Source: Candidatus Dojkabacteria bacterium (GTDB taxonomy: Bacteria > Patescibacteriota > Dojkabacteria > SC72). Taken from it: DNA of 50,276 nt. The notes under the pieces were generated by a model, which was not told the origin of the DNA, did not search any database, and was given only the letters and a program-made list of their open reading frames with translations. Position 1 is the stretch's first letter. Each line of letters begins with the position of its first letter. The position numbers and the translations under genes are program-made. The stretch is from the NCBI GenBank assembly GCA_016182915.1, contig JACPFP010000003.1:456390-506665 (forward strand). Direction: 5' to 3'. Positions 1-50,276 of this stretch are shown one piece after another.

Positions 1-88
1 ATGTAACCTTAACTGCGTTTGCAAGCATATCTACACCCGCTTTTAATTTCTTTCTTGCCTCTTCATCGTAAATAATCTGTTTTGCCAT
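1..88 (-). CDS. groEL: Chaperonin GroEL, 5' end only (runs off the window)
   Basis: Manual translation from ATG at 88 gives [29 protein letters not shown], the GroEL N-terminus; directly downstream of groES. Confidence 0.95.
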
Positions 89-115
89 TACTGTATTTAG
101 TTAAAACTTATATAT

Positions 116-409
116 CTATTTAGCAACTGCGAGAATATCTTCTTCTTCAATGATGAGATATTTTTTTCCATCTACCTCTACCTCTTCAGGTGAGTATTTT
201 TTAAAATATACCTTATCACCAACGGAGACGGAGAACTTGAAATCTGCATCTGTGCTAACTCCCAATGCAACTACAACACCTGTTGCAGGCTTCTTATCTT
301 CATTTGCACTTGCAGGGACGTATAGACCACCCTTTGTCTTCTCTTCAACTTCTGTTGGAGTTAAAAGAACTCGCTCACCTATTGGCTGTAATGGAACTTT
401 GTTTGCCAT
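116..409 (-). CDS. groES: Co-chaperonin GroES
   Basis: 97 aa with LQPIGERVL, EEKTKGGLYVP, VSVGDKV and EEDILAV motifs; upstream of groEL. Confidence 0.97.
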   Translation of the reverse strand: MANKVPLQPIGERVLLTPTEVEEKTKGGLYVPASANEDKKPATGVVVALGVSTDADFKFSVSVGDKVYFKKYSPEEVEVDGKKYLIIEEEDILAVAK

Positions 410-435
410 ATTAACGTTATATTATAATTTAGCTA

Positions 436-462
436 TTAGCAATCTTTAAAAGTGACTGCTAG
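436..462 (-). promoter_or_regulatory. CIRCE operator (HrcA binding site) of groESL
   Basis: + strand TTAGCAATC-N9-GACTGCTAG versus consensus TTAGCACTC-N9-GAGTGCTAA; lies between the promoter and groES; hrcA is in the window. Confidence 0.9.
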
Positions 463-491
463 ATTTTAGAAAGGAAGATTGAAATTGTCAA
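463..491 (-). promoter_or_regulatory. Sigma70 promoter of groESL
   Basis: Minus strand TTGACA (491-486), 17 nt spacer, TAAAAT (468-463), immediately followed by CIRCE. Confidence 0.85.
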
Positions 492-1296
492 GTGAGTGTG
501 AGCCTTCTTCAAAATACTCCGCCTCATCGAAAGAAAAGAAGGAAAGATTCTCAGCATATTTAAAATAAAGGATGGGGAAACTAAGGAAAGGAACGACCCC
601 ATATTTATAGGTAAGCCTAGGAATATCTAAAAGAGGATATCTCCACCCCTCCCTCTTTGAAACCGCATCATGTCTGTGTCTGAAAACTGAGAAGTTAGCA
701 TTAGTTAAAAGAATTTTATATCGACCTTTTAGTGCTGTTATAAGGAAATCAAGATCCATACTTATCTTTAGATTTTCATCGTACATTCCAATTTTATCGA
801 AAATATCCCTACTGAAGAATGTATTCTGATGGCTTATTGGCATACGATACGTTAGAGCAAGAATATAGCTGGCGATGGCATGTTTCGTAAAACGAGGGCG
901 GGTAAAAACTGTTTTATATTGTTTTACAGTCTCTCCATGCATAATATCAACCTTATTTGAACTGAGTATTTGGAAGGCTTTTTCAAGGGAGTATCTATCT
1001 GTGAAGTAGTCGTCTGTACCCATGAAAATAAGGTACTCTCCATTTGACTGTCTAATTCCTTCATTGAATGCAGATGATACTCCTCTTGGCTTCTGAGAGA
1101 CTACTTTTACATCTATATTTACTAACCTACTTCTAAATTCACTTATCATCTCCAGCGTCCTATCCTTAGACTCTCCATCAACGAAGATTACCTCAAAATC
1201 TGTATACGTCTGCTTCTCAATAGAGGCGAGAAGCTCTCCTATATATTTCTCATTATTTAGAGTTGGAACGATAATGGTTAGATACGGTTTCTTCAT
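466..1296 (-). CDS. Glycosyltransferase family 2 (GT-A, WcaE/WfgS-like)
   Basis: LTIIVPTLN, IFVDGESKDRT, AFNEGI, FMGTDD, SHQNTFF and ISMDLDF motifs. Confidence 0.9.
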   Translation of the reverse strand: MKKPYLTIIVPTLNNEKYIGELLASIEKQTYTDFEVIFVDGESKDRTLEMISEFRSRLVNIDVKVVSQKPRGVSSAFNEGIRQSNGEYLIFMGTDDYFTDRYSLEKAFQILSSNKVDIMHGETVKQYKTVFTRPRFTKHAIASYILALTYRMPISHQNTFFSRDIFDKIGMYDENLKISMDLDFLITALKGRYKILLTNANFSVFRHRHDAVSKREGWRYPLLDIPRLTYKYGVVPFLSFPILYFKYAENLSFFSFDEAEYFEEGSHSLDNFNLPF

Positions 1297-1297
1297 A

Positions 1298-1957
1298 CTA
1301 CTTCTCCCCCTTTATAACAATATTTTCTTCATCAAGCTCGATATTTCTGATAGTACGTCCTGTAAAGTCTTTCTGAGTAATAAGTATCATAGCCTCTTTA
1401 ATACCCTCGTTTATATTTACAACAATATTCTCTCCACCCCAATCCTTGACCGAAAGGTTACCAACTTTAAAGTCGGTAATATAGAGATCAGTACTCTCTA
1501 CCTGATCTTTATTCAGATCAAAGTATAGCCAGAAGTCTCCAAACCCTTTTACATTAACCTTGTAATATATCTTCCAGAAACCCTGAGCAGGTTCAACATA
1601 CATCTTCTTTATAGAGAGTCTTGAAGGGAGATTTTCATTGATTTTAGTAGCGAGAAGGTTAACAAAGTGAACATGATTGATCTCAACGAAATCCACCTCC
1701 TTCGTACTAGCTTTGAAACTCTCTATTTTCTTTTCTACTTCTTTATTAGTACTCTTCTGCACATTTAGATAGTCCACAGAGAGGTGGGAGTTTTCAAACT
1801 CAGTTTCCCAGGAGAGATAATTAGAACGAAGGACAAGGAAGACAAGTCCAACAAAGAGTATAAGAGCAATGAGAAGGGAGACTGGAAGGGCAACAAGAAA
1901 GAAGCTCAGGCCTAAGCTTTTTCTCTTTCCCCTGCTTGTACTACTTCTTTTCTTCAT
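1298..1957 (-). CDS. Hypothetical membrane-anchored protein
   Basis: Basic N-terminus, one hydrophobic helix (about aa 16-43), then a soluble domain; overlaps the murJ stop. Confidence 0.75.
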   Translation of the reverse strand: MKKRSSTSRGKRKSLGLSFFLVALPVSLLIALILFVGLVFLVLRSNYLSWETEFENSHLSVDYLNVQKSTNKEVEKKIESFKASTKEVDFVEINHVHFVNLLATKINENLPSRLSIKKMYVEPAQGFWKIYYKVNVKGFGDFWLYFDLNKDQVESTDLYITDFKVGNLSVKDWGGENIVVNINEGIKEAMILITQKDFTGRTIRNIELDEENIVIKGEK

Positions 1958-3782
1958 TTCTTTTAGCTCTTATAACTGACTTTAGAGTATCAAGAAGTGG
2001 GGAGACAACTGATACAACCTTCTTTGAGACAGATTCAAATTCATGAACCTTCATTACTTTAGACCCTACAACATATACAAGAAGACCGTAGAGGGAGGTT
2101 ATGACTGTTACTCCTATAACTGAAACGGTCCTTGTTGTATCAAGGTTGAAGTCTGAAAGCTTAAAGACATAGTACATACTGATTGTCATAATTAAGGTAT
2201 TGGCAAGAATCTTCAAAAGTGGTTTGTATGTATACTTCCAACTGAAAATTCTAATCTTTCTCTGAAGTAACCAGCCTGCTACAAACATCTCAGCAACAAA
2301 GGAGATACTTAAACCAAGGGCAAGTCCTCCAACAGCCGCATCAGAGAGATTACGGGTTTGCATCCATCTAAAGGTATCTTGGATAAATGACATAATTACC
2401 TGGAAAAGAGTTTGGGCGTCAATATAACTTAGCTGTGATGCTATCTGGGCAAGTATAGGTCTCCAATCCCAATAGTGACTGAAGAAGTTGGTGAGGTAGT
2501 ATCCACAAAGTATATTTACAATTATAGAAACAAAGGTTGCAATAAGAGGAAGTTTTGTTTCGTGAATAGCATAGAAAGCTCTTAGGATGATAGAAACGGC
2601 GGACTGTGCCACGATTGAGATTGCGAGAAGAGCAAGACACCAAGAGGTAATTACAGTTGCCCACCAGTCGAACTGACCGACCCCATACGCTAAACGAACA
2701 AGCGGTAATCTCAAAACAAGAATGATAGCGGCAATCGGCAAGATGATAAAGAGGGTTTGCCTTAAAGCACGATTGAAAGTTCTCATGAACTTATCCTTCT
2801 TACCCTTTGCATACTCCTCTGAAAGTTTTGGTAAAACTACCTGTGATATTGCTCCTGTAAATATCTGTATAGGAAAAAGATGCAAGCTTAAAGCAAATTT
2901 ATATGCACTCAGAGCCCCTGCAGAAAGTGTAAAACTAATCACGGTATTAACAATAACATTGACCTGTTCTCCAAGTAATCCAATTATCCTTGGAAGGGCA
3001 AGCTTGAATACGCTAACAATCTCTTTAGACCAGAGATGTGAAATTAGTCTATGTAGCTTGCTTCCCAGGCTCTCAGGAACAGACTTATATATATGAAGGA
3101 ATTCAGGAATTTGTATAAGGAGATGGAATAGAGAGGCAAGTACAACAGACCAGGCAATACCATAAATTCCAAGGTTAGAGTACTTAACAAGTATGAGAGA
3201 ACCAAGAATCATTCCAAGGTTGTAAAGAAGTGGGGCAAGGGTTGCAGTGAAGAATCTCTTATGAGCCTGCAAATAGGCACCAATTAAGCTGCTAACTCCC
3301 AACAGGATTGGAGATACAAGCATTATTCTCATAATGTTTGAAAATAGATCTACATTTTCAAGACTAACTGATGCTGCAGTTCCAAGATATTGATGTAGAT
3401 TATCTGCATTAATAAGCCACTCACCTATCTCCCTTGAAAATACAAAGAGGATTATAGAAGCAATAATAAAGAATGATGTATATACAATAGTCAATCTCTT
3501 AAAGATATCTTTTAATTTTGTTTCATCTGTGTGAAGGAAATTTGTGAAAACAGGGATTATAGCTGCGTTTATAGCTCCAGCGACAAGAACATTGAAGATA
3601 GTATCAGGAATTGTAAATGCTGCCCAGAAAATATCCAGTTCTCTAGATGTACCGAACAGCTGAGCAATAATACGAACTTTAATAAACCCTAAGGCTTTAA
3701 TAAACAGAAGAAGGAGTGTGATAGCGCCGACGGAGTTAACAAGATAATAGATTTTTTTGAAAAAGCTCTTAATTACGTTCAT
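1941..3782 (-). CDS. murJ: Lipid II flippase MurJ (MviN)
   Basis: LGFIKVRIIAQLFG, AAFTIPD, GAINAAIIPVF and RAFYAIHETKLP motifs; many TM helices. Confidence 0.92.
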   Translation of the reverse strand: MNVIKSFFKKIYYLVNSVGAITLLLLFIKALGFIKVRIIAQLFGTSRELDIFWAAFTIPDTIFNVLVAGAINAAIIPVFTNFLHTDETKLKDIFKRLTIVYTSFFIIASIILFVFSREIGEWLINADNLHQYLGTAASVSLENVDLFSNIMRIMLVSPILLGVSSLIGAYLQAHKRFFTATLAPLLYNLGMILGSLILVKYSNLGIYGIAWSVVLASLFHLLIQIPEFLHIYKSVPESLGSKLHRLISHLWSKEIVSVFKLALPRIIGLLGEQVNVIVNTVISFTLSAGALSAYKFALSLHLFPIQIFTGAISQVVLPKLSEEYAKGKKDKFMRTFNRALRQTLFIILPIAAIILVLRLPLVRLAYGVGQFDWWATVITSWCLALLAISIVAQSAVSIILRAFYAIHETKLPLIATFVSIIVNILCGYYLTNFFSHYWDWRPILAQIASQLSYIDAQTLFQVIMSFIQDTFRWMQTRNLSDAAVGGLALGLSISFVAEMFVAGWLLQRKIRIFSWKYTYKPLLKILANTLIMTISMYYVFKLSDFNLDTTRTVSVIGVTVITSLYGLLVYVVGSKVMKVHEFESVSKKVVSVVSPLLDTLKSVIRAKRNEEKK

Positions 3783-3863
3783 TATTTATGAAGAATACCA
3801 TAGGAACTAATCATACACAAAGCTATTTAATATACATTTAATCTTTTCCTGAGACAATAGGAT

Positions 3864-4610
3864 ATGGGGAATAATTTTCTTTCAATAAGGTTCTGTATAG
3901 GATGTCTTAAGCATGGCTCCTGGGTATGCAACCAGTGTAGAAACAACTTTATAAAACAGATTCCACACTGCTTTGTCTGCGGGAAGATAGCTAAAAGCTA
4001 TAGTACACACGAGAAATGCCTTCGTTTATCAAATGGGATTCACTCTCTCTTTGTGTGTTTTCAGTATAACAAGACAACGAGAAAGTATTTAAAATATATC
4101 AAGTTTAAATCTTCTTATGCCCTTCTTGAAGAGATTCTTGAGATTATCAAGAGAGAGATAACTGAGTATGTGAGAATTTCAGGTATAAGCTACGTAGATA
4201 CAATACTAGTTCCAGTACCTCTACACCGCAAAAGATTGAGGGAGAGAGGGTTTAATCAGAGTGAGATACTCGCCAGAAAACTATCGGCACTACTAAATAT
4301 AAAGGTCGGGAACGGCATACTAGAGAAGGTTATAAATACAAAACCACAGACAAAAGTAACACATGAGACGAGGCAGAGGAATGTAAACAACGCCTTCTCA
4401 TTCATAGCAGAGAGGGAGATAATGAGCTGTATAAAACATATAATCCTCATTGATGACGTAACGACAACAGGATCTACCCTTAAAGAGTGTGCAAAGGTTA
4501 TAAAAGCAGCGTATCCAGAGATTACTCTCTATGGTCTTGTACTATTTAAGCCCAAGCCTAAGTTTAGTGTAAACATACTCGTTCCAGAGGGCGATAGGGA
4601 TAAAATCTAA
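3864..4610 (+). CDS. comF: ComF family protein (Zn finger plus PRTase domain)
   Basis: N-terminal CxxC motifs, VPVPLH..R.RERGFNQSE, PRPP-binding loop LIDDVTTTGSTL. Confidence 0.92.
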   Translation: MGNNFLSIRFCIGCLKHGSWVCNQCRNNFIKQIPHCFVCGKIAKSYSTHEKCLRLSNGIHSLFVCFQYNKTTRKYLKYIKFKSSYALLEEILEIIKREITEYVRISGISYVDTILVPVPLHRKRLRERGFNQSEILARKLSALLNIKVGNGILEKVINTKPQTKVTHETRQRNVNNAFSFIAEREIMSCIKHIILIDDVTTTGSTLKECAKVIKAAYPEITLYGLVLFKPKPKFSVNILVPEGDRDKI

Positions 4611-4955
4611 ACCTAATTCCTTACAAGCAACTCCCTCCTTTGAGACATTATCTCCAATTACCAAAATCTCCTCCTTATTCAGCTTGTAAGTTTCAATAAC
4701 TTCCTTAAAAAGCTCTACCTTATCCCCTTTCTTTATAACAATCCCTTCAAAATACTGAGATAGTCCGAATCTCCTTATGAGCTCTGTTCTTTTTTGGGGA
4801 GTATTTGCATAGCTGATTATGAAGTTTTTAGAATCTTTTCCGTAAGTTTCAAAATACTCATTGACCCAACCAAAGAGTCTGTTGTCCTTCCTTGAGTACA
4901 AGGTCCAAAGCCAATCCCATATGATTACTTTATATTCTCTGCCTCTATATTCCAT
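4542..4955 (-). CDS. Minimal HAD-superfamily hydrolase-like protein
   Basis: KVIIWDWLWTL (motif I-like), FIISY (II), K (III), LVIGD (IV); capless size. Confidence 0.75.
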   Translation of the reverse strand: MEYRGREYKVIIWDWLWTLYSRKDNRLFGWVNEYFETYGKDSKNFIISYANTPQKRTELIRRFGLSQYFEGIVIKKGDKVELFKEVIETYKLNKEEILVIGDNVSKEGVACKELGLDFIPIALWNEYVYTKLRLGLK

Positions 4956-5013
4956 TTAAATTATAGCAATAGTTTATGTTATACTTTAAGGTTTTAATTC
5001 TCAGTAGTTACCT

Positions 5014-5580
5014 ATGATTTTGTCAGATAAATCCATTAAAAACAAGTTAAAGAGCGGAGCGATAACAATAGAACCGTTCGTACTGGAGAATCTTCAGCCT
5101 ACTTCCTATGATTTACATCTTGGTAATGAGTTTATGAGGTTCAATACCAAGAAGCATAAGATGATTGATGTTAAAAAGCCCGTATCTGATCTCATGGAGA
5201 AGATACATCTGGATAAGGATGACGATAGTTATATTCTTCAGCCTGGCGACTTTGTACTAACCCATACAGTGGAGTATGTAGGCGTTGACGATTGTCATGT
5301 AGGAAGGCTGGAAGGAAAAAGCTCACTTGCTCGTCTTGGGCTGATTATTCATACTACAGCAGGGTTTTTAGACCCAGGTAATTGCCTGCGTATGACATTG
5401 GAAATTGTAAATCTCTCCCCCCTACCAATTAAGTTATATTCAGGGATGAAAATCGCTCAGATGGCTTTTGAGGAGGTAGATGAGAAAGTTGAGAAATCAT
5501 ATGGACATAAGTCACTAAATAGTAAATACTATAGAGATAGTACTGTAGCAGAGAGCAAGTATTATAAGAACTTTAAATAA
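5014..5580 (+). CDS. dcd: dCTP deaminase
   Basis: MILSD, QPTSYDLHL, EGKSSLARLGL, AGFLDPG, TLEI and KIAQM motifs. Confidence 0.95.
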   Translation: MILSDKSIKNKLKSGAITIEPFVLENLQPTSYDLHLGNEFMRFNTKKHKMIDVKKPVSDLMEKIHLDKDDDSYILQPGDFVLTHTVEYVGVDDCHVGRLEGKSSLARLGLIIHTTAGFLDPGNCLRMTLEIVNLSPLPIKLYSGMKIAQMAFEEVDEKVEKSYGHKSLNSKYYRDSTVAESKYYKNFK

Positions 5581-5597
5581 AATATAACTCATTGACT

Positions 5598-6221
5598 ATG
5601 AATCTACATCCTAGAAACTTTTATAATCCAATTCGTCAAAAGCAAAGAAGGTATGACAAGATAGTTAAACTCCTTAATTTAAAACCTACGGACAGAGTTC
5701 TTAATGTTGGGTGTGGAGAAGGTCTAACCTTTGAGTATTTTAATAAGGAGAATCCAATAACTGGTGTAGATCTTTTTAAAGAGAGTAAAATCAACAGGCC
5801 AAACTTCATATATCTTCAAATAAAAGGAGACGGAACTCTTCCATTCAAGGATGAGGAGTTTGACGCAGTTGTATGTATTGGGGTTTTAGAGCATGTAAAG
5901 CCATACGAGGCGCTTCAAAAGACATGCAAAGAAATACAGAGAGTTGGAAAGAAATTCTTAATCCTTGTTCCTGATTATAATACTATAATAGAGCCCCACT
6001 ATGCATTTCCATTCTTCCAACATCTTCCGATATCTGTGCAAAAATGGTTACACAGTATTTTAAATCTGAGGCTTGAACTAGATGAGAGAAAAGAAAATCC
6101 CTACGAGGAGATAAACTACTTTCCAACAAAGAAATGGTTATCACTTTTTAATGGGGCGAAAGCTACTATTCACAGACATATAGGAATATTTATAACCAAT
6201 CTCATTATCTGGAAAAGCTAG
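5598..6221 (+). CDS. Class I SAM-dependent methyltransferase (type 11)
   Basis: VLNVGCGEG, LPFKDEEFD, VLEHV and IEPHY..PF motifs; ATG at 5598 preferred over TTG at 5592. Confidence 0.88.
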   Translation: MNLHPRNFYNPIRQKQRRYDKIVKLLNLKPTDRVLNVGCGEGLTFEYFNKENPITGVDLFKESKINRPNFIYLQIKGDGTLPFKDEEFDAVVCIGVLEHVKPYEALQKTCKEIQRVGKKFLILVPDYNTIIEPHYAFPFFQHLPISVQKWLHSILNLRLELDERKENPYEEINYFPTKKWLSLFNGAKATIHRHIGIFITNLIIWKS

Positions 6222-8503
6222 TTTTGATTTTCGAGTCCAGTACTATTGTTAAGATTCGTTTCCGTAGTTTTGGTATCACCATTACTCGTCTCATCCTCTT
6301 TCTTTGGTAGATTTGGCGATATTTCAGTAAGCCTCTTCACTACATATTTGTATAATTCTGTATCTGTGCTTCCATATTTGTCCATCACTTCTTTGGCTTT
6401 CGCAAAATATCTATCTGCTTGTTTGTAATCTTTATCATTCAAAGATAACTCACCTGCAAGAACGTTAGACGGAATGTGCTCTGGGTTAATTGTGAACACC
6501 TGAGTCAATGTCCTTATAGCGGAATCATTATCGTTATTTACGACGTAAAGCTGAGCCGCATTATAGTATAGCTCGTAATTTAAAGGATTTAACGAAGCGG
6601 CTGTCTGCATAGAACTTAAGGCTGACTTACTGTACACTTTGAATCCAATTCCAACTATATTTGAGTACACATTTGCTCTTGTTCCCCAGTTCGCGTATAC
6701 CTGTGGAGCCCTGTCTGTCGCTATTTTAGATTCTTCTACTGCTATATCTGCATAGGCGGTAATATCGTCAAAGAGTTCTTTCTTTTCGCTTTCTATATCT
6801 GTTTTATTGTATTTATCGACAAGAAGCTGTACATACTGCCCTACAATTAAACTCGCTCTTCTGTGGTACATGTCGTTCAAAGGGGCTTTGTTTATTGCCT
6901 TTCCATAGAGGTTGGAGGCCTTTACAATTCTCCTCGCTCTATCTTCTTCGCTTAATTTCCCCCTGTCGCTCAACTCCCTACCCTCAGCCGTTATCCTCTC
7001 CGCTTCCAATACATCAAAGCCAGCAAGGGTATAATTAACGGTTTGTGAATATAACCATATTGTAGGGAGAAGAACAAATACTCCTGCAAAAAGGAGATTT
7101 CTATTTAAACTCTCATTCTCTCTCTGAATTGAAAATCCTAGACTGAGTACAAATGTTTCATCTTTCTCATCCTTTTTCATATGCCTAAGAACCACCCCAA
7201 GAGTTATGAAGAGGAATAGCAGAAGGAATATAAGGAAGGAGAAATATATAAATACAGAAGAAACTAAGAGAAAGAGAGATAGAACATCTAACATTAGTAG
7301 AAGGAAATCCTCAGTCTCTGTGAAAGCTCTCTTCTTAACATCTGTTATGAGTTGCATAAACACAAGGTAGAAGAGATAGATCCACACCAAGACACCGAGG
7401 ACCCCGAGGGATATAAAAATATTAAGGAATTGATTATTGGGGTAGGTAAAATTAGTATTATTAAGGACTAAAATTTCTTCCGTTAAGGGTCTATAAAGAT
7501 TATATGCAATGGAGAAGGTATCTGGTCCATATCCTGCAACACCATTCCAGAACGACTCACTTATTGTATTTGTGGCTATTTTCCAACCTGTCTCAGGTGA
7601 AATAGTAACCTGAGTAATCAAGTTACTTGAATCCTTTACAACTAAATCTTTAAACTGAGGTATTTTAAGGAGGACAATCCCCGAGAGAACAATTAGAAAT
7701 GTGAAAACGGAGACATTAACAAATACTTTACTTAATGGTCTTTTTCTAAAAAAAGGTATTAAAAGGAAGCATGCAAACATAACAAGAAGAAGGATTACCT
7801 GCTCAGAACCCTGTACTAGAGAATACAAAAGAAATGCAAGAAGGTTAGTAAGGAACATTAGTATCCCTGTTATAACAAGGCCTAAATTATATTTTTTGAA
7901 AGCGTAGAAAAGAAGCCCTGAAGATAGGATTACTGCACTTCCAAAGATAATAATAGATATTCTTGCAGAACTAAATAATGGAAGGCCAACGGTGAAGAGG
8001 TCTTTGAACGAAGGTATGAACTGTAAAAGGTTCATTCCCCAGAAAGAGAGGATACTGAATATGGCAGCAAGTGTAACCCCAATAAGTAGATATATGAACG
8101 AGTATATAACCCCTTCTATCCCCCTCACAAAATTACGGGCAGAGTATGTAAATATAAGCAGGGTACAAAGTCCAACGAGTCCACCTCCAAGTCTGGAATC
8201 AAATCCTAAAAAGCTTGTTATAGGGGATTTTGAGAGAATAGTTGAGAGACAAAAAAGAACAAAGAGAAGAAGGATGGCGGTATCAATCTTATTCTTTGGA
8301 TATATGAGAGAACCGTTAATAAAGGTCTTGGATATTTCTAAAGCAAGGATTGGAATAGTAAACAGAGCAAGGGAAAGAGTCATAGAGTATTCTGTCAAAT
8401 CCCAAGGCAATGGGAGAATACTGAGGGGAACGACTATTAAGGCTAAAAGATAAAGGATTCTTTGAGCAGTTTCAAGGCTGTTATTTAAGCTTCTATTCGA
8501 CAT
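6218..8503 (-). CDS. O-antigen ligase/Wzy_C-like polytopic membrane protein with C-terminal TPR repeats
   Basis: About 12-13 TM helices, GYGPDTF loop motif, C-terminal TPR-like repeats (LNPLNYELYYNAAQLY, INPEHIPS). Confidence 0.75.
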   Translation of the reverse strand: MSNRSLNNSLETAQRILYLLALIVVPLSILPLPWDLTEYSMTLSLALFTIPILALEISKTFINGSLIYPKNKIDTAILLLFVLFCLSTILSKSPITSFLGFDSRLGGGLVGLCTLLIFTYSARNFVRGIEGVIYSFIYLLIGVTLAAIFSILSFWGMNLLQFIPSFKDLFTVGLPLFSSARISIIIFGSAVILSSGLLFYAFKKYNLGLVITGILMFLTNLLAFLLYSLVQGSEQVILLLVMFACFLLIPFFRKRPLSKVFVNVSVFTFLIVLSGIVLLKIPQFKDLVVKDSSNLITQVTISPETGWKIATNTISESFWNGVAGYGPDTFSIAYNLYRPLTEEILVLNNTNFTYPNNQFLNIFISLGVLGVLVWIYLFYLVFMQLITDVKKRAFTETEDFLLLMLDVLSLFLLVSSVFIYFSFLIFLLLFLFITLGVVLRHMKKDEKDETFVLSLGFSIQRENESLNRNLLFAGVFVLLPTIWLYSQTVNYTLAGFDVLEAERITAEGRELSDRGKLSEEDRARRIVKASNLYGKAINKAPLNDMYHRRASLIVGQYVQLLVDKYNKTDIESEKKELFDDITAYADIAVEESKIATDRAPQVYANWGTRANVYSNIVGIGFKVYSKSALSSMQTAASLNPLNYELYYNAAQLYVVNNDNDSAIRTLTQVFTINPEHIPSNVLAGELSLNDKDYKQADRYFAKAKEVMDKYGSTDTELYKYVVKRLTEISPNLPKKEDETSNGDTKTTETNLNNSTGLENQN

Positions 8504-8562
8504 TTTCCATGGGCAGTAACATAAAATGACATACTCATTGATAGTAACATAAAAGCATCATA

Positions 8563-8594
8563 TGTACAAAAGGGAGCTAACTCCCTTTTGTACA
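8563..8594 (-). terminator. Intrinsic terminator downstream of dnaK
   Basis: Perfect 14-bp inverted repeat TGTACAAAAGGGAG-ctaa-CTCCCTTTTGTACA, 16 nt past the dnaK stop. Confidence 0.85.
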
Positions 8595-8610
8595 GTAATG
8601 ACCTATTGAA

Positions 8611-10500
8611 TTACTCTACAACGTCTCCCTCTTTTACCTCGTCCTCTTTCTTCTCTTCTGGCTTCTTTTCCTCTTCCTTACTCTCTTTTGCTGCATCTTC
8701 GTAGAGCTTCTTCCCTATCTCCTGCAGTTTGTCTGAAAGTTTTGTCGTTAATTCCTTAACCTTCTCTTTATCAAAGTCGTCTTTGGAGATAAGCTCCTTG
8801 AGATCTTTAATCATAGCCTCAATCTCTTCCCTCTTCTCCTTCTCAACCTTTTCCCCACTCTCTTTTAGAAGGCTCTCTGCACTAAAGCAAAGGGTATCTG
8901 CTTCATTCCTTGTTTCAGCTCTCTCCCTCTTCTCCTTATCTTCCTTGGCGTGTTCAGCCGCCTCATTTACCATTTTTTCAATATCCTCGTCTGAAAGACC
9001 TGTGGTTGCAGTAATAGTGATCTTTTGTTCCTTGTTTGTCGCTTTATCAACTGCTTTTACATTTAGAATTCCGTTTGCATCAATTGAGAATGAAACCTCA
9101 ATCTGAGGAACTCCTCTTGGTGCAGGTGGAATACCGTCTAATATGAATGTTCCAAGGGTTTTGTTATCTGAAGCCATCTCTCTTTCACCTTGAAGAATGT
9201 GTATCTCAACTCCAGGCTGATTGTCTGCAGCAGTAGAGAAGACCTGTTTCTTCTCAACTGGGATTGTTGTATTTCTATCGATAAGTTTGGTCATAACTCC
9301 ACCAAGGGTCTCAAGACCCAGGGAAAGTGGGGTTACATCAAGGAGGGTAATGTCTTTAACGTCACCGCCAAGTACTCCACCTTGAATTGCGGCTCCAACA
9401 GCAACGACCTCATCTGGGTTAACCCCTTTATTAGGTTCTTTATTGAATATCTCCTGAACTTTTTTATAAACGGCAGGCATTCTCGTCATTCCACCAACAA
9501 GAAGGACCTCATTAATATCTGATAGATTTAATTTTGCATCCTTAATTGCCTTCTTACATGGTTCAACGGTCTGCTCTATAAGGCTGGCAACAAGCTTCTC
9601 AAGGTCAGATCTTGTCATAGTTTTTCTTAAATGTCTTGGCCCTTTGGAATCGGCTGTAATATAAGGGATGTTTATTTCTGTACTCTCTGAAGAAGACAGC
9701 TCAATCTTTGCTTTCTCTGCAGCTTCCTTCAATCTTTGTAATGCAGTTCTATCATCCTTAAGATTAATACCATCTGTATTTTTGAAATCTTCTACAAGAT
9801 ATTCAATAATCTTCTCGTCAAAGTCATCGCCACCAAGGTGGGTATCACCATTTGTAGATAGCACCTCAAACACTCCATCGCCTATCTCTAGAACAGAAAC
9901 ATCAAATGTTCCACCACCAAGATCGAATACTACGACAGTTTCATCCTTCTTACTATCCAATCCGTAAGCTAGAGCTGCTGCTGTAGGCTCATTTACAATC
10001 CTTTTAACATCAAGACCTGCAATCTTTCCCGCATCCTTAGTTGCCTGTCTCTGTGAGTCATCAAAGTATGCTGGTACCGTTATTACGGCCTCTGTAATGG
10101 ATTCACCTAAAAAGGTCTCTGCATCCTTCTTGAGTTTGGCAAGAACCTTCGCAGAGATTTCTTGTGGTGAATACCATTTATCACCCATCTTTACCTCTAC
10201 ACCCCCACTCTTTGATTCTTGCATTTCAAAAGGCAGTACATCTTTATCCTTTTTAATCTCAGGATCACTCCACTTTCTTCCTATTAACCTTTTAACAGAA
10301 TATATCGTTCCTGTTGGATTTATTACAGACTGATTCTTCGCAGGGGTTCCGACAAGAACCTCTCCTTTATCGTCAACAGCTACAATCGAGGGAGTTAGTC
10401 GTCCACCCTGAGCATTTGCGATTACAGTTGGCTTTCCACCTGACATGTATGCCATTACTGAGTTTGTTGTACCGAGATCTATTCCTAATATTTTTCCCAT
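8611..10500 (-). CDS. dnaK: Chaperone DnaK (Hsp70)
   Basis: [32 protein letters not shown] and GVPQIEV motifs. Confidence 0.99.
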
Positions 10501-10517
10501 ATTTTTATAATAATAAT

Positions 10518-11078
10518 TTAAATTTTAGGTTGGGATATAATGACCCTTGCAGGTCTAACTATGATGTCGTTTAGCATGTATCCAGGCTGAACAACCTCAT
10601 AGATAGTACCAGCAACTCCCTCAGGAACAGTTCCAAGTGCCTCATGCATACTTGAATCGAACATGTCTCCCTTTTTAGTCTCCATTTTAATAATACCGAA
10701 CTCTCCCACAGCTTTCTCAATATCAAAAAGTGTCGCTTTAACACCTTCAACCCACTTAAGAGTCTCTTCACTCATCTTCATATTTGCGGAGTTAACTACA
10801 GCAAAGTTAACATCATCGAGAACATTTAAGAGTGTCCTCGTAATCTGTAATTTAATCTGTATAGATCTATTCTCAACTCTTTTCTCAATATCTCTTTCTA
10901 GGTTTGAGTAGTCTGCAAGGGCTTTAACTAACTGATTTCTCATTACTAGCTTCTCATCCTCCACCTTATCAATGGTAGTTGCGAGAGTCTTTAAGTCGTT
11001 CTCAAGTTCCTTAATCTTCTTATCGTAGTCTTTCATAGTATTTGAGTTACTTCCATTTTTCATATTATTTAGTTCCAA
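10518..11078 (-). CDS. grpE: Nucleotide exchange factor GrpE
   Basis: Coiled coil with [16 protein letters not shown] and [14 protein letters not shown]; between hrcA and dnaK. Start could be 11063. Confidence 0.95.
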
Positions 11079-11794
11079 CCTTTAAGTGAATTTTCAATAG
11101 ATTCCCTTATAACTGAGAGTATTGATACTACTTTAGAATAGTCGAGACGTCTTGAACCGATAACTCCCATGTGGCCAGCTCTGTTATTTAATAGCTTTAC
11201 TTCAACAAAGGCAATTGAGCAGTTTTCTAGATCCTGAATACCTGTTTCTGCTCCGATTAGAAGAGAGACCTGCTGTCCTTCATATCTGGAGAAGATTTTT
11301 CTTAATATATCTCTATCCTCTAAAACATCTAGGACCCTTTGTAATATCTCAACATTTCTTAGCTCATCATACTTCATAAGAGAGGAGACTCCGTAGTATC
11401 TTCTATCATCGTCCGAGAGGAAAAAGGCAGCACAATCGGTTTTCTTAACAAGAATATCTAGAATATCTCTAATTAGTTGGTCTTGTGAGAATCTAAGTTT
11501 GAATATTCCCTGTCTTATTTCGACCTCGTCCATCTGTGATAATCTTTTGGTGTCTGCAACTTCCTTTACATAGAGACGGATAGCTTGGTCTGTTGGGTGT
11601 CTTCCAGAGGAGATATGGCTTTTTTCAAGGAGGCCTTCCTGCATGAGCTTAACCATTTCACTTCGAATTGTAGCAGAGCTTATACCTAGGTTATGTTTCT
11701 TCATTAGAGAAACAGACCCTATTTCATCTGCATTGCTCATGAATTCCTCCATGATTGCCATGAGAATATTTTTCTGTCTTTCTGATAGTGTCAT
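11069..11794 (-). CDS. hrcA: Heat-inducible repressor HrcA (short form)
   Basis: LSERQKNIL, SSATIRSEM, SHISSGRHPT and GVIGSRRLDY motifs; CIRCE directly upstream. Confidence 0.95.
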   Translation of the reverse strand: MTLSERQKNILMAIMEEFMSNADEIGSVSLMKKHNLGISSATIRSEMVKLMQEGLLEKSHISSGRHPTDQAIRLYVKEVADTKRLSQMDEVEIRQGIFKLRFSQDQLIRDILDILVKKTDCAAFFLSDDDRRYYGVSSLMKYDELRNVEILQRVLDVLEDRDILRKIFSRYEGQQVSLLIGAETGIQDLENCSIAFVEVKLLNNRAGHMGVIGSRRLDYSKVVSILSVIRESIENSLKGWN

Positions 11795-11821
11795 TTAGCA
11801 CTCCAAACAATTGATTGCTAG
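11795..11821 (-). promoter_or_regulatory. CIRCE operator of hrcA-grpE-dnaK
   Basis: + strand TTAGCACTC-N9-GATTGCTAG abutting the hrcA ATG. Confidence 0.92.
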
Positions 11822-11850
11822 AGGATAACATTTGAAAAGAAGAGAGTCAA
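11822..11850 (-). promoter_or_regulatory. Sigma70 promoter of the hrcA operon
   Basis: Minus strand TTGACT (11850-11845), 17 nt spacer, TATCCT (11827-11822) with extended TG; same placement relative to CIRCE as at groES. Confidence 0.8.
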
Positions 11851-11861
11851 GTTCAGAGACT

Positions 11862-13034
11862 TTATTTCATAGAGTGAGCAAAAGAGTTGCGTTTACCCCT
11901 TATATTGAATAAAACTCCTACGAAAAGAAAGAGTCCAAGAACGAGACCTATACTTGTTGCAGGGACCTTATCCGTTAATGAAGTTATGAAAAATACAGTT
12001 AATGCATAAGGTATCTTACTTAACATTGAAAAAGTAGACAGACTCGTTGCACGATATTTTGATTCAATATTTCGGTTAAGAATTCCTGAAATCCTATTCC
12101 CTATTATTGGTTCCAAGACAAACCTTACAAGAACCATGGAAGCACCAATATACATTCCCACGAAAGGTGAAACGAGAAGACTAATCACATAGAGGCCAAC
12201 CGAAATTAGCAGAAAGTTTCTAATCCTACCTTTCTGTTGAAGTCTCCCTGCCCAAATTGAGCCTAATCCCCCACACAAAGCAAAGATAGCACTTGTGATT
12301 CCAAGGATTTCTTCACTGAATCCATACTCAACCATCAGAATATCGTTATAGCCCTCGTTCATGATTATCATAATAACGGCAATAAACAGTAATCCAAAAG
12401 TTATTTTCTTTAGGGTCACATTTCTAAATAGGTGCTTAGAACCTTCAATATTCTGTTTAAAATACGTAGAAAGGGTAAATTTTTCAGTATCAACCCTAGG
12501 TTCCCTAAGGAAGAATGTTAGTATCCAAGCAACTGCCATACCAACTCCGTTCATTATAAATGGCAATCCAGGAGATAGTTTATAGAGGAAACCTCCAATT
12601 ACACCGCATACCGCAAATGATACATATGTAATTGCTGTTACATTTCCCAGAACCCTATCATATTCGTCCTCTTTTCCGTTATCTTTCAAAGTGTCGTATA
12701 TCATAGCCTCAAATGTTCCTGACATGAAAGCATAACCAATGTTTAATGTAATAAGCGAGAGTGCCACCTGAAGTAGATCCGGTGCAAAACCCATCCATAT
12801 TTGGGAAAAAGCAAGTACAAATGTGGCAATAATTAACGTTGTTCTTTTACCTAATAAATCACCGACTGCTCCCGTTGGTATCTCTGCAAGAATTCCAGTT
12901 ACTACCATCACAACCTCCAAAATTCCTACTGCAGTATATCCCCCAAATCCTTTGTAGTATAAAATCCATATTCCAAGCCAAAACCATGAATATTTAAGTC
13001 CCGTAATCCAATATGCAAGTCTAATATTTCTCAT
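11862..13034 (-). CDS. MFS transporter
   Basis: About 12 TM helices; EIPTGAVGDLLGKR (motif A), SGTFEAMIYDTL and SKYRATSLS motifs. Confidence 0.92.
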   Translation of the reverse strand: MRNIRLAYWITGLKYSWFWLGIWILYYKGFGGYTAVGILEVVMVVTGILAEIPTGAVGDLLGKRTTLIIATFVLAFSQIWMGFAPDLLQVALSLITLNIGYAFMSGTFEAMIYDTLKDNGKEDEYDRVLGNVTAITYVSFAVCGVIGGFLYKLSPGLPFIMNGVGMAVAWILTFFLREPRVDTEKFTLSTYFKQNIEGSKHLFRNVTLKKITFGLLFIAVIMIIMNEGYNDILMVEYGFSEEILGITSAIFALCGGLGSIWAGRLQQKGRIRNFLLISVGLYVISLLVSPFVGMYIGASMVLVRFVLEPIIGNRISGILNRNIESKYRATSLSTFSMLSKIPYALTVFFITSLTDKVPATSIGLVLGLFLFVGVLFNIRGKRNSFAHSMK

Positions 13035-13130
13035 AACATGAAAAACAAAATAAATCGTACAAATTATACAGGAATAGTCATATCCTTAGTAGACAAAGCC
13101 TACCAATTCTGATAAACTCACGTACTGAAT

Positions 13131-13775
13131 ATGGAGAAAATAGTATTAAACAAAAGAGAAGTAACTGGTAAGAGAGCAGGCAAACTTGCCGCTCAAGCAA
13201 TCGTACCTGCAGTTGTATATAACGAGAAGACAGAATCTTTTAATGTACAAATTACCTTAAAAGAAGCTAACTGGTTAGATGCACACGCAACATCTACAAC
13301 CATCCTCGATGCAGAACTAAACGGAAAAATGGTTAAGACTGTTGTTAAAGACATTGACCATAATCCTAGAACGGGAGCTGTAAGGCACGTTGCATTCTTC
13401 CAGATCGATGAGAATAAGGAGATGATTTTCTCTATTCCATTCACATTGGTAGGTGTATCTCCTGCAGTTAAAAATAACCTTGGTATTCTTGTTAAAACCC
13501 TCCAATCAGTTGATGTTAAATGTAAACTCGCAGACCTTGTTAAGGATATTGAGATTGATATCTCAGGTCTTGAGCACCCAGGTCAAACTATTTCTATTTC
13601 AGATATATCCCTTCCTAAAGGTATGTCCCTTCCAAATGAGGAGCATGCAAATAGCGCAATAGTAACTATTACACAGTTGCAAAAGATTGAAGAAGTTACA
13701 ACGACTCCTGTAGAAGGAGAAGAAGGTGCAGAGGCTCCAGTAGCAGAGACAGAAGAAACAGCTAAAACGGAGTAA
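13131..13775 (+). CDS. rplY: 50S ribosomal protein bL25 / Ctc (long form)
   Basis: VPAVVY, KDIDHNP..HVAF, IPFTLVGVSPAVK and IEIDISGL motifs; acidic tail. TAGACA-17-TAAACT promoter at 13090-13118. Confidence 0.93.
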   Translation: MEKIVLNKREVTGKRAGKLAAQAIVPAVVYNEKTESFNVQITLKEANWLDAHATSTTILDAELNGKMVKTVVKDIDHNPRTGAVRHVAFFQIDENKEMIFSIPFTLVGVSPAVKNNLGILVKTLQSVDVKCKLADLVKDIEIDISGLEHPGQTISISDISLPKGMSLPNEEHANSAIVTITQLQKIEEVTTTPVEGEEGAEAPVAETEETAKTE

Positions 13776-13785
13776 TCCATACATT

Positions 13786-14718
13786 ATGATTTCAATCATA
13801 ATAACCTCATATAAAGAACCAAGAACAATAGGGAAAGCTATATTAGCCATAGCGGATCCTGCTTTTTCAGGAATTACGGGACCATTTGAGGTAATTCAAG
13901 TGTCACCAGATCAGGAGACTCTCGATGCGGGCCTTAAGGCTGCAAAGAAACTGAAACTGGGTAAATCCTTTAAACTGATAAAGGACGTAAGAAGGGGAAA
14001 ACCATATGCATTAAAGCTAGCCTTTAAAGAGGCAAAAGGAGATATTGTAATCCTTACAGATGGAGACGCAAGATTCCAACGAAATGCTGTAAAAGAGATT
14101 CTTAAACCGTTTTCAAATAAAAGGGTGGCTGGTGTAACAGGAAGACCAGTTGCAAGAAACAAAAGGGATAGTTTCTATGGGTATATGGGGAATCTTCTTG
14201 CAGATTCTGCTCATCATAGAAGGACCCACACAATGGTACCTGAATCTGGGTATTATATATCTGGGGATACATTCTTTCCTATGAGTGGATATATTATGGC
14301 TGTAAGAAGAATTATAAAGAGTATTCCAAAGGATGTTCTCTCCGATGATGCATATATATCATACATAATCAGGAACAAAGGCTTCGAAATTGCTTATAAT
14401 CCAAAGGCAGAGGTAAAGCTTAAGTACCCTACTACACTTCAAGACTACTATGATCAGAAAGTTAGATCACTTGGAGGTTTTATACAGTTAGAGAAATATG
14501 GAATATTTAAAAGGGACAAACAGAGTAGAAGTTTTTTTATAGAACTACCTTATGCACTATTCGTACTCACCTATCCAAAGAGTATCAGAGAACTATACTG
14601 GTCTCTACTAATGTTCCCTACTCGATTAATTGTATGGGCAGGAATATTTGTAGAAAGAGTTCTGCTAAGGAAAGGAATGCCTAATAAGGGTTGGAAACGA
14701 ATTGAGAGTACAAAGTAG
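13786..14718 (+). CDS. Glycosyltransferase family 2 with C-terminal membrane segment
   Basis: ISIIITSYKE, GKPYAL, LTDGD, LSDDAY and QKVRS (QxxRW-like) motifs. Confidence 0.88.
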   Translation: MISIIITSYKEPRTIGKAILAIADPAFSGITGPFEVIQVSPDQETLDAGLKAAKKLKLGKSFKLIKDVRRGKPYALKLAFKEAKGDIVILTDGDARFQRNAVKEILKPFSNKRVAGVTGRPVARNKRDSFYGYMGNLLADSAHHRRTHTMVPESGYYISGDTFFPMSGYIMAVRRIIKSIPKDVLSDDAYISYIIRNKGFEIAYNPKAEVKLKYPTTLQDYYDQKVRSLGGFIQLEKYGIFKRDKQSRSFFIELPYALFVLTYPKSIRELYWSLLMFPTRLIVWAGIFVERVLLRKGMPNKGWKRIESTK

Positions 14719-14729
14719 TATAATATAGG

Positions 14730-15314
14730 ATGCATTTAGGTAGCAATCCACAAATTACCCACTCTTTCCAATCAAATCAATCTTCGCTATCGAAAGGAGT
14801 TTTTTACAAAGACACTGAAGATTGGGTAATTTTTGCTGGTTCTCGAGAGGAGAGAGATTTAGTTAAGCCAATTGAGGAAATTGAAGCTCATATTGATGCC
14901 CTTCTTGCAGATGGACATAAAATTGCATATATAACAGGCGGATTTGAGGGTACGATGGCCCATATTCAGTTACTAGGACAGTTTTCCAACCCGGTAGTAC
15001 TTGGGCTAGAACCAGATAAATATATCCTAAACAAAGGGCGTTTACCCCTCAATACACTTGATCAACGAATAGATTTTTGGTCAAAACTTCTCCCTGAAGG
15101 AAGCATAATTTTTGTGGTACCAGATCATTCCGAGGACGGTTTCTACGATAGTCTGGCGAAAGAAATTGGTGTATTCAGAAGACAAAATGTTTATCACATA
15201 GGTTGCAACGATGATAGAGAAGATGTGAAAATTGCGAGAAGGAGTAGAGCGGCCTCGGGCTATTATTTAGAAGTATCCTTTGGAGAGAACCTTCATGCGT
15301 CCAACTATAATTAA
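14730..15314 (+). CDS. Divergent cytidylyltransferase-like (RfaE/TagD fold) protein
   Basis: IAYITGGFEGTMAH, VVLGLEPD and KGRLPLNTLDQR resemble the HxGH nucleotidyltransferase layout. Confidence 0.6.
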   Translation: MHLGSNPQITHSFQSNQSSLSKGVFYKDTEDWVIFAGSREERDLVKPIEEIEAHIDALLADGHKIAYITGGFEGTMAHIQLLGQFSNPVVLGLEPDKYILNKGRLPLNTLDQRIDFWSKLLPEGSIIFVVPDHSEDGFYDSLAKEIGVFRRQNVYHIGCNDDREDVKIARRSRAASGYYLEVSFGENLHASNYN

Positions 15315-15703
15315 CTACCGTATCCTTTCCCCAGGTGGAGAATTCTCTTTTCAAGAAAACTGTCTTTCTTCTCTAAAGAATGTAAGTAGACAGTAAGCTC
15401 CCCTTGAATATAATTACTAATTCCAACTACAACATCCTGCAACGTCATAATCCTACTATTATGATCCTCTAACATCTCCTCCACGACCATTAAACGACTA
15501 TCTAAGCTGGTAAGCTGAATCTCTATAGTTGCAAACCTTTTATCTATGTCATCAAGCCTCTTATCCACTCTATCAAGTCTCCTCTCCACCCCATCAAGTC
15601 TCCCCTCAACTCTATCAAGTCTCTTCTCTATTCCTTCAAATTTTCCGTTTATAGGATCAAAGAAGGTTTCCTTTAGTATTTGAATATCCTGTTTGGTTAA
15701 CAT
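15311..15703 (-). CDS. Coiled-coil heptad-repeat protein
   Basis: MLTKQDIQ start followed by repeated RLD.VE.RLD heptads. Confidence 0.8.
   Translation of the reverse strand: MLTKQDIQILKETFFDPINGKFEGIEKRLDRVEGRLDGVERRLDRVDKRLDDIDKRFATIEIQLTSLDSRLMVVEEMLEDHNSRIMTLQDVVVGISNYIQGELTVYLHSLEKKDSFLEKRILHLGKGYGS
15551..15634. repeat. Imperfect 21-bp coding tandem repeat, 4 copies
   Basis: Units atcaagcctcttatccactct / atcaagtctcctctccacccc / atcaagtctcccctcaactct / atcaagtctcttctctattcc. Confidence 0.85.
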
Positions 15704-15830
15704 TTTGTATAAATGATAATTTAGGCAGATATAATTGTAAACAAAAGATATGAAATATTTCTTAAGTCACAGTATCTGGAGATTCCCACCTGGCAAGAGT
15801 TCTCTATTTAAGGAAGAAACTAATATAAAT

Positions 15831-15856
15831 AAAAAACACCCCATTTCTGGGGTGTT
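15831..15856 (-). terminator. Intrinsic terminator after rpsG
   Basis: Minus strand AACACCCCA-GAAA-TGGGGTGTT followed by TTTTATTT. Confidence 0.9.
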
Positions 15857-15881
15857 CCAAATTCAAAGATTTAGTTGAAGA

Positions 15882-16349
15882 CTACCATCTGAAATGTGCA
15901 AATGCTTTGTTTGCATCTGCCATCTTCTCAACGTCTGCCTTCTTCTTCATTGCATCTCCTTCTCCATTGAATGCCGCAACGAGTTCAGTCTCCAATAGTT
16001 TAGCAAATGACTGTCCACTCTTCTTTCTTGTGTTATCTACAATCCATCTGATTGCCAATGTTTCCTGTCTTGCGGCTGGAACTGGAACAGGAACTGCATA
16101 GTTAGCACCACCAACTCTCCTAGTTCTTACTTCCAATGATGGTCTTACCTTTGCAACAACTTCTTCTAGAAACTTATCTGGTTCAATTTTAAACTTCTTT
16201 GCACCACTCTCAATAGCTTCGTATACAAGTGCAGATGCAGTACTCTTCTTTCCATGCTGCATTACCTTACTTATAAGTCTTGCAACAAGATAGCTACCAT
16301 AGATAGCGTCCTTCTGTTGTACTCTTCTTTTTGCCTTATGTCCTCTCAT
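15882..16349 (-). CDS. rpsG: 30S ribosomal protein uS7
   Basis: GKKSTA, EVRTRRVGGANY and MADANKAFAHFRW motifs. Confidence 0.98.
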   Translation of the reverse strand: MRGHKAKRRVQQKDAIYGSYLVARLISKVMQHGKKSTASALVYEAIESGAKKFKIEPDKFLEEVVAKVRPSLEVRTRRVGGANYAVPVPVPAARQETLAIRWIVDNTRKKSGQSFAKLLETELVAAFNGEGDAMKKKADVEKMADANKAFAHFRW

Positions 16350-16371
16350 TTCTTAAACTTTTAAAATATAA

Positions 16372-16794
16372 TTATTCTTTGTGAGCTTTTGCTTTCTTAG
16401 CTCCATACTTTGATCTTGCTTTCTGTCTTCCTTGAACTCCCTGTGTATCATACTTTCCTCTTACAACTATATACTTAACACCCGGCAAGTCTCTCTTCCT
16501 ACCTGCTCTAACAAGAACAACTGAGTGTTCCTGCAGGTTATGACCTTCACCAGGAATGTAAGCAACAACTTCCATTCCGTTGGAGAGTCTAACCTTAGCA
16601 ACCTTTCGAAGGGCTGAGTTAGGTTTTTTAGGAGTCATAGTCTTTACTTGAATACAAACTCCTCTTTTGAAAGGATTGTCTGCTTTCTTGTACCTTTTCT
16701 TCAAAGTATTAAAGTTTGTTCCCAAAGCTTTAAATCTCAATTTCTTAGGTTTCGACTTTCTAGGTTTTCTTATTAACTGATTTATCGTTGGCAT
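16372..16794 (-). CDS. rpsL: 30S ribosomal protein uS12
   Basis: [31 protein letters not shown] and DLPGV motifs. Confidence 0.98.
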
Positions 16795-16819
16795 GCTTGG
16801 TATTATACTACAATATTAA

Positions 16820-19800
16820 CTAATTTTTAACCTCTTCTAATTGAGATAGATCTTCTATCAAGGCACTCTCCCCAGAAGGGATTGGTTTTCCGATTATAAC
16901 GCTCTCTTTCATACCTCGTATATAGTCAATCTTCCCTAAGATACTGGCATCGGTTAGTACTTTAACCTGCTGTTCGAATGACATAGCAGAGAGGAAGCTT
17001 TCTGTATACAATGCAGAAGCCTTAATACCCATAAGTTTAGGAAGGATGAGAGAAACGTTCTTTCCTGCCTTAACTAAAAGATCATTTTTAACATCTCCAA
17101 CAAATCTATTAACAAGAGCTCCAACTAGGTAGCTAGAGTCTCCTGACTCACGTACTCTTCCAAGTCTAGCCATCTGTCTTAGGATTACTTCAATGTGAAC
17201 ATCTGAGATTGATACACCCTGTTCATTGAACACTTTTTGTACTCCATCTAGGATATACTTCTGCGCAGTTACAATATCTGTAAAGGCTGCTAGCTTCTTT
17301 GGGTCGAGAGCCCCCTCAGTAATCTGTTGGCCAACTTCAATATCGTCTCCATCATTAACGAGAAGAGTCTGTCCAGGTAGTACGTTAATTGTCTCCTCAG
17401 CTTTCTTCAAACCTTCGAGTTTAATAAGTCCACCTTCTACAACTACTGTTCCATCAAATGGAGCCTGTTTCTCTACTCCCTCGTGGTCAAGGTACATAAC
17501 CTCACCATTCTTAACTTTTGAATCGTGGCTTACGTTAACTTTCTTAGCATCTGAAACAACATAGTATCTTACAAGTGGTCTCAACCCCTTGATTGAAACA
17601 ATTGCAGATCCATCTTCCTGGGTTTCTACCTTAGCCTTACCGTTAACAGTAGACATCTCTGCCTCAACCTTTGGAGTTCTAGCTTCAAAGAGTTCTTCAA
17701 CTCTAGGTAGTCCTTGTGTGATGTCAGTTCTCTGTACACCACCCTTATGGAAGGTCTGCATGGTCATCTGTGTTCCAGGCTCTCCGAGTGACTGAGCTGC
17801 GATTACACCGACGGCTTTTCCAGACTCAATTGTTTTATTCTGTTCTAGGTCAAATCCATAGCACTTCTTACACACTCCAAGAGGTGTTTTACAGGAGATT
17901 GGGGTTCTTACAAAGATCTCGTTTACTCCTTCTTTGTCGATTTTCAATGCAGCTTCTCTATCAATTACCTCATTCTTAGCAACTATAACGTTACCCTTTG
18001 AGTCCTTAACATCCTGAGCAGCATATCTTCCAAACACTCTATCCTCGAAGGAAAGTCTTCTATAATCATCTCTTGCAACCTTTAATCCAACTCCGTCGTA
18101 TCCACAATCTTCTTCTCTAACGATTACTTCGTGAGCGACATCTACCAACTTTCTTGTTAGGTATCCAGAAGATGAGGTTCTCAAAGAACGGTCAGCGATA
18201 CCTTTTCTTCCAGAGTTTGCAGCTACAAAGTATTCGAATCCATTCAATCCATCTCTGAAGTTACCCTTAATTGGAAGAGGTACCCAGTTTCCTGAAGAGT
18301 CTCTAACCATTCCCTTAAGAGTTAAGATCTGTCTTGCCTGAATCTTTCCACCGTTTGCACCTGACTGAATCATCTCGTATACAGAGTTGTTCTTGTCTAA
18401 CATCTTCCATGCATCTTCACCCGATTCATCTGCGAAGTCGTTCCACATGTCAGTTGAGAGTTTGTTCTTCTCTTCCTCGGTTATCAATCCCTGAAGGTAG
18501 TTCTCCTGCAGTTGAGTTTCTTTCTCTTCAATCTGGCCAATCTTTGTCTTTAGGTCATAATCAACTTCACAATCTTCCATTGCAAAACTGAAGGCAAGAT
18601 CTGTTGCATATTTGAAACCTAAAGTTTTGAGGTCATCAAGAAGTTTAACAACTACCTCTAATGGGTACTCTGCTTTAACAGTATCGACAATCTTTCCTAC
18701 GATTCCTGATTCAACTCTCTCATTTACAAATTCGTAGTCCTTTGGAAGTACCGCATTGAAGATAATTCTTCCAACTGTTGTTCTCCAAGTTTTACCCTTT
18801 CCACGAACGAGAATCTCTTCTGTTATTGGGAGGGTTCCTCTCTGATGAGCACGAACTGCATCTTCAAATGTACCTACAATTCTTGGTTTCTTTGTTTCAA
18901 CCATATCTGTTAAAAGGAAGAATCCTAGGAGCATATCCTTTGCAGGGTTTGCAAGCATCTTACCGTTTGCAATAGAAACAATGTTTCTCTCTGCAAGCAT
19001 AACGCTTCTTCCTTCCTCAATTGCTTCTTCTGTTAGAAGGACGTGTACTGGCATCTGGTCACCATCGAAGTCAGCGTTGAATGCCTTACATACTAATGGA
19101 TGGATTCTGATTGCCTCACCTTCAACGAGCTTAGGATAGAAAGCCTGAATACTATATTTGTGAAGTGTAGGGGCACGGTTTAGAAGTACAGGTCTATTCT
19201 GAATTACATTTTCAAGAATATCCCAAATTACATCTTCATTTGAATCAATTATATCTTTGGCAACTCTTATGTTAGGAGCCAACTCTTTTTCAAGAAGCTG
19301 ATTTATAACAAATGGTTTGAAGATTTCCAAAGCGATAGACTTAGGAAGGCCGCACTGGTTCAAGTTCAAGGTTGCATCTCCAATGATAACTGCACGTCCT
19401 GAGTAGTCGACTCTCTTACCAAGAAGGTTTCTTCTAAAGATACCTTTCTTTCCTCTAAGTTCATCTGTCAGGGACTGATATGGAAGCTTCTTATTATTCA
19501 TCATAGGTTTACTTGGCCTATGTGAGTTATCAATCAATGCATCCACTGCCTCCTGAAGCATTCTCTTTTCGTTTCTAAGAATTACTTCTGGTGCACCTAT
19601 CTCAATTAATCTCTTCAAACGATTATTTCTGTTGATTATTCTTCTATAGAGATCGTTTAAGTCTGATGTTGCAAATTTTCCACCTGGTAGAGGGATAATA
19701 GGCCTCAAATCTGGAGGAAGAACAGGAAGGATATTCATTACCATCCATTCTGGTTCAATTCCATTCTTTTTGAATCCTTCAAGATACTGTAGTCTTCTTA

Positions 19801-20719
19801 TTACGTTTGATTTCTTCTCTAGTTTCTCTGACTTGATAATTTTCTGAAGTTTTGAGATTTCTGCATCTAAATCTAAGTTCTTAAGAAGTGTATCAACTGC
19901 CTCTGCACCCATCTTAGACTCAAAGAATAGGAGTTCTCTATCTTGTAGGTCTACATACTCATCTTCTGTAATGATACTTCCAACCGCAACCTTCTCAAGA
20001 ATTGTCTGAAGTTTTGTGTAGAAGCCCTGTAGAACTTCCTCTTCCTCTGCGTATTCTCTTCTAATTTTTGCAAGAGACTGATTCTTCTTATGTTCTAACT
20101 GGCTCTGTTTGAATTCTACAGCTCCCTTATCTTTCTCCTTCTTACTTATTACTTTCTTCTCATCTGTAAAACCATCTTCCTCAACCTTTAATGCTGCATT
20201 TAATTTCTCCTGAAGCTGGCCAAATTCCTCTTTTCTAAGTTCTTCGAGTTTAGAAAGGGTTGTAGCTCTCATCTCTTCATCTAATCCAACAACCATATAT
20301 CTTGTGTAATATATAACTGAAAGAAGCTGTTTGTGAGACATATCAAGAACTATAGACATCTTGTTTGGAACTCCGTATGCAAACCATACATGAGCAACAG
20401 GAACGGACAATCTAATGTGTCCCATTCTCTCTCTTCTTACATCGTGAGTTGTGACCTCAACACCACACTTATCACAAACTATTCCTCTATATCTAATCTT
20501 CTTATATTTTCCACAGTAACACTCATAGTTCTTACTTGGTCCGAAGATCTTCTCACAGAACAAACCCTCAGGTTCTGGTCTTAAAGTTCTATAGTTGATT
20601 GTCTCAGCTTTAGTAACCTCACCATATGACCAGGTAAGGATATCTTCAGGTGAAGATAGAGTAATCTTAAGGGCATCAAAGTCCTTAAAGTTTTCTTTTT
20701 TATTCTGTCTGTTCATCAT
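16820..20719 (-). CDS. rpoC: RNA polymerase beta' subunit
   Basis: Zn finger CYCGKY..CDKC, LLGKRVDYSGR, catalytic NADFDGDQM, GEPGTQ. Confidence 0.99.
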   Translation of the reverse strand: MMNRQNKKENFKDFDALKITLSSPEDILTWSYGEVTKAETINYRTLRPEPEGLFCEKIFGPSKNYECYCGKYKKIRYRGIVCDKCGVEVTTHDVRRERMGHIRLSVPVAHVWFAYGVPNKMSIVLDMSHKQLLSVIYYTRYMVVGLDEEMRATTLSKLEELRKEEFGQLQEKLNAALKVEEDGFTDEKKVISKKEKDKGAVEFKQSQLEHKKNQSLAKIRREYAEEEEVLQGFYTKLQTILEKVAVGSIITEDEYVDLQDRELLFFESKMGAEAVDTLLKNLDLDAEISKLQKIIKSEKLEKKSNVIRRLQYLEGFKKNGIEPEWMVMNILPVLPPDLRPIIPLPGGKFATSDLNDLYRRIINRNNRLKRLIEIGAPEVILRNEKRMLQEAVDALIDNSHRPSKPMMNNKKLPYQSLTDELRGKKGIFRRNLLGKRVDYSGRAVIIGDATLNLNQCGLPKSIALEIFKPFVINQLLEKELAPNIRVAKDIIDSNEDVIWDILENVIQNRPVLLNRAPTLHKYSIQAFYPKLVEGEAIRIHPLVCKAFNADFDGDQMPVHVLLTEEAIEEGRSVMLAERNIVSIANGKMLANPAKDMLLGFFLLTDMVETKKPRIVGTFEDAVRAHQRGTLPITEEILVRGKGKTWRTTVGRIIFNAVLPKDYEFVNERVESGIVGKIVDTVKAEYPLEVVVKLLDDLKTLGFKYATDLAFSFAMEDCEVDYDLKTKIGQIEEKETQLQENYLQGLITEEEKNKLSTDMWNDFADESGEDAWKMLDKNNSVYEMIQSGANGGKIQARQILTLKGMVRDSSGNWVPLPIKGNFRDGLNGFEYFVAANSGRKGIADRSLRTSSSGYLTRKLVDVAHEVIVREEDCGYDGVGLKVARDDYRRLSFEDRVFGRYAAQDVKDSKGNVIVAKNEVIDREAALKIDKEGVNEIFVRTPISCKTPLGVCKKCYGFDLEQNKTIESGKAVGVIAAQSLGEPGTQMTMQTFHKGGVQRTDITQGLPRVEELFEARTPKVEAEMSTVNGKAKVETQEDGSAIVSIKGLRPLVRYYVVSDAKKVNVSHDSKVKNGEVMYLDHEGVEKQAPFDGTVVVEGGLIKLEGLKKAEETINVLPGQTLLVNDGDDIEVGQQITEGALDPKKLAAFTDIVTAQKYILDGVQKVFNEQGVSISDVHIEVILRQMARLGRVRESGDSSYLVGALVNRFVGDVKNDLLVKAGKNVSLILPKLMGIKASALYTESFLSAMSFEQQVKVLTDASILGKIDYIRGMKESVIIGKPIPSGESALIEDLSQLEEVKN

Positions 20720-23700
20720 TGCTTTCGATTACCTCTTCGAACTGAGGTTTACTAGAAATTAAATCAATTTTAAGTGAGAGTGCATTTAGTTCCTTTATAA
20801 GAACTTTGAATGACTCTGGCACATTAACGTTCTGAATCTTCTCCCCTTGAATAATTGCTTTATAGGCAGAAGATCTTCCCTTAACATCATCTGATTTGAT
20901 TGTAAGCATTTCCTGTAGAGTTCCTGGAGCTCCGTGAGCCTCAAGTGCCCACACTTCCATTTCTCCGAATCTCTGTCCACCCATCTGTGCTTTTCCACCT
21001 AATGGCTGTTGGGTAACAACTGTGTATGGTCCAGTAGATCTTGCATGTACTTTCTCATCTGCAATATGGTGTAGCTTCAAAACATACTTAACACCTACAG
21101 TAATCTTTCTTGGGAACTTCTCACCTGTTCTACCGTCAAAGAGGTCAACCTTCTGTTCCATCTTATATCCACCCTTCTTCATCTCTTTTGCCAACCATTC
21201 TGTATTTATATCCTCGAATAGTGGGAGAGCAAGCTTCTCACCTAAGAGAGATGCATACTGACCGAAGTGTACCTCTGCTGCCTGTCCCATGTTCATTCTC
21301 TTAATGAATGTTGGGGTTAAAACAATATCAACCGGCTTTCCATCTGCTGTGAATGGCATATCTTCAACTGGTTTAATTGCAGCAACTGTATTCTTATCTC
21401 CATGCCTTCCAGAGATCTTATCTCCGTAAGAGATCTTCTTTGTCTTTGCTACCCATACTTTTATCTCATGTAGTACTCCTGGAGATAGTTTATCGTCTTT
21501 ATCTGAGGAGAGTATCTGTGTATGAATAACGATTCCAGACTCACCGTGAGGTAGTCTTAGAGAGTTATCTCTAACATCACTTGATGCCTCACCAAAGATT
21601 GCTCTTAAAAGCCTCTCCTCTGCAGTCAGTTCCTGTTCTCCTCTTGGAGCAACAACACCAACTAGGATATCTCCTGACTTAACCCTTACTCCTGTTCTTA
21701 CAATTCCTCTATCATCGAGTTTCTGAAGAATCCTCTCATTTACGTGAGGAATATCCGCGGTTATGACCTCTGCACCAAGTTCTGTATCTCTAACCTCAAC
21801 AGTGTGTTCTCTAATGTGAATAGACGTTAAAAGATCCTCTTTAACAACTCTCTCTGAGATAATGACTGAGTCTTCATAGTTATAACCATCATAGAACATT
21901 AATGCTGCTCTAAGGTTGGTTCCTAATGCCAACTCTCCATCAACCATTGTTGGGCCATCAACGAGGAGATCACCCTTACCAAACTTCTGTCCTTCCTCTA
22001 CCCTCACATACTGTGAGAAGGATGTATTATCATTTGATCTGTAGAACTTTCTTAGTGTGTAATCTCTTCTTCCTGCATTCTTATACTTAACTGTCAATCT
22101 TGTTGCATCTGAGTATTCAACAATACCATCATCTTCTGCAAACACCGACCAAATAGACTGCCTTGCGACAACATCTTCAAGGCCTGTTCCTATGAGTGGA
22201 GCTTCCTGCTTAACAAGAGGAACCGCCTGCCTCTGCATGTTTGAACCTGCCAAAGCACGCATTGAATCGTCATGAGCTACAAACGGAATCAATGCCATAC
22301 CAAGACCTGCCTGCTGTGCAGCCATAAGATCCATATGAGTAACCTGCTGAGTATCTTCAAGTACAAATGATCCTTTATTTCTTGTTGGGACAAATGCATC
22401 TGTTATGTTTCCGTATTCATCTGTATTTACAGTTGACGCGGTAACGGTTAAATCTTCCTCATCCTTTGCATCAAAGTATTCGATACTGTCTGTCATGTAT
22501 GAAACAACTCTTACATTTTCTAATTGAGGAACTTCTGTTAAAGCTTTAGCCATATCCTTAGTTATCAATTGGCCTGCCTTAACAATTATCTTATTTCCCG
22601 CCTTAACATCATCAAGTGATACTCTATCAATTGGAGACTTCCCGTCATTCTTAGCTGTCTGAAGAACTCTTCTATATGGGGCCTCAATAAAGCCAAAGTC
22701 ATTAACTCTAGCTAAGATTGCAAGTTGAGTAACAACACCGATTGCCTGACTTTCAGGACTGGTTACTGGGTCGAATCTTGAGTAGTGTGAGTTATGGACT
22801 TCACGAACAGAGAAGGTAGCCCTCTCTTTAACAAGTCCACCCTGACCTGAAGCTGTAACCTTTCTCTTATTCTCTAATTCAGATAGAACATTTGACTGTT
22901 CCATGAATGTAGATAACTGGTTTGAACCGAAGAAAGACTGCATTGCTGCTGAAACAGGTTTAGTACTTATAAGCATTGATGGAGTTAGCTTAGCATCTTG
23001 GCCGTACATGCTCATCTTATCTTTAATATTCTTCTCTAATCTTCTAACACCAACGGAAAGTTGCTTTAGAAGAACCTCCCCAACACTTCTAATTCTTCTA
23101 TTTGAGAGGTGATCAATATCATCTGGCTGTACAACACCATTGTTAACTTCGATAAGTCTTCTTACAAGAGCAATTAAGTCTTCAATGTGAAGTCTTGAAT
23201 CATGGCCATCAACTGGGTAATCAAGTCCTAATTTTCTATTAATCTGATACCTACCAACTCTTCCCAAATCAAACTTTCTTACATTAAAGAAGTGCCCTTT
23301 AATATACTTTTCAGCACTATCTAATGTAACCGATTCATCTGGTCTAAGTTTATTGTATATACTTATAACGGCCTCTTCCTTACTCTTTGTAAAATCTCTA
23401 GCCAGGGTAGACTCTATATATTTATACTCTTCATGATCATCAACCTTCTCAAAGAGAGCTTTAATCTCTTCATCTGTTTCATAACCAAAAACCCTGAATA
23501 GCTCAGTTATTAATACTCTTGGTCTTTTTGGAATCAATCTTAGAGAGATTACATTATACTTACTTACTTCAAATTCATACCATGGTCCACCACCCGGCAT
23601 TAATCTTGCCTTATATAAAACTCTGTTTGGCATAACCTCATTAGCCTCAAAGAGAACACCTTCTGCTCTAACAATCTGGTGAGTAACGACCCTTCTAACT

Positions 23701-24086
23701 CCATTTACAACAAAGAATCCATCGTTTGTCATTAATGGGAGATCAGCAACAAAAATTTCCTGTTCCTTAATCTCGCCAGTCTTATTATTTAGAAGTTGAA
23801 CGGTAGAATAAATAGGAGCTTCATATGAAAGCCCCTTATCAGTTGCATCATCTATTGATCTATATGGATCACCAACTCTATAGTCCTTAAACTCGAGAGT
23901 CCACATTCTTTCCATCGTATCCTTCACAGGATTTATCTCATTAAAGAGGGTTTTAACCCCGGCTTCCATGAAAGATTCGAAAGATTTAATCTGAGCTTCG
24001 ATAAGGTTTGGGAAAGAAATTTCCCTAGTAGAGCCAAGTCCAAGGTTTACTCTTCCGGCTCTATTTTTCATAGGTTCTTTTGACAT
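20700..24086 (-). CDS. rpoB: RNA polymerase beta subunit
   Basis: DDIDHLSNRR, SNMQRQAVP, GYNYEDS and GGQRFGEMEVWALEA motifs; ATG at 24086 preferred over TTG at 24116. Confidence 0.99.
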   Translation of the reverse strand: MSKEPMKNRAGRVNLGLGSTREISFPNLIEAQIKSFESFMEAGVKTLFNEINPVKDTMERMWTLEFKDYRVGDPYRSIDDATDKGLSYEAPIYSTVQLLNNKTGEIKEQEIFVADLPLMTNDGFFVVNGVRRVVTHQIVRAEGVLFEANEVMPNRVLYKARLMPGGGPWYEFEVSKYNVISLRLIPKRPRVLITELFRVFGYETDEEIKALFEKVDDHEEYKYIESTLARDFTKSKEEAVISIYNKLRPDESVTLDSAEKYIKGHFFNVRKFDLGRVGRYQINRKLGLDYPVDGHDSRLHIEDLIALVRRLIEVNNGVVQPDDIDHLSNRRIRSVGEVLLKQLSVGVRRLEKNIKDKMSMYGQDAKLTPSMLISTKPVSAAMQSFFGSNQLSTFMEQSNVLSELENKRKVTASGQGGLVKERATFSVREVHNSHYSRFDPVTSPESQAIGVVTQLAILARVNDFGFIEAPYRRVLQTAKNDGKSPIDRVSLDDVKAGNKIIVKAGQLITKDMAKALTEVPQLENVRVVSYMTDSIEYFDAKDEEDLTVTASTVNTDEYGNITDAFVPTRNKGSFVLEDTQQVTHMDLMAAQQAGLGMALIPFVAHDDSMRALAGSNMQRQAVPLVKQEAPLIGTGLEDVVARQSIWSVFAEDDGIVEYSDATRLTVKYKNAGRRDYTLRKFYRSNDNTSFSQYVRVEEGQKFGKGDLLVDGPTMVDGELALGTNLRAALMFYDGYNYEDSVIISERVVKEDLLTSIHIREHTVEVRDTELGAEVITADIPHVNERILQKLDDRGIVRTGVRVKSGDILVGVVAPRGEQELTAEERLLRAIFGEASSDVRDNSLRLPHGESGIVIHTQILSSDKDDKLSPGVLHEIKVWVAKTKKISYGDKISGRHGDKNTVAAIKPVEDMPFTADGKPVDIVLTPTFIKRMNMGQAAEVHFGQYASLLGEKLALPLFEDINTEWLAKEMKKGGYKMEQKVDLFDGRTGEKFPRKITVGVKYVLKLHHIADEKVHARSTGPYTVVTQQPLGGKAQMGGQRFGEMEVWALEAHGAPGTLQEMLTIKSDDVKGRSSAYKAIIQGEKIQNVNVPESFKVLIKELNALSLKIDLISSKPQFEEVIESNDEQTE

Positions 24087-24214
24087 GAATGTTTTAAAAG
24101 GCCTTAAATTAAACAAAATTTATGATCTTCACTTATTCTCAATAACTGACTGCAATCCTCTAGAACCTATTAAAATCGTTTTCCTAACTGCATTAATCGG
24201 AAATTATCGTGGCA

Positions 24215-24302
24215 ATCCTATCACATTTAACCTTCTTTGTCAAAACGTTTTTTAGATGGAAGTTTAGTATCTAATACTATATTATGGAAGGACTATTGTC
24301 AA
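24215..24302 (-). promoter_or_regulatory. Two tandem sigma70 promoters for rpoBC
   Basis: Minus strand TTGACA (24243-24238)-17-TAGGAT (24220-24215, extended TG) and TTGACA (24302-24297)-17-TAGTAT (24279-24274). Confidence 0.7.
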
Positions 24303-24333
24303 AGATACATTATAATAATATAAATAAAGTAGT

Positions 24334-26526
24334 ATGGGCAGAAAGAAGAGATCTAAGAAAATAAAAGATATCAATATACATAGCGATGAGACTCGAGTTC
24401 TTGGAGCAATCATATTGCTTCTAATTAGTCTTGCACTAATAATTTCTCCCTTCTTTGACTCACAATTATTAAGAAAAGTTGTGGAACTCTTCGGGTACAG
24501 CTCAATTGCCTTTGGTATTACAACTCTATATCTGGCAATGAGGTTTTTCAGTTCAAAGGCTGTTTTTAAATCATGGAAGCTTCAGTTTGGACTTCTTCTT
24601 TTTTCCCTTGCTTTTGCTACATTCCTAACCTTCTGGGTCCCAACAGACCAGCTCCAAAGCAGTGTGACTTATGAACTTCCAGCAGGAGAGATTGGATACT
24701 CACTTCATATACTTCTTCTCTCATATTTAGGAAAGTTCCTTGAATTTGTAGTTTTAATTGTAACATTTGTAATATCTATATCTCTAATAACAAGTATCAA
24801 ACTCACTCAGCTTAGAGATTATGTCGAGAAATCGTTTGAAGGTGGAGAGGGCTTTCAGTTCAAAGGGGCACTAGAAGAACAGATTAAACCTGAACATGCA
24901 GAGGATACGGGTGAAGACCAGTCTAGAATGGATAGCCTGATTAAGGGCCTTGGACAGAAGAAAGATGAGGAAGAGATTATATTTAGTAACAATACGGAAC
25001 AGCAACAGGGACAAAGGGAGTTGCAAAGATATACTCCTGATGGAAGTCAAAGCTCACTTGAACTGGAGACAGACGCTCCAAAATATGCAAACTGGAGGTT
25101 TCCATCTCTCGACCTTCTTCAAGATCCTGTAGTTCAGCCACAAAACAAAGAAGTTTTTAAGAAGAATGCATTGATAATTGAACAGACTCTCAGAAGCTTC
25201 GGAGTTCTAGCCAAGGTTGCAGAGATATCAGTAGGACCAACGGTTGTACAATATGCCCTAAGTATAAGTGTAGGTATAAAAGTGTCAAAGGTTAGAAACC
25301 TGACCAACGACCTCGCCCTTGCCCTTGCAGCTCCAGCCTCAAGTGTAAGAATTGAAGCACCAATACCTGGAACATCACTAATTGGAATAGAAGCTCCAAA
25401 CCCAACTCCTAACTATGTATATGCAAAAGAAATGGCAAACCAACTCCTTAAAGACAAGGATAAATACCAGTTACCATTGATTCTAGGAAAAGATGTAGCG
25501 GGGAAGTTAATAATCAGGGACCTTGCAGACCTTCCTCACATCCTTGTTGCTGGTGCCACAGGAACTGGTAAATCTGTTGGTATTAACTCAATCCTTCTTG
25601 GACTTCTTTTAACTAAGTCCCCTGATGAGCTTAGGTTCATACTTGTAGATCCTAAGATGGTAGAAATGGCACCGTATAACGGGATTCCGCATCTTCTAAC
25701 TCCCGTAATTACAGATATGGAACTTGTCGTTAATGCCCTTCAGTGGGCCATTGAAGAGATGTTGAAGCGATATAGAATCTTAAAACAGATGGGAGTAAAA
25801 AAGATAACTGAATATAATCAGAGAATGGGATTCAGCGCTATGCCATATATCGTAATTGTAATCGATGAAATGGCCGACCTGATGCTTTCAACAGGCGTTG
25901 ATGTAGAAACGAAGATTGTAAGACTTGCACAGATGGCAAGAGCTGTGGGTATACATCTAATTCTTGCAACACAGAGGCCATCAGTAAATGTAATTACAGG
26001 ACTCATCAAAGCAAACATGCCTGGAAGGTTAGCATTTAGTGTTACAACAGCAATAGATTCAAGGGTCGTAATCGATCAGATTGGCGCAGAAACTCTCCTT
26101 GGAAAAGGCGATATGCTCTTCAAATCACCATCGCATCCTAGACCAATCAGAATTCAAGGCTCCTTTACAGATAACAACGATCTCGACAATGTAATTAATT
26201 ATATAAAAGATCAGACCGATGTAATTGAATATAGCGAGGAAATAACAAAAACACAGACAGCAGAGAAGAAGGGAAGTGATGTTCCGACAGAGGATGACCC
26301 AATCTTCCGAGAAGCCCTAGATGTGATTGTAAACGCACAGAAGGCTTCAGCCTCACTTCTTCAGAGAAAACTTCGAATAGGGTATAACAGAGCCGCAAGA
26401 CTGATGGACGAGCTCGAGGAGGCAGGAGCAATTGGCCCCCAGGATGGAAGTAATGCTCGAAAGGTGCTAATCTCTAGTCCACAACAGATACTTGGTAATG
26501 ACCAAGGCGATTCACTGCCCCAATAA
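24334..26526 (+). CDS. ftsK: DNA translocase FtsK
   Basis: N-terminal TM helices, PHILVAGATGTGKS, IVIDEMAD, LATQRPS and the gamma domain LQRKLRIGYNRAARL. Confidence 0.97.
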   Translation: MGRKKRSKKIKDINIHSDETRVLGAIILLLISLALIISPFFDSQLLRKVVELFGYSSIAFGITTLYLAMRFFSSKAVFKSWKLQFGLLLFSLAFATFLTFWVPTDQLQSSVTYELPAGEIGYSLHILLLSYLGKFLEFVVLIVTFVISISLITSIKLTQLRDYVEKSFEGGEGFQFKGALEEQIKPEHAEDTGEDQSRMDSLIKGLGQKKDEEEIIFSNNTEQQQGQRELQRYTPDGSQSSLELETDAPKYANWRFPSLDLLQDPVVQPQNKEVFKKNALIIEQTLRSFGVLAKVAEISVGPTVVQYALSISVGIKVSKVRNLTNDLALALAAPASSVRIEAPIPGTSLIGIEAPNPTPNYVYAKEMANQLLKDKDKYQLPLILGKDVAGKLIIRDLADLPHILVAGATGTGKSVGINSILLGLLLTKSPDELRFILVDPKMVEMAPYNGIPHLLTPVITDMELVVNALQWAIEEMLKRYRILKQMGVKKITEYNQRMGFSAMPYIVIVIDEMADLMLSTGVDVETKIVRLAQMARAVGIHLILATQRPSVNVITGLIKANMPGRLAFSVTTAIDSRVVIDQIGAETLLGKGDMLFKSPSHPRPIRIQGSFTDNNDLDNVINYIKDQTDVIEYSEEITKTQTAEKKGSDVPTEDDPIFREALDVIVNAQKASASLLQRKLRIGYNRAARLMDELEEAGAIGPQDGSNARKVLISSPQQILGNDQGDSLPQ

Positions 26527-26546
26527 GTATATTTGATAATTAAAGT

Positions 26547-27503
26547 ATGTTAACTCCTGGACAGATATTACAAAAGCGAAGAACTTCCCTTAGAAAAAGC
26601 CTCTCCCAAGTCTCACTAGAGACAAAGATACAGGAGAAGTATTTAAAACTGCTTGAATCTGAGGAATACTCCCAATTTGATTCCAACGTTTTCATCAGTG
26701 GATTTATAAAGATATACTCCGAGTATTTAGGTTTGGATGTGAATAAGATGCTTGCCCTATATAGAAGGTCAGATAAAGCACTGAAAGAACATTCAAAGGA
26801 TATAAGCATAACAAAGAGAAAGAAACTAAAGTTTGATTTCAAAAAACTCATAACACCCGTCAACGTAATAATTCTCCTTGCCATAGTAATTCTTAGTGTG
26901 TTCATAGTATCAACAGTAGACAAGTATAATCAGCTTAATGAGAAACCAACAATAGTAGTAACCTCTCCAAAAAATAACGAGGCAACTGAAAGCGATAAGG
27001 TAACGATTAAAGGTCAAACCGATAAGGGTAACCTTCTCCATATTAATGACGAAAAGATAGTTCTTAAACGAGATGGGAGCTTTGAAAAAATCGTAGCACT
27101 GAAACTAGGTGAGAATATATTCACTATAACCAGTGAAAACCCGGATACAGAGACTAAAAACACTAAAACAATAAGAGTAGAAAGGAAACTGGTTGAAGAA
27201 AAAGTTGTGAAGCCTGTAGAACAGGTGAAGCCTACAACCTTCTCCGTATATGTTGAAATTGCACAGGAAGCTACATGGATTCAGCTATCAGTAGATGACC
27301 AGCAGAAGATTGCGCAGGCACTTCTTCCCGGCAAATCAGCAGTATTCACAATGAAAGAATCCTTGGATATTCTTACCGGTAAACCATCAATTACAAAGCT
27401 TTTCGTTAATGGAAAAGAGATAGCCCTCAATGTAAACTCATCATCGGGAACAGCCTCACTCTCATGCACAATTCAAGACAATGAATTAAACTGCCCGCGT
27501 TAA
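26547..27503 (+). CDS. rodZ: RodZ-like protein (HTH, TM, Ig-like domain, DUF4115-like domain)
   Basis: HTH with GFIKIYSEYLGL, a single TM helix, and a C-terminal TWIQLSVD..GKP..LFVNG domain; follows ftsK. Confidence 0.8.
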   Translation: MLTPGQILQKRRTSLRKSLSQVSLETKIQEKYLKLLESEEYSQFDSNVFISGFIKIYSEYLGLDVNKMLALYRRSDKALKEHSKDISITKRKKLKFDFKKLITPVNVIILLAIVILSVFIVSTVDKYNQLNEKPTIVVTSPKNNEATESDKVTIKGQTDKGNLLHINDEKIVLKRDGSFEKIVALKLGENIFTITSENPDTETKNTKTIRVERKLVEEKVVKPVEQVKPTTFSVYVEIAQEATWIQLSVDDQQKIAQALLPGKSAVFTMKESLDILTGKPSITKLFVNGKEIALNVNSSSGTASLSCTIQDNELNCPR

Positions 27504-27520
27504 AGATATATAATGTATAC

Positions 27521-29203
27521 ATGAACAATGACAATAGCACTATCGAGCTAATAAAAGAGAAGGCCGATATTGTAACAATCGCAGAAAGATACATTCAACT
27601 AAAGAAGGCCGGAAAAAACTTTGTAGGATTATGTCCATTTCATTCAGAGAAGACCCCCTCGTTTAATATCAGTCCAGATATACAAATATTCAAGTGTTTT
27701 GGATGTGGTAAATCAGGAGATGTTATTACATTCATACAAGAGATTGAGAAGTTAGATTTCAAGGAGGCCATTGAAAAGCTTGCAAAGGAAACTGGAGTTG
27801 AGCTTAAAAATACCTCCGAAAACGAACCTTATAAGATATTTTACGATATGAACTATCTTGCCTCTGAAATATACATTAGACTCTTAAAGAATAGTAAAGG
27901 GGCTATGGAGTACGTTAGAAGCAGGGGAATTACGGATGAGGATATAGAGAAATTCAGAATTGGATTCGCTCCAGCAAATAACATTGTGCTTAGTAAATGC
28001 AAAGAGAAGTTCAAACTCACAAAGGCTCAGTATCTTCAATCTGGCCTATTTATCGAGAAAGATGGTGTCCTCAGAGATAAATTCCGTGATAGGATAATAT
28101 TTCCAATGATGTCAGCAAACGGGAAGATAATTGGCTTTATTGGAAGAATCCTCCCAGGCAATAACTATGGACCAAAGTATCTACACTCTCCAGAAACTGT
28201 TTTATTCCACAAATCCTCAAGTGTTTACGGACTATTTCAAGCAAAGCAGAGTATAAGGAAGGAAGATCTTTGCATAATTTGTGAGGGTTCAACTGATGTA
28301 ATTTCGGCTCACCGCATTGGTATTTCAAATATTGTAGCCCCATTAGGAACGAGCCTGGTGTTAGATCAGCTTCAGAAGGTTTCACATTTTACCAAGAATA
28401 TCCTCTTTATCTTTGATTCAGACCTTGCTGGACAGAAAGCGCTGGAAAGAGCCTTTCTTCTTGCAGAAAAACTTGGCCTCAATTCCTATGCCGTTAATAC
28501 ATCCCCAGCAAAGGATATTGACGAACTTATTCAGAAAGATGAGAAGGAGCTTGCAAAGCGAATTGCAAAGAAAGGCGAGGCCTTTACATATCTTATAAGT
28601 GCATTCATTGAGAAGCTCAACCTCTCAAGCCTTCAAGATCAGGTTAAACTCACAAACTACGTTAGGCACCTAACTGAAAATCTTAATAGCTCGCAGAGGA
28701 GAGCTTTCTATATAAACAAAGTTAATGCAATTGTTCCAGCACTGAATATGCCAATAGAGAACCTAGAGCAAAGAAATGAAGTCAATGAGAATAAAGTTCG
28801 TCACATAGATCTATCCTTTGAGGAACTCTATCTGAAATTACTCCTTGAAAGGGAGGTCCTCAGCATACCTGAGAATCATGACATTGGTATATTTAAGAAT
28901 AAGAATATAATAGATATTCTATCTACAATAAAGGATAATCAGCCAATTATAACAAAATTGTTACACAAGAAACTGGAAAATAGGCTCAGGGAGTACCTTG
29001 AGGACATTGCATTGGTGGAAAGCTTTGTTACGCCAGAGGAATTAGAGGATATATACTCTAGAATAAAAGAGCTTGAATTACAGGTAAGGGTTGTAAACCT
29101 ACAGGCGCAGCTTGCAGTTGCCGAAGGTTTAAAAGATAATAAGAGGGTAGAAACCCTATTCAATGAGCTTAATGAGCTGATGGCTAAGTTAAAAAGGAAA
29201 TAA
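27521..29203 (+). CDS. dnaG: DNA primase
   Basis: CPFHSEKTPSF..CFGC Zn finger, FRDRIIFP, KYLHSPET, TOPRIM EG..D and FDSD. Confidence 0.97.
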   Translation: MNNDNSTIELIKEKADIVTIAERYIQLKKAGKNFVGLCPFHSEKTPSFNISPDIQIFKCFGCGKSGDVITFIQEIEKLDFKEAIEKLAKETGVELKNTSENEPYKIFYDMNYLASEIYIRLLKNSKGAMEYVRSRGITDEDIEKFRIGFAPANNIVLSKCKEKFKLTKAQYLQSGLFIEKDGVLRDKFRDRIIFPMMSANGKIIGFIGRILPGNNYGPKYLHSPETVLFHKSSSVYGLFQAKQSIRKEDLCIICEGSTDVISAHRIGISNIVAPLGTSLVLDQLQKVSHFTKNILFIFDSDLAGQKALERAFLLAEKLGLNSYAVNTSPAKDIDELIQKDEKELAKRIAKKGEAFTYLISAFIEKLNLSSLQDQVKLTNYVRHLTENLNSSQRRAFYINKVNAIVPALNMPIENLEQRNEVNENKVRHIDLSFEELYLKLLLEREVLSIPENHDIGIFKNKNIIDILSTIKDNQPIITKLLHKKLENRLREYLEDIALVESFVTPEELEDIYSRIKELELQVRVVNLQAQLAVAEGLKDNKRVETLFNELNELMAKLKRK

Positions 29204-29205
29204 AC

Positions 29206-30126
29206 GTGAAAATTTCAAACTACGACGAATATGATTACGACTACTCCAAGTACTGGGAGAATAGAGGATATGAGGATAAGGCAGAACGTAACTATCTTGA
29301 GAAAGTTCTGAAAAATGTTCGAGGAGATTGGTTTATTGATATAGGTGGTTCATACGGAAGAAATCTTGATCTCTATTATGAAAGGTTTAAACATCCAGTA
29401 ATTATCGACTACTCGCTACAAACTCTTCAGAAAAACTACGTTGAAATTATGGAGAGATTTCCAAATACCACTCTAATTGCGGCCAATGCCTATTTCCTAC
29501 CATTTAGAGATAACTCTTTCGATGGAGGACTCATGGTGAGAGTGTTGCATCACATAGAGAATACACAGAGATACTTTAAAGAGGTCTCTAGAATCCTCAC
29601 CCCTGGCTCTCTTTATATCCAGGAGTTTGCAAATAAACTACATTTTAAAGCTATTGTTAGAAATAAACTGAAGTTAAATTTCTCTTTCTTCAACCAAAAA
29701 CCGTACCAACAACCTACCCATGGGAATTTCGAGGGGACAAAGGGAGAATCTACCCTCTTTTACAACTTCCATCCTAAATATATTAAAAAGCAGATGAAGG
29801 AGAATGGATTCAATATTATAGACAGACAAGGGGTTTCTTTTCTAAGAGTACCTATATTGAAAAAAGTATTAGGAGAAAAGATCTTAATAAAAACGGAAAG
29901 TATACTTCAAAAGTTCTTTAAGGGGATATATTTCACACCAAGCATCTTCTATACCTCATACAAAGCAGGAACGCTCATCCCTGAAAGTGCCGAAACTTTG
30001 ACTGATATTCTCGTATGCCCACATTGCAAGGCAGACCTAAGAATCGAAAGTAAGAAAGCGGTATGTACAAAGTGTATGATGAACTTCAATAAAGAGGGAA
30101 ATATTTGGGACTTTAGAGTCCAATGA
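29206..30126 (+). CDS. Class I SAM methyltransferase with C-terminal Trm112-like Zn-binding domain
   Basis: IDIGGSYGR, LPFRDNSFD, VRVLHH; C-terminal DILVCPHCK..L....VCTKC...F....IWDF. GTG start. Confidence 0.8.
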   Translation: MKISNYDEYDYDYSKYWENRGYEDKAERNYLEKVLKNVRGDWFIDIGGSYGRNLDLYYERFKHPVIIDYSLQTLQKNYVEIMERFPNTTLIAANAYFLPFRDNSFDGGLMVRVLHHIENTQRYFKEVSRILTPGSLYIQEFANKLHFKAIVRNKLKLNFSFFNQKPYQQPTHGNFEGTKGESTLFYNFHPKYIKKQMKENGFNIIDRQGVSFLRVPILKKVLGEKILIKTESILQKFFKGIYFTPSIFYTSYKAGTLIPESAETLTDILVCPHCKADLRIESKKAVCTKCMMNFNKEGNIWDFRVQ

Positions 30127-30860
30127 GATTAAATAAAGCCTTAGGGCAAAATTTCTTTAACAATCATAATCTTGCAGACTGGATAGTAGCCGAGGTTGCA
30201 AAAAGTAATCCAAAAACGGTAATTGAGATAGGCCCTGGCGACGGTTATTTCAGCAAAAGATTGGAGTTAATAGCAGAGAAGCTACTTCTAATAGAGAAAG
30301 ATACTGAACTTGCCGAATTTCTGAGGTTAAAACTACCGAAGGCTGAGATTGCAAATGAGGATGTAATGGAATATGAAATTGACCTAGATAGATATACCAA
30401 ACCAATTGTTATATACGGATCGCTTCCCTACAATATTTCAAAACTAATTATCGAGAAATTTATACAGACAGCTGGTATTGATTCTATGTATTTCATCATT
30501 CAAAAGGAAGTCGCAGAGAAATATACTTTTGCCGAGGGAAAGTCATCAATACTTTCGCTCATTACCTCGTTATATGGAGATGTAGAAATCCTCAAGCTAA
30601 TTAAACCTGGGAACTTCATTCCAAAACCAAAGGTAGAGAGTGCATTAATTAAGATAAAGTACAACAGTAACTCCGGAGGAATAGATGTTGAAAAGTTTAA
30701 AATCATTGTAAAAACAGCATTTAGTAACCCCAGGAAAACCCTTCGTAATAACCTTAAAAAGTTTGATACATCACAAATAGATTCGCTGATACTTGCAAGA
30801 AGGGCAGAAACTCTAAACCTTAATGAATATAAAGATTTGGTAAGTAAAATAGTGATATAA
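30123..30860 (+). CDS. rsmA: 16S rRNA dimethyladenosine transferase RsmA/KsgA
   Basis: LGQNF, IEIGPGDG, SLPYNIS, QKEVA, F.PKPKVES and RKTLRNNL motifs. Confidence 0.95.
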   Translation: MRLNKALGQNFFNNHNLADWIVAEVAKSNPKTVIEIGPGDGYFSKRLELIAEKLLLIEKDTELAEFLRLKLPKAEIANEDVMEYEIDLDRYTKPIVIYGSLPYNISKLIIEKFIQTAGIDSMYFIIQKEVAEKYTFAEGKSSILSLITSLYGDVEILKLIKPGNFIPKPKVESALIKIKYNSNSGGIDVEKFKIIVKTAFSNPRKTLRNNLKKFDTSQIDSLILARRAETLNLNEYKDLVSKIVI

Positions 30861-30869
30861 TCAGGAATC

Positions 30870-31325
30870 GTGAAGAGAAAAAACAAAGAAGAATTTAAAC
30901 AATTGAATTTAGGCCTTAAGTCCCCACTTTCTAACTACCTGTTAAAGATTGGAAGTAAAGTTTCTGAATCGTTTCGTATATTCGACTTAATGAAATATGG
31001 GAAAGACTCAATGGTTTGGTTTCTTAATACAGTATCAACCTCTCTTGTTGCTCTCCAAGTGTATTTAATTCTCACAACAATCAAAGATCTTCCAAGTTCG
31101 CTACCAATTATAAATTACTACAATATAGACTCAATGAGGCTTCTAGAAAGAGACTTTACTCTTGCTATACCGATAATTTCAATATTAATACTTATAATTT
31201 CATTTCTATTGAGTTATAGGTGGTACAATAGGGAGAAGGAGTTAGTTAAACTACTCCTGTATATCCAATTGCTTAGTATTCTTGCCTTGACGGTGCACCT
31301 TCTTAAAATAGTAGCTATATATTAA
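30870..31325 (+). CDS. Hypothetical three-TM membrane protein (DUF1648-like)
   Basis: Three hydrophobic segments with a LPSSLPIINYY loop; GTG start uncertain. Confidence 0.65.
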   Translation: MKRKNKEEFKQLNLGLKSPLSNYLLKIGSKVSESFRIFDLMKYGKDSMVWFLNTVSTSLVALQVYLILTTIKDLPSSLPIINYYNIDSMRLLERDFTLAIPIISILILIISFLLSYRWYNREKELVKLLLYIQLLSILALTVHLLKIVAIY

Positions 31326-31331
31326 TACTTT

Positions 31332-32579
31332 ATGAATGAACTACTTGCGAACACATCTAATCTCCTTCAGAATCTTCTACTGTCAAGCAATCACATAACC
31401 TCAGTAACCCCAGAATACTTTAAATACATTCAATTTATCCCGCTGTTTATACTCTTCTTTCTTATAGCCTTCCTTCTAACCCCAATCATAGGAAGATTTG
31501 CAAAAAAAGTCGATGCAATAGACTATCCTGCAAATATGAGGAAAGAGAAACTGAACAAATATGATCAGACTGTTGGCGTGAAAGCCATTCATAAAACACC
31601 AACTCCACTCCTTGGCGGAGTAGCGGTACTGCTTCCAGTTCTCATTGCAATACCATTCTTTATAACTTCAAAAGAGCTTGTTATACCTTTTTTAATTGCA
31701 TCAGGTATACTTTTCCTTATTGGATTTCTCGATGATGTTTATAACCTTCCCGCTCCTGTCCAACTAGCTGGACAGCTCATTGCAGCATCTGTAATTGCAC
31801 TTTCCATGATTGATATTCCCTTTGTTAATAATCCCTTCGGAGGGACAGTGAACTTGAACTGGTTTGAAACTACTTTTAGAGTCCTCACAGTAGATTGGAG
31901 AATAATTCTACCTGGAGATTTGCTTGTAGTTGCCTGGATAATGATCTGTACGAATGCGGTTAAATGGGTTGGAGGAATCGGCGGACTGCTTGAAAGCAAC
32001 ATGTTAGTGGCCTTCGCCCTGCTTTTCATTTTAGGTGTAAGAACAGAGAGTTCTTTTGTAATAATAATCGCAATAATGCTTGCCGGAGCAATTGCTGGAG
32101 GTTGGATCTTTGATTTCCCACCATCTAAGATATTTACAGGTTCAACAGGAAAAACCCTTTATGGTTTTATAATAGCAGTATTAGCAATTGCCAATGGAGC
32201 AAAAGTTGCGGCTACAATCATCATACTCGCTCTACCCCTTGTTGATGCTATTTACGTTATATATTATAGATATACACAGTTTAAGCCTAAAAACATTATT
32301 GAATTGATGCGAATAAATGGGCCAATGCACCTTCATCATCAGCTGAATAATATGAATTTTACAGCCCCACAAATACTCCTTATAGAAACAAGTATCTCGC
32401 TGTTTTTTGGAATAATTGCCGTTTTAACAACGGGAGCATATAAGTTTGTATTCCTTCTTGTAATCATATTTGTAACAATTGTAGGGATAATTATCCTTAA
32501 TCAAAGGGCAAAAAAGAGAAAAGAGGAGGGAATTAAACAGTCCGCAGGGAAGACCCCCGAATCTAAATATTCATACTAA
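31332..32579 (+). CDS. WecA/TagO/MraY-family polyprenyl-phosphate sugar-1-phosphate transferase-like protein with altered catalytic motifs
   Basis: IHKTPTPLLGGVA, GFLDDVY, PSKIF and HLHHQL motifs; about 11 TM helices. Confidence 0.85.
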   Translation: MNELLANTSNLLQNLLLSSNHITSVTPEYFKYIQFIPLFILFFLIAFLLTPIIGRFAKKVDAIDYPANMRKEKLNKYDQTVGVKAIHKTPTPLLGGVAVLLPVLIAIPFFITSKELVIPFLIASGILFLIGFLDDVYNLPAPVQLAGQLIAASVIALSMIDIPFVNNPFGGTVNLNWFETTFRVLTVDWRIILPGDLLVVAWIMICTNAVKWVGGIGGLLESNMLVAFALLFILGVRTESSFVIIIAIMLAGAIAGGWIFDFPPSKIFTGSTGKTLYGFIIAVLAIANGAKVAATIIILALPLVDAIYVIYYRYTQFKPKNIIELMRINGPMHLHHQLNNMNFTAPQILLIETSISLFFGIIAVLTTGAYKFVFLLVIIFVTIVGIIILNQRAKKRKEEGIKQSAGKTPESKYSY

Positions 32580-32621
32580 AACCTTATAGACAGAGTTTAA
32601 TCGCTAGCATATAATGAATTT

Positions 32622-33269
32622 ATGCCAAAGATTAAAACTGCCACAATTATAATTCTTTCTATATTTATACTTTCTGCTATTATCTTTTTCCTTCCTACAG
32701 AGCAGATACTATCCAAAATCCCATACCTAAACCAATTCTACAACAATACTACAGTAACCGTTACATCAAGAAATTCAAAAGTTGAGGTATTTTTAGGATC
32801 CAAGAGCTATGGTGAGACGCCTGTATCAATTTCAGACCTTAGTCCTGGAGAATATACATTTAAACTAAAAAGGTTAACCGACGTCTCTGAAGCATATGAG
32901 GTTAGGTATGTTCAGATTGATCTAGCAAGAAATACTGAAGCAATTATTGATTTGGAGGTAGGGCCAGAGAATATCTCTGCTGGCTATATTTTATATTACA
33001 CAAAATCACCTGTCACTGATGGGAAAGGCTATCTAAGTCTTGTTTCTGAACCAAACGATGCTACCGTATATATTGACGGTGAATATGCGAATAAAGCCCC
33101 TATCAATGCATATTTAACCAACCCTCAGTCGTATACAATTAAAGTAAGTAAGACAGGTTATGAAAATTTGGAATTTCCAGTTATAGTTAGAGAGGGATAT
33201 AACCTTAACATCAAAACCTACCTATTCCCTATACCGATAAATATAAACGAGAAAATAGATGAGAAGTAA
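32622..33269 (+). CDS. Membrane-anchored PEGA-domain protein
   Basis: N-terminal TM; two PEGA-like repeats (GETPV..LSPGEY; SEPNDATVYIDG..KTGY). Confidence 0.82.
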   Translation: MPKIKTATIIILSIFILSAIIFFLPTEQILSKIPYLNQFYNNTTVTVTSRNSKVEVFLGSKSYGETPVSISDLSPGEYTFKLKRLTDVSEAYEVRYVQIDLARNTEAIIDLEVGPENISAGYILYYTKSPVTDGKGYLSLVSEPNDATVYIDGEYANKAPINAYLTNPQSYTIKVSKTGYENLEFPVIVREGYNLNIKTYLFPIPININEKIDEK

Positions 33270-36200
33270 CTTCAGTGACATTAAAATTAACACGACAGTT
33301 TCAGTACTGGTACACGGAGGGAACCCTCTCGGATTCAAATTAGCGAAAACCCTTCTTGAACAGGGCGGTCGTGTAATTATAGTTGATAATTTCAATGCAA
33401 GATCCAGAAGTGTTGTAAGCGATCTGAAAAAGATCGGAAGCGCAGATTTCATCGATTTTTCAGGTATAGAATCTCTTTTTAAAACTATAAAAAGAATCGA
33501 TTATATATACTATATGCTCTCAGAGTATCTAATCAGGCAAGAGAACTTCTCAAGCAGAGATTTTTTAGAGGAATCAAACTACCTGAATCAAACTCTTAAG
33601 TCTGCATTAAAGAATGATGCAAAGATTTCACTAATAACGTCTGTGAAGCTAAATGAACTTCTTTCCGCTCATATACTTAATAGTAATTTTTCAGCACCGT
33701 CACCATATTCTGCCATAGAACTACAAAAGTATTGTGAGACACTAACTGCAGAATATAGAGATAAATCAAAAATGAATGCCCGAATTATTAGACTGGGCAC
33801 CCTTCTTGGCGCTGATATTGAAGATATCACCGATCCTGTAATTAATGAAATGATTGATGAGAGTTCCAACAAAGGATTTATTACTATTGAAGGCGAAGGA
33901 CTCGGAATCCATTACATTGTAAATATTGAGGATGCAATCTACGGCATTCTTAAACTAACCTTCCATTCAAAAACCGAAGGAGAGGTCATAACCCTTGCAA
34001 ACAGCAACGATTACACGACCCTTTCCCTTGCATATAAACTCCTTGAAATTAATGATGAGATCTCAGATATAAAGTTCATACAAAGTAAAAAGAATGAGAA
34101 GTACATTAGTTATGATAATTATGTACCAGCTCCTAATGCCAGTAATTTCGGTTGGAAACAAAGCCAGACGCTAGAACAGACATTAATCAGTACAATTGAG
34201 AAACTCCATCCCAAGACAGGACAGATTATTAAGAAGAAAATTGATACACCGAAGAAAAGTGAAGACGAAATCCAAGAGGTAGTTAAGGTTAAAAGCGTGA
34301 AAACTCCACTTGGTAACTTCATTGAAACAATAGCCAAACCTTTTTCAAGAATAACAAGATCATCCTCAAATAGTATAGAGGCTTTCAAAAGAGATTTGAC
34401 TCCACAAAAAGCTGCTTCCCTCTCTATAGTAACCTTTCTCATCCTACTCCTTACATACTTCATAATATATCCTGTAATGACAATTGCCCTTGGTGGATAT
34501 CTAACTTTCAATTCTCTGAAAAGCGCTAAAACACACGCAGCAGAATTTGAGATGGACTCCACCCAGAAGGATCTTGAAAAAGCGAGTGGATATATAGATA
34601 AAATCTCTACTTCTTTTGGACAGATGAGATGGATATTCACAATATCAGGTGCATCTGACACATATGAGAATGCAACACAGCTCATATTCGCTTCAGAGTA
34701 TGGCATTAAAGGGGCTAGAGAGGTTGCACAAGCCGTAGAACCGCTTTCACAATACATACAGAACTTCGAGCCTGCACTGAACTTCCAGGCCTCTCTCCCG
34801 TCCTCCAGTAGAGAATACAGAGAGTACCTAACCTCATTAAAGGAAAATAAAACCCTTCTACAAAAGGGCGTCTATAATTTGAATATAGCATCGGATTTGA
34901 TCGGATCTGTAAAAACGAATACATTCCCTAAACCAATACAAAACTACGTTCTCAAACTAAAACAGTATAACGATGAACTGAGTAAACAGATTCTCCCTAT
35001 GGAGAAGGTGGTAACCTTCCTCCCTGACATACTTGGAATTGATGGAAGGGTTAGATACCTTATTCTCCTCCAGAATCCGGATGAGTTAAGAAGTACTGGT
35101 GGATGGCTTTCAAGCTATGCCCTAATCTCTTTTGAAGGAGGTCAGATTAGAGAGTTAAAGGTGGACGACATATATAATTTAGACGGCTCACTAACAAATG
35201 AAAAGATAGAGGTTCCGACATCACTTCCAATGAGACGCGCACTTGGAGTAGATATTCAAACCTTTTCACTTTCAAACTGGGAGCCCGATTTACAATCAGT
35301 CACGGCATTAAATGAAATTTTGATTAACAAAACCGACCCTGGGACTGAAATAGACGGAACAATTGCCATTGACACCGAACTCCTGAAAAACCTTTTAACA
35401 GTTTGGGGAGAGGTAATAATCCCTGGAGAAACCAAACCTATTACAGCAGAAAACCTTGATGAAAGGATTTTTAATCTACACAAACAGTTTACCCCAGGAG
35501 AAAGCTTGAAGACTCCATTCCTCGCAAACCTAGCGAATACAATCCTTCAGAAGGTTCTAACCGCAAGTACTCAAGAGTATGCAAAGATTGGTGGGGTGCT
35601 CTTGGATTCACTCGAAAGCAAGAGTACAAGTATATATCTAAAAAACAAAGAAGCTTTTGAATACCTAAACGAGAATGGATGGTCAGGGACATTGAAAGAG
35701 AGCTATAAATCGGCTCCCTTCTCAATTGAATGGAACTGGGGTGCAAACAAAGTAAATTCGAAAATAGAGAGAAGTATCAATCTCAATGTAGATATTTTAA
35801 ATACAGAAACGATTGATTACACATATGCGTTAGCAATAAAAAATAGTGCAACAAGCAAGGTATACCCACTCGGTGACTATACTAACTACCTTAGAGTATA
35901 TCTTCCTGAGAATGCACAGATAAAATCTGTAAAGGGATTCACCGATACGGACTACCAAATATACTTAGAGAATGGATTTAAGATTGTTGGAGGATGGATG
36001 AATGTCCCAATTCAAGCATCAAAGAGTTTTGAAATTAAGTATACTTTGAATGAGGAGAGTTCGTATAAACCAATTGCTGTTAATAACGAAGATATCGAAT
36101 TTAACCTTTCACTGTATAAACAACCTGGAACAAAAGATAGCACACTTTCCGTAAACGTAACCTACCCAGATAGCTGGGCTACAGTGAGCAATGGAGGATT

Positions 36201-36282
36201 AGATAATGTCCTAAATCAACTAATTACTCAAACCAAACTAGATTTGGACTATAATTACAGTATTATTTGGAATACAAAATAG
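33259..36282 (+). CDS. Fusion of an epimerase-like (extended SDR) domain, TM segment and DUF4012-like extracellular domain
   Basis: Rossmann-like start VLVHGG..LGFKLAK..LEQG.RVIIVDNF; central TM; YLILLQNPDELRSTGG, NW.PD and YLRVYLP motifs typical of DUF4012. Confidence 0.8.
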   Translation: MRSNFSDIKINTTVSVLVHGGNPLGFKLAKTLLEQGGRVIIVDNFNARSRSVVSDLKKIGSADFIDFSGIESLFKTIKRIDYIYYMLSEYLIRQENFSSRDFLEESNYLNQTLKSALKNDAKISLITSVKLNELLSAHILNSNFSAPSPYSAIELQKYCETLTAEYRDKSKMNARIIRLGTLLGADIEDITDPVINEMIDESSNKGFITIEGEGLGIHYIVNIEDAIYGILKLTFHSKTEGEVITLANSNDYTTLSLAYKLLEINDEISDIKFIQSKKNEKYISYDNYVPAPNASNFGWKQSQTLEQTLISTIEKLHPKTGQIIKKKIDTPKKSEDEIQEVVKVKSVKTPLGNFIETIAKPFSRITRSSSNSIEAFKRDLTPQKAASLSIVTFLILLLTYFIIYPVMTIALGGYLTFNSLKSAKTHAAEFEMDSTQKDLEKASGYIDKISTSFGQMRWIFTISGASDTYENATQLIFASEYGIKGAREVAQAVEPLSQYIQNFEPALNFQASLPSSSREYREYLTSLKENKTLLQKGVYNLNIASDLIGSVKTNTFPKPIQNYVLKLKQYNDELSKQILPMEKVVTFLPDILGIDGRVRYLILLQNPDELRSTGGWLSSYALISFEGGQIRELKVDDIYNLDGSLTNEKIEVPTSLPMRRALGVDIQTFSLSNWEPDLQSVTALNEILINKTDPGTEIDGTIAIDTELLKNLLTVWGEVIIPGETKPITAENLDERIFNLHKQFTPGESLKTPFLANLANTILQKVLTASTQEYAKIGGVLLDSLESKSTSIYLKNKEAFEYLNENGWSGTLKESYKSAPFSIEWNWGANKVNSKIERSINLNVDILNTETIDYTYALAIKNSATSKVYPLGDYTNYLRVYLPENAQIKSVKGFTDTDYQIYLENGFKIVGGWMNVPIQASKSFEIKYTLNEESSYKPIAVNNEDIEFNLSLYKQPGTKDSTLSVNVTYPDSWATVSNGGLDNVLNQLITQTKLDLDYNYSIIWNTK

Positions 36283-36285
36283 AGG

Positions 36286-36642
36286 TTATATTTTGATAAT
36301 AGGATCCTTAGAAAGAAGAGAATATATAGAAAGAATATCATCAACTAAAACCTCTTTCTCTCTTGAGAATTTACTTATCTCATCAACTGTAAGGTCACTA
36401 TTTACTGGCATTCTACTGCTAACCCCCAATGGTTTTACGAAAGTTGCAATGTGACGGGATTTACAATTATTACAACTGAAGTGTATAATGCTCGAGAAAT
36501 CATTTTCTTTTATAATTTGCAGATTATCAACGCTATAAGGGCTACCACACTTATCGCAAAACTTAGCAATCGTTTCGATAAAGAACTTAAGATGATCAGA
36601 ATTATTTTTTTGTTTATCTTTATTTCCTCTCTTATTAGTCAT
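36286..36642 (-). CDS. Small Zn-ribbon protein (CxxC...CxxC)
   Basis: FCDKCG and FSCNNCKS; ATG at 36642 chosen because TG-G-TATAAT lies 6 nt upstream and the longer ORF would overlap rpoD. Confidence 0.75.
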   Translation of the reverse strand: MTNKRGNKDKQKNNSDHLKFFIETIAKFCDKCGSPYSVDNLQIIKENDFSSIIHFSCNNCKSRHIATFVKPLGVSSRMPVNSDLTVDEISKFSREKEVLVDDILSIYSLLSKDPIIKI

Positions 36643-36669
36643 ACATAAATTATACCACAGAAAATAGAT

Positions 36670-37758
36670 ATGAAAGCGGACGCAAACAATCTCGCAATTA
36701 AGAAACTTATTGAGAAAGGCCAAGAACAAGGTTTCTTGAATCAGGATGATATACTTGCCCAGCTTCCTACATTAGAAGAAGATATTGAGCTTCTTGATAA
36801 CGTTTTTCAAAAATTGCAACAAGAGGGAATTGAAGTAATCGAAACTGAGGAAGAAACACAGGCCGCATCTGAGGAAGATCTAACCCTTGAGAAAAAGATT
36901 AGAATTCTTAAAACCATCCAGTCAAACCTTTCAACAGATGCAATAAGGTCATATCTATATGAAATTGGTAAAATCCCTTTACTTACTGGAGCAGAAGAAG
37001 TAATTCTGGCAAAGAGACTTGAGGCCGGAGAAAGAGAGGCATCCCAACTACTTATAACTGCAAATCTAAGACTCGTAGTAAGTATTGCAAAGAAATATGC
37101 AAAAAGTGGTCTAGAGCTTCTCGACCTTATTCAGGAGGGAAACATGGGATTGATGAGGGCGGTTGAAAAATTTGATTACCTAAGAGGGTTCAAGTTCTCA
37201 ACTTATGCAACATGGTGGATTAGACAGGCAATTACAAGAGCAATTGCGGACCAGGCAAGAACTATCAGAATTCCAGTCCATATGATTGAAACTATCAATA
37301 AGTTCAATAAGATTAATTCCACATTAACAACAAAGCTAGGAAGAAAACCAACGGACTTAGAGATTGCAAAAGAAATGGACATTGAGATTGAAAAGGTTGT
37401 TGAAATTAGAAAGATTTCACAGAATCCATCCTCACTTCAAACACCTATTGGTGATGAGAAAGATAGCCAGCTTCTCGATATTATCCCTGATGACTGGTCA
37501 CAGTCTCCAGAGGAGTATGCAACTCTTGAATATTTAAAGAACCAGATTCATGAAATTCTAGACTCCCTCCAAGAGAGAGAAAGGAGAGTCCTATCTTTGA
37601 GATTTGGATTAGAGGATGGTGTAACAAGAACTCTTGAAGAGGTCGGGAAAGAATTCGGAGTGACAAGAGAGAGAATTAGACAGATAGAAGCAAAAGCACT
37701 TAAGAAATTAAAAGAGAAATCTACATCAAAGAAGTTAAATAACTATATAAATAGTTAG
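36670..37758 (+). CDS. rpoD: Primary sigma factor RpoD/SigA
   Basis: Region 1.1, [43 protein letters not shown] and [10 protein letters not shown] motifs. Confidence 0.98.
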
Positions 37759-38009
37759 TTTTGAGTCTCAAGAGTAGCTTTACCTATAATACTTAGGAAC
37801 TCATCAGGAGAAACAGGAAGGTTCTCCTGTACTTTCTCCTTCATCTCTGTTAGACCTTTAGTATCAAAAGTCGGGTTAATACCCTGCATATAACTAGTTG
37901 CGTTCGGATCAATATCCAACTCACTACTTTCAAAGTAAATACCTAGCCCAATCCAGGCCACACAGACAATCAGGAGAAGTATTAATACTGGTAATGCATT
38001 TAGTTTCAT
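37755..38009 (-). CDS. Small membrane-anchored protein in the PilP position
   Basis: N-terminal TM; third gene of a tightly coupled pilN-pilO-like operon. Confidence 0.6.
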
Positions 38010-38012
38010 AAT

Positions 38013-38615
38013 CTAATCAATATAAAATTTAGGGTCATCAATTCTAAATATTAACAGCTCAACGCTATATTGTGTTAATCTAGTTTCTCTATCTGCTTCT
38101 CCAAAGTTCAGTTTGTTGACAACAGGGTACATAGGCATAGACTCATACGCCTTTAGAAGTTTAACAATATTCGATCTATTACCTACCACTGTAAGTCTAA
38201 CACTCCATGGTTTCAAGGTAGTAAGATTCATATCAAACTCACTATCACCACCAAAAGTTATGTGACTTAATGTATACCCATTTGCCTTTGAAATATCTTC
38301 TACATTGGACATAAAGAGGCTGAAGTTGCCATGTGTGGGAAAGAGAAGTGGAAGAGCTTTTGCATCAAAACTAATATTCGAGTATAAGTTACTCAAAGTT
38401 CCTAAGTTATCAAGTTTAAGATCTAACTGCTCATTAATATATTTTTTATCCTTTATATCCTTGTTAATCTTTGTAATAGTGAGAAGGGTTGGCCTAATAG
38501 CTCCAATAAGTAGGATAATAACGACAATAATCGTAAAAATGGCAAAGCTATACGTCTTGTTTTGTATAGAGCTATTAATAATTTTTAAGTAGTCCAATCT
38601 CTTAGTCTCTGCCAT
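38013..38615 (-). CDS. pilO: Type IV pilus assembly PilO-like protein
   Basis: TM ending AIRPT, coiled coil, then ferredoxin-like domain (LTVVG...VKLLKAYESM). Confidence 0.7.
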   Translation of the reverse strand: MAETKRLDYLKIINSSIQNKTYSFAIFTIIVVIILLIGAIRPTLLTITKINKDIKDKKYINEQLDLKLDNLGTLSNLYSNISFDAKALPLLFPTHGNFSLFMSNVEDISKANGYTLSHITFGGDSEFDMNLTTLKPWSVRLTVVGNRSNIVKLLKAYESMPMYPVVNKLNFGEADRETRLTQYSVELLIFRIDDPKFYID

Positions 38616-39184
38616 TATTTTTTGTCTTCATCCGAAATTAACGAGAATGAAACCCCTACATCATATACCGTTTGGTTGGCGCCTGATTTAGAAACCGTAA
38701 CGCTAACATCCTTATATCTTGTATCCTGTCTGAGTGAGAATTCATAGTCACGAATATCTTTTATTTCATCCCCTGTTAAAAAGAGAGATATCTTTGTTCC
38801 ACTGAACGAGAACTTATCTAACGTTAATTCCTCAGGGATAGAGCTCAGTAGAAGGGATATCTCTTCTGAGTTAAGTAGCTGATTATTGCTTAGCTTTGTT
38901 ATATCATTAAGAAGTAACTGAGTATTTCTAAATTTAATTTCCTGATTTCGAAGACTTTCATTTGAGAGTATAAATGCTTTATCGTTAATCTCTTCTGTTA
39001 GGTCGTGATTCTGTTTATCCAAGATAAACCTTGAGAAAAACACTACTAGAACAATCACTTCAATACTCAACATAAGATATCTACCGACATTGAAAACCCA
39101 ATTATAAATCACACTCCAGGTATCACTGGGTGTACCAATAGGCTCAAGGAGGTTTATTGTTCTTCTATTAACTTTTGATGGCAT
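38615..39184 (-). CDS. pilN: Type IV pilus assembly PilN-like protein
   Basis: INLL motif before the TM, coiled coil, IPEELTL..FS and YKDV.V; one-base overlap with pilO. Confidence 0.72.
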   Translation of the reverse strand: MPSKVNRRTINLLEPIGTPSDTWSVIYNWVFNVGRYLMLSIEVIVLVVFFSRFILDKQNHDLTEEINDKAFILSNESLRNQEIKFRNTQLLLNDITKLSNNQLLNSEEISLLLSSIPEELTLDKFSFSGTKISLFLTGDEIKDIRDYEFSLRQDTRYKDVSVTVSKSGANQTVYDVGVSFSLISDEDKK

Positions 39185-39242
39185 TGGGCAGTGTCACGAC
39201 ATTTTATAGCTACTAATACAGAATATATTGTATAATGCAATT

Positions 39243-41015
39243 ATGCAAGTTACAAATAACAAGCAGGAAAAAATATTTATAGGAGTTTCATGGCCTTATG
39301 CAAATGGGAATATCCACCTTGGGCATCTTGCCGGCCAAAATGTTGTAACTGATGTATTTGCAAGATATCACAGGCTTAAAGGAAACAGCGTTTTAATGGT
39401 ATCTGGAAGTGACAGCCATGGTGCACCAATTTTAACTAAGGCAGAAGAAAGAGGGATACCTCCTGAGCAACTAGTTGAGGAATCTCATGCAAAGATAGTT
39501 GAGACGTTTAAAAAGCTCGGTTTCCTCTACGAGAACTACACCAAAACGACTACAGAGAATCATAAAATTGTAGTGCAAAATATATTCAACGTACTTAACG
39601 AATTGGGATATCTAGAAGTAAAAGAGACAGAGCAATATTATGATGGAAAAGTTAAAAGATTTCTTCCGGATAGATACGTAAAAGGGACATGCCCGAACTG
39701 TAAAGCAACAAACGCAAGAGGAGACGAGTGCCCTGAGTGTGGAGCATATCTAAATCCAACCGATCTTATTGATCCATACAGTACCCTTTCAGACGCCAAA
39801 CCAAAATTAAAAAAGACTAAGCACTTCTACCTCAATCTATCAAAACTTCAACCAGAAATTTCAAAGTGGGTGAAAGCAAGCGACAAGCCTTGGAGGAAAT
39901 GGGTAAGAGAATTTACAAGGGGGTGGTTAAAACAAGGGCTAGAGCCTAGAGCCGTAACAAGAGACCTCACGTTTGGAGTTAAGGTGCCAATTGAAGGATG
40001 GGAGGATAAAGTTATCTATGTTTGGATTGAAGCTGTTGTTGGATACCTGTCTGCAGCCATTGAGTGGGCAGAGAAGCAGGGATCACCATCTCTCTGGGAA
40101 AGCTTCTGGAAGGATGAGTCTGCCAAACACTATTACTTTGTTGCAGGAGGTAATGTTCCTTTCCACACAGTAATGTGGCCAGCAGAGATTGTTGCATATA
40201 ATGAAAAATATGGAAATTCTGAACTTCGAGAGAAATATAAACTGCCAGGAGAAACATCTAGCAAACCTTTAAACCTTCCTTTCGATGTTCCTGCAAATAA
40301 GATGTTGCTGTACAAAGGGAAGAAAATGTCTAAAGGAGATGGAACAGGTATTAATCTCGATGCGGTTATAGATAAGTACAATCCTGATCTATTAAGGTAC
40401 TTTTTTGTGAGGTATGCTCCAGAGAATCACGATAGGGAATATACCTGGAAGGACTTTATAGATTCAAACAACAATGAACTGGTTGCAAATATCGGCAATT
40501 TCATAAACAGAGTCCTCACCTTCACAGAGAATAAATTCGATGGGGTAGTTCCTGAAGGATACCTCGAGGATGATGTGAGGGAGGCAATACAGAGCACCTT
40601 TAAAAAGGTAGGGAAAAGCATCGAAGCGTGTAAATTTGTACAATCAATAGAGTATATCCTTGAGCTTGGTAAGTTCGCTAACAAGTATTTTAATGACCAA
40701 GCACCTTGGGAGAGGATAAAATCAGATAAGGAGATTGCAGGAAATACCATCTATAATAACGTTCAGATAGTAAACGCTCTAAGAACTCTCATAAAACCAT
40801 ACCTTCCATTTGCATCAAGGAATATATCAACGTTCTTAAATATCAAAGATGAGTACGATCAAAATGAAGAATTAGAGGCAAATGGGTACGTAAGTAAGGT
40901 AGTGAATAACTGGAACTTTACGGAAATACCAGCAGGTACGAAACTAAACAAGGCAAATATTCTTTTCGAGAAGCTTGAATATGGTGATGAGTTAAAGGGA
41001 GTAGATGAAGGATAA
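39243..41015 (+). CDS. metG: Methionyl-tRNA synthetase (no C-terminal dimerisation domain)
   Basis: WPYANGNIHLGH, GSDSHG, two CxxC knuckles, YVWIEA and KMSK; ATG at 39243. Confidence 0.96.
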   Translation: MQVTNNKQEKIFIGVSWPYANGNIHLGHLAGQNVVTDVFARYHRLKGNSVLMVSGSDSHGAPILTKAEERGIPPEQLVEESHAKIVETFKKLGFLYENYTKTTTENHKIVVQNIFNVLNELGYLEVKETEQYYDGKVKRFLPDRYVKGTCPNCKATNARGDECPECGAYLNPTDLIDPYSTLSDAKPKLKKTKHFYLNLSKLQPEISKWVKASDKPWRKWVREFTRGWLKQGLEPRAVTRDLTFGVKVPIEGWEDKVIYVWIEAVVGYLSAAIEWAEKQGSPSLWESFWKDESAKHYYFVAGGNVPFHTVMWPAEIVAYNEKYGNSELREKYKLPGETSSKPLNLPFDVPANKMLLYKGKKMSKGDGTGINLDAVIDKYNPDLLRYFFVRYAPENHDREYTWKDFIDSNNNELVANIGNFINRVLTFTENKFDGVVPEGYLEDDVREAIQSTFKKVGKSIEACKFVQSIEYILELGKFANKYFNDQAPWERIKSDKEIAGNTIYNNVQIVNALRTLIKPYLPFASRNISTFLNIKDEYDQNEELEANGYVSKVVNNWNFTEIPAGTKLNKANILFEKLEYGDELKGVDEG

Positions 41016-41040
41016 TGAATTTAAGAGCACACCTTAGGAT

Positions 41041-41487
41041 TTAGAATATCTGCTCATCAACTGGTAAAGGAAGACAACCTTCTCCAGAAGAGAAGCCATA
41101 GCTTACAACTCCATTCTGATCGATATCAACGACTAAAATGTAGCCTCCATCTTCCCCTGGAGCTGACACCGCATATCTTCCCGGATCTTCAGTTGTAACA
41201 CTCCCTTCTGCAATAGCCTCATCTCCTCTAAAAGTATATACATAAAGACGGCCGGGTCTAGTTTGTAAGGAGTATAAAAGGCCATTTTCTGGGTTAAAAG
41301 TTTCTGTATAAATATAATCCTGCAAAGTTTTCATATTGAAAACCTCACCATTTGCACATAATCTACTATCAAATTTCTGGGATTGGATTCCTCCTTTGAA
41401 TCCACTACCCTCAGAATTAGCAGTTCCACAGGCCGAAAGAACTAGACTTGCAATCATAGTTGTGCGAAGTAGTGGATTAGGCCTCAT
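41041..41487 (-). CDS. Hypothetical lipoprotein
   Basis: Signal peptide with lipobox LSA-C at residue 20. Confidence 0.65.
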   Translation of the reverse strand: MRPNPLLRTTMIASLVLSACGTANSEGSGFKGGIQSQKFDSRLCANGEVFNMKTLQDYIYTETFNPENGLLYSLQTRPGRLYVYTFRGDEAIAEGSVTTEDPGRYAVSAPGEDGGYILVVDIDQNGVVSYGFSSGEGCLPLPVDEQIF

Positions 41488-41542
41488 TTTTGTAAAATAA
41501 TAAATAATTGTTGATTATAACCTATAACATGGTTTTTGAAAA

Positions 41543-41926
41543 CTAATCCCCAAGCTCTTTAATCTCAACATCAACCTTTTTTTGCCCATACTCTCGGAAT
41601 AGGGTATGAATCTGATCAGAAATTTCAGCCGAGTCAGTTTTATCCCATACCTCTATACCCAATTCCATGCCATCGGGAGGGGTGGCGGTTACAAGAATAA
41701 AACGAATCTCATGGGGTAAGTTTCCAACAAGACTTAAGACTTCCTTCCATTTCTTATGTAATCCATCGCAAAGCACCGTATCAATTTGACTACTATAGTC
41801 GTTAAGAACGTCTCTAACCGCATCATTATCAAGGTAGAAAAGTGGGAGAAATTCGGCTCCCAGTTTTGTTGCTTGCTCGGATGTTTGCTTTAGTACACTT
41901 TCATCATCATCTATAATTAGAATCAT
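41543..41926 (-). CDS. Stand-alone response-regulator receiver (CheY-like) domain
   Basis: ILIIDDD, VLCD (phosphoacceptor), ILVT and WDK match REC spacing; ATG at 41926. Confidence 0.65.
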   Translation of the reverse strand: MILIIDDDESVLKQTSEQATKLGAEFLPLFYLDNDAVRDVLNDYSSQIDTVLCDGLHKKWKEVLSLVGNLPHEIRFILVTATPPDGMELGIEVWDKTDSAEISDQIHTLFREYGQKKVDVEIKELGD

Positions 41927-41970
41927 TCGTATAAACAATCAATTTATATTATTCCCTATTGCTAGAGTAA

Positions 41971-42333
41971 TTAATCTTTTGCCTCTATATTTCTTGGCAT
42001 ACTTTCTTTCCACTCTCCAATAATAGTAATTAACCTTCTTGGTTCTATATTGTTAATATAGTGGTCCGATCCAAAACGCTCACTATAGCTATAATCTATT
42101 CCAGAGTAGACTGCCCACCCTTTACCAGAGTCTTGAGCAACCTCAACCATATCTGAAAGATTAGGAATGGAACCTCCTATTAGTACTCCAGCAACATCAT
42201 CTTCACGAACTAAGGTGCCAAGAGCTTCCTCATCGCCACTACTGAATAGCTGAAGTTCAATATTTGCAAGCTTGGTGACGGGAACAATATTTTGATACTG
42301 ATCCACACTTGTATGTACAAATATAACTTTCAT
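41971..42333 (-). CDS. Hypothetical protein, possible degenerate receiver-like fold
   Basis: KVIFV..., AGVLIGG and AVYSG give an alternating beta/alpha pattern like REC but without the acidic residues. Confidence 0.5.
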   Translation of the reverse strand: MKVIFVHTSVDQYQNIVPVTKLANIELQLFSSGDEEALGTLVREDDVAGVLIGGSIPNLSDMVEVAQDSGKGWAVYSGIDYSYSERFGSDHYINNIEPRRLITIIGEWKESMPRNIEAKD

Positions 42334-42350
42334 ACGTAAAAATTATTAAT

Positions 42351-44660
42351 TTATATCTGCTCAATCATTAATATACCATCTGCAAGCCCTAACCCTACAA
42401 GTTCCTGCCATACAGATTCCGTAATATATGGGATAAATGGATGCATAATCTTCAAATTCTCTTTGAGAAGATAAACAAGCTCAGAAAGAAGTTCTATTCT
42501 CTTCTCTGAATTTACCTTCTCATCCTTAATTGCACCCTTTACCTCTTCAATCCACTTATCACAGTATTCATGCCAGAAGAACTCTCTAATATCCTCTGTA
42601 CCAAGATTGTACTGATGCTTCCCCAAATATCTTTTTACTCTCGCAATATGAGCGTTACTCTGTGTAACTCTCTCTGACTTTATATTTCCTTCTGCAAGCC
42701 TCTTTGAAATCTCCAAAATCTCTGAATCATCAATATTCATCAGTACAAATCTACTCGCATTCCATATCTTATTTATGAAATTTCTATTTCCTTTAATCTT
42801 CTCCTCTCGAAGTGGTGCATTTGCACCTGGTAGAGCATCGGAGTAGTACCAGAGACGAAGGGAATCAACTCCATATCTATCGAAAAGTTCTATCGGCGAA
42901 ACAGTATTACCCTTGGATTTTGACATCTTTGAACCATCAGGCGCATTGATTATTCCATGTAGAAAAACTGTATGGAAAGGAGTCTTCCCAGTTCTGTAAA
43001 GACTTAACATCATCATTCTTGCACTCCACCAGAAAAGAATATCCCTTCCGTGTACCATAACATCTGTAGGGTAGTATTCATCGAAACCATTAATACTCAT
43101 TGTAGTTGAGAATGGCCACTGACCTGAACTAAACCAGGTATCAAACACATCACTCTCTGATTCAAACTCAAGGTTCTTCTCGTTCTCCCAATCGGGATCT
43201 ACCTCAGGTTTCTCAACCGATGCAAATACCTTTCCACTTCCATGGGCTTCCTTCCCAACCTCTTTCTCAAAATCTTGCGTTGTCTTTCCTGGATTATCTG
43301 CTAGCCAATCATGAAGCTCCTTGCTTCCGCTATACCAGATAGGGATTCTATGTCCCCACCAAAGTTGTCTTGAAATACACCATGGTTCAATATTTTCAAA
43401 GAAATATGTTAGGGCCTTCTGCTGACCATCAGGTATAACCTTGGTATCTCCTTTCTTTAATGCCTCAAGAGCTTTCTGTGCTAATGGTTTTGTATTTACA
43501 TACCACTGGAAGGAGATTATTGGTTGAATTGGGGTATCGCATCTCTCACATACAGCAACCTCATGTTTTATCCTTTCCAATTTTACAAAGAGGCCCAGTT
43601 CATCGAGTTCTTTCACAAGAGCTTTTGAACATTCAAGTGTATCCATTCCTAAAAATCTCTCAGGAATATTTCCACTCATCTTTCCTTCCTCATTGATTAC
43701 GTTGATAATCTCAAGATTATTTCTCTTCGCAATCTCAAAATCGACAGGGGAGTGGGCAGGAGTTACCTTCAACGCTCCGGTTCCAGTTTCAATATCAATA
43801 TCATCATCCGTTATAATAGGTATCTCTCTATTGGCGATTGGAAGAAGAACTTTCTTACCAACAAATTCTTTATATCTATCGTCTTTAGGGCTTACTGCTA
43901 CAGCTGTATCTCCCAACATAGTTTCAGGGCGAGTAGTGGCAACGGTAATTCCCTCAACTCCAAATTTATCCTTAGCTCTCTTTTTATCTTCTTCTTCTAC
44001 AAATGGATATACAATGTATGCGAATATCCCAGGAAGTTCTTTATGGTATGTATCAATATCTGCAAGAGCCGTTCTACAGTTTGGACACTGGTTTATAATT
44101 CTCTTATCTCTATATATTAGTCCGTCATTTAACATTCTAAAGAAGGTGTCGTACACAACAGATGTTAATCTAGGGTCCAGAGTGAAGAATTCTCTATCCC
44201 AATCTGTGGAAAGCCCGATTCGTTTCTCCTGACTCCTAGCATTGTTAGACGCATTTAGACAGAACTCGTAGCAACGTTTATTGAACTCATCCCTTCCTAA
44301 ATCCCATTTATCTATACCCTCTGATCTAAGAATTTTTGTATAAACGCTCTCTGTTTGTATACCAGCATGATCTTTACCTGCGATTAGTAGGGTTGGGTGG
44401 CCTGTCATCCTATTAAACCTTGCCATTGCATCATGAAATGAGTATCCGCATGTATGTCCCATATGTAGATCTCCGTTTGCATTAGGAGGGGGGAGGGTCA
44501 TGACAAAAGGTTTCTTAATCTCTTTATTGGATTTCTCAAGATATTCCTTTACGTTTTCAGGTTTGAAATATCCACTATCTTCCCAAAGTTTATACATTTT
44601 CTCTTCCTGACTCTTTGAATCAAACGCTTTTGGTATTAGCTCTGCTTTACTGCTTTCCAT
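42351..44660 (-). CDS. valS: Valyl-tRNA synthetase (lacks the C-terminal coiled coil)
   Basis: PPPNANGDLHMGH, DHAGIQT, ATTRPETMLGD, WCISRQLWWGH, DTWFSS and KMSKSKGN motifs. Confidence 0.98.
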   Translation of the reverse strand: MESSKAELIPKAFDSKSQEEKMYKLWEDSGYFKPENVKEYLEKSNKEIKKPFVMTLPPPNANGDLHMGHTCGYSFHDAMARFNRMTGHPTLLIAGKDHAGIQTESVYTKILRSEGIDKWDLGRDEFNKRCYEFCLNASNNARSQEKRIGLSTDWDREFFTLDPRLTSVVYDTFFRMLNDGLIYRDKRIINQCPNCRTALADIDTYHKELPGIFAYIVYPFVEEEDKKRAKDKFGVEGITVATTRPETMLGDTAVAVSPKDDRYKEFVGKKVLLPIANREIPIITDDDIDIETGTGALKVTPAHSPVDFEIAKRNNLEIINVINEEGKMSGNIPERFLGMDTLECSKALVKELDELGLFVKLERIKHEVAVCERCDTPIQPIISFQWYVNTKPLAQKALEALKKGDTKVIPDGQQKALTYFFENIEPWCISRQLWWGHRIPIWYSGSKELHDWLADNPGKTTQDFEKEVGKEAHGSGKVFASVEKPEVDPDWENEKNLEFESESDVFDTWFSSGQWPFSTTMSINGFDEYYPTDVMVHGRDILFWWSARMMMLSLYRTGKTPFHTVFLHGIINAPDGSKMSKSKGNTVSPIELFDRYGVDSLRLWYYSDALPGANAPLREEKIKGNRNFINKIWNASRFVLMNIDDSEILEISKRLAEGNIKSERVTQSNAHIARVKRYLGKHQYNLGTEDIREFFWHEYCDKWIEEVKGAIKDEKVNSEKRIELLSELVYLLKENLKIMHPFIPYITESVWQELVGLGLADGILMIEQI

Positions 44661-44683
44661 TTATATTTAATGTTAGGTTAAAT

Positions 44684-44737
44684 AAAAAGCCCTCATCTAA
44701 ATAAAAATATACTATATATTTATACTTAGATAAGGAC
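44684..44737 (-). terminator. T-box attenuator terminator
   Basis: Minus strand GTCCTTATCTAAGTA...TATTTAGATGAGGGC followed by TTTTT; overlaps the 3' arm of the antiterminator. Confidence 0.85.
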
Positions 44738-44912
44738 GGATATTCCGTGGTACCACCTTATTTCCCTATATTATTACTAATACAGACTTTGTCCCATACT
44801 TTTTAATATGGAGATGCATTTACAGTACATCTTCTGATGAGTTCTACTAAGTTAGTATTAATACTAACTTTTCTTCTCATACCTCCAGAGTGACTGGCTC
44901 TGTACAATCGGT
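44684..44912 (-). ncRNA. T-box riboswitch of valS (Val specifier GUC, ultrashort Stem I)
   Basis: T-box AAATAAGGTGGTACCACGG; antiterminator AUAAGG-UGGUACC-ACGG/CCGU-CCUUAU; Stem II with AAGAA and AGUAGAA; Stem I cagag-ccaGUCa-cucug-GA. Confidence 0.9.
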
Positions 44913-44918
44913 TAGGGA

Positions 44919-44948
44919 ATTATAGCAAAAAAAGCGGTAGCATTACAA
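44919..44948 (-). promoter_or_regulatory. Promoter of the valS T-box leader
   Basis: TG-C-TATAAT at 44927-44919, 6 nt before Stem I; TTGTAA 18 nt further upstream. Confidence 0.75.
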
Positions 44949-45293
44949 ATCTTCTTCTTCACTGCTTCTAAATGCACCTAAAAGGTCATAGTATATCTTT
45001 TTATCATCGGCATATACTTCATCTTCCGAAACATATTCTACATTTTCAGAAAGAACTAATACAGAAATTACCCGAATAGAATCATTTCGATAAGGATTTA
45101 AATGAAGAATCAAAGAATAGACATCTCCTTCGGGGTCACGATCGATTGCTATGACTATTCCATAGCTACCAGGATCTACAATGTACTCACCAAACTGATA
45201 TGGATCGCTTGAATCAGGAAGTTTAACAAAACTCCCTGGTACGATACCTTCACTCTCACTCGTACGTTTTTCTTTTTTTCTTTTTTCTGGCAT
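44943..45293 (-). CDS. Hypothetical small acidic protein, possibly an SH3-like beta barrel
   Basis: 116 aa ORF with ATG; IVPGSFVK...PGSYGIVIAI pattern. No recognised family. Confidence 0.6.
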   Translation of the reverse strand: MPEKRKKEKRTSESEGIVPGSFVKLPDSSDPYQFGEYIVDPGSYGIVIAIDRDPEGDVYSLILHLNPYRNDSIRVISVLVLSENVEYVSEDEVYADDKKIYYDLLGAFRSSEEEDL

Positions 45294-45362
45294 TAGTGCA
45301 CTAACTGAGTATTAATTAGAAATACTTATAACTGGATCAAGTGCGAAGGAAGCGCAAGTTCT

Positions 45363-45857
45363 TTATTCTAGGATTTCCGGATTCTCGAAACTGTAGTAGT
45401 CTACAATTACATTACCTTCTGCTTCTTTCACAGAGAGTTCGTAATATTTGCTCCCGACGATGACTCGGAGATCAAGCCCTCGAAGTCCGTCAACCGAAGG
45501 GGCAAAACCATGTACTATAGCGAATACCTTATATGTATCCTGACTATCAACTATTACCGGCTCTCTGTCTCTTGATTTATAGTTCTCTGTGGTTAATACT
45601 CCTCTAGAAATTCTTTCTTGAAGAATATATAAAACTGTATCAACAAGCTTTTCCGGGATATCGAAAGGGAAGTTCTCGTATTTATCTGAGTACTCACCAA
45701 TGTAATTATTAAGCGCAGTGACGGTATTTAAAACGAATTTCTCAGGAGGACCGTCAAAGCTATCACTAAAAGGGCCATCCTTCTCCTTGAACAACTCATT
45801 TAGAAATGACATCTTCTCTGGTGTCATAGTCTCGGCTAAAAATGTTTGGGTTGTCAT
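45363..45857 (-). CDS. Hypothetical protein
   Basis: 164 aa ORF with ATG filling the gap; AT-rich upstream region with TATAAT. Confidence 0.65.
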   Translation of the reverse strand: MTTQTFLAETMTPEKMSFLNELFKEKDGPFSDSFDGPPEKFVLNTVTALNNYIGEYSDKYENFPFDIPEKLVDTVLYILQERISRGVLTTENYKSRDREPVIVDSQDTYKVFAIVHGFAPSVDGLRGLDLRVIVGSKYYELSVKEAEGNVIVDYYSFENPEILE

Positions 45858-45979
45858 TGCTATTTTCTATACAAAATTATAATAAGTTCTTTGTTAATTA
45901 TACCCTATAGTACCTTATAGGTAAACATTAAACCCCCTTATGCAATATACCTATATCTATTTAATGCTATAATACCCCT

Positions 45980-47650
45980 ATGAATTATTTTAATAGAAGA
46001 AAAGAGGAAGACCTAATCCTCTGTACCCTCTCGGGAACAAACGAAACAGGTGGTAGGAATTCAAACTTTATTGAATACAAGGATAACATAATCATAATTG
46101 ATGCAGGATTCGCATTCCCAGATCAAGACATGTATGGTATCGATTATCTAATTCCTAACTTTTCATATTTAAAGAAGAAGAAGGATAAGATTAAGGCAAT
46201 ATTAATTACCCATGGACACCTGGATCATACAGGAGCCCTTCCATATGTTTTGGAAGAGTTAGGATTTCCACCTATATACGCAGGAGGATTTCCATTAGCA
46301 TGGATTAAAGAGAGGTTAACTGAATTCGGATTGGAGAAGAAGGTAAAGTTAATTGAGATAACTGAGAAATCTATCCTGAACTTCGGACAGATGAAGGTCT
46401 CATATCTGACAAACGCACATAGTATTCCAGACTCTTTCTCCATGTTTATAGAAACCCCTGAGGGAAATATATTCTTTTCCGGAGACTATAAAATTGAAAA
46501 CCCTAAGACTGATATGCAGGCATTGGAGAAGATTACGGGAAATGTTCATGTTGCTCTTGTAGATAGTACTAATGTATATAGACCTGGAAAGGCAAAACCG
46601 GAAACCCTCGCTCACGATACACTACTAAAAGTGATTTCTGCGCATCAAGGTAGAGTCATTGTTGGGGCATTTGCATCTTTGGTGGATAGACTCCTCACTC
46701 TTGTAGATATAGCTAAAAAGACGAACCGTAAAATTTACATTTCAGGAAGAAGTATGTTAATGATCCTCGAGATTGCGAAAGGAGAGGGTTTGATAACGGT
46801 TGGACCTGAGATGTTCATTAAAGAAAGGGACCTTAACAGTGTTGAAGACAACAAGATCATCATGTTAATAACCGGAAGCCAAGCAGAGCGATACGCCGCA
46901 ATGAACAGAATTGCCCTTGGCGAACATAAGTACATTAAAGCTAAACCAACAGATCTAGTTATTCTTTCTGCCTCAGAGGTTCCAGGTAATGAGTCCAAAA
47001 TTGGAAAAATGACAGACGACCTGATAAGGCAGGGAGTGGAGCTTGTAAAAGGTGCTGAAATTGATGTTCATTCCGGCGGACACGGACTACAAGACGATAT
47101 GAAAATAATGTATGAGGTATTAAGGCCTAAATACATTATTCCTATACATGGCTCCCTTACATATAGATACCATAGTAAGAAGTTACATACGAAGTGGGGA
47201 CATCCTAAAGAAAATGTTCTTTTAACCGAAGACGGCCAGACATGGAAACTCAGCAAAGGTATACTACGTAGGGGTATAAAAGTTGAGTCTAAGCCTATAC
47301 TAATCGATGGATTAGGAGTTGGAGATATTGGAGATATTGTTCTAAAAGATAGAGCACAGCTCTCCGAATTCGGAATGTTCATTGTAGTTCTTAATATCAA
47401 CTACAAGGACAAGAGGATAATGTCTAAACCAAGATTTGTTTCAAGAGGTTTCGTATATATGAAAACCTCACAGCAGCTTCTTAAAGAGATTGATACTATA
47501 TGTACTGACACCCATAGAGAATGGCTTGAGAAATGGAGATCTAAACAGGCTAAAGAGCAGGATCTTGTAGATGAACTTGAGAAGAGAATCAAGAAATATA
47601 TATATAAGAAGACTCAAAGAGAACCAATAATATTACCTGTATTAATATAG
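45980..47650 (+). CDS. rnj: Ribonuclease J
   Basis: IIIDAG..FP, THGHLDH, HSIPD, SGDYK, DSTN, TGSQAE, PIHG, DGLGVGD and REPIILP motifs. Confidence 0.96.
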   Translation: MNYFNRRKEEDLILCTLSGTNETGGRNSNFIEYKDNIIIIDAGFAFPDQDMYGIDYLIPNFSYLKKKKDKIKAILITHGHLDHTGALPYVLEELGFPPIYAGGFPLAWIKERLTEFGLEKKVKLIEITEKSILNFGQMKVSYLTNAHSIPDSFSMFIETPEGNIFFSGDYKIENPKTDMQALEKITGNVHVALVDSTNVYRPGKAKPETLAHDTLLKVISAHQGRVIVGAFASLVDRLLTLVDIAKKTNRKIYISGRSMLMILEIAKGEGLITVGPEMFIKERDLNSVEDNKIIMLITGSQAERYAAMNRIALGEHKYIKAKPTDLVILSASEVPGNESKIGKMTDDLIRQGVELVKGAEIDVHSGGHGLQDDMKIMYEVLRPKYIIPIHGSLTYRYHSKKLHTKWGHPKENVLLTEDGQTWKLSKGILRRGIKVESKPILIDGLGVGDIGDIVLKDRAQLSEFGMFIVVLNINYKDKRIMSKPRFVSRGFVYMKTSQQLLKEIDTICTDTHREWLEKWRSKQAKEQDLVDELEKRIKKYIYKKTQREPIILPVLI

Positions 47651-47653
47651 GAA

Positions 47654-49231
47654 ATGGATGTAGGAACTCCAGAAATAATTATATCTCCAAAGGAGTTAAG
47701 ACCCTCAGACAGAATGAACGGGTATCCTCTTGGAGTACCAAGATGGTACACAAAGATTTTTGAGGCTATACCAGGAATTATAACCTGGTTCTTCCTTCTC
47801 CTTCCCTTCGCTGTCGGACTAGCAGGATACCCAGAGATACTTGTCGGATATATTGCCTTCCTCACTGTATATTGGGCGCTTAAAGGTTTCAAATTTGTAA
47901 CAGCTCTCATCATTGGATATAGAAGACTACAACGAGATCTACAGATAGATTGGGTAGCTAAAATGAAAGATGAAAATCTTCCTATGGGCGATGTTAAGTA
48001 TGTGTTCCTTTTTCCTGTGACAGCAGAAGGTCTTGATGTACTCATCCCTTCATTGGATGCATGGGCAAAACAAGATATAGGGGCGGAGAAAATCTCCCTG
48101 GTTTTTTCATTAGAAGAGAGATTCAAAGAGGTCAGTACTGAAAATATACAAGTTCTAGAAGAGAGATATAAGGGAGTATTCAGAGAGATGATTAAATATG
48201 TACATCCGATTGATATTGAAGGGGAAGTGGTAGGGGTAAAGAATCCCAACATTAATTGGGCAGGTAGACACTTCAGCGAAAGGGTTAAACATAGAGGAGA
48301 GAAACTGGAGGAGTACCTTCTAATAACCTGCGACAGCGATCTGAGACCTCATTCGAAATATCTCTCCGCAATCACATATAAATTCCTAACTGATAGTAAT
48401 CCACTAAGAAAGTTCTATGCAACCGCAGTTCATAACTTCAATAATAATCTATATAAAGTCCCAACCCTCATACGAACGTTTTCCAGTTTTCTAACCCTTG
48501 CTGTAATGCAACAGTGGATATTCTCAAAAAAAATAAACGAGACATGGTCATCCTATGTTGTAAACCTAAAGACTGTAGATGACGTAGGGTACTGGGATCC
48601 ACAGATACCAAACGACGATACCGCCTTCTACTATAACGCCCTAATCCGTTTCGATGGAGATTTTGGAGGGGAAGAGGTGTACATTCCTACGTACAACGAT
48701 GCGGTTGAGAATGTTAGTTATGTTAAAACCCACCAGTCACTATATAAACAGCAGCTTAGATGGGGATGGGGAGGAATAGTATTTCCAATGACTTTTGCAG
48801 GTCTATATAAAAATAAGAGGATTCCTAAGTTAAGAAGGCTGAAGATTATTCTAACTATGTTCGATGACAGGATGATTCTGAAAACGGTTGTATACCTCCT
48901 CACCTTAGGAATTCCAATCCTGACTCTTGTAAGCCCTGAATTCCAATATAGTTCTGCTTCATACAACCTTCCAAGGATAATGAGTATAATCCTAACCTCA
49001 GTAATGTTCCTTAATATACCTATATACCTAATAAGGTTGAAACTTTCTCCAACACCTAGTGAATGGGGTATTTTTAGGAGACTCCTCGATATGTTAGAAA
49101 CCCTCGTCGTTACAGTAAATATGCTCACTTTTGCATTCCTCCCATATATCCAAGCACAAACGGAGATGATGGTGGGAAGGGGAGTGAAGAAGAACCACTA
49201 CGTAACAGAGAAAGTTTCAATAAAAAAATGA
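47654..49231 (+). CDS. Membrane GT2 with processive-synthase motifs
   Basis: N- and C-terminal TM helices; CDSD (DxD), NDD and QQLRW (QxxRW). Confidence 0.82.
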   Translation: MDVGTPEIIISPKELRPSDRMNGYPLGVPRWYTKIFEAIPGIITWFFLLLPFAVGLAGYPEILVGYIAFLTVYWALKGFKFVTALIIGYRRLQRDLQIDWVAKMKDENLPMGDVKYVFLFPVTAEGLDVLIPSLDAWAKQDIGAEKISLVFSLEERFKEVSTENIQVLEERYKGVFREMIKYVHPIDIEGEVVGVKNPNINWAGRHFSERVKHRGEKLEEYLLITCDSDLRPHSKYLSAITYKFLTDSNPLRKFYATAVHNFNNNLYKVPTLIRTFSSFLTLAVMQQWIFSKKINETWSSYVVNLKTVDDVGYWDPQIPNDDTAFYYNALIRFDGDFGGEEVYIPTYNDAVENVSYVKTHQSLYKQQLRWGWGGIVFPMTFAGLYKNKRIPKLRRLKIILTMFDDRMILKTVVYLLTLGIPILTLVSPEFQYSSASYNLPRIMSIILTSVMFLNIPIYLIRLKLSPTPSEWGIFRRLLDMLETLVVTVNMLTFAFLPYIQAQTEMMVGRGVKKNHYVTEKVSIKK

Positions 49232-49245
49232 TATACTGAAATATT

Positions 49246-50276
49246 ATGATAAAACTGCCAAACCTCATAAAAAAATCCATTCACAAGATTAATCCTCAAG
49301 AAAGGGTTGTTGCTCTTGATATTGGTACAGAGGTACTTAAAGCTGTTCTTTTCAATATTGAGGAAGGAAAGAATATCGTTGTTGAAAAGGTATCAAGAAT
49401 ACAGCAACAGCAAAACGCCATGGATAAAGGAGTAATAACAAACTTAAACACAGTTCTCGAAAACTGCAGGCTTGCAATGAGAGAGATTGTAAATGACCTC
49501 CCTTTGGAGAAAAATCCAAAACATATCGTAATGGGAATAGCAGGTGAATATATCCAGGGAGTTTCCATAATTGTAAACTACGAGAGAGAACAAAAATTTA
49601 ACGATGAGGTCACGCTAAAAGAACAGGCAGATATTATATCCAGAATTCACAGTAAAATACTTGCTTCTGGTAAAGAGGATCTTGCAAAGAGAACCGGCCT
49701 TGTTAATGAAGATATTGATATCCTCCATGTAACAATTACAGGAATGGAGATAGGCGGAATGAGTGTAGATTCCCTTGTCGGTTTTAGAGGTAGGGACGTA
49801 AAACTATACTTCTATGCGTCCTTCGCCCCAAAAACATATACCGCAGCTCTTCAAAATGTTTCTAAATCTCTCTCCCTAAATCTGCTTGGTGTTGTATCCC
49901 AACCTTTCGCTGTAGCAAGAGCTTTTAAGGGAGCAAAAAGTAAGGAGTTCTCTGGTATTTTTGTTGATATTGGAGGTGGAACAACTGATGTAGCAGTAGT
50001 GCAGAGGGGAAGCGTTGTCGATACACAAATGTTTGCATTTGGAGGTAGGGTGTTCACAAAACAGATTGCTAAATCACTGAACCTCGACCATAGACATGCC
50101 GAACTAAGAAAGATTAAATACTCAGAAGGGACGTTAGAAGCGAAATTGGAGAAACAGGTAAAGAAGATTACATACCCAACAACCCAGATATGGATGAAAG
50201 CCCTTAAATCATCTTTGGAAGTAGCAGACGAATTAGACTCTCTTCCAAGTAGAATATACATGTGTGGAGGTGGTGC
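49246..50276 (+). CDS. ftsA: FtsA-like actin-fold ATPase (3' end outside the window)
   Basis: Manual translation: MIKLPNL...VVALDIGTEVLKA, MGIAGE, FVDIGGGTTDVAV, FGGRVFT, AELRKI and IYMCGGG. Absent from the supplied ORF track because it has no stop in the window. Confidence 0.82.
   Translation, partial: MIKLPNLIKKSIHKINPQERVVALDIGTEVLKAVLFNIEEGKNIVVEKVSRIQQQQNAMDKGVITNLNTVLENCRLAMREIVNDLPLEKNPKHIVMGIAGEYIQGVSIIVNYEREQKFNDEVTLKEQADIISRIHSKILASGKEDLAKRTGLVNEDIDILHVTITGMEIGGMSVDSLVGFRGRDVKLYFYASFAPKTYTAALQNVSKSLSLNLLGVVSQPFAVARAFKGAKSKEFSGIFVDIGGGTTDVAVVQRGSVVDTQMFAFGGRVFTKQIAKSLNLDHRHAELRKIKYSEGTLEAKLEKQVKKITYPTTQIWMKALKSSLEVADELDSLPSRIYMCGGG

Follow-up and report, generated by a model that had tools for sequence, protein, structure and literature searches.

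T-box riboswitches are currently viewed as falling into two functional groups, a long Stem I with a platform for the tRNA elbow being associated with a transcriptional, time-limited switch, and a short Stem I with a translational switch working at equilibrium (PMC7583486, PMC10482949, PMC11297988). For transcriptional T-boxes, rapid capture of the tRNA is generally considered to depend on the platform of the long Stem I (PMC7583486); a switch under kinetic control might therefore not be served quickly enough by a short Stem I. Examples of the short-Stem-I type are the ileS leaders of Mycobacterium tuberculosis and Nocardia farcinica (PMC10482949, PMC7583486); this actinobacterial ileS T-box is termed 'Class III' in PMC10482949 and 'ultrashort' in PMC7583486, which cites Sherwood 2015, and, according to PMC10482949, its expression platform is mostly translational, with the Shine-Dalgarno sequence being sequestered. 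The same source also lists 'Class IV' T-boxes with an intermediate Stem I, such as that of Actinomyces odontolyticus ileS.

In the present study, we analysed a stretch of DNA of 50,276 nucleotides (the window), in which a leader on the minus strand precedes the valyl-tRNA synthetase gene valS. In common with the actinobacterial ileS T-boxes, this leader possesses a short Stem I without elbow platform and with an apical specifier followed by A, as well as Stem II purine strands, a IIA/B pseudoknot, Stem III and a UGGN bulge; it differs from them in that it carries an intrinsic terminator with a U-tract rather than a Shine-Dalgarno sequestrator, in that GUC precedes valS rather than AUC preceding ileS, and in that its host is a Patescibacteria-type genome. 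With the canonical T-box (RF00230, 'Class I', as in Bacillus subtilis tyrS) it shares Stem II, IIA/B and Stem III and the same logic of an antiterminator bulge, a competing terminator with a U-tract and a specifier matching the synthetase, whereas the long Stem I, AG bulge, distal loop platform and internal specifier loop of the canonical form are all absent from the valS leader. Intermediate-Stem-I T-boxes likewise have no elbow platform and, by analogy, the valS leader probably shares their dependence on Stem II, but its specifier is situated in a terminal loop and not in a side bulge. The glyQS T-box ('Class II' in PMC10482949) is also under transcriptional control and of reduced architecture, although it retains a long Stem I and is devoid of Stem II, which is the reverse of the arrangement found here.

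Results

The leader, delimited by sequence inspection from promoter through U-tract, spans 44927-44681 (minus strand), and the start of the U-tract is located 28 nt from the ATG (at 44660) of the putatively regulated gene valS (42351..44660, minus strand; 769 aa). The product of this gene was assigned as valine--tRNA ligase by two equivalog models, NF004349 (794 bits, cut-off 704) and TIGR00422 (769 bits, cut-off 612), and contains the domains tRNA-synt_1 and Anticodon_1. A promoter scan of 44400-45400 returned a sole sigma-70-like site, matching at 10 of 12 positions, which is composed of the hexamer TTGTAA, an 18-nt spacer and TG plus TATAAT. The extended -10 element TG-C-TATAAT (44927-44919, minus strand), already noticed in the earlier note, was evident from both the sequence and the scan, while the -35-like TTGTAA (44943..44948, minus strand) is a consensus match only. 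The ORF upstream of the leader, 116 aa in length, terminates in a stop codon (TAA, 44945-44943) that falls within this hexamer. Judged from these elements, transcription would be expected to start near A44912 or A44913. Among orthologues of the same family TGnTATAAT is positioned 4-9 nt ahead of Stem I, and up to approximately 20 nt ahead of it in other orthologues. A start far upstream, with a long Stem I, had been named in the earlier note as evidence that would count against its reading; what was found is TGnTATAAT directly before Stem I, the DNA beyond it being otherwise unrelated among orthologues.

Base-for-base sequence checking and covariation define an ultrashort Stem I of 32 nt (44881..44912, minus strand), in which the outer helix pairs ACC 44912-10 with GGU 44883-81, the inner helix pairs CAGAG 44902-898 with CUCUG 44890-86, and the 5' strand GAUUGUA of the internal loop faces GA. 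The apical loop CCAGUCA (44897-91) presents the Val specifier GUC (44894-44892) followed by A, and is 7 nt in length, reduced to 5 nt when its terminal C and A are regarded as paired. A loop of 7 nt is found in 32 of the 36 valS leaders, against 5-6 nt in the ileS paralogues and in actinobacterial ileS leaders, and the base following GUC is not a purine in three of the 36 (C in two, U in one). None of the hallmarks of a long Stem I that were sought in the valS leader (K-turn, internal specifier loop, AG bulge, distal double T-loop platform) was found; where a K-turn would be expected, the 5' side has UA in place of GA. What is present is the arrangement of the short-Stem-I class, in which a small apical loop carries the specifier and an elbow platform is absent, and the earlier description of a Stem I of about 32 nt with apical GUC followed by A and without a distal module was confirmed position by position. 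In the MAFFT alignment the inner helix exhibits changes on both sides at 5/5 pairs with 98.7% of cells paired, and the outer helix is 93.3% paired.

Stem II (44837..44880, minus strand), supported by sequence and covariation, comprises a lower helix (AUGAG 44880-76 with CUCAU 44841-37), the purine strands AAGAA (44875-71) and AGUAGAA (44848-42), and an upper helix (44870-62 with 44857-49), with every element that had been proposed for it recovered in place. The lower helix covaries at 5/5 pairs and is 92% paired, the GAA and UAGAA of the strands are nearly invariant among leaders, and the RF00230 consensus Stem II includes GAA...AGUA; by analogy with the structures treated in PMC7583486, the purine strands may form an S-turn. 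The adjoining hairpin (44832-12; AGAUGUA 44832-26 with UGCAUCU 44818-12) had been described as IIA/B-like with a CUGUAA loop, and while the hairpin itself is present, it is more exactly a pseudoknot (44812..44836, minus strand; sequence and covariation) because CAG 44836-34 pairs with CUG 44825-23 of the loop. The pseudoknot helix is 93.3% paired, CAG/CUG being exchanged for CGG/CCG and, in one orthologue read by eye, for GAG/CUC, and the hairpin covaries at 7/7 pairs in 71 model-fitted sequences. The valS leader therefore displays the Stem II strands (S-turn by analogy) and the IIA/B pseudoknot adjoining Stem I that typify the class. Two further hairpins follow, in agreement with the short hairpins claimed previously. 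A linker hairpin, CCAUAUU-AAAA-AGUAUGG (44794..44811, minus strand), is situated between IIA/B and Stem III and is found in most valS leaders of the same family and in ileS leaders, and Stem III (44766..44785, minus strand), identified by covariation, consists of CUGUAUUA, the loop GUAA and UAAUAUAG with purines on both flanks, and shows changes on both sides at 8/8 pairs with 92.4% paired.

The antiterminator (44730..44761, minus strand), identified by RF00230 alignment and covariation, is formed by helices A1 (AUAAGG with CCUUAU; 90.4% paired) and A2 (ACGG with CCGU; 92.2%) with the 7-nt T-box bulge UGGUACC (44755-44749), and its sequence AAAUAAGGUGGUACCACGG aligned to RF00230 positions about 190-219 with top posterior probability. 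Within the bulge, UGGU could base-pair with the terminal ACCA of tRNA-Val. The genome was found to encode the tRNA-Val(GAC) that the earlier note had proposed to look for, and both tRNA-Val genes carry A73 plus CCA, so that the cognate tRNA ends in the NCCA called for by the UGGN of the bulge, as had been claimed from A73. Folding further predicts an intrinsic terminator (44681..44737, minus strand), composed of a hairpin (44737-44689) followed by UUUUUAUU (44688-44681); since GUCCUUAU of the antiterminator is also used in the 5' arm of this hairpin, the two folds are mutually exclusive, which again accords with the earlier reading. ViennaRNA assigned -22.0 kcal/mol to the terminator and -6.8 kcal/mol to the antiterminator, and the minimum free energy structure of the 3' half of the leader is the terminator. 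The same arrangement, a terminator that overlaps the antiterminator 3' strand and is followed by a U-tract, was observed in 15/15 evaluable orthologues (-21 to -34 kcal/mol), the U-tract containing at least five U in 12 and exactly four in the other three, while the sequence of the stem is not conserved. A simple terminator scan returned zero sites, as the hairpin falls outside its stem and loop rules, and the terminator call is based on the ViennaRNA folds instead. In the same genome the argS, tyrS and lysS leaders are long-Stem-I T-boxes with terminators, and terminator-type T-box control is thus in use in this organism.

The 270-nt leader yielded a fold z-score of -4.5, equalled by none of 200 shuffles, and the decoding domain folded alone reproduces Stem I, Stem II and IIA precisely as proposed. 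Rfam produced no match in the whole window at gathering threshold. The Infernal search with RF00230 suggested in the earlier note therefore had a divided outcome, in that E-value mode returned a match (E = 2e-7 on 601 nt) which, owing to the missing long Stem I, reached only 40 bits against a gathering threshold of 93. For comparison, the canonical tyrS, lysS and argS leaders of the same genome scored 47-80 bits with RF00230, and its ileS leader was missed entirely. The covariation test on related leaders, which had likewise been suggested, was computed on MAFFT alignments not fitted to structure, with shuffled and slid controls, and all helices were found to covary. In the decoding alignment 83.8% of cells pair, compared to 62.3% in shuffles (0/500 reaching the observed value) and 28-49% with slid partners, and changes on both sides were observed at 25/27 pairs of the decoding domain and 13/18 pairs of the discriminator domain. 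No more than two of 500 shuffles reached any observed measure, none did so on three of the five measures per alignment, and the slid controls paired far less. The 71 model-fitted sequences gave a like result.

These 71 sequences are the matches, in the loci searched, of a model built from valS leaders. Thirty-six of them precede valS and all bear GUC (35 read by script and one, L083, by eye because an insertion had misaligned it), while 28 precede ileS and all bear AUC. The specifier consequently agrees with the gene in 64/64 valS and ileS cases, as expected of a T-box, and GUC, the conservation of which the earlier note had considered decisive, is retained in 36/36 orthologous leaders before valS, alongside AUC in 28/28 before ileS. 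In 30 valS loci, taken from the genome studied here together with 40 relatives, a leader was detected within 450 nt in 16 using a strict motif, a figure that undercounts, further leaders being located farther upstream, and that is affected by one false motif (L038). Within the order, 87 of the 120 genomes possess at least one such leader; across the phylum, a match was obtained in 18 of the 151 genomes sampled. The design of the valS leader is also that of the ileS and trpS leaders of the same genome and is used by many relatives, and Asn-specific leaders of this design occur elsewhere in the phylum. A contig pattern scan, covering 80 loci among at least 119 stretches and thus a sample rather than a census, uninformative on absence outside Patescibacteria, identified the same leader in loci with titles such as Candidatus Saccharibacteria and Patescibacteria group among the matches listed, in keeping with the CPR origin presumed in the earlier note. 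Chance is presumed to account for 62 of the 80 listed pattern loci, which are without a T-box motif, and probably for L120 as well. As in the intermediate-Stem-I T-boxes, the valS leaders of related Saccharibacteria (L114 and L168) and of an Abditibacterium (L157) possess a small extra hairpin, GUC in a side bulge, and terminators.

When applied to five actinobacterial genomes, the valS-leader model matched the ileS leader of Glutamicibacter (34 bits; E about 1e-3 by an approximate calibration) and gave no match in the other four. The Glutamicibacter leader shares this design of Stem I, its apical loop measuring 6 nt and containing AUC, and by eye its Stem I is nearly superimposable on that of the ileS leader of the genome studied here; its antiterminator 3' strand pairs with AAGGA just before the ATG, and it is without a U-tract. 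The likeness to actinobacterial ileS T-boxes put forward in the earlier note is clear by eye in this one leader. As the same decoding design is there joined to a Shine-Dalgarno sequestrator, the notion of a hybrid of two classes for valine holds; its presentation as a singular case does not, since the ileS and trpS leaders and the relatives share the design. The valS leader is a recombination of known modules and, on the sequences compared, the hybrid design is lineage-wide and not a one-off.

Discussion

The sequence evidence makes it highly probable that the leader is a tRNA-Val-responsive T-box which controls valS by transcription attenuation, and in which a short-Stem-I decoding module is coupled to a terminator/antiterminator switch. 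Transcription would start a few bases past the extended -10, leaving a Stem I of only 32 nt, the apical loop of which would offer GUC to the GAC anticodon of tRNA-Val. Stem II, positioned by the IIA/B pseudoknot, would then clamp the codon-anticodon duplex and in this manner substitute for the absent elbow-docking platform, as in the actinobacterial ileS leaders. With an uncharged tRNA bound, the terminal ACCA of that tRNA would pair with the UGGU of the bulge, thereby stabilising the weak antiterminator and permitting readthrough into valS, whereas the much stronger terminator would form when the tRNA is charged or absent, and transcription would stop at the U-tract.

The decoding module matches that of the translational class, and short Stem I elements have been tied to translational control (PMC7583486, PMC10482949, PMC11297988); together with the zero sites returned by the simple terminator scan, this could suggest that control is exerted chiefly at the level of translation or mRNA stability and that the hairpin and U-tract do not constitute a working terminator. 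We consider this improbable, since Shine-Dalgarno sequestration was looked for and the alternative helix was found to end 28 nt before the ATG and to cover no ribosome-binding site, the actinobacterial comparator pairs AAGGA instead and is without a U-tract, and at least five U are maintained in 12 of 15 orthologues, and four in the rest, despite an unconserved stem sequence. That the leader is a decaying relic from which regulation has been lost would be in keeping with the tendency of reduced genomes to lose regulation, with the low Rfam score and with a match in only 18 of the 151 phylum genomes sampled. It is nevertheless a very improbable reading, given that compensatory changes keep all helices paired across families, that the specifier follows the gene in all 64 valS and ileS cases, and that at least one such leader persists in 87 of the 120 genomes from the order.

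Scarcely credible is an ordinary long-Stem-I T-box, transcribed from within or before the 116-aa ORF, of which the short hairpin would represent the specifier part only. The RF00230 alignment does begin at 44971, within the upstream ORF, and the start site is a predicted one; in this region, however, the posterior probability of that alignment is low, non-pairing marks and an insertion of 60 nt occur, and Stem II is made to serve as the 3' half of Stem I. Genuine long-Stem-I leaders of the same genome are quite different, and the upstream DNA of orthologues is unrelated except for the TGnTATAAT adjoining Stem I. This reading was rejected on the grounds that GUC is enclosed in a closed 7-nt loop, the 5-bp stem of which covaries at 5/5 pairs, and that the conserved TGnTATAAT adjoins Stem I.

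No description of a short-Stem-I valS T-box with a terminator was found in the literature searched on Patescibacteria, Saccharibacteria or short-Stem-I T-boxes, and the TBDB list of class-I T-boxes with truncated Stem I may hold such leaders. Set against the division of T-boxes outlined at the outset, the valS leader represents a naturally occurring, conserved counter-example, encountered for three or more amino acids in one order, and it offers a direct test of whether co-transcriptional tRNA sensing needs elbow docking. The Val, Ile and Trp sensors are compact, at about 230 nt, and are possible small engineering parts. Furthermore, since RF00230 misses such leaders at its cut-off, amino-acid sensing is under-counted in reduced, host-dependent bacteria.

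Actinobacteria are known hosts of cultivated Saccharibacteria, according to PMC11665869 and PMC13622651, and the decoding module that the leader shares with Actinobacteria may reflect common descent or transfer, the expression platform having been swapped later. It is tentatively proposed, at a likelihood that we place just short of even, that Patescibacteria widely use T-boxes which decide termination kinetically and co-transcriptionally without a tRNA-elbow platform, for Val, Ile and Trp in this order and for Asn elsewhere in the phylum. If this is true, the necessary time or affinity would derive from a slow or pause-prone polymerase, from a tight clamp between Stem I and Stem II, or from the conserved linker hairpin at 44811-44794, and elbow docking would not be a general requirement for transcriptional T-boxes.

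Results

A complete T-box-type leader lies in the 282 nt that separate valS (42351-44660) from a 116-aa ORF (44943-45293) on the minus strand. Its coordinates and motifs, as claimed in the earlier note, all proved correct. The downstream gene passed two NCBIfam valine--tRNA ligase equivalogs, with 794 bits (cut-off 704) and 769 bits (cut-off 612). The encoded ValRS is short (769 aa), as it is in relatives, and matches only positions 2-684 of the 860 in the valS profile, so that the C-terminal part of a typical bacterial ValRS is apparently missing. The three minus-strand ORFs adjacent to valS, i.e. 44943-45293, 45363-45857 (164 aa) and 41971-42333 (120 aa), had no match in Pfam or NCBIfam.

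A scan of 1 kb revealed a single promoter-like site, comprising a -35-like TTGTAA (44948-44943), an 18-nt spacer and an extended -10 TG-C-TATAAT (44927-44919), all on the same minus strand as the elements that follow. Stem I (44912-44881) consists of ACC:GGU and CAGAG:CUCUG and presents the Val specifier GUC (44894-44892), followed by A, in its 7-nt apical loop CCAGUCA. Stem II (44880-44837) places AAGAA opposite AGUAGAA between two helices, and in the IIA/B pseudoknot CAG (44836-44834) pairs with the CUG of a hairpin loop. Stem III (44785-44766) lies upstream of the antiterminator (44761-44730), which bears the T-box bulge UGGUACC, and the terminator is a 49-nt hairpin (44737-44689) followed by UUUUUAUU, the valS ATG lying 28 nt past the start of the U-tract. 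Since the terminator reuses GUCCUUAU of the antiterminator, the two structures are mutually exclusive, as had been proposed, and the terminator is far more stable (-22.0 versus -6.8 kcal/mol). The decoding domain folded alone reproduces the drawn structure exactly, and the whole leader has a z of -4.5, none of 200 shuffles folding as well. A linker hairpin between pseudoknot and Stem III (44811-44794), with a partly conserved GUAU...AUAC core, recurs in most valS leaders of the same family and in ileS leaders; it is not known as a standard T-box element.

The genome encodes 45 tRNAs, including tRNA-Val(GAC) and tRNA-Val(UAC), and both tRNA-Val genes have A73 and an encoded CCA. The GAC anticodon would thus pair with the specifier GUC, and the ACCA end with the UGGU of the bulge.

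The Rfam T-box model RF00230 did not match the leader at its gathering score; in E-value mode it returned 40 bits (gathering 93; E = 2e-7), with only the antiterminator confidently aligned. To place Stem I, this alignment had to reach into the upstream ORF and open a 60-nt insertion, and it carries non-pairing marks there. Across the whole 889-kb genome the model found seven leaders at E < 1e-6, every one below its cut-off, and did not find an eighth that precedes ileS.

valS loci were sought in 40 relatives and in the genome itself, and 30 were returned, 16 of which carry the leader within 450 nt upstream according to a strict motif; further relatives carry it farther upstream, beyond a small inserted ORF. 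In some of these (L061 in G005, L070 in G052, L054 and L056) approximately 500-750 nt lie between leader and valS and include a small ORF, of 179 aa in L061 and of at least 214 aa in L070; the T-box would then act on both genes as one unit.

Covariation was measured on MAFFT alignments, none of which was fitted to structure. The inner helix of the ultrashort Stem I described in the earlier note changed on both sides at 5/5 pairs (98.7% of cells paired), as did the lower Stem II helix (5/5), and the pseudoknot helix was 93% paired, with CAG/CUG replaced by CGG/CCG. For the decoding domain as a whole 83.8% of cells were paired, a level reached by 0 of 500 shuffles (62.3%), versus 28-49% with slid partners. 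In the discriminator, Stem III exhibited both-side changes at 8/8 pairs and A1 and A2 were 90-92% paired, the pairing and covariation score being equalled by no shuffle. The same covariation picture was obtained from 71 sequences fitted to R1, a covariance model of the decoding domain (Stem I, Stem II and IIA/B) built from valS leaders, although such fitted counts lean towards the model.

The gene downstream of each of these 71 matches was assigned by tblastn with the ValRS and IleRS of this genome. All 36 leaders that precede ValRS have GUC in the apical loop, at its 3' end: 35 were read by script, and L083, misaligned by an insertion, shows CUGUCA by eye. The base 3' of GUC is A in 32 of them, C in 2, and G and U once each. 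AUC takes the place of GUC in 28/28 leaders preceding IleRS. Two of the remaining seven matches are truncated by contig ends (L066, with GUC, and L080); L101 precedes an AlaX-like gene, L090 is a partial match on this genome's long-Stem-I lysS leader, and the other three (L082, L084 and L088) are described below with the Asn-type leaders.

A canonical long Stem I would require transcription to start far upstream, and for the valS leader it is made very unlikely by the position of the -10 element: in orthologues of the same family only 4-9 nt separate TGnTATAAT from Stem I and the DNA farther upstream is unrelated, while in other families the -10 sits 10-21 nt before Stem I, which leaves no room for such a stem if transcription begins where this promoter predicts. 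The terminator is conserved: 15/15 evaluable orthologues (a 16th contains Ns and was left out of the count) possess a hairpin, with energies of -21 to -34 kcal/mol, that starts in or just before the antiterminator strand CCGUCCUU, and a U-run comes after it. The sequence of the hairpin's upper part is not conserved, and a kept hairpin and U-run with a variable upper stem is the pattern that would be expected from selection for a terminator. At L036:1230-1500 (G028) the terminator stem of a valS leader is enlarged by tandem short repeats on both arms; this region is broken by Ns and its U-run is weak.

Within the order, 87 of the 120 genomes have an R1 match, in two score populations (valS and ileS); phylum-wide sampling gave matches in 18 of 151 genomes, 12 of them outside the family. 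A third version was observed in trpS leaders of this genome (G000:C4:191391-191700, L002) and at 11 of the 16 relatives' trpS loci examined (L232-L246). Its Stem I has a K-turn (UGAU opposite GGAG) and a covarying 4-5-bp helix, topped by the 8-nt apical loop AGAAUGGG, which is invariant and contains UGG for Trp; all of these leaders carry, by eye, a terminator-like hairpin and U-run, with UGGU or UGGC in the bulge. This genome's TrpRS has an N-terminal extension of approximately 150 residues that is absent from several relatives, matches to which start at about query residue 156-161.

In other families of the phylum, short-Stem-I leaders at L082:1501-3018 and L084:2-1594 present AAC (Asn) in the apical loop and precede aspartate--tRNA(Asn) ligase and bacterial-type aspS, which suggests that tRNA-Asn charging may control a non-discriminating AspRS. 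The R1 match at L088, which has no Stem I, precedes another aspartate--tRNA(Asn) ligase.

A pattern scan of approximately 185,000 species' genomes yielded at least 119 stretches, 80 of which were listed as loci; among these 80 a T-box motif lies downstream in 18, one probably by chance. A short apical-loop Stem I is present in 12 of the 17 motif-bearing loci among the matches listed, with titles naming Patescibacteria group, Candidatus Saccharibacteria, Candidatus Dojkabacteria, 'uncultured bacterium' and, for one short contig, Gammaproteobacteria. Three of the listed 17, all valS leaders (L114 and L168 from Saccharibacteria, L157 from Abditibacterium), have an intermediate Stem I with a 3-4-bp extra hairpin on top and GUC bulged out on the 3' side, and a terminator-like hairpin with a U-run comes next; they resemble the 'Class IV' decoder but differ in their transcriptional platform. 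Two (one Oscillospiraceae, one Dehalococcoidia) have a canonical long Stem I. The listed loci are a sample of the matches, and other lineages may carry such leaders as well.

Long-Stem-I leaders with the same kind of terminator also occur in the genome under study (argS region, tyrS and lysS). One at G000:C4:207672-208261 (L001), whose specifier is apparently AGA (Arg) and whose bulge reads UGGC, lies directly upstream of three tRNA-Arg genes (UCU, GCG, UCG), the first with G73, fitting the bulge, and then an 868-aa ORF which by eye looks like ArgRS with an extra N-terminal domain. Because the terminator is separated from the first tRNA gene by a TATAAT, T-box control of the tRNA genes is only a possibility.

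Discussion

Based on these findings, we conclude that this is a genuine, conserved valS T-box leader, and very probably one that works by tRNA-Val-dependent antitermination, the tRNA binding, termination and start site of which we infer from sequence. Its switching half is a classical terminator, and its decoding half functions like the short-Stem-I class of actinobacterial ileS, of which it is probably a member.

Evidence for the latter assignment was sought in five actinobacterial genomes, reached via pattern-scan loci, of which R1 matched one, Glutamicibacter (34 bits, E ~1e-3 on a rough calibration), upstream of an ileS whose product is 44% identical over 199 aa to the IleRS of the genome under study. 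That leader shares the decoding design of the valS leader; it has a K-turn-like UGAU opposite GGA, a 4-bp Stem I helix, a 6-nt loop CCAUCA, GGAAGAA and CAGUAGAA in Stem II and a CGG...CCG pseudoknot. Unlike the valS leader it lacks a U-tract, and the 3' strand of its antiterminator can instead pair with an AAGGA that immediately precedes the ATG, as in the published translational design of short-Stem-I leaders. In the genome under study, the ileS leader (G000:C1:162404-162760 on the minus strand and outside the window; R1 38 bits) has a TATAAT, Stem II, pseudoknot and T-box bulge and a Stem I like that of Glutamicibacter (4-bp helix, 6-nt loop CAAUCA with AUC), but ends in a terminator and U-tract, as do 19 further ileS leaders of the same design in the order. 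The likeness of decoders together with the difference in platform supports an actinobacterial-type decoder wired to a terminator, as judged against one actinobacterial sequence.

Transcriptional T-boxes are stated generally to need the long Stem I platform, and short or ultrashort Stem I has been associated with translational, mostly actinobacterial leaders, the time limit of a transcriptional switch being the reason given (PMC7583486). Four T-box classes were defined in 2023; Classes III and IV (short and intermediate Stem I), exemplified by actinobacterial ileS, 'mostly regulate translation initiation' (PMC10482949). The TBDB searches with the translational model were confined to Actinobacteria and to class-I hits whose Stem I was truncated (PMC7778990), which implies that such hits existed. 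Our full-text literature search returned no paper linking T-boxes with Patescibacteria, CPR or Saccharibacteria and no short-Stem-I transcriptional valS leader; among the papers covered, none describes this combination, its valine specificity or its occurrence in this host lineage.

The hybrid proposed in the earlier note holds as regards its composition, but it is not unique. The leader recombines known modules, and the published 'generally' and 'mostly' allow exceptions; it is one of a lineage-wide set that serves Val, Ile and Trp and, elsewhere, Asn.
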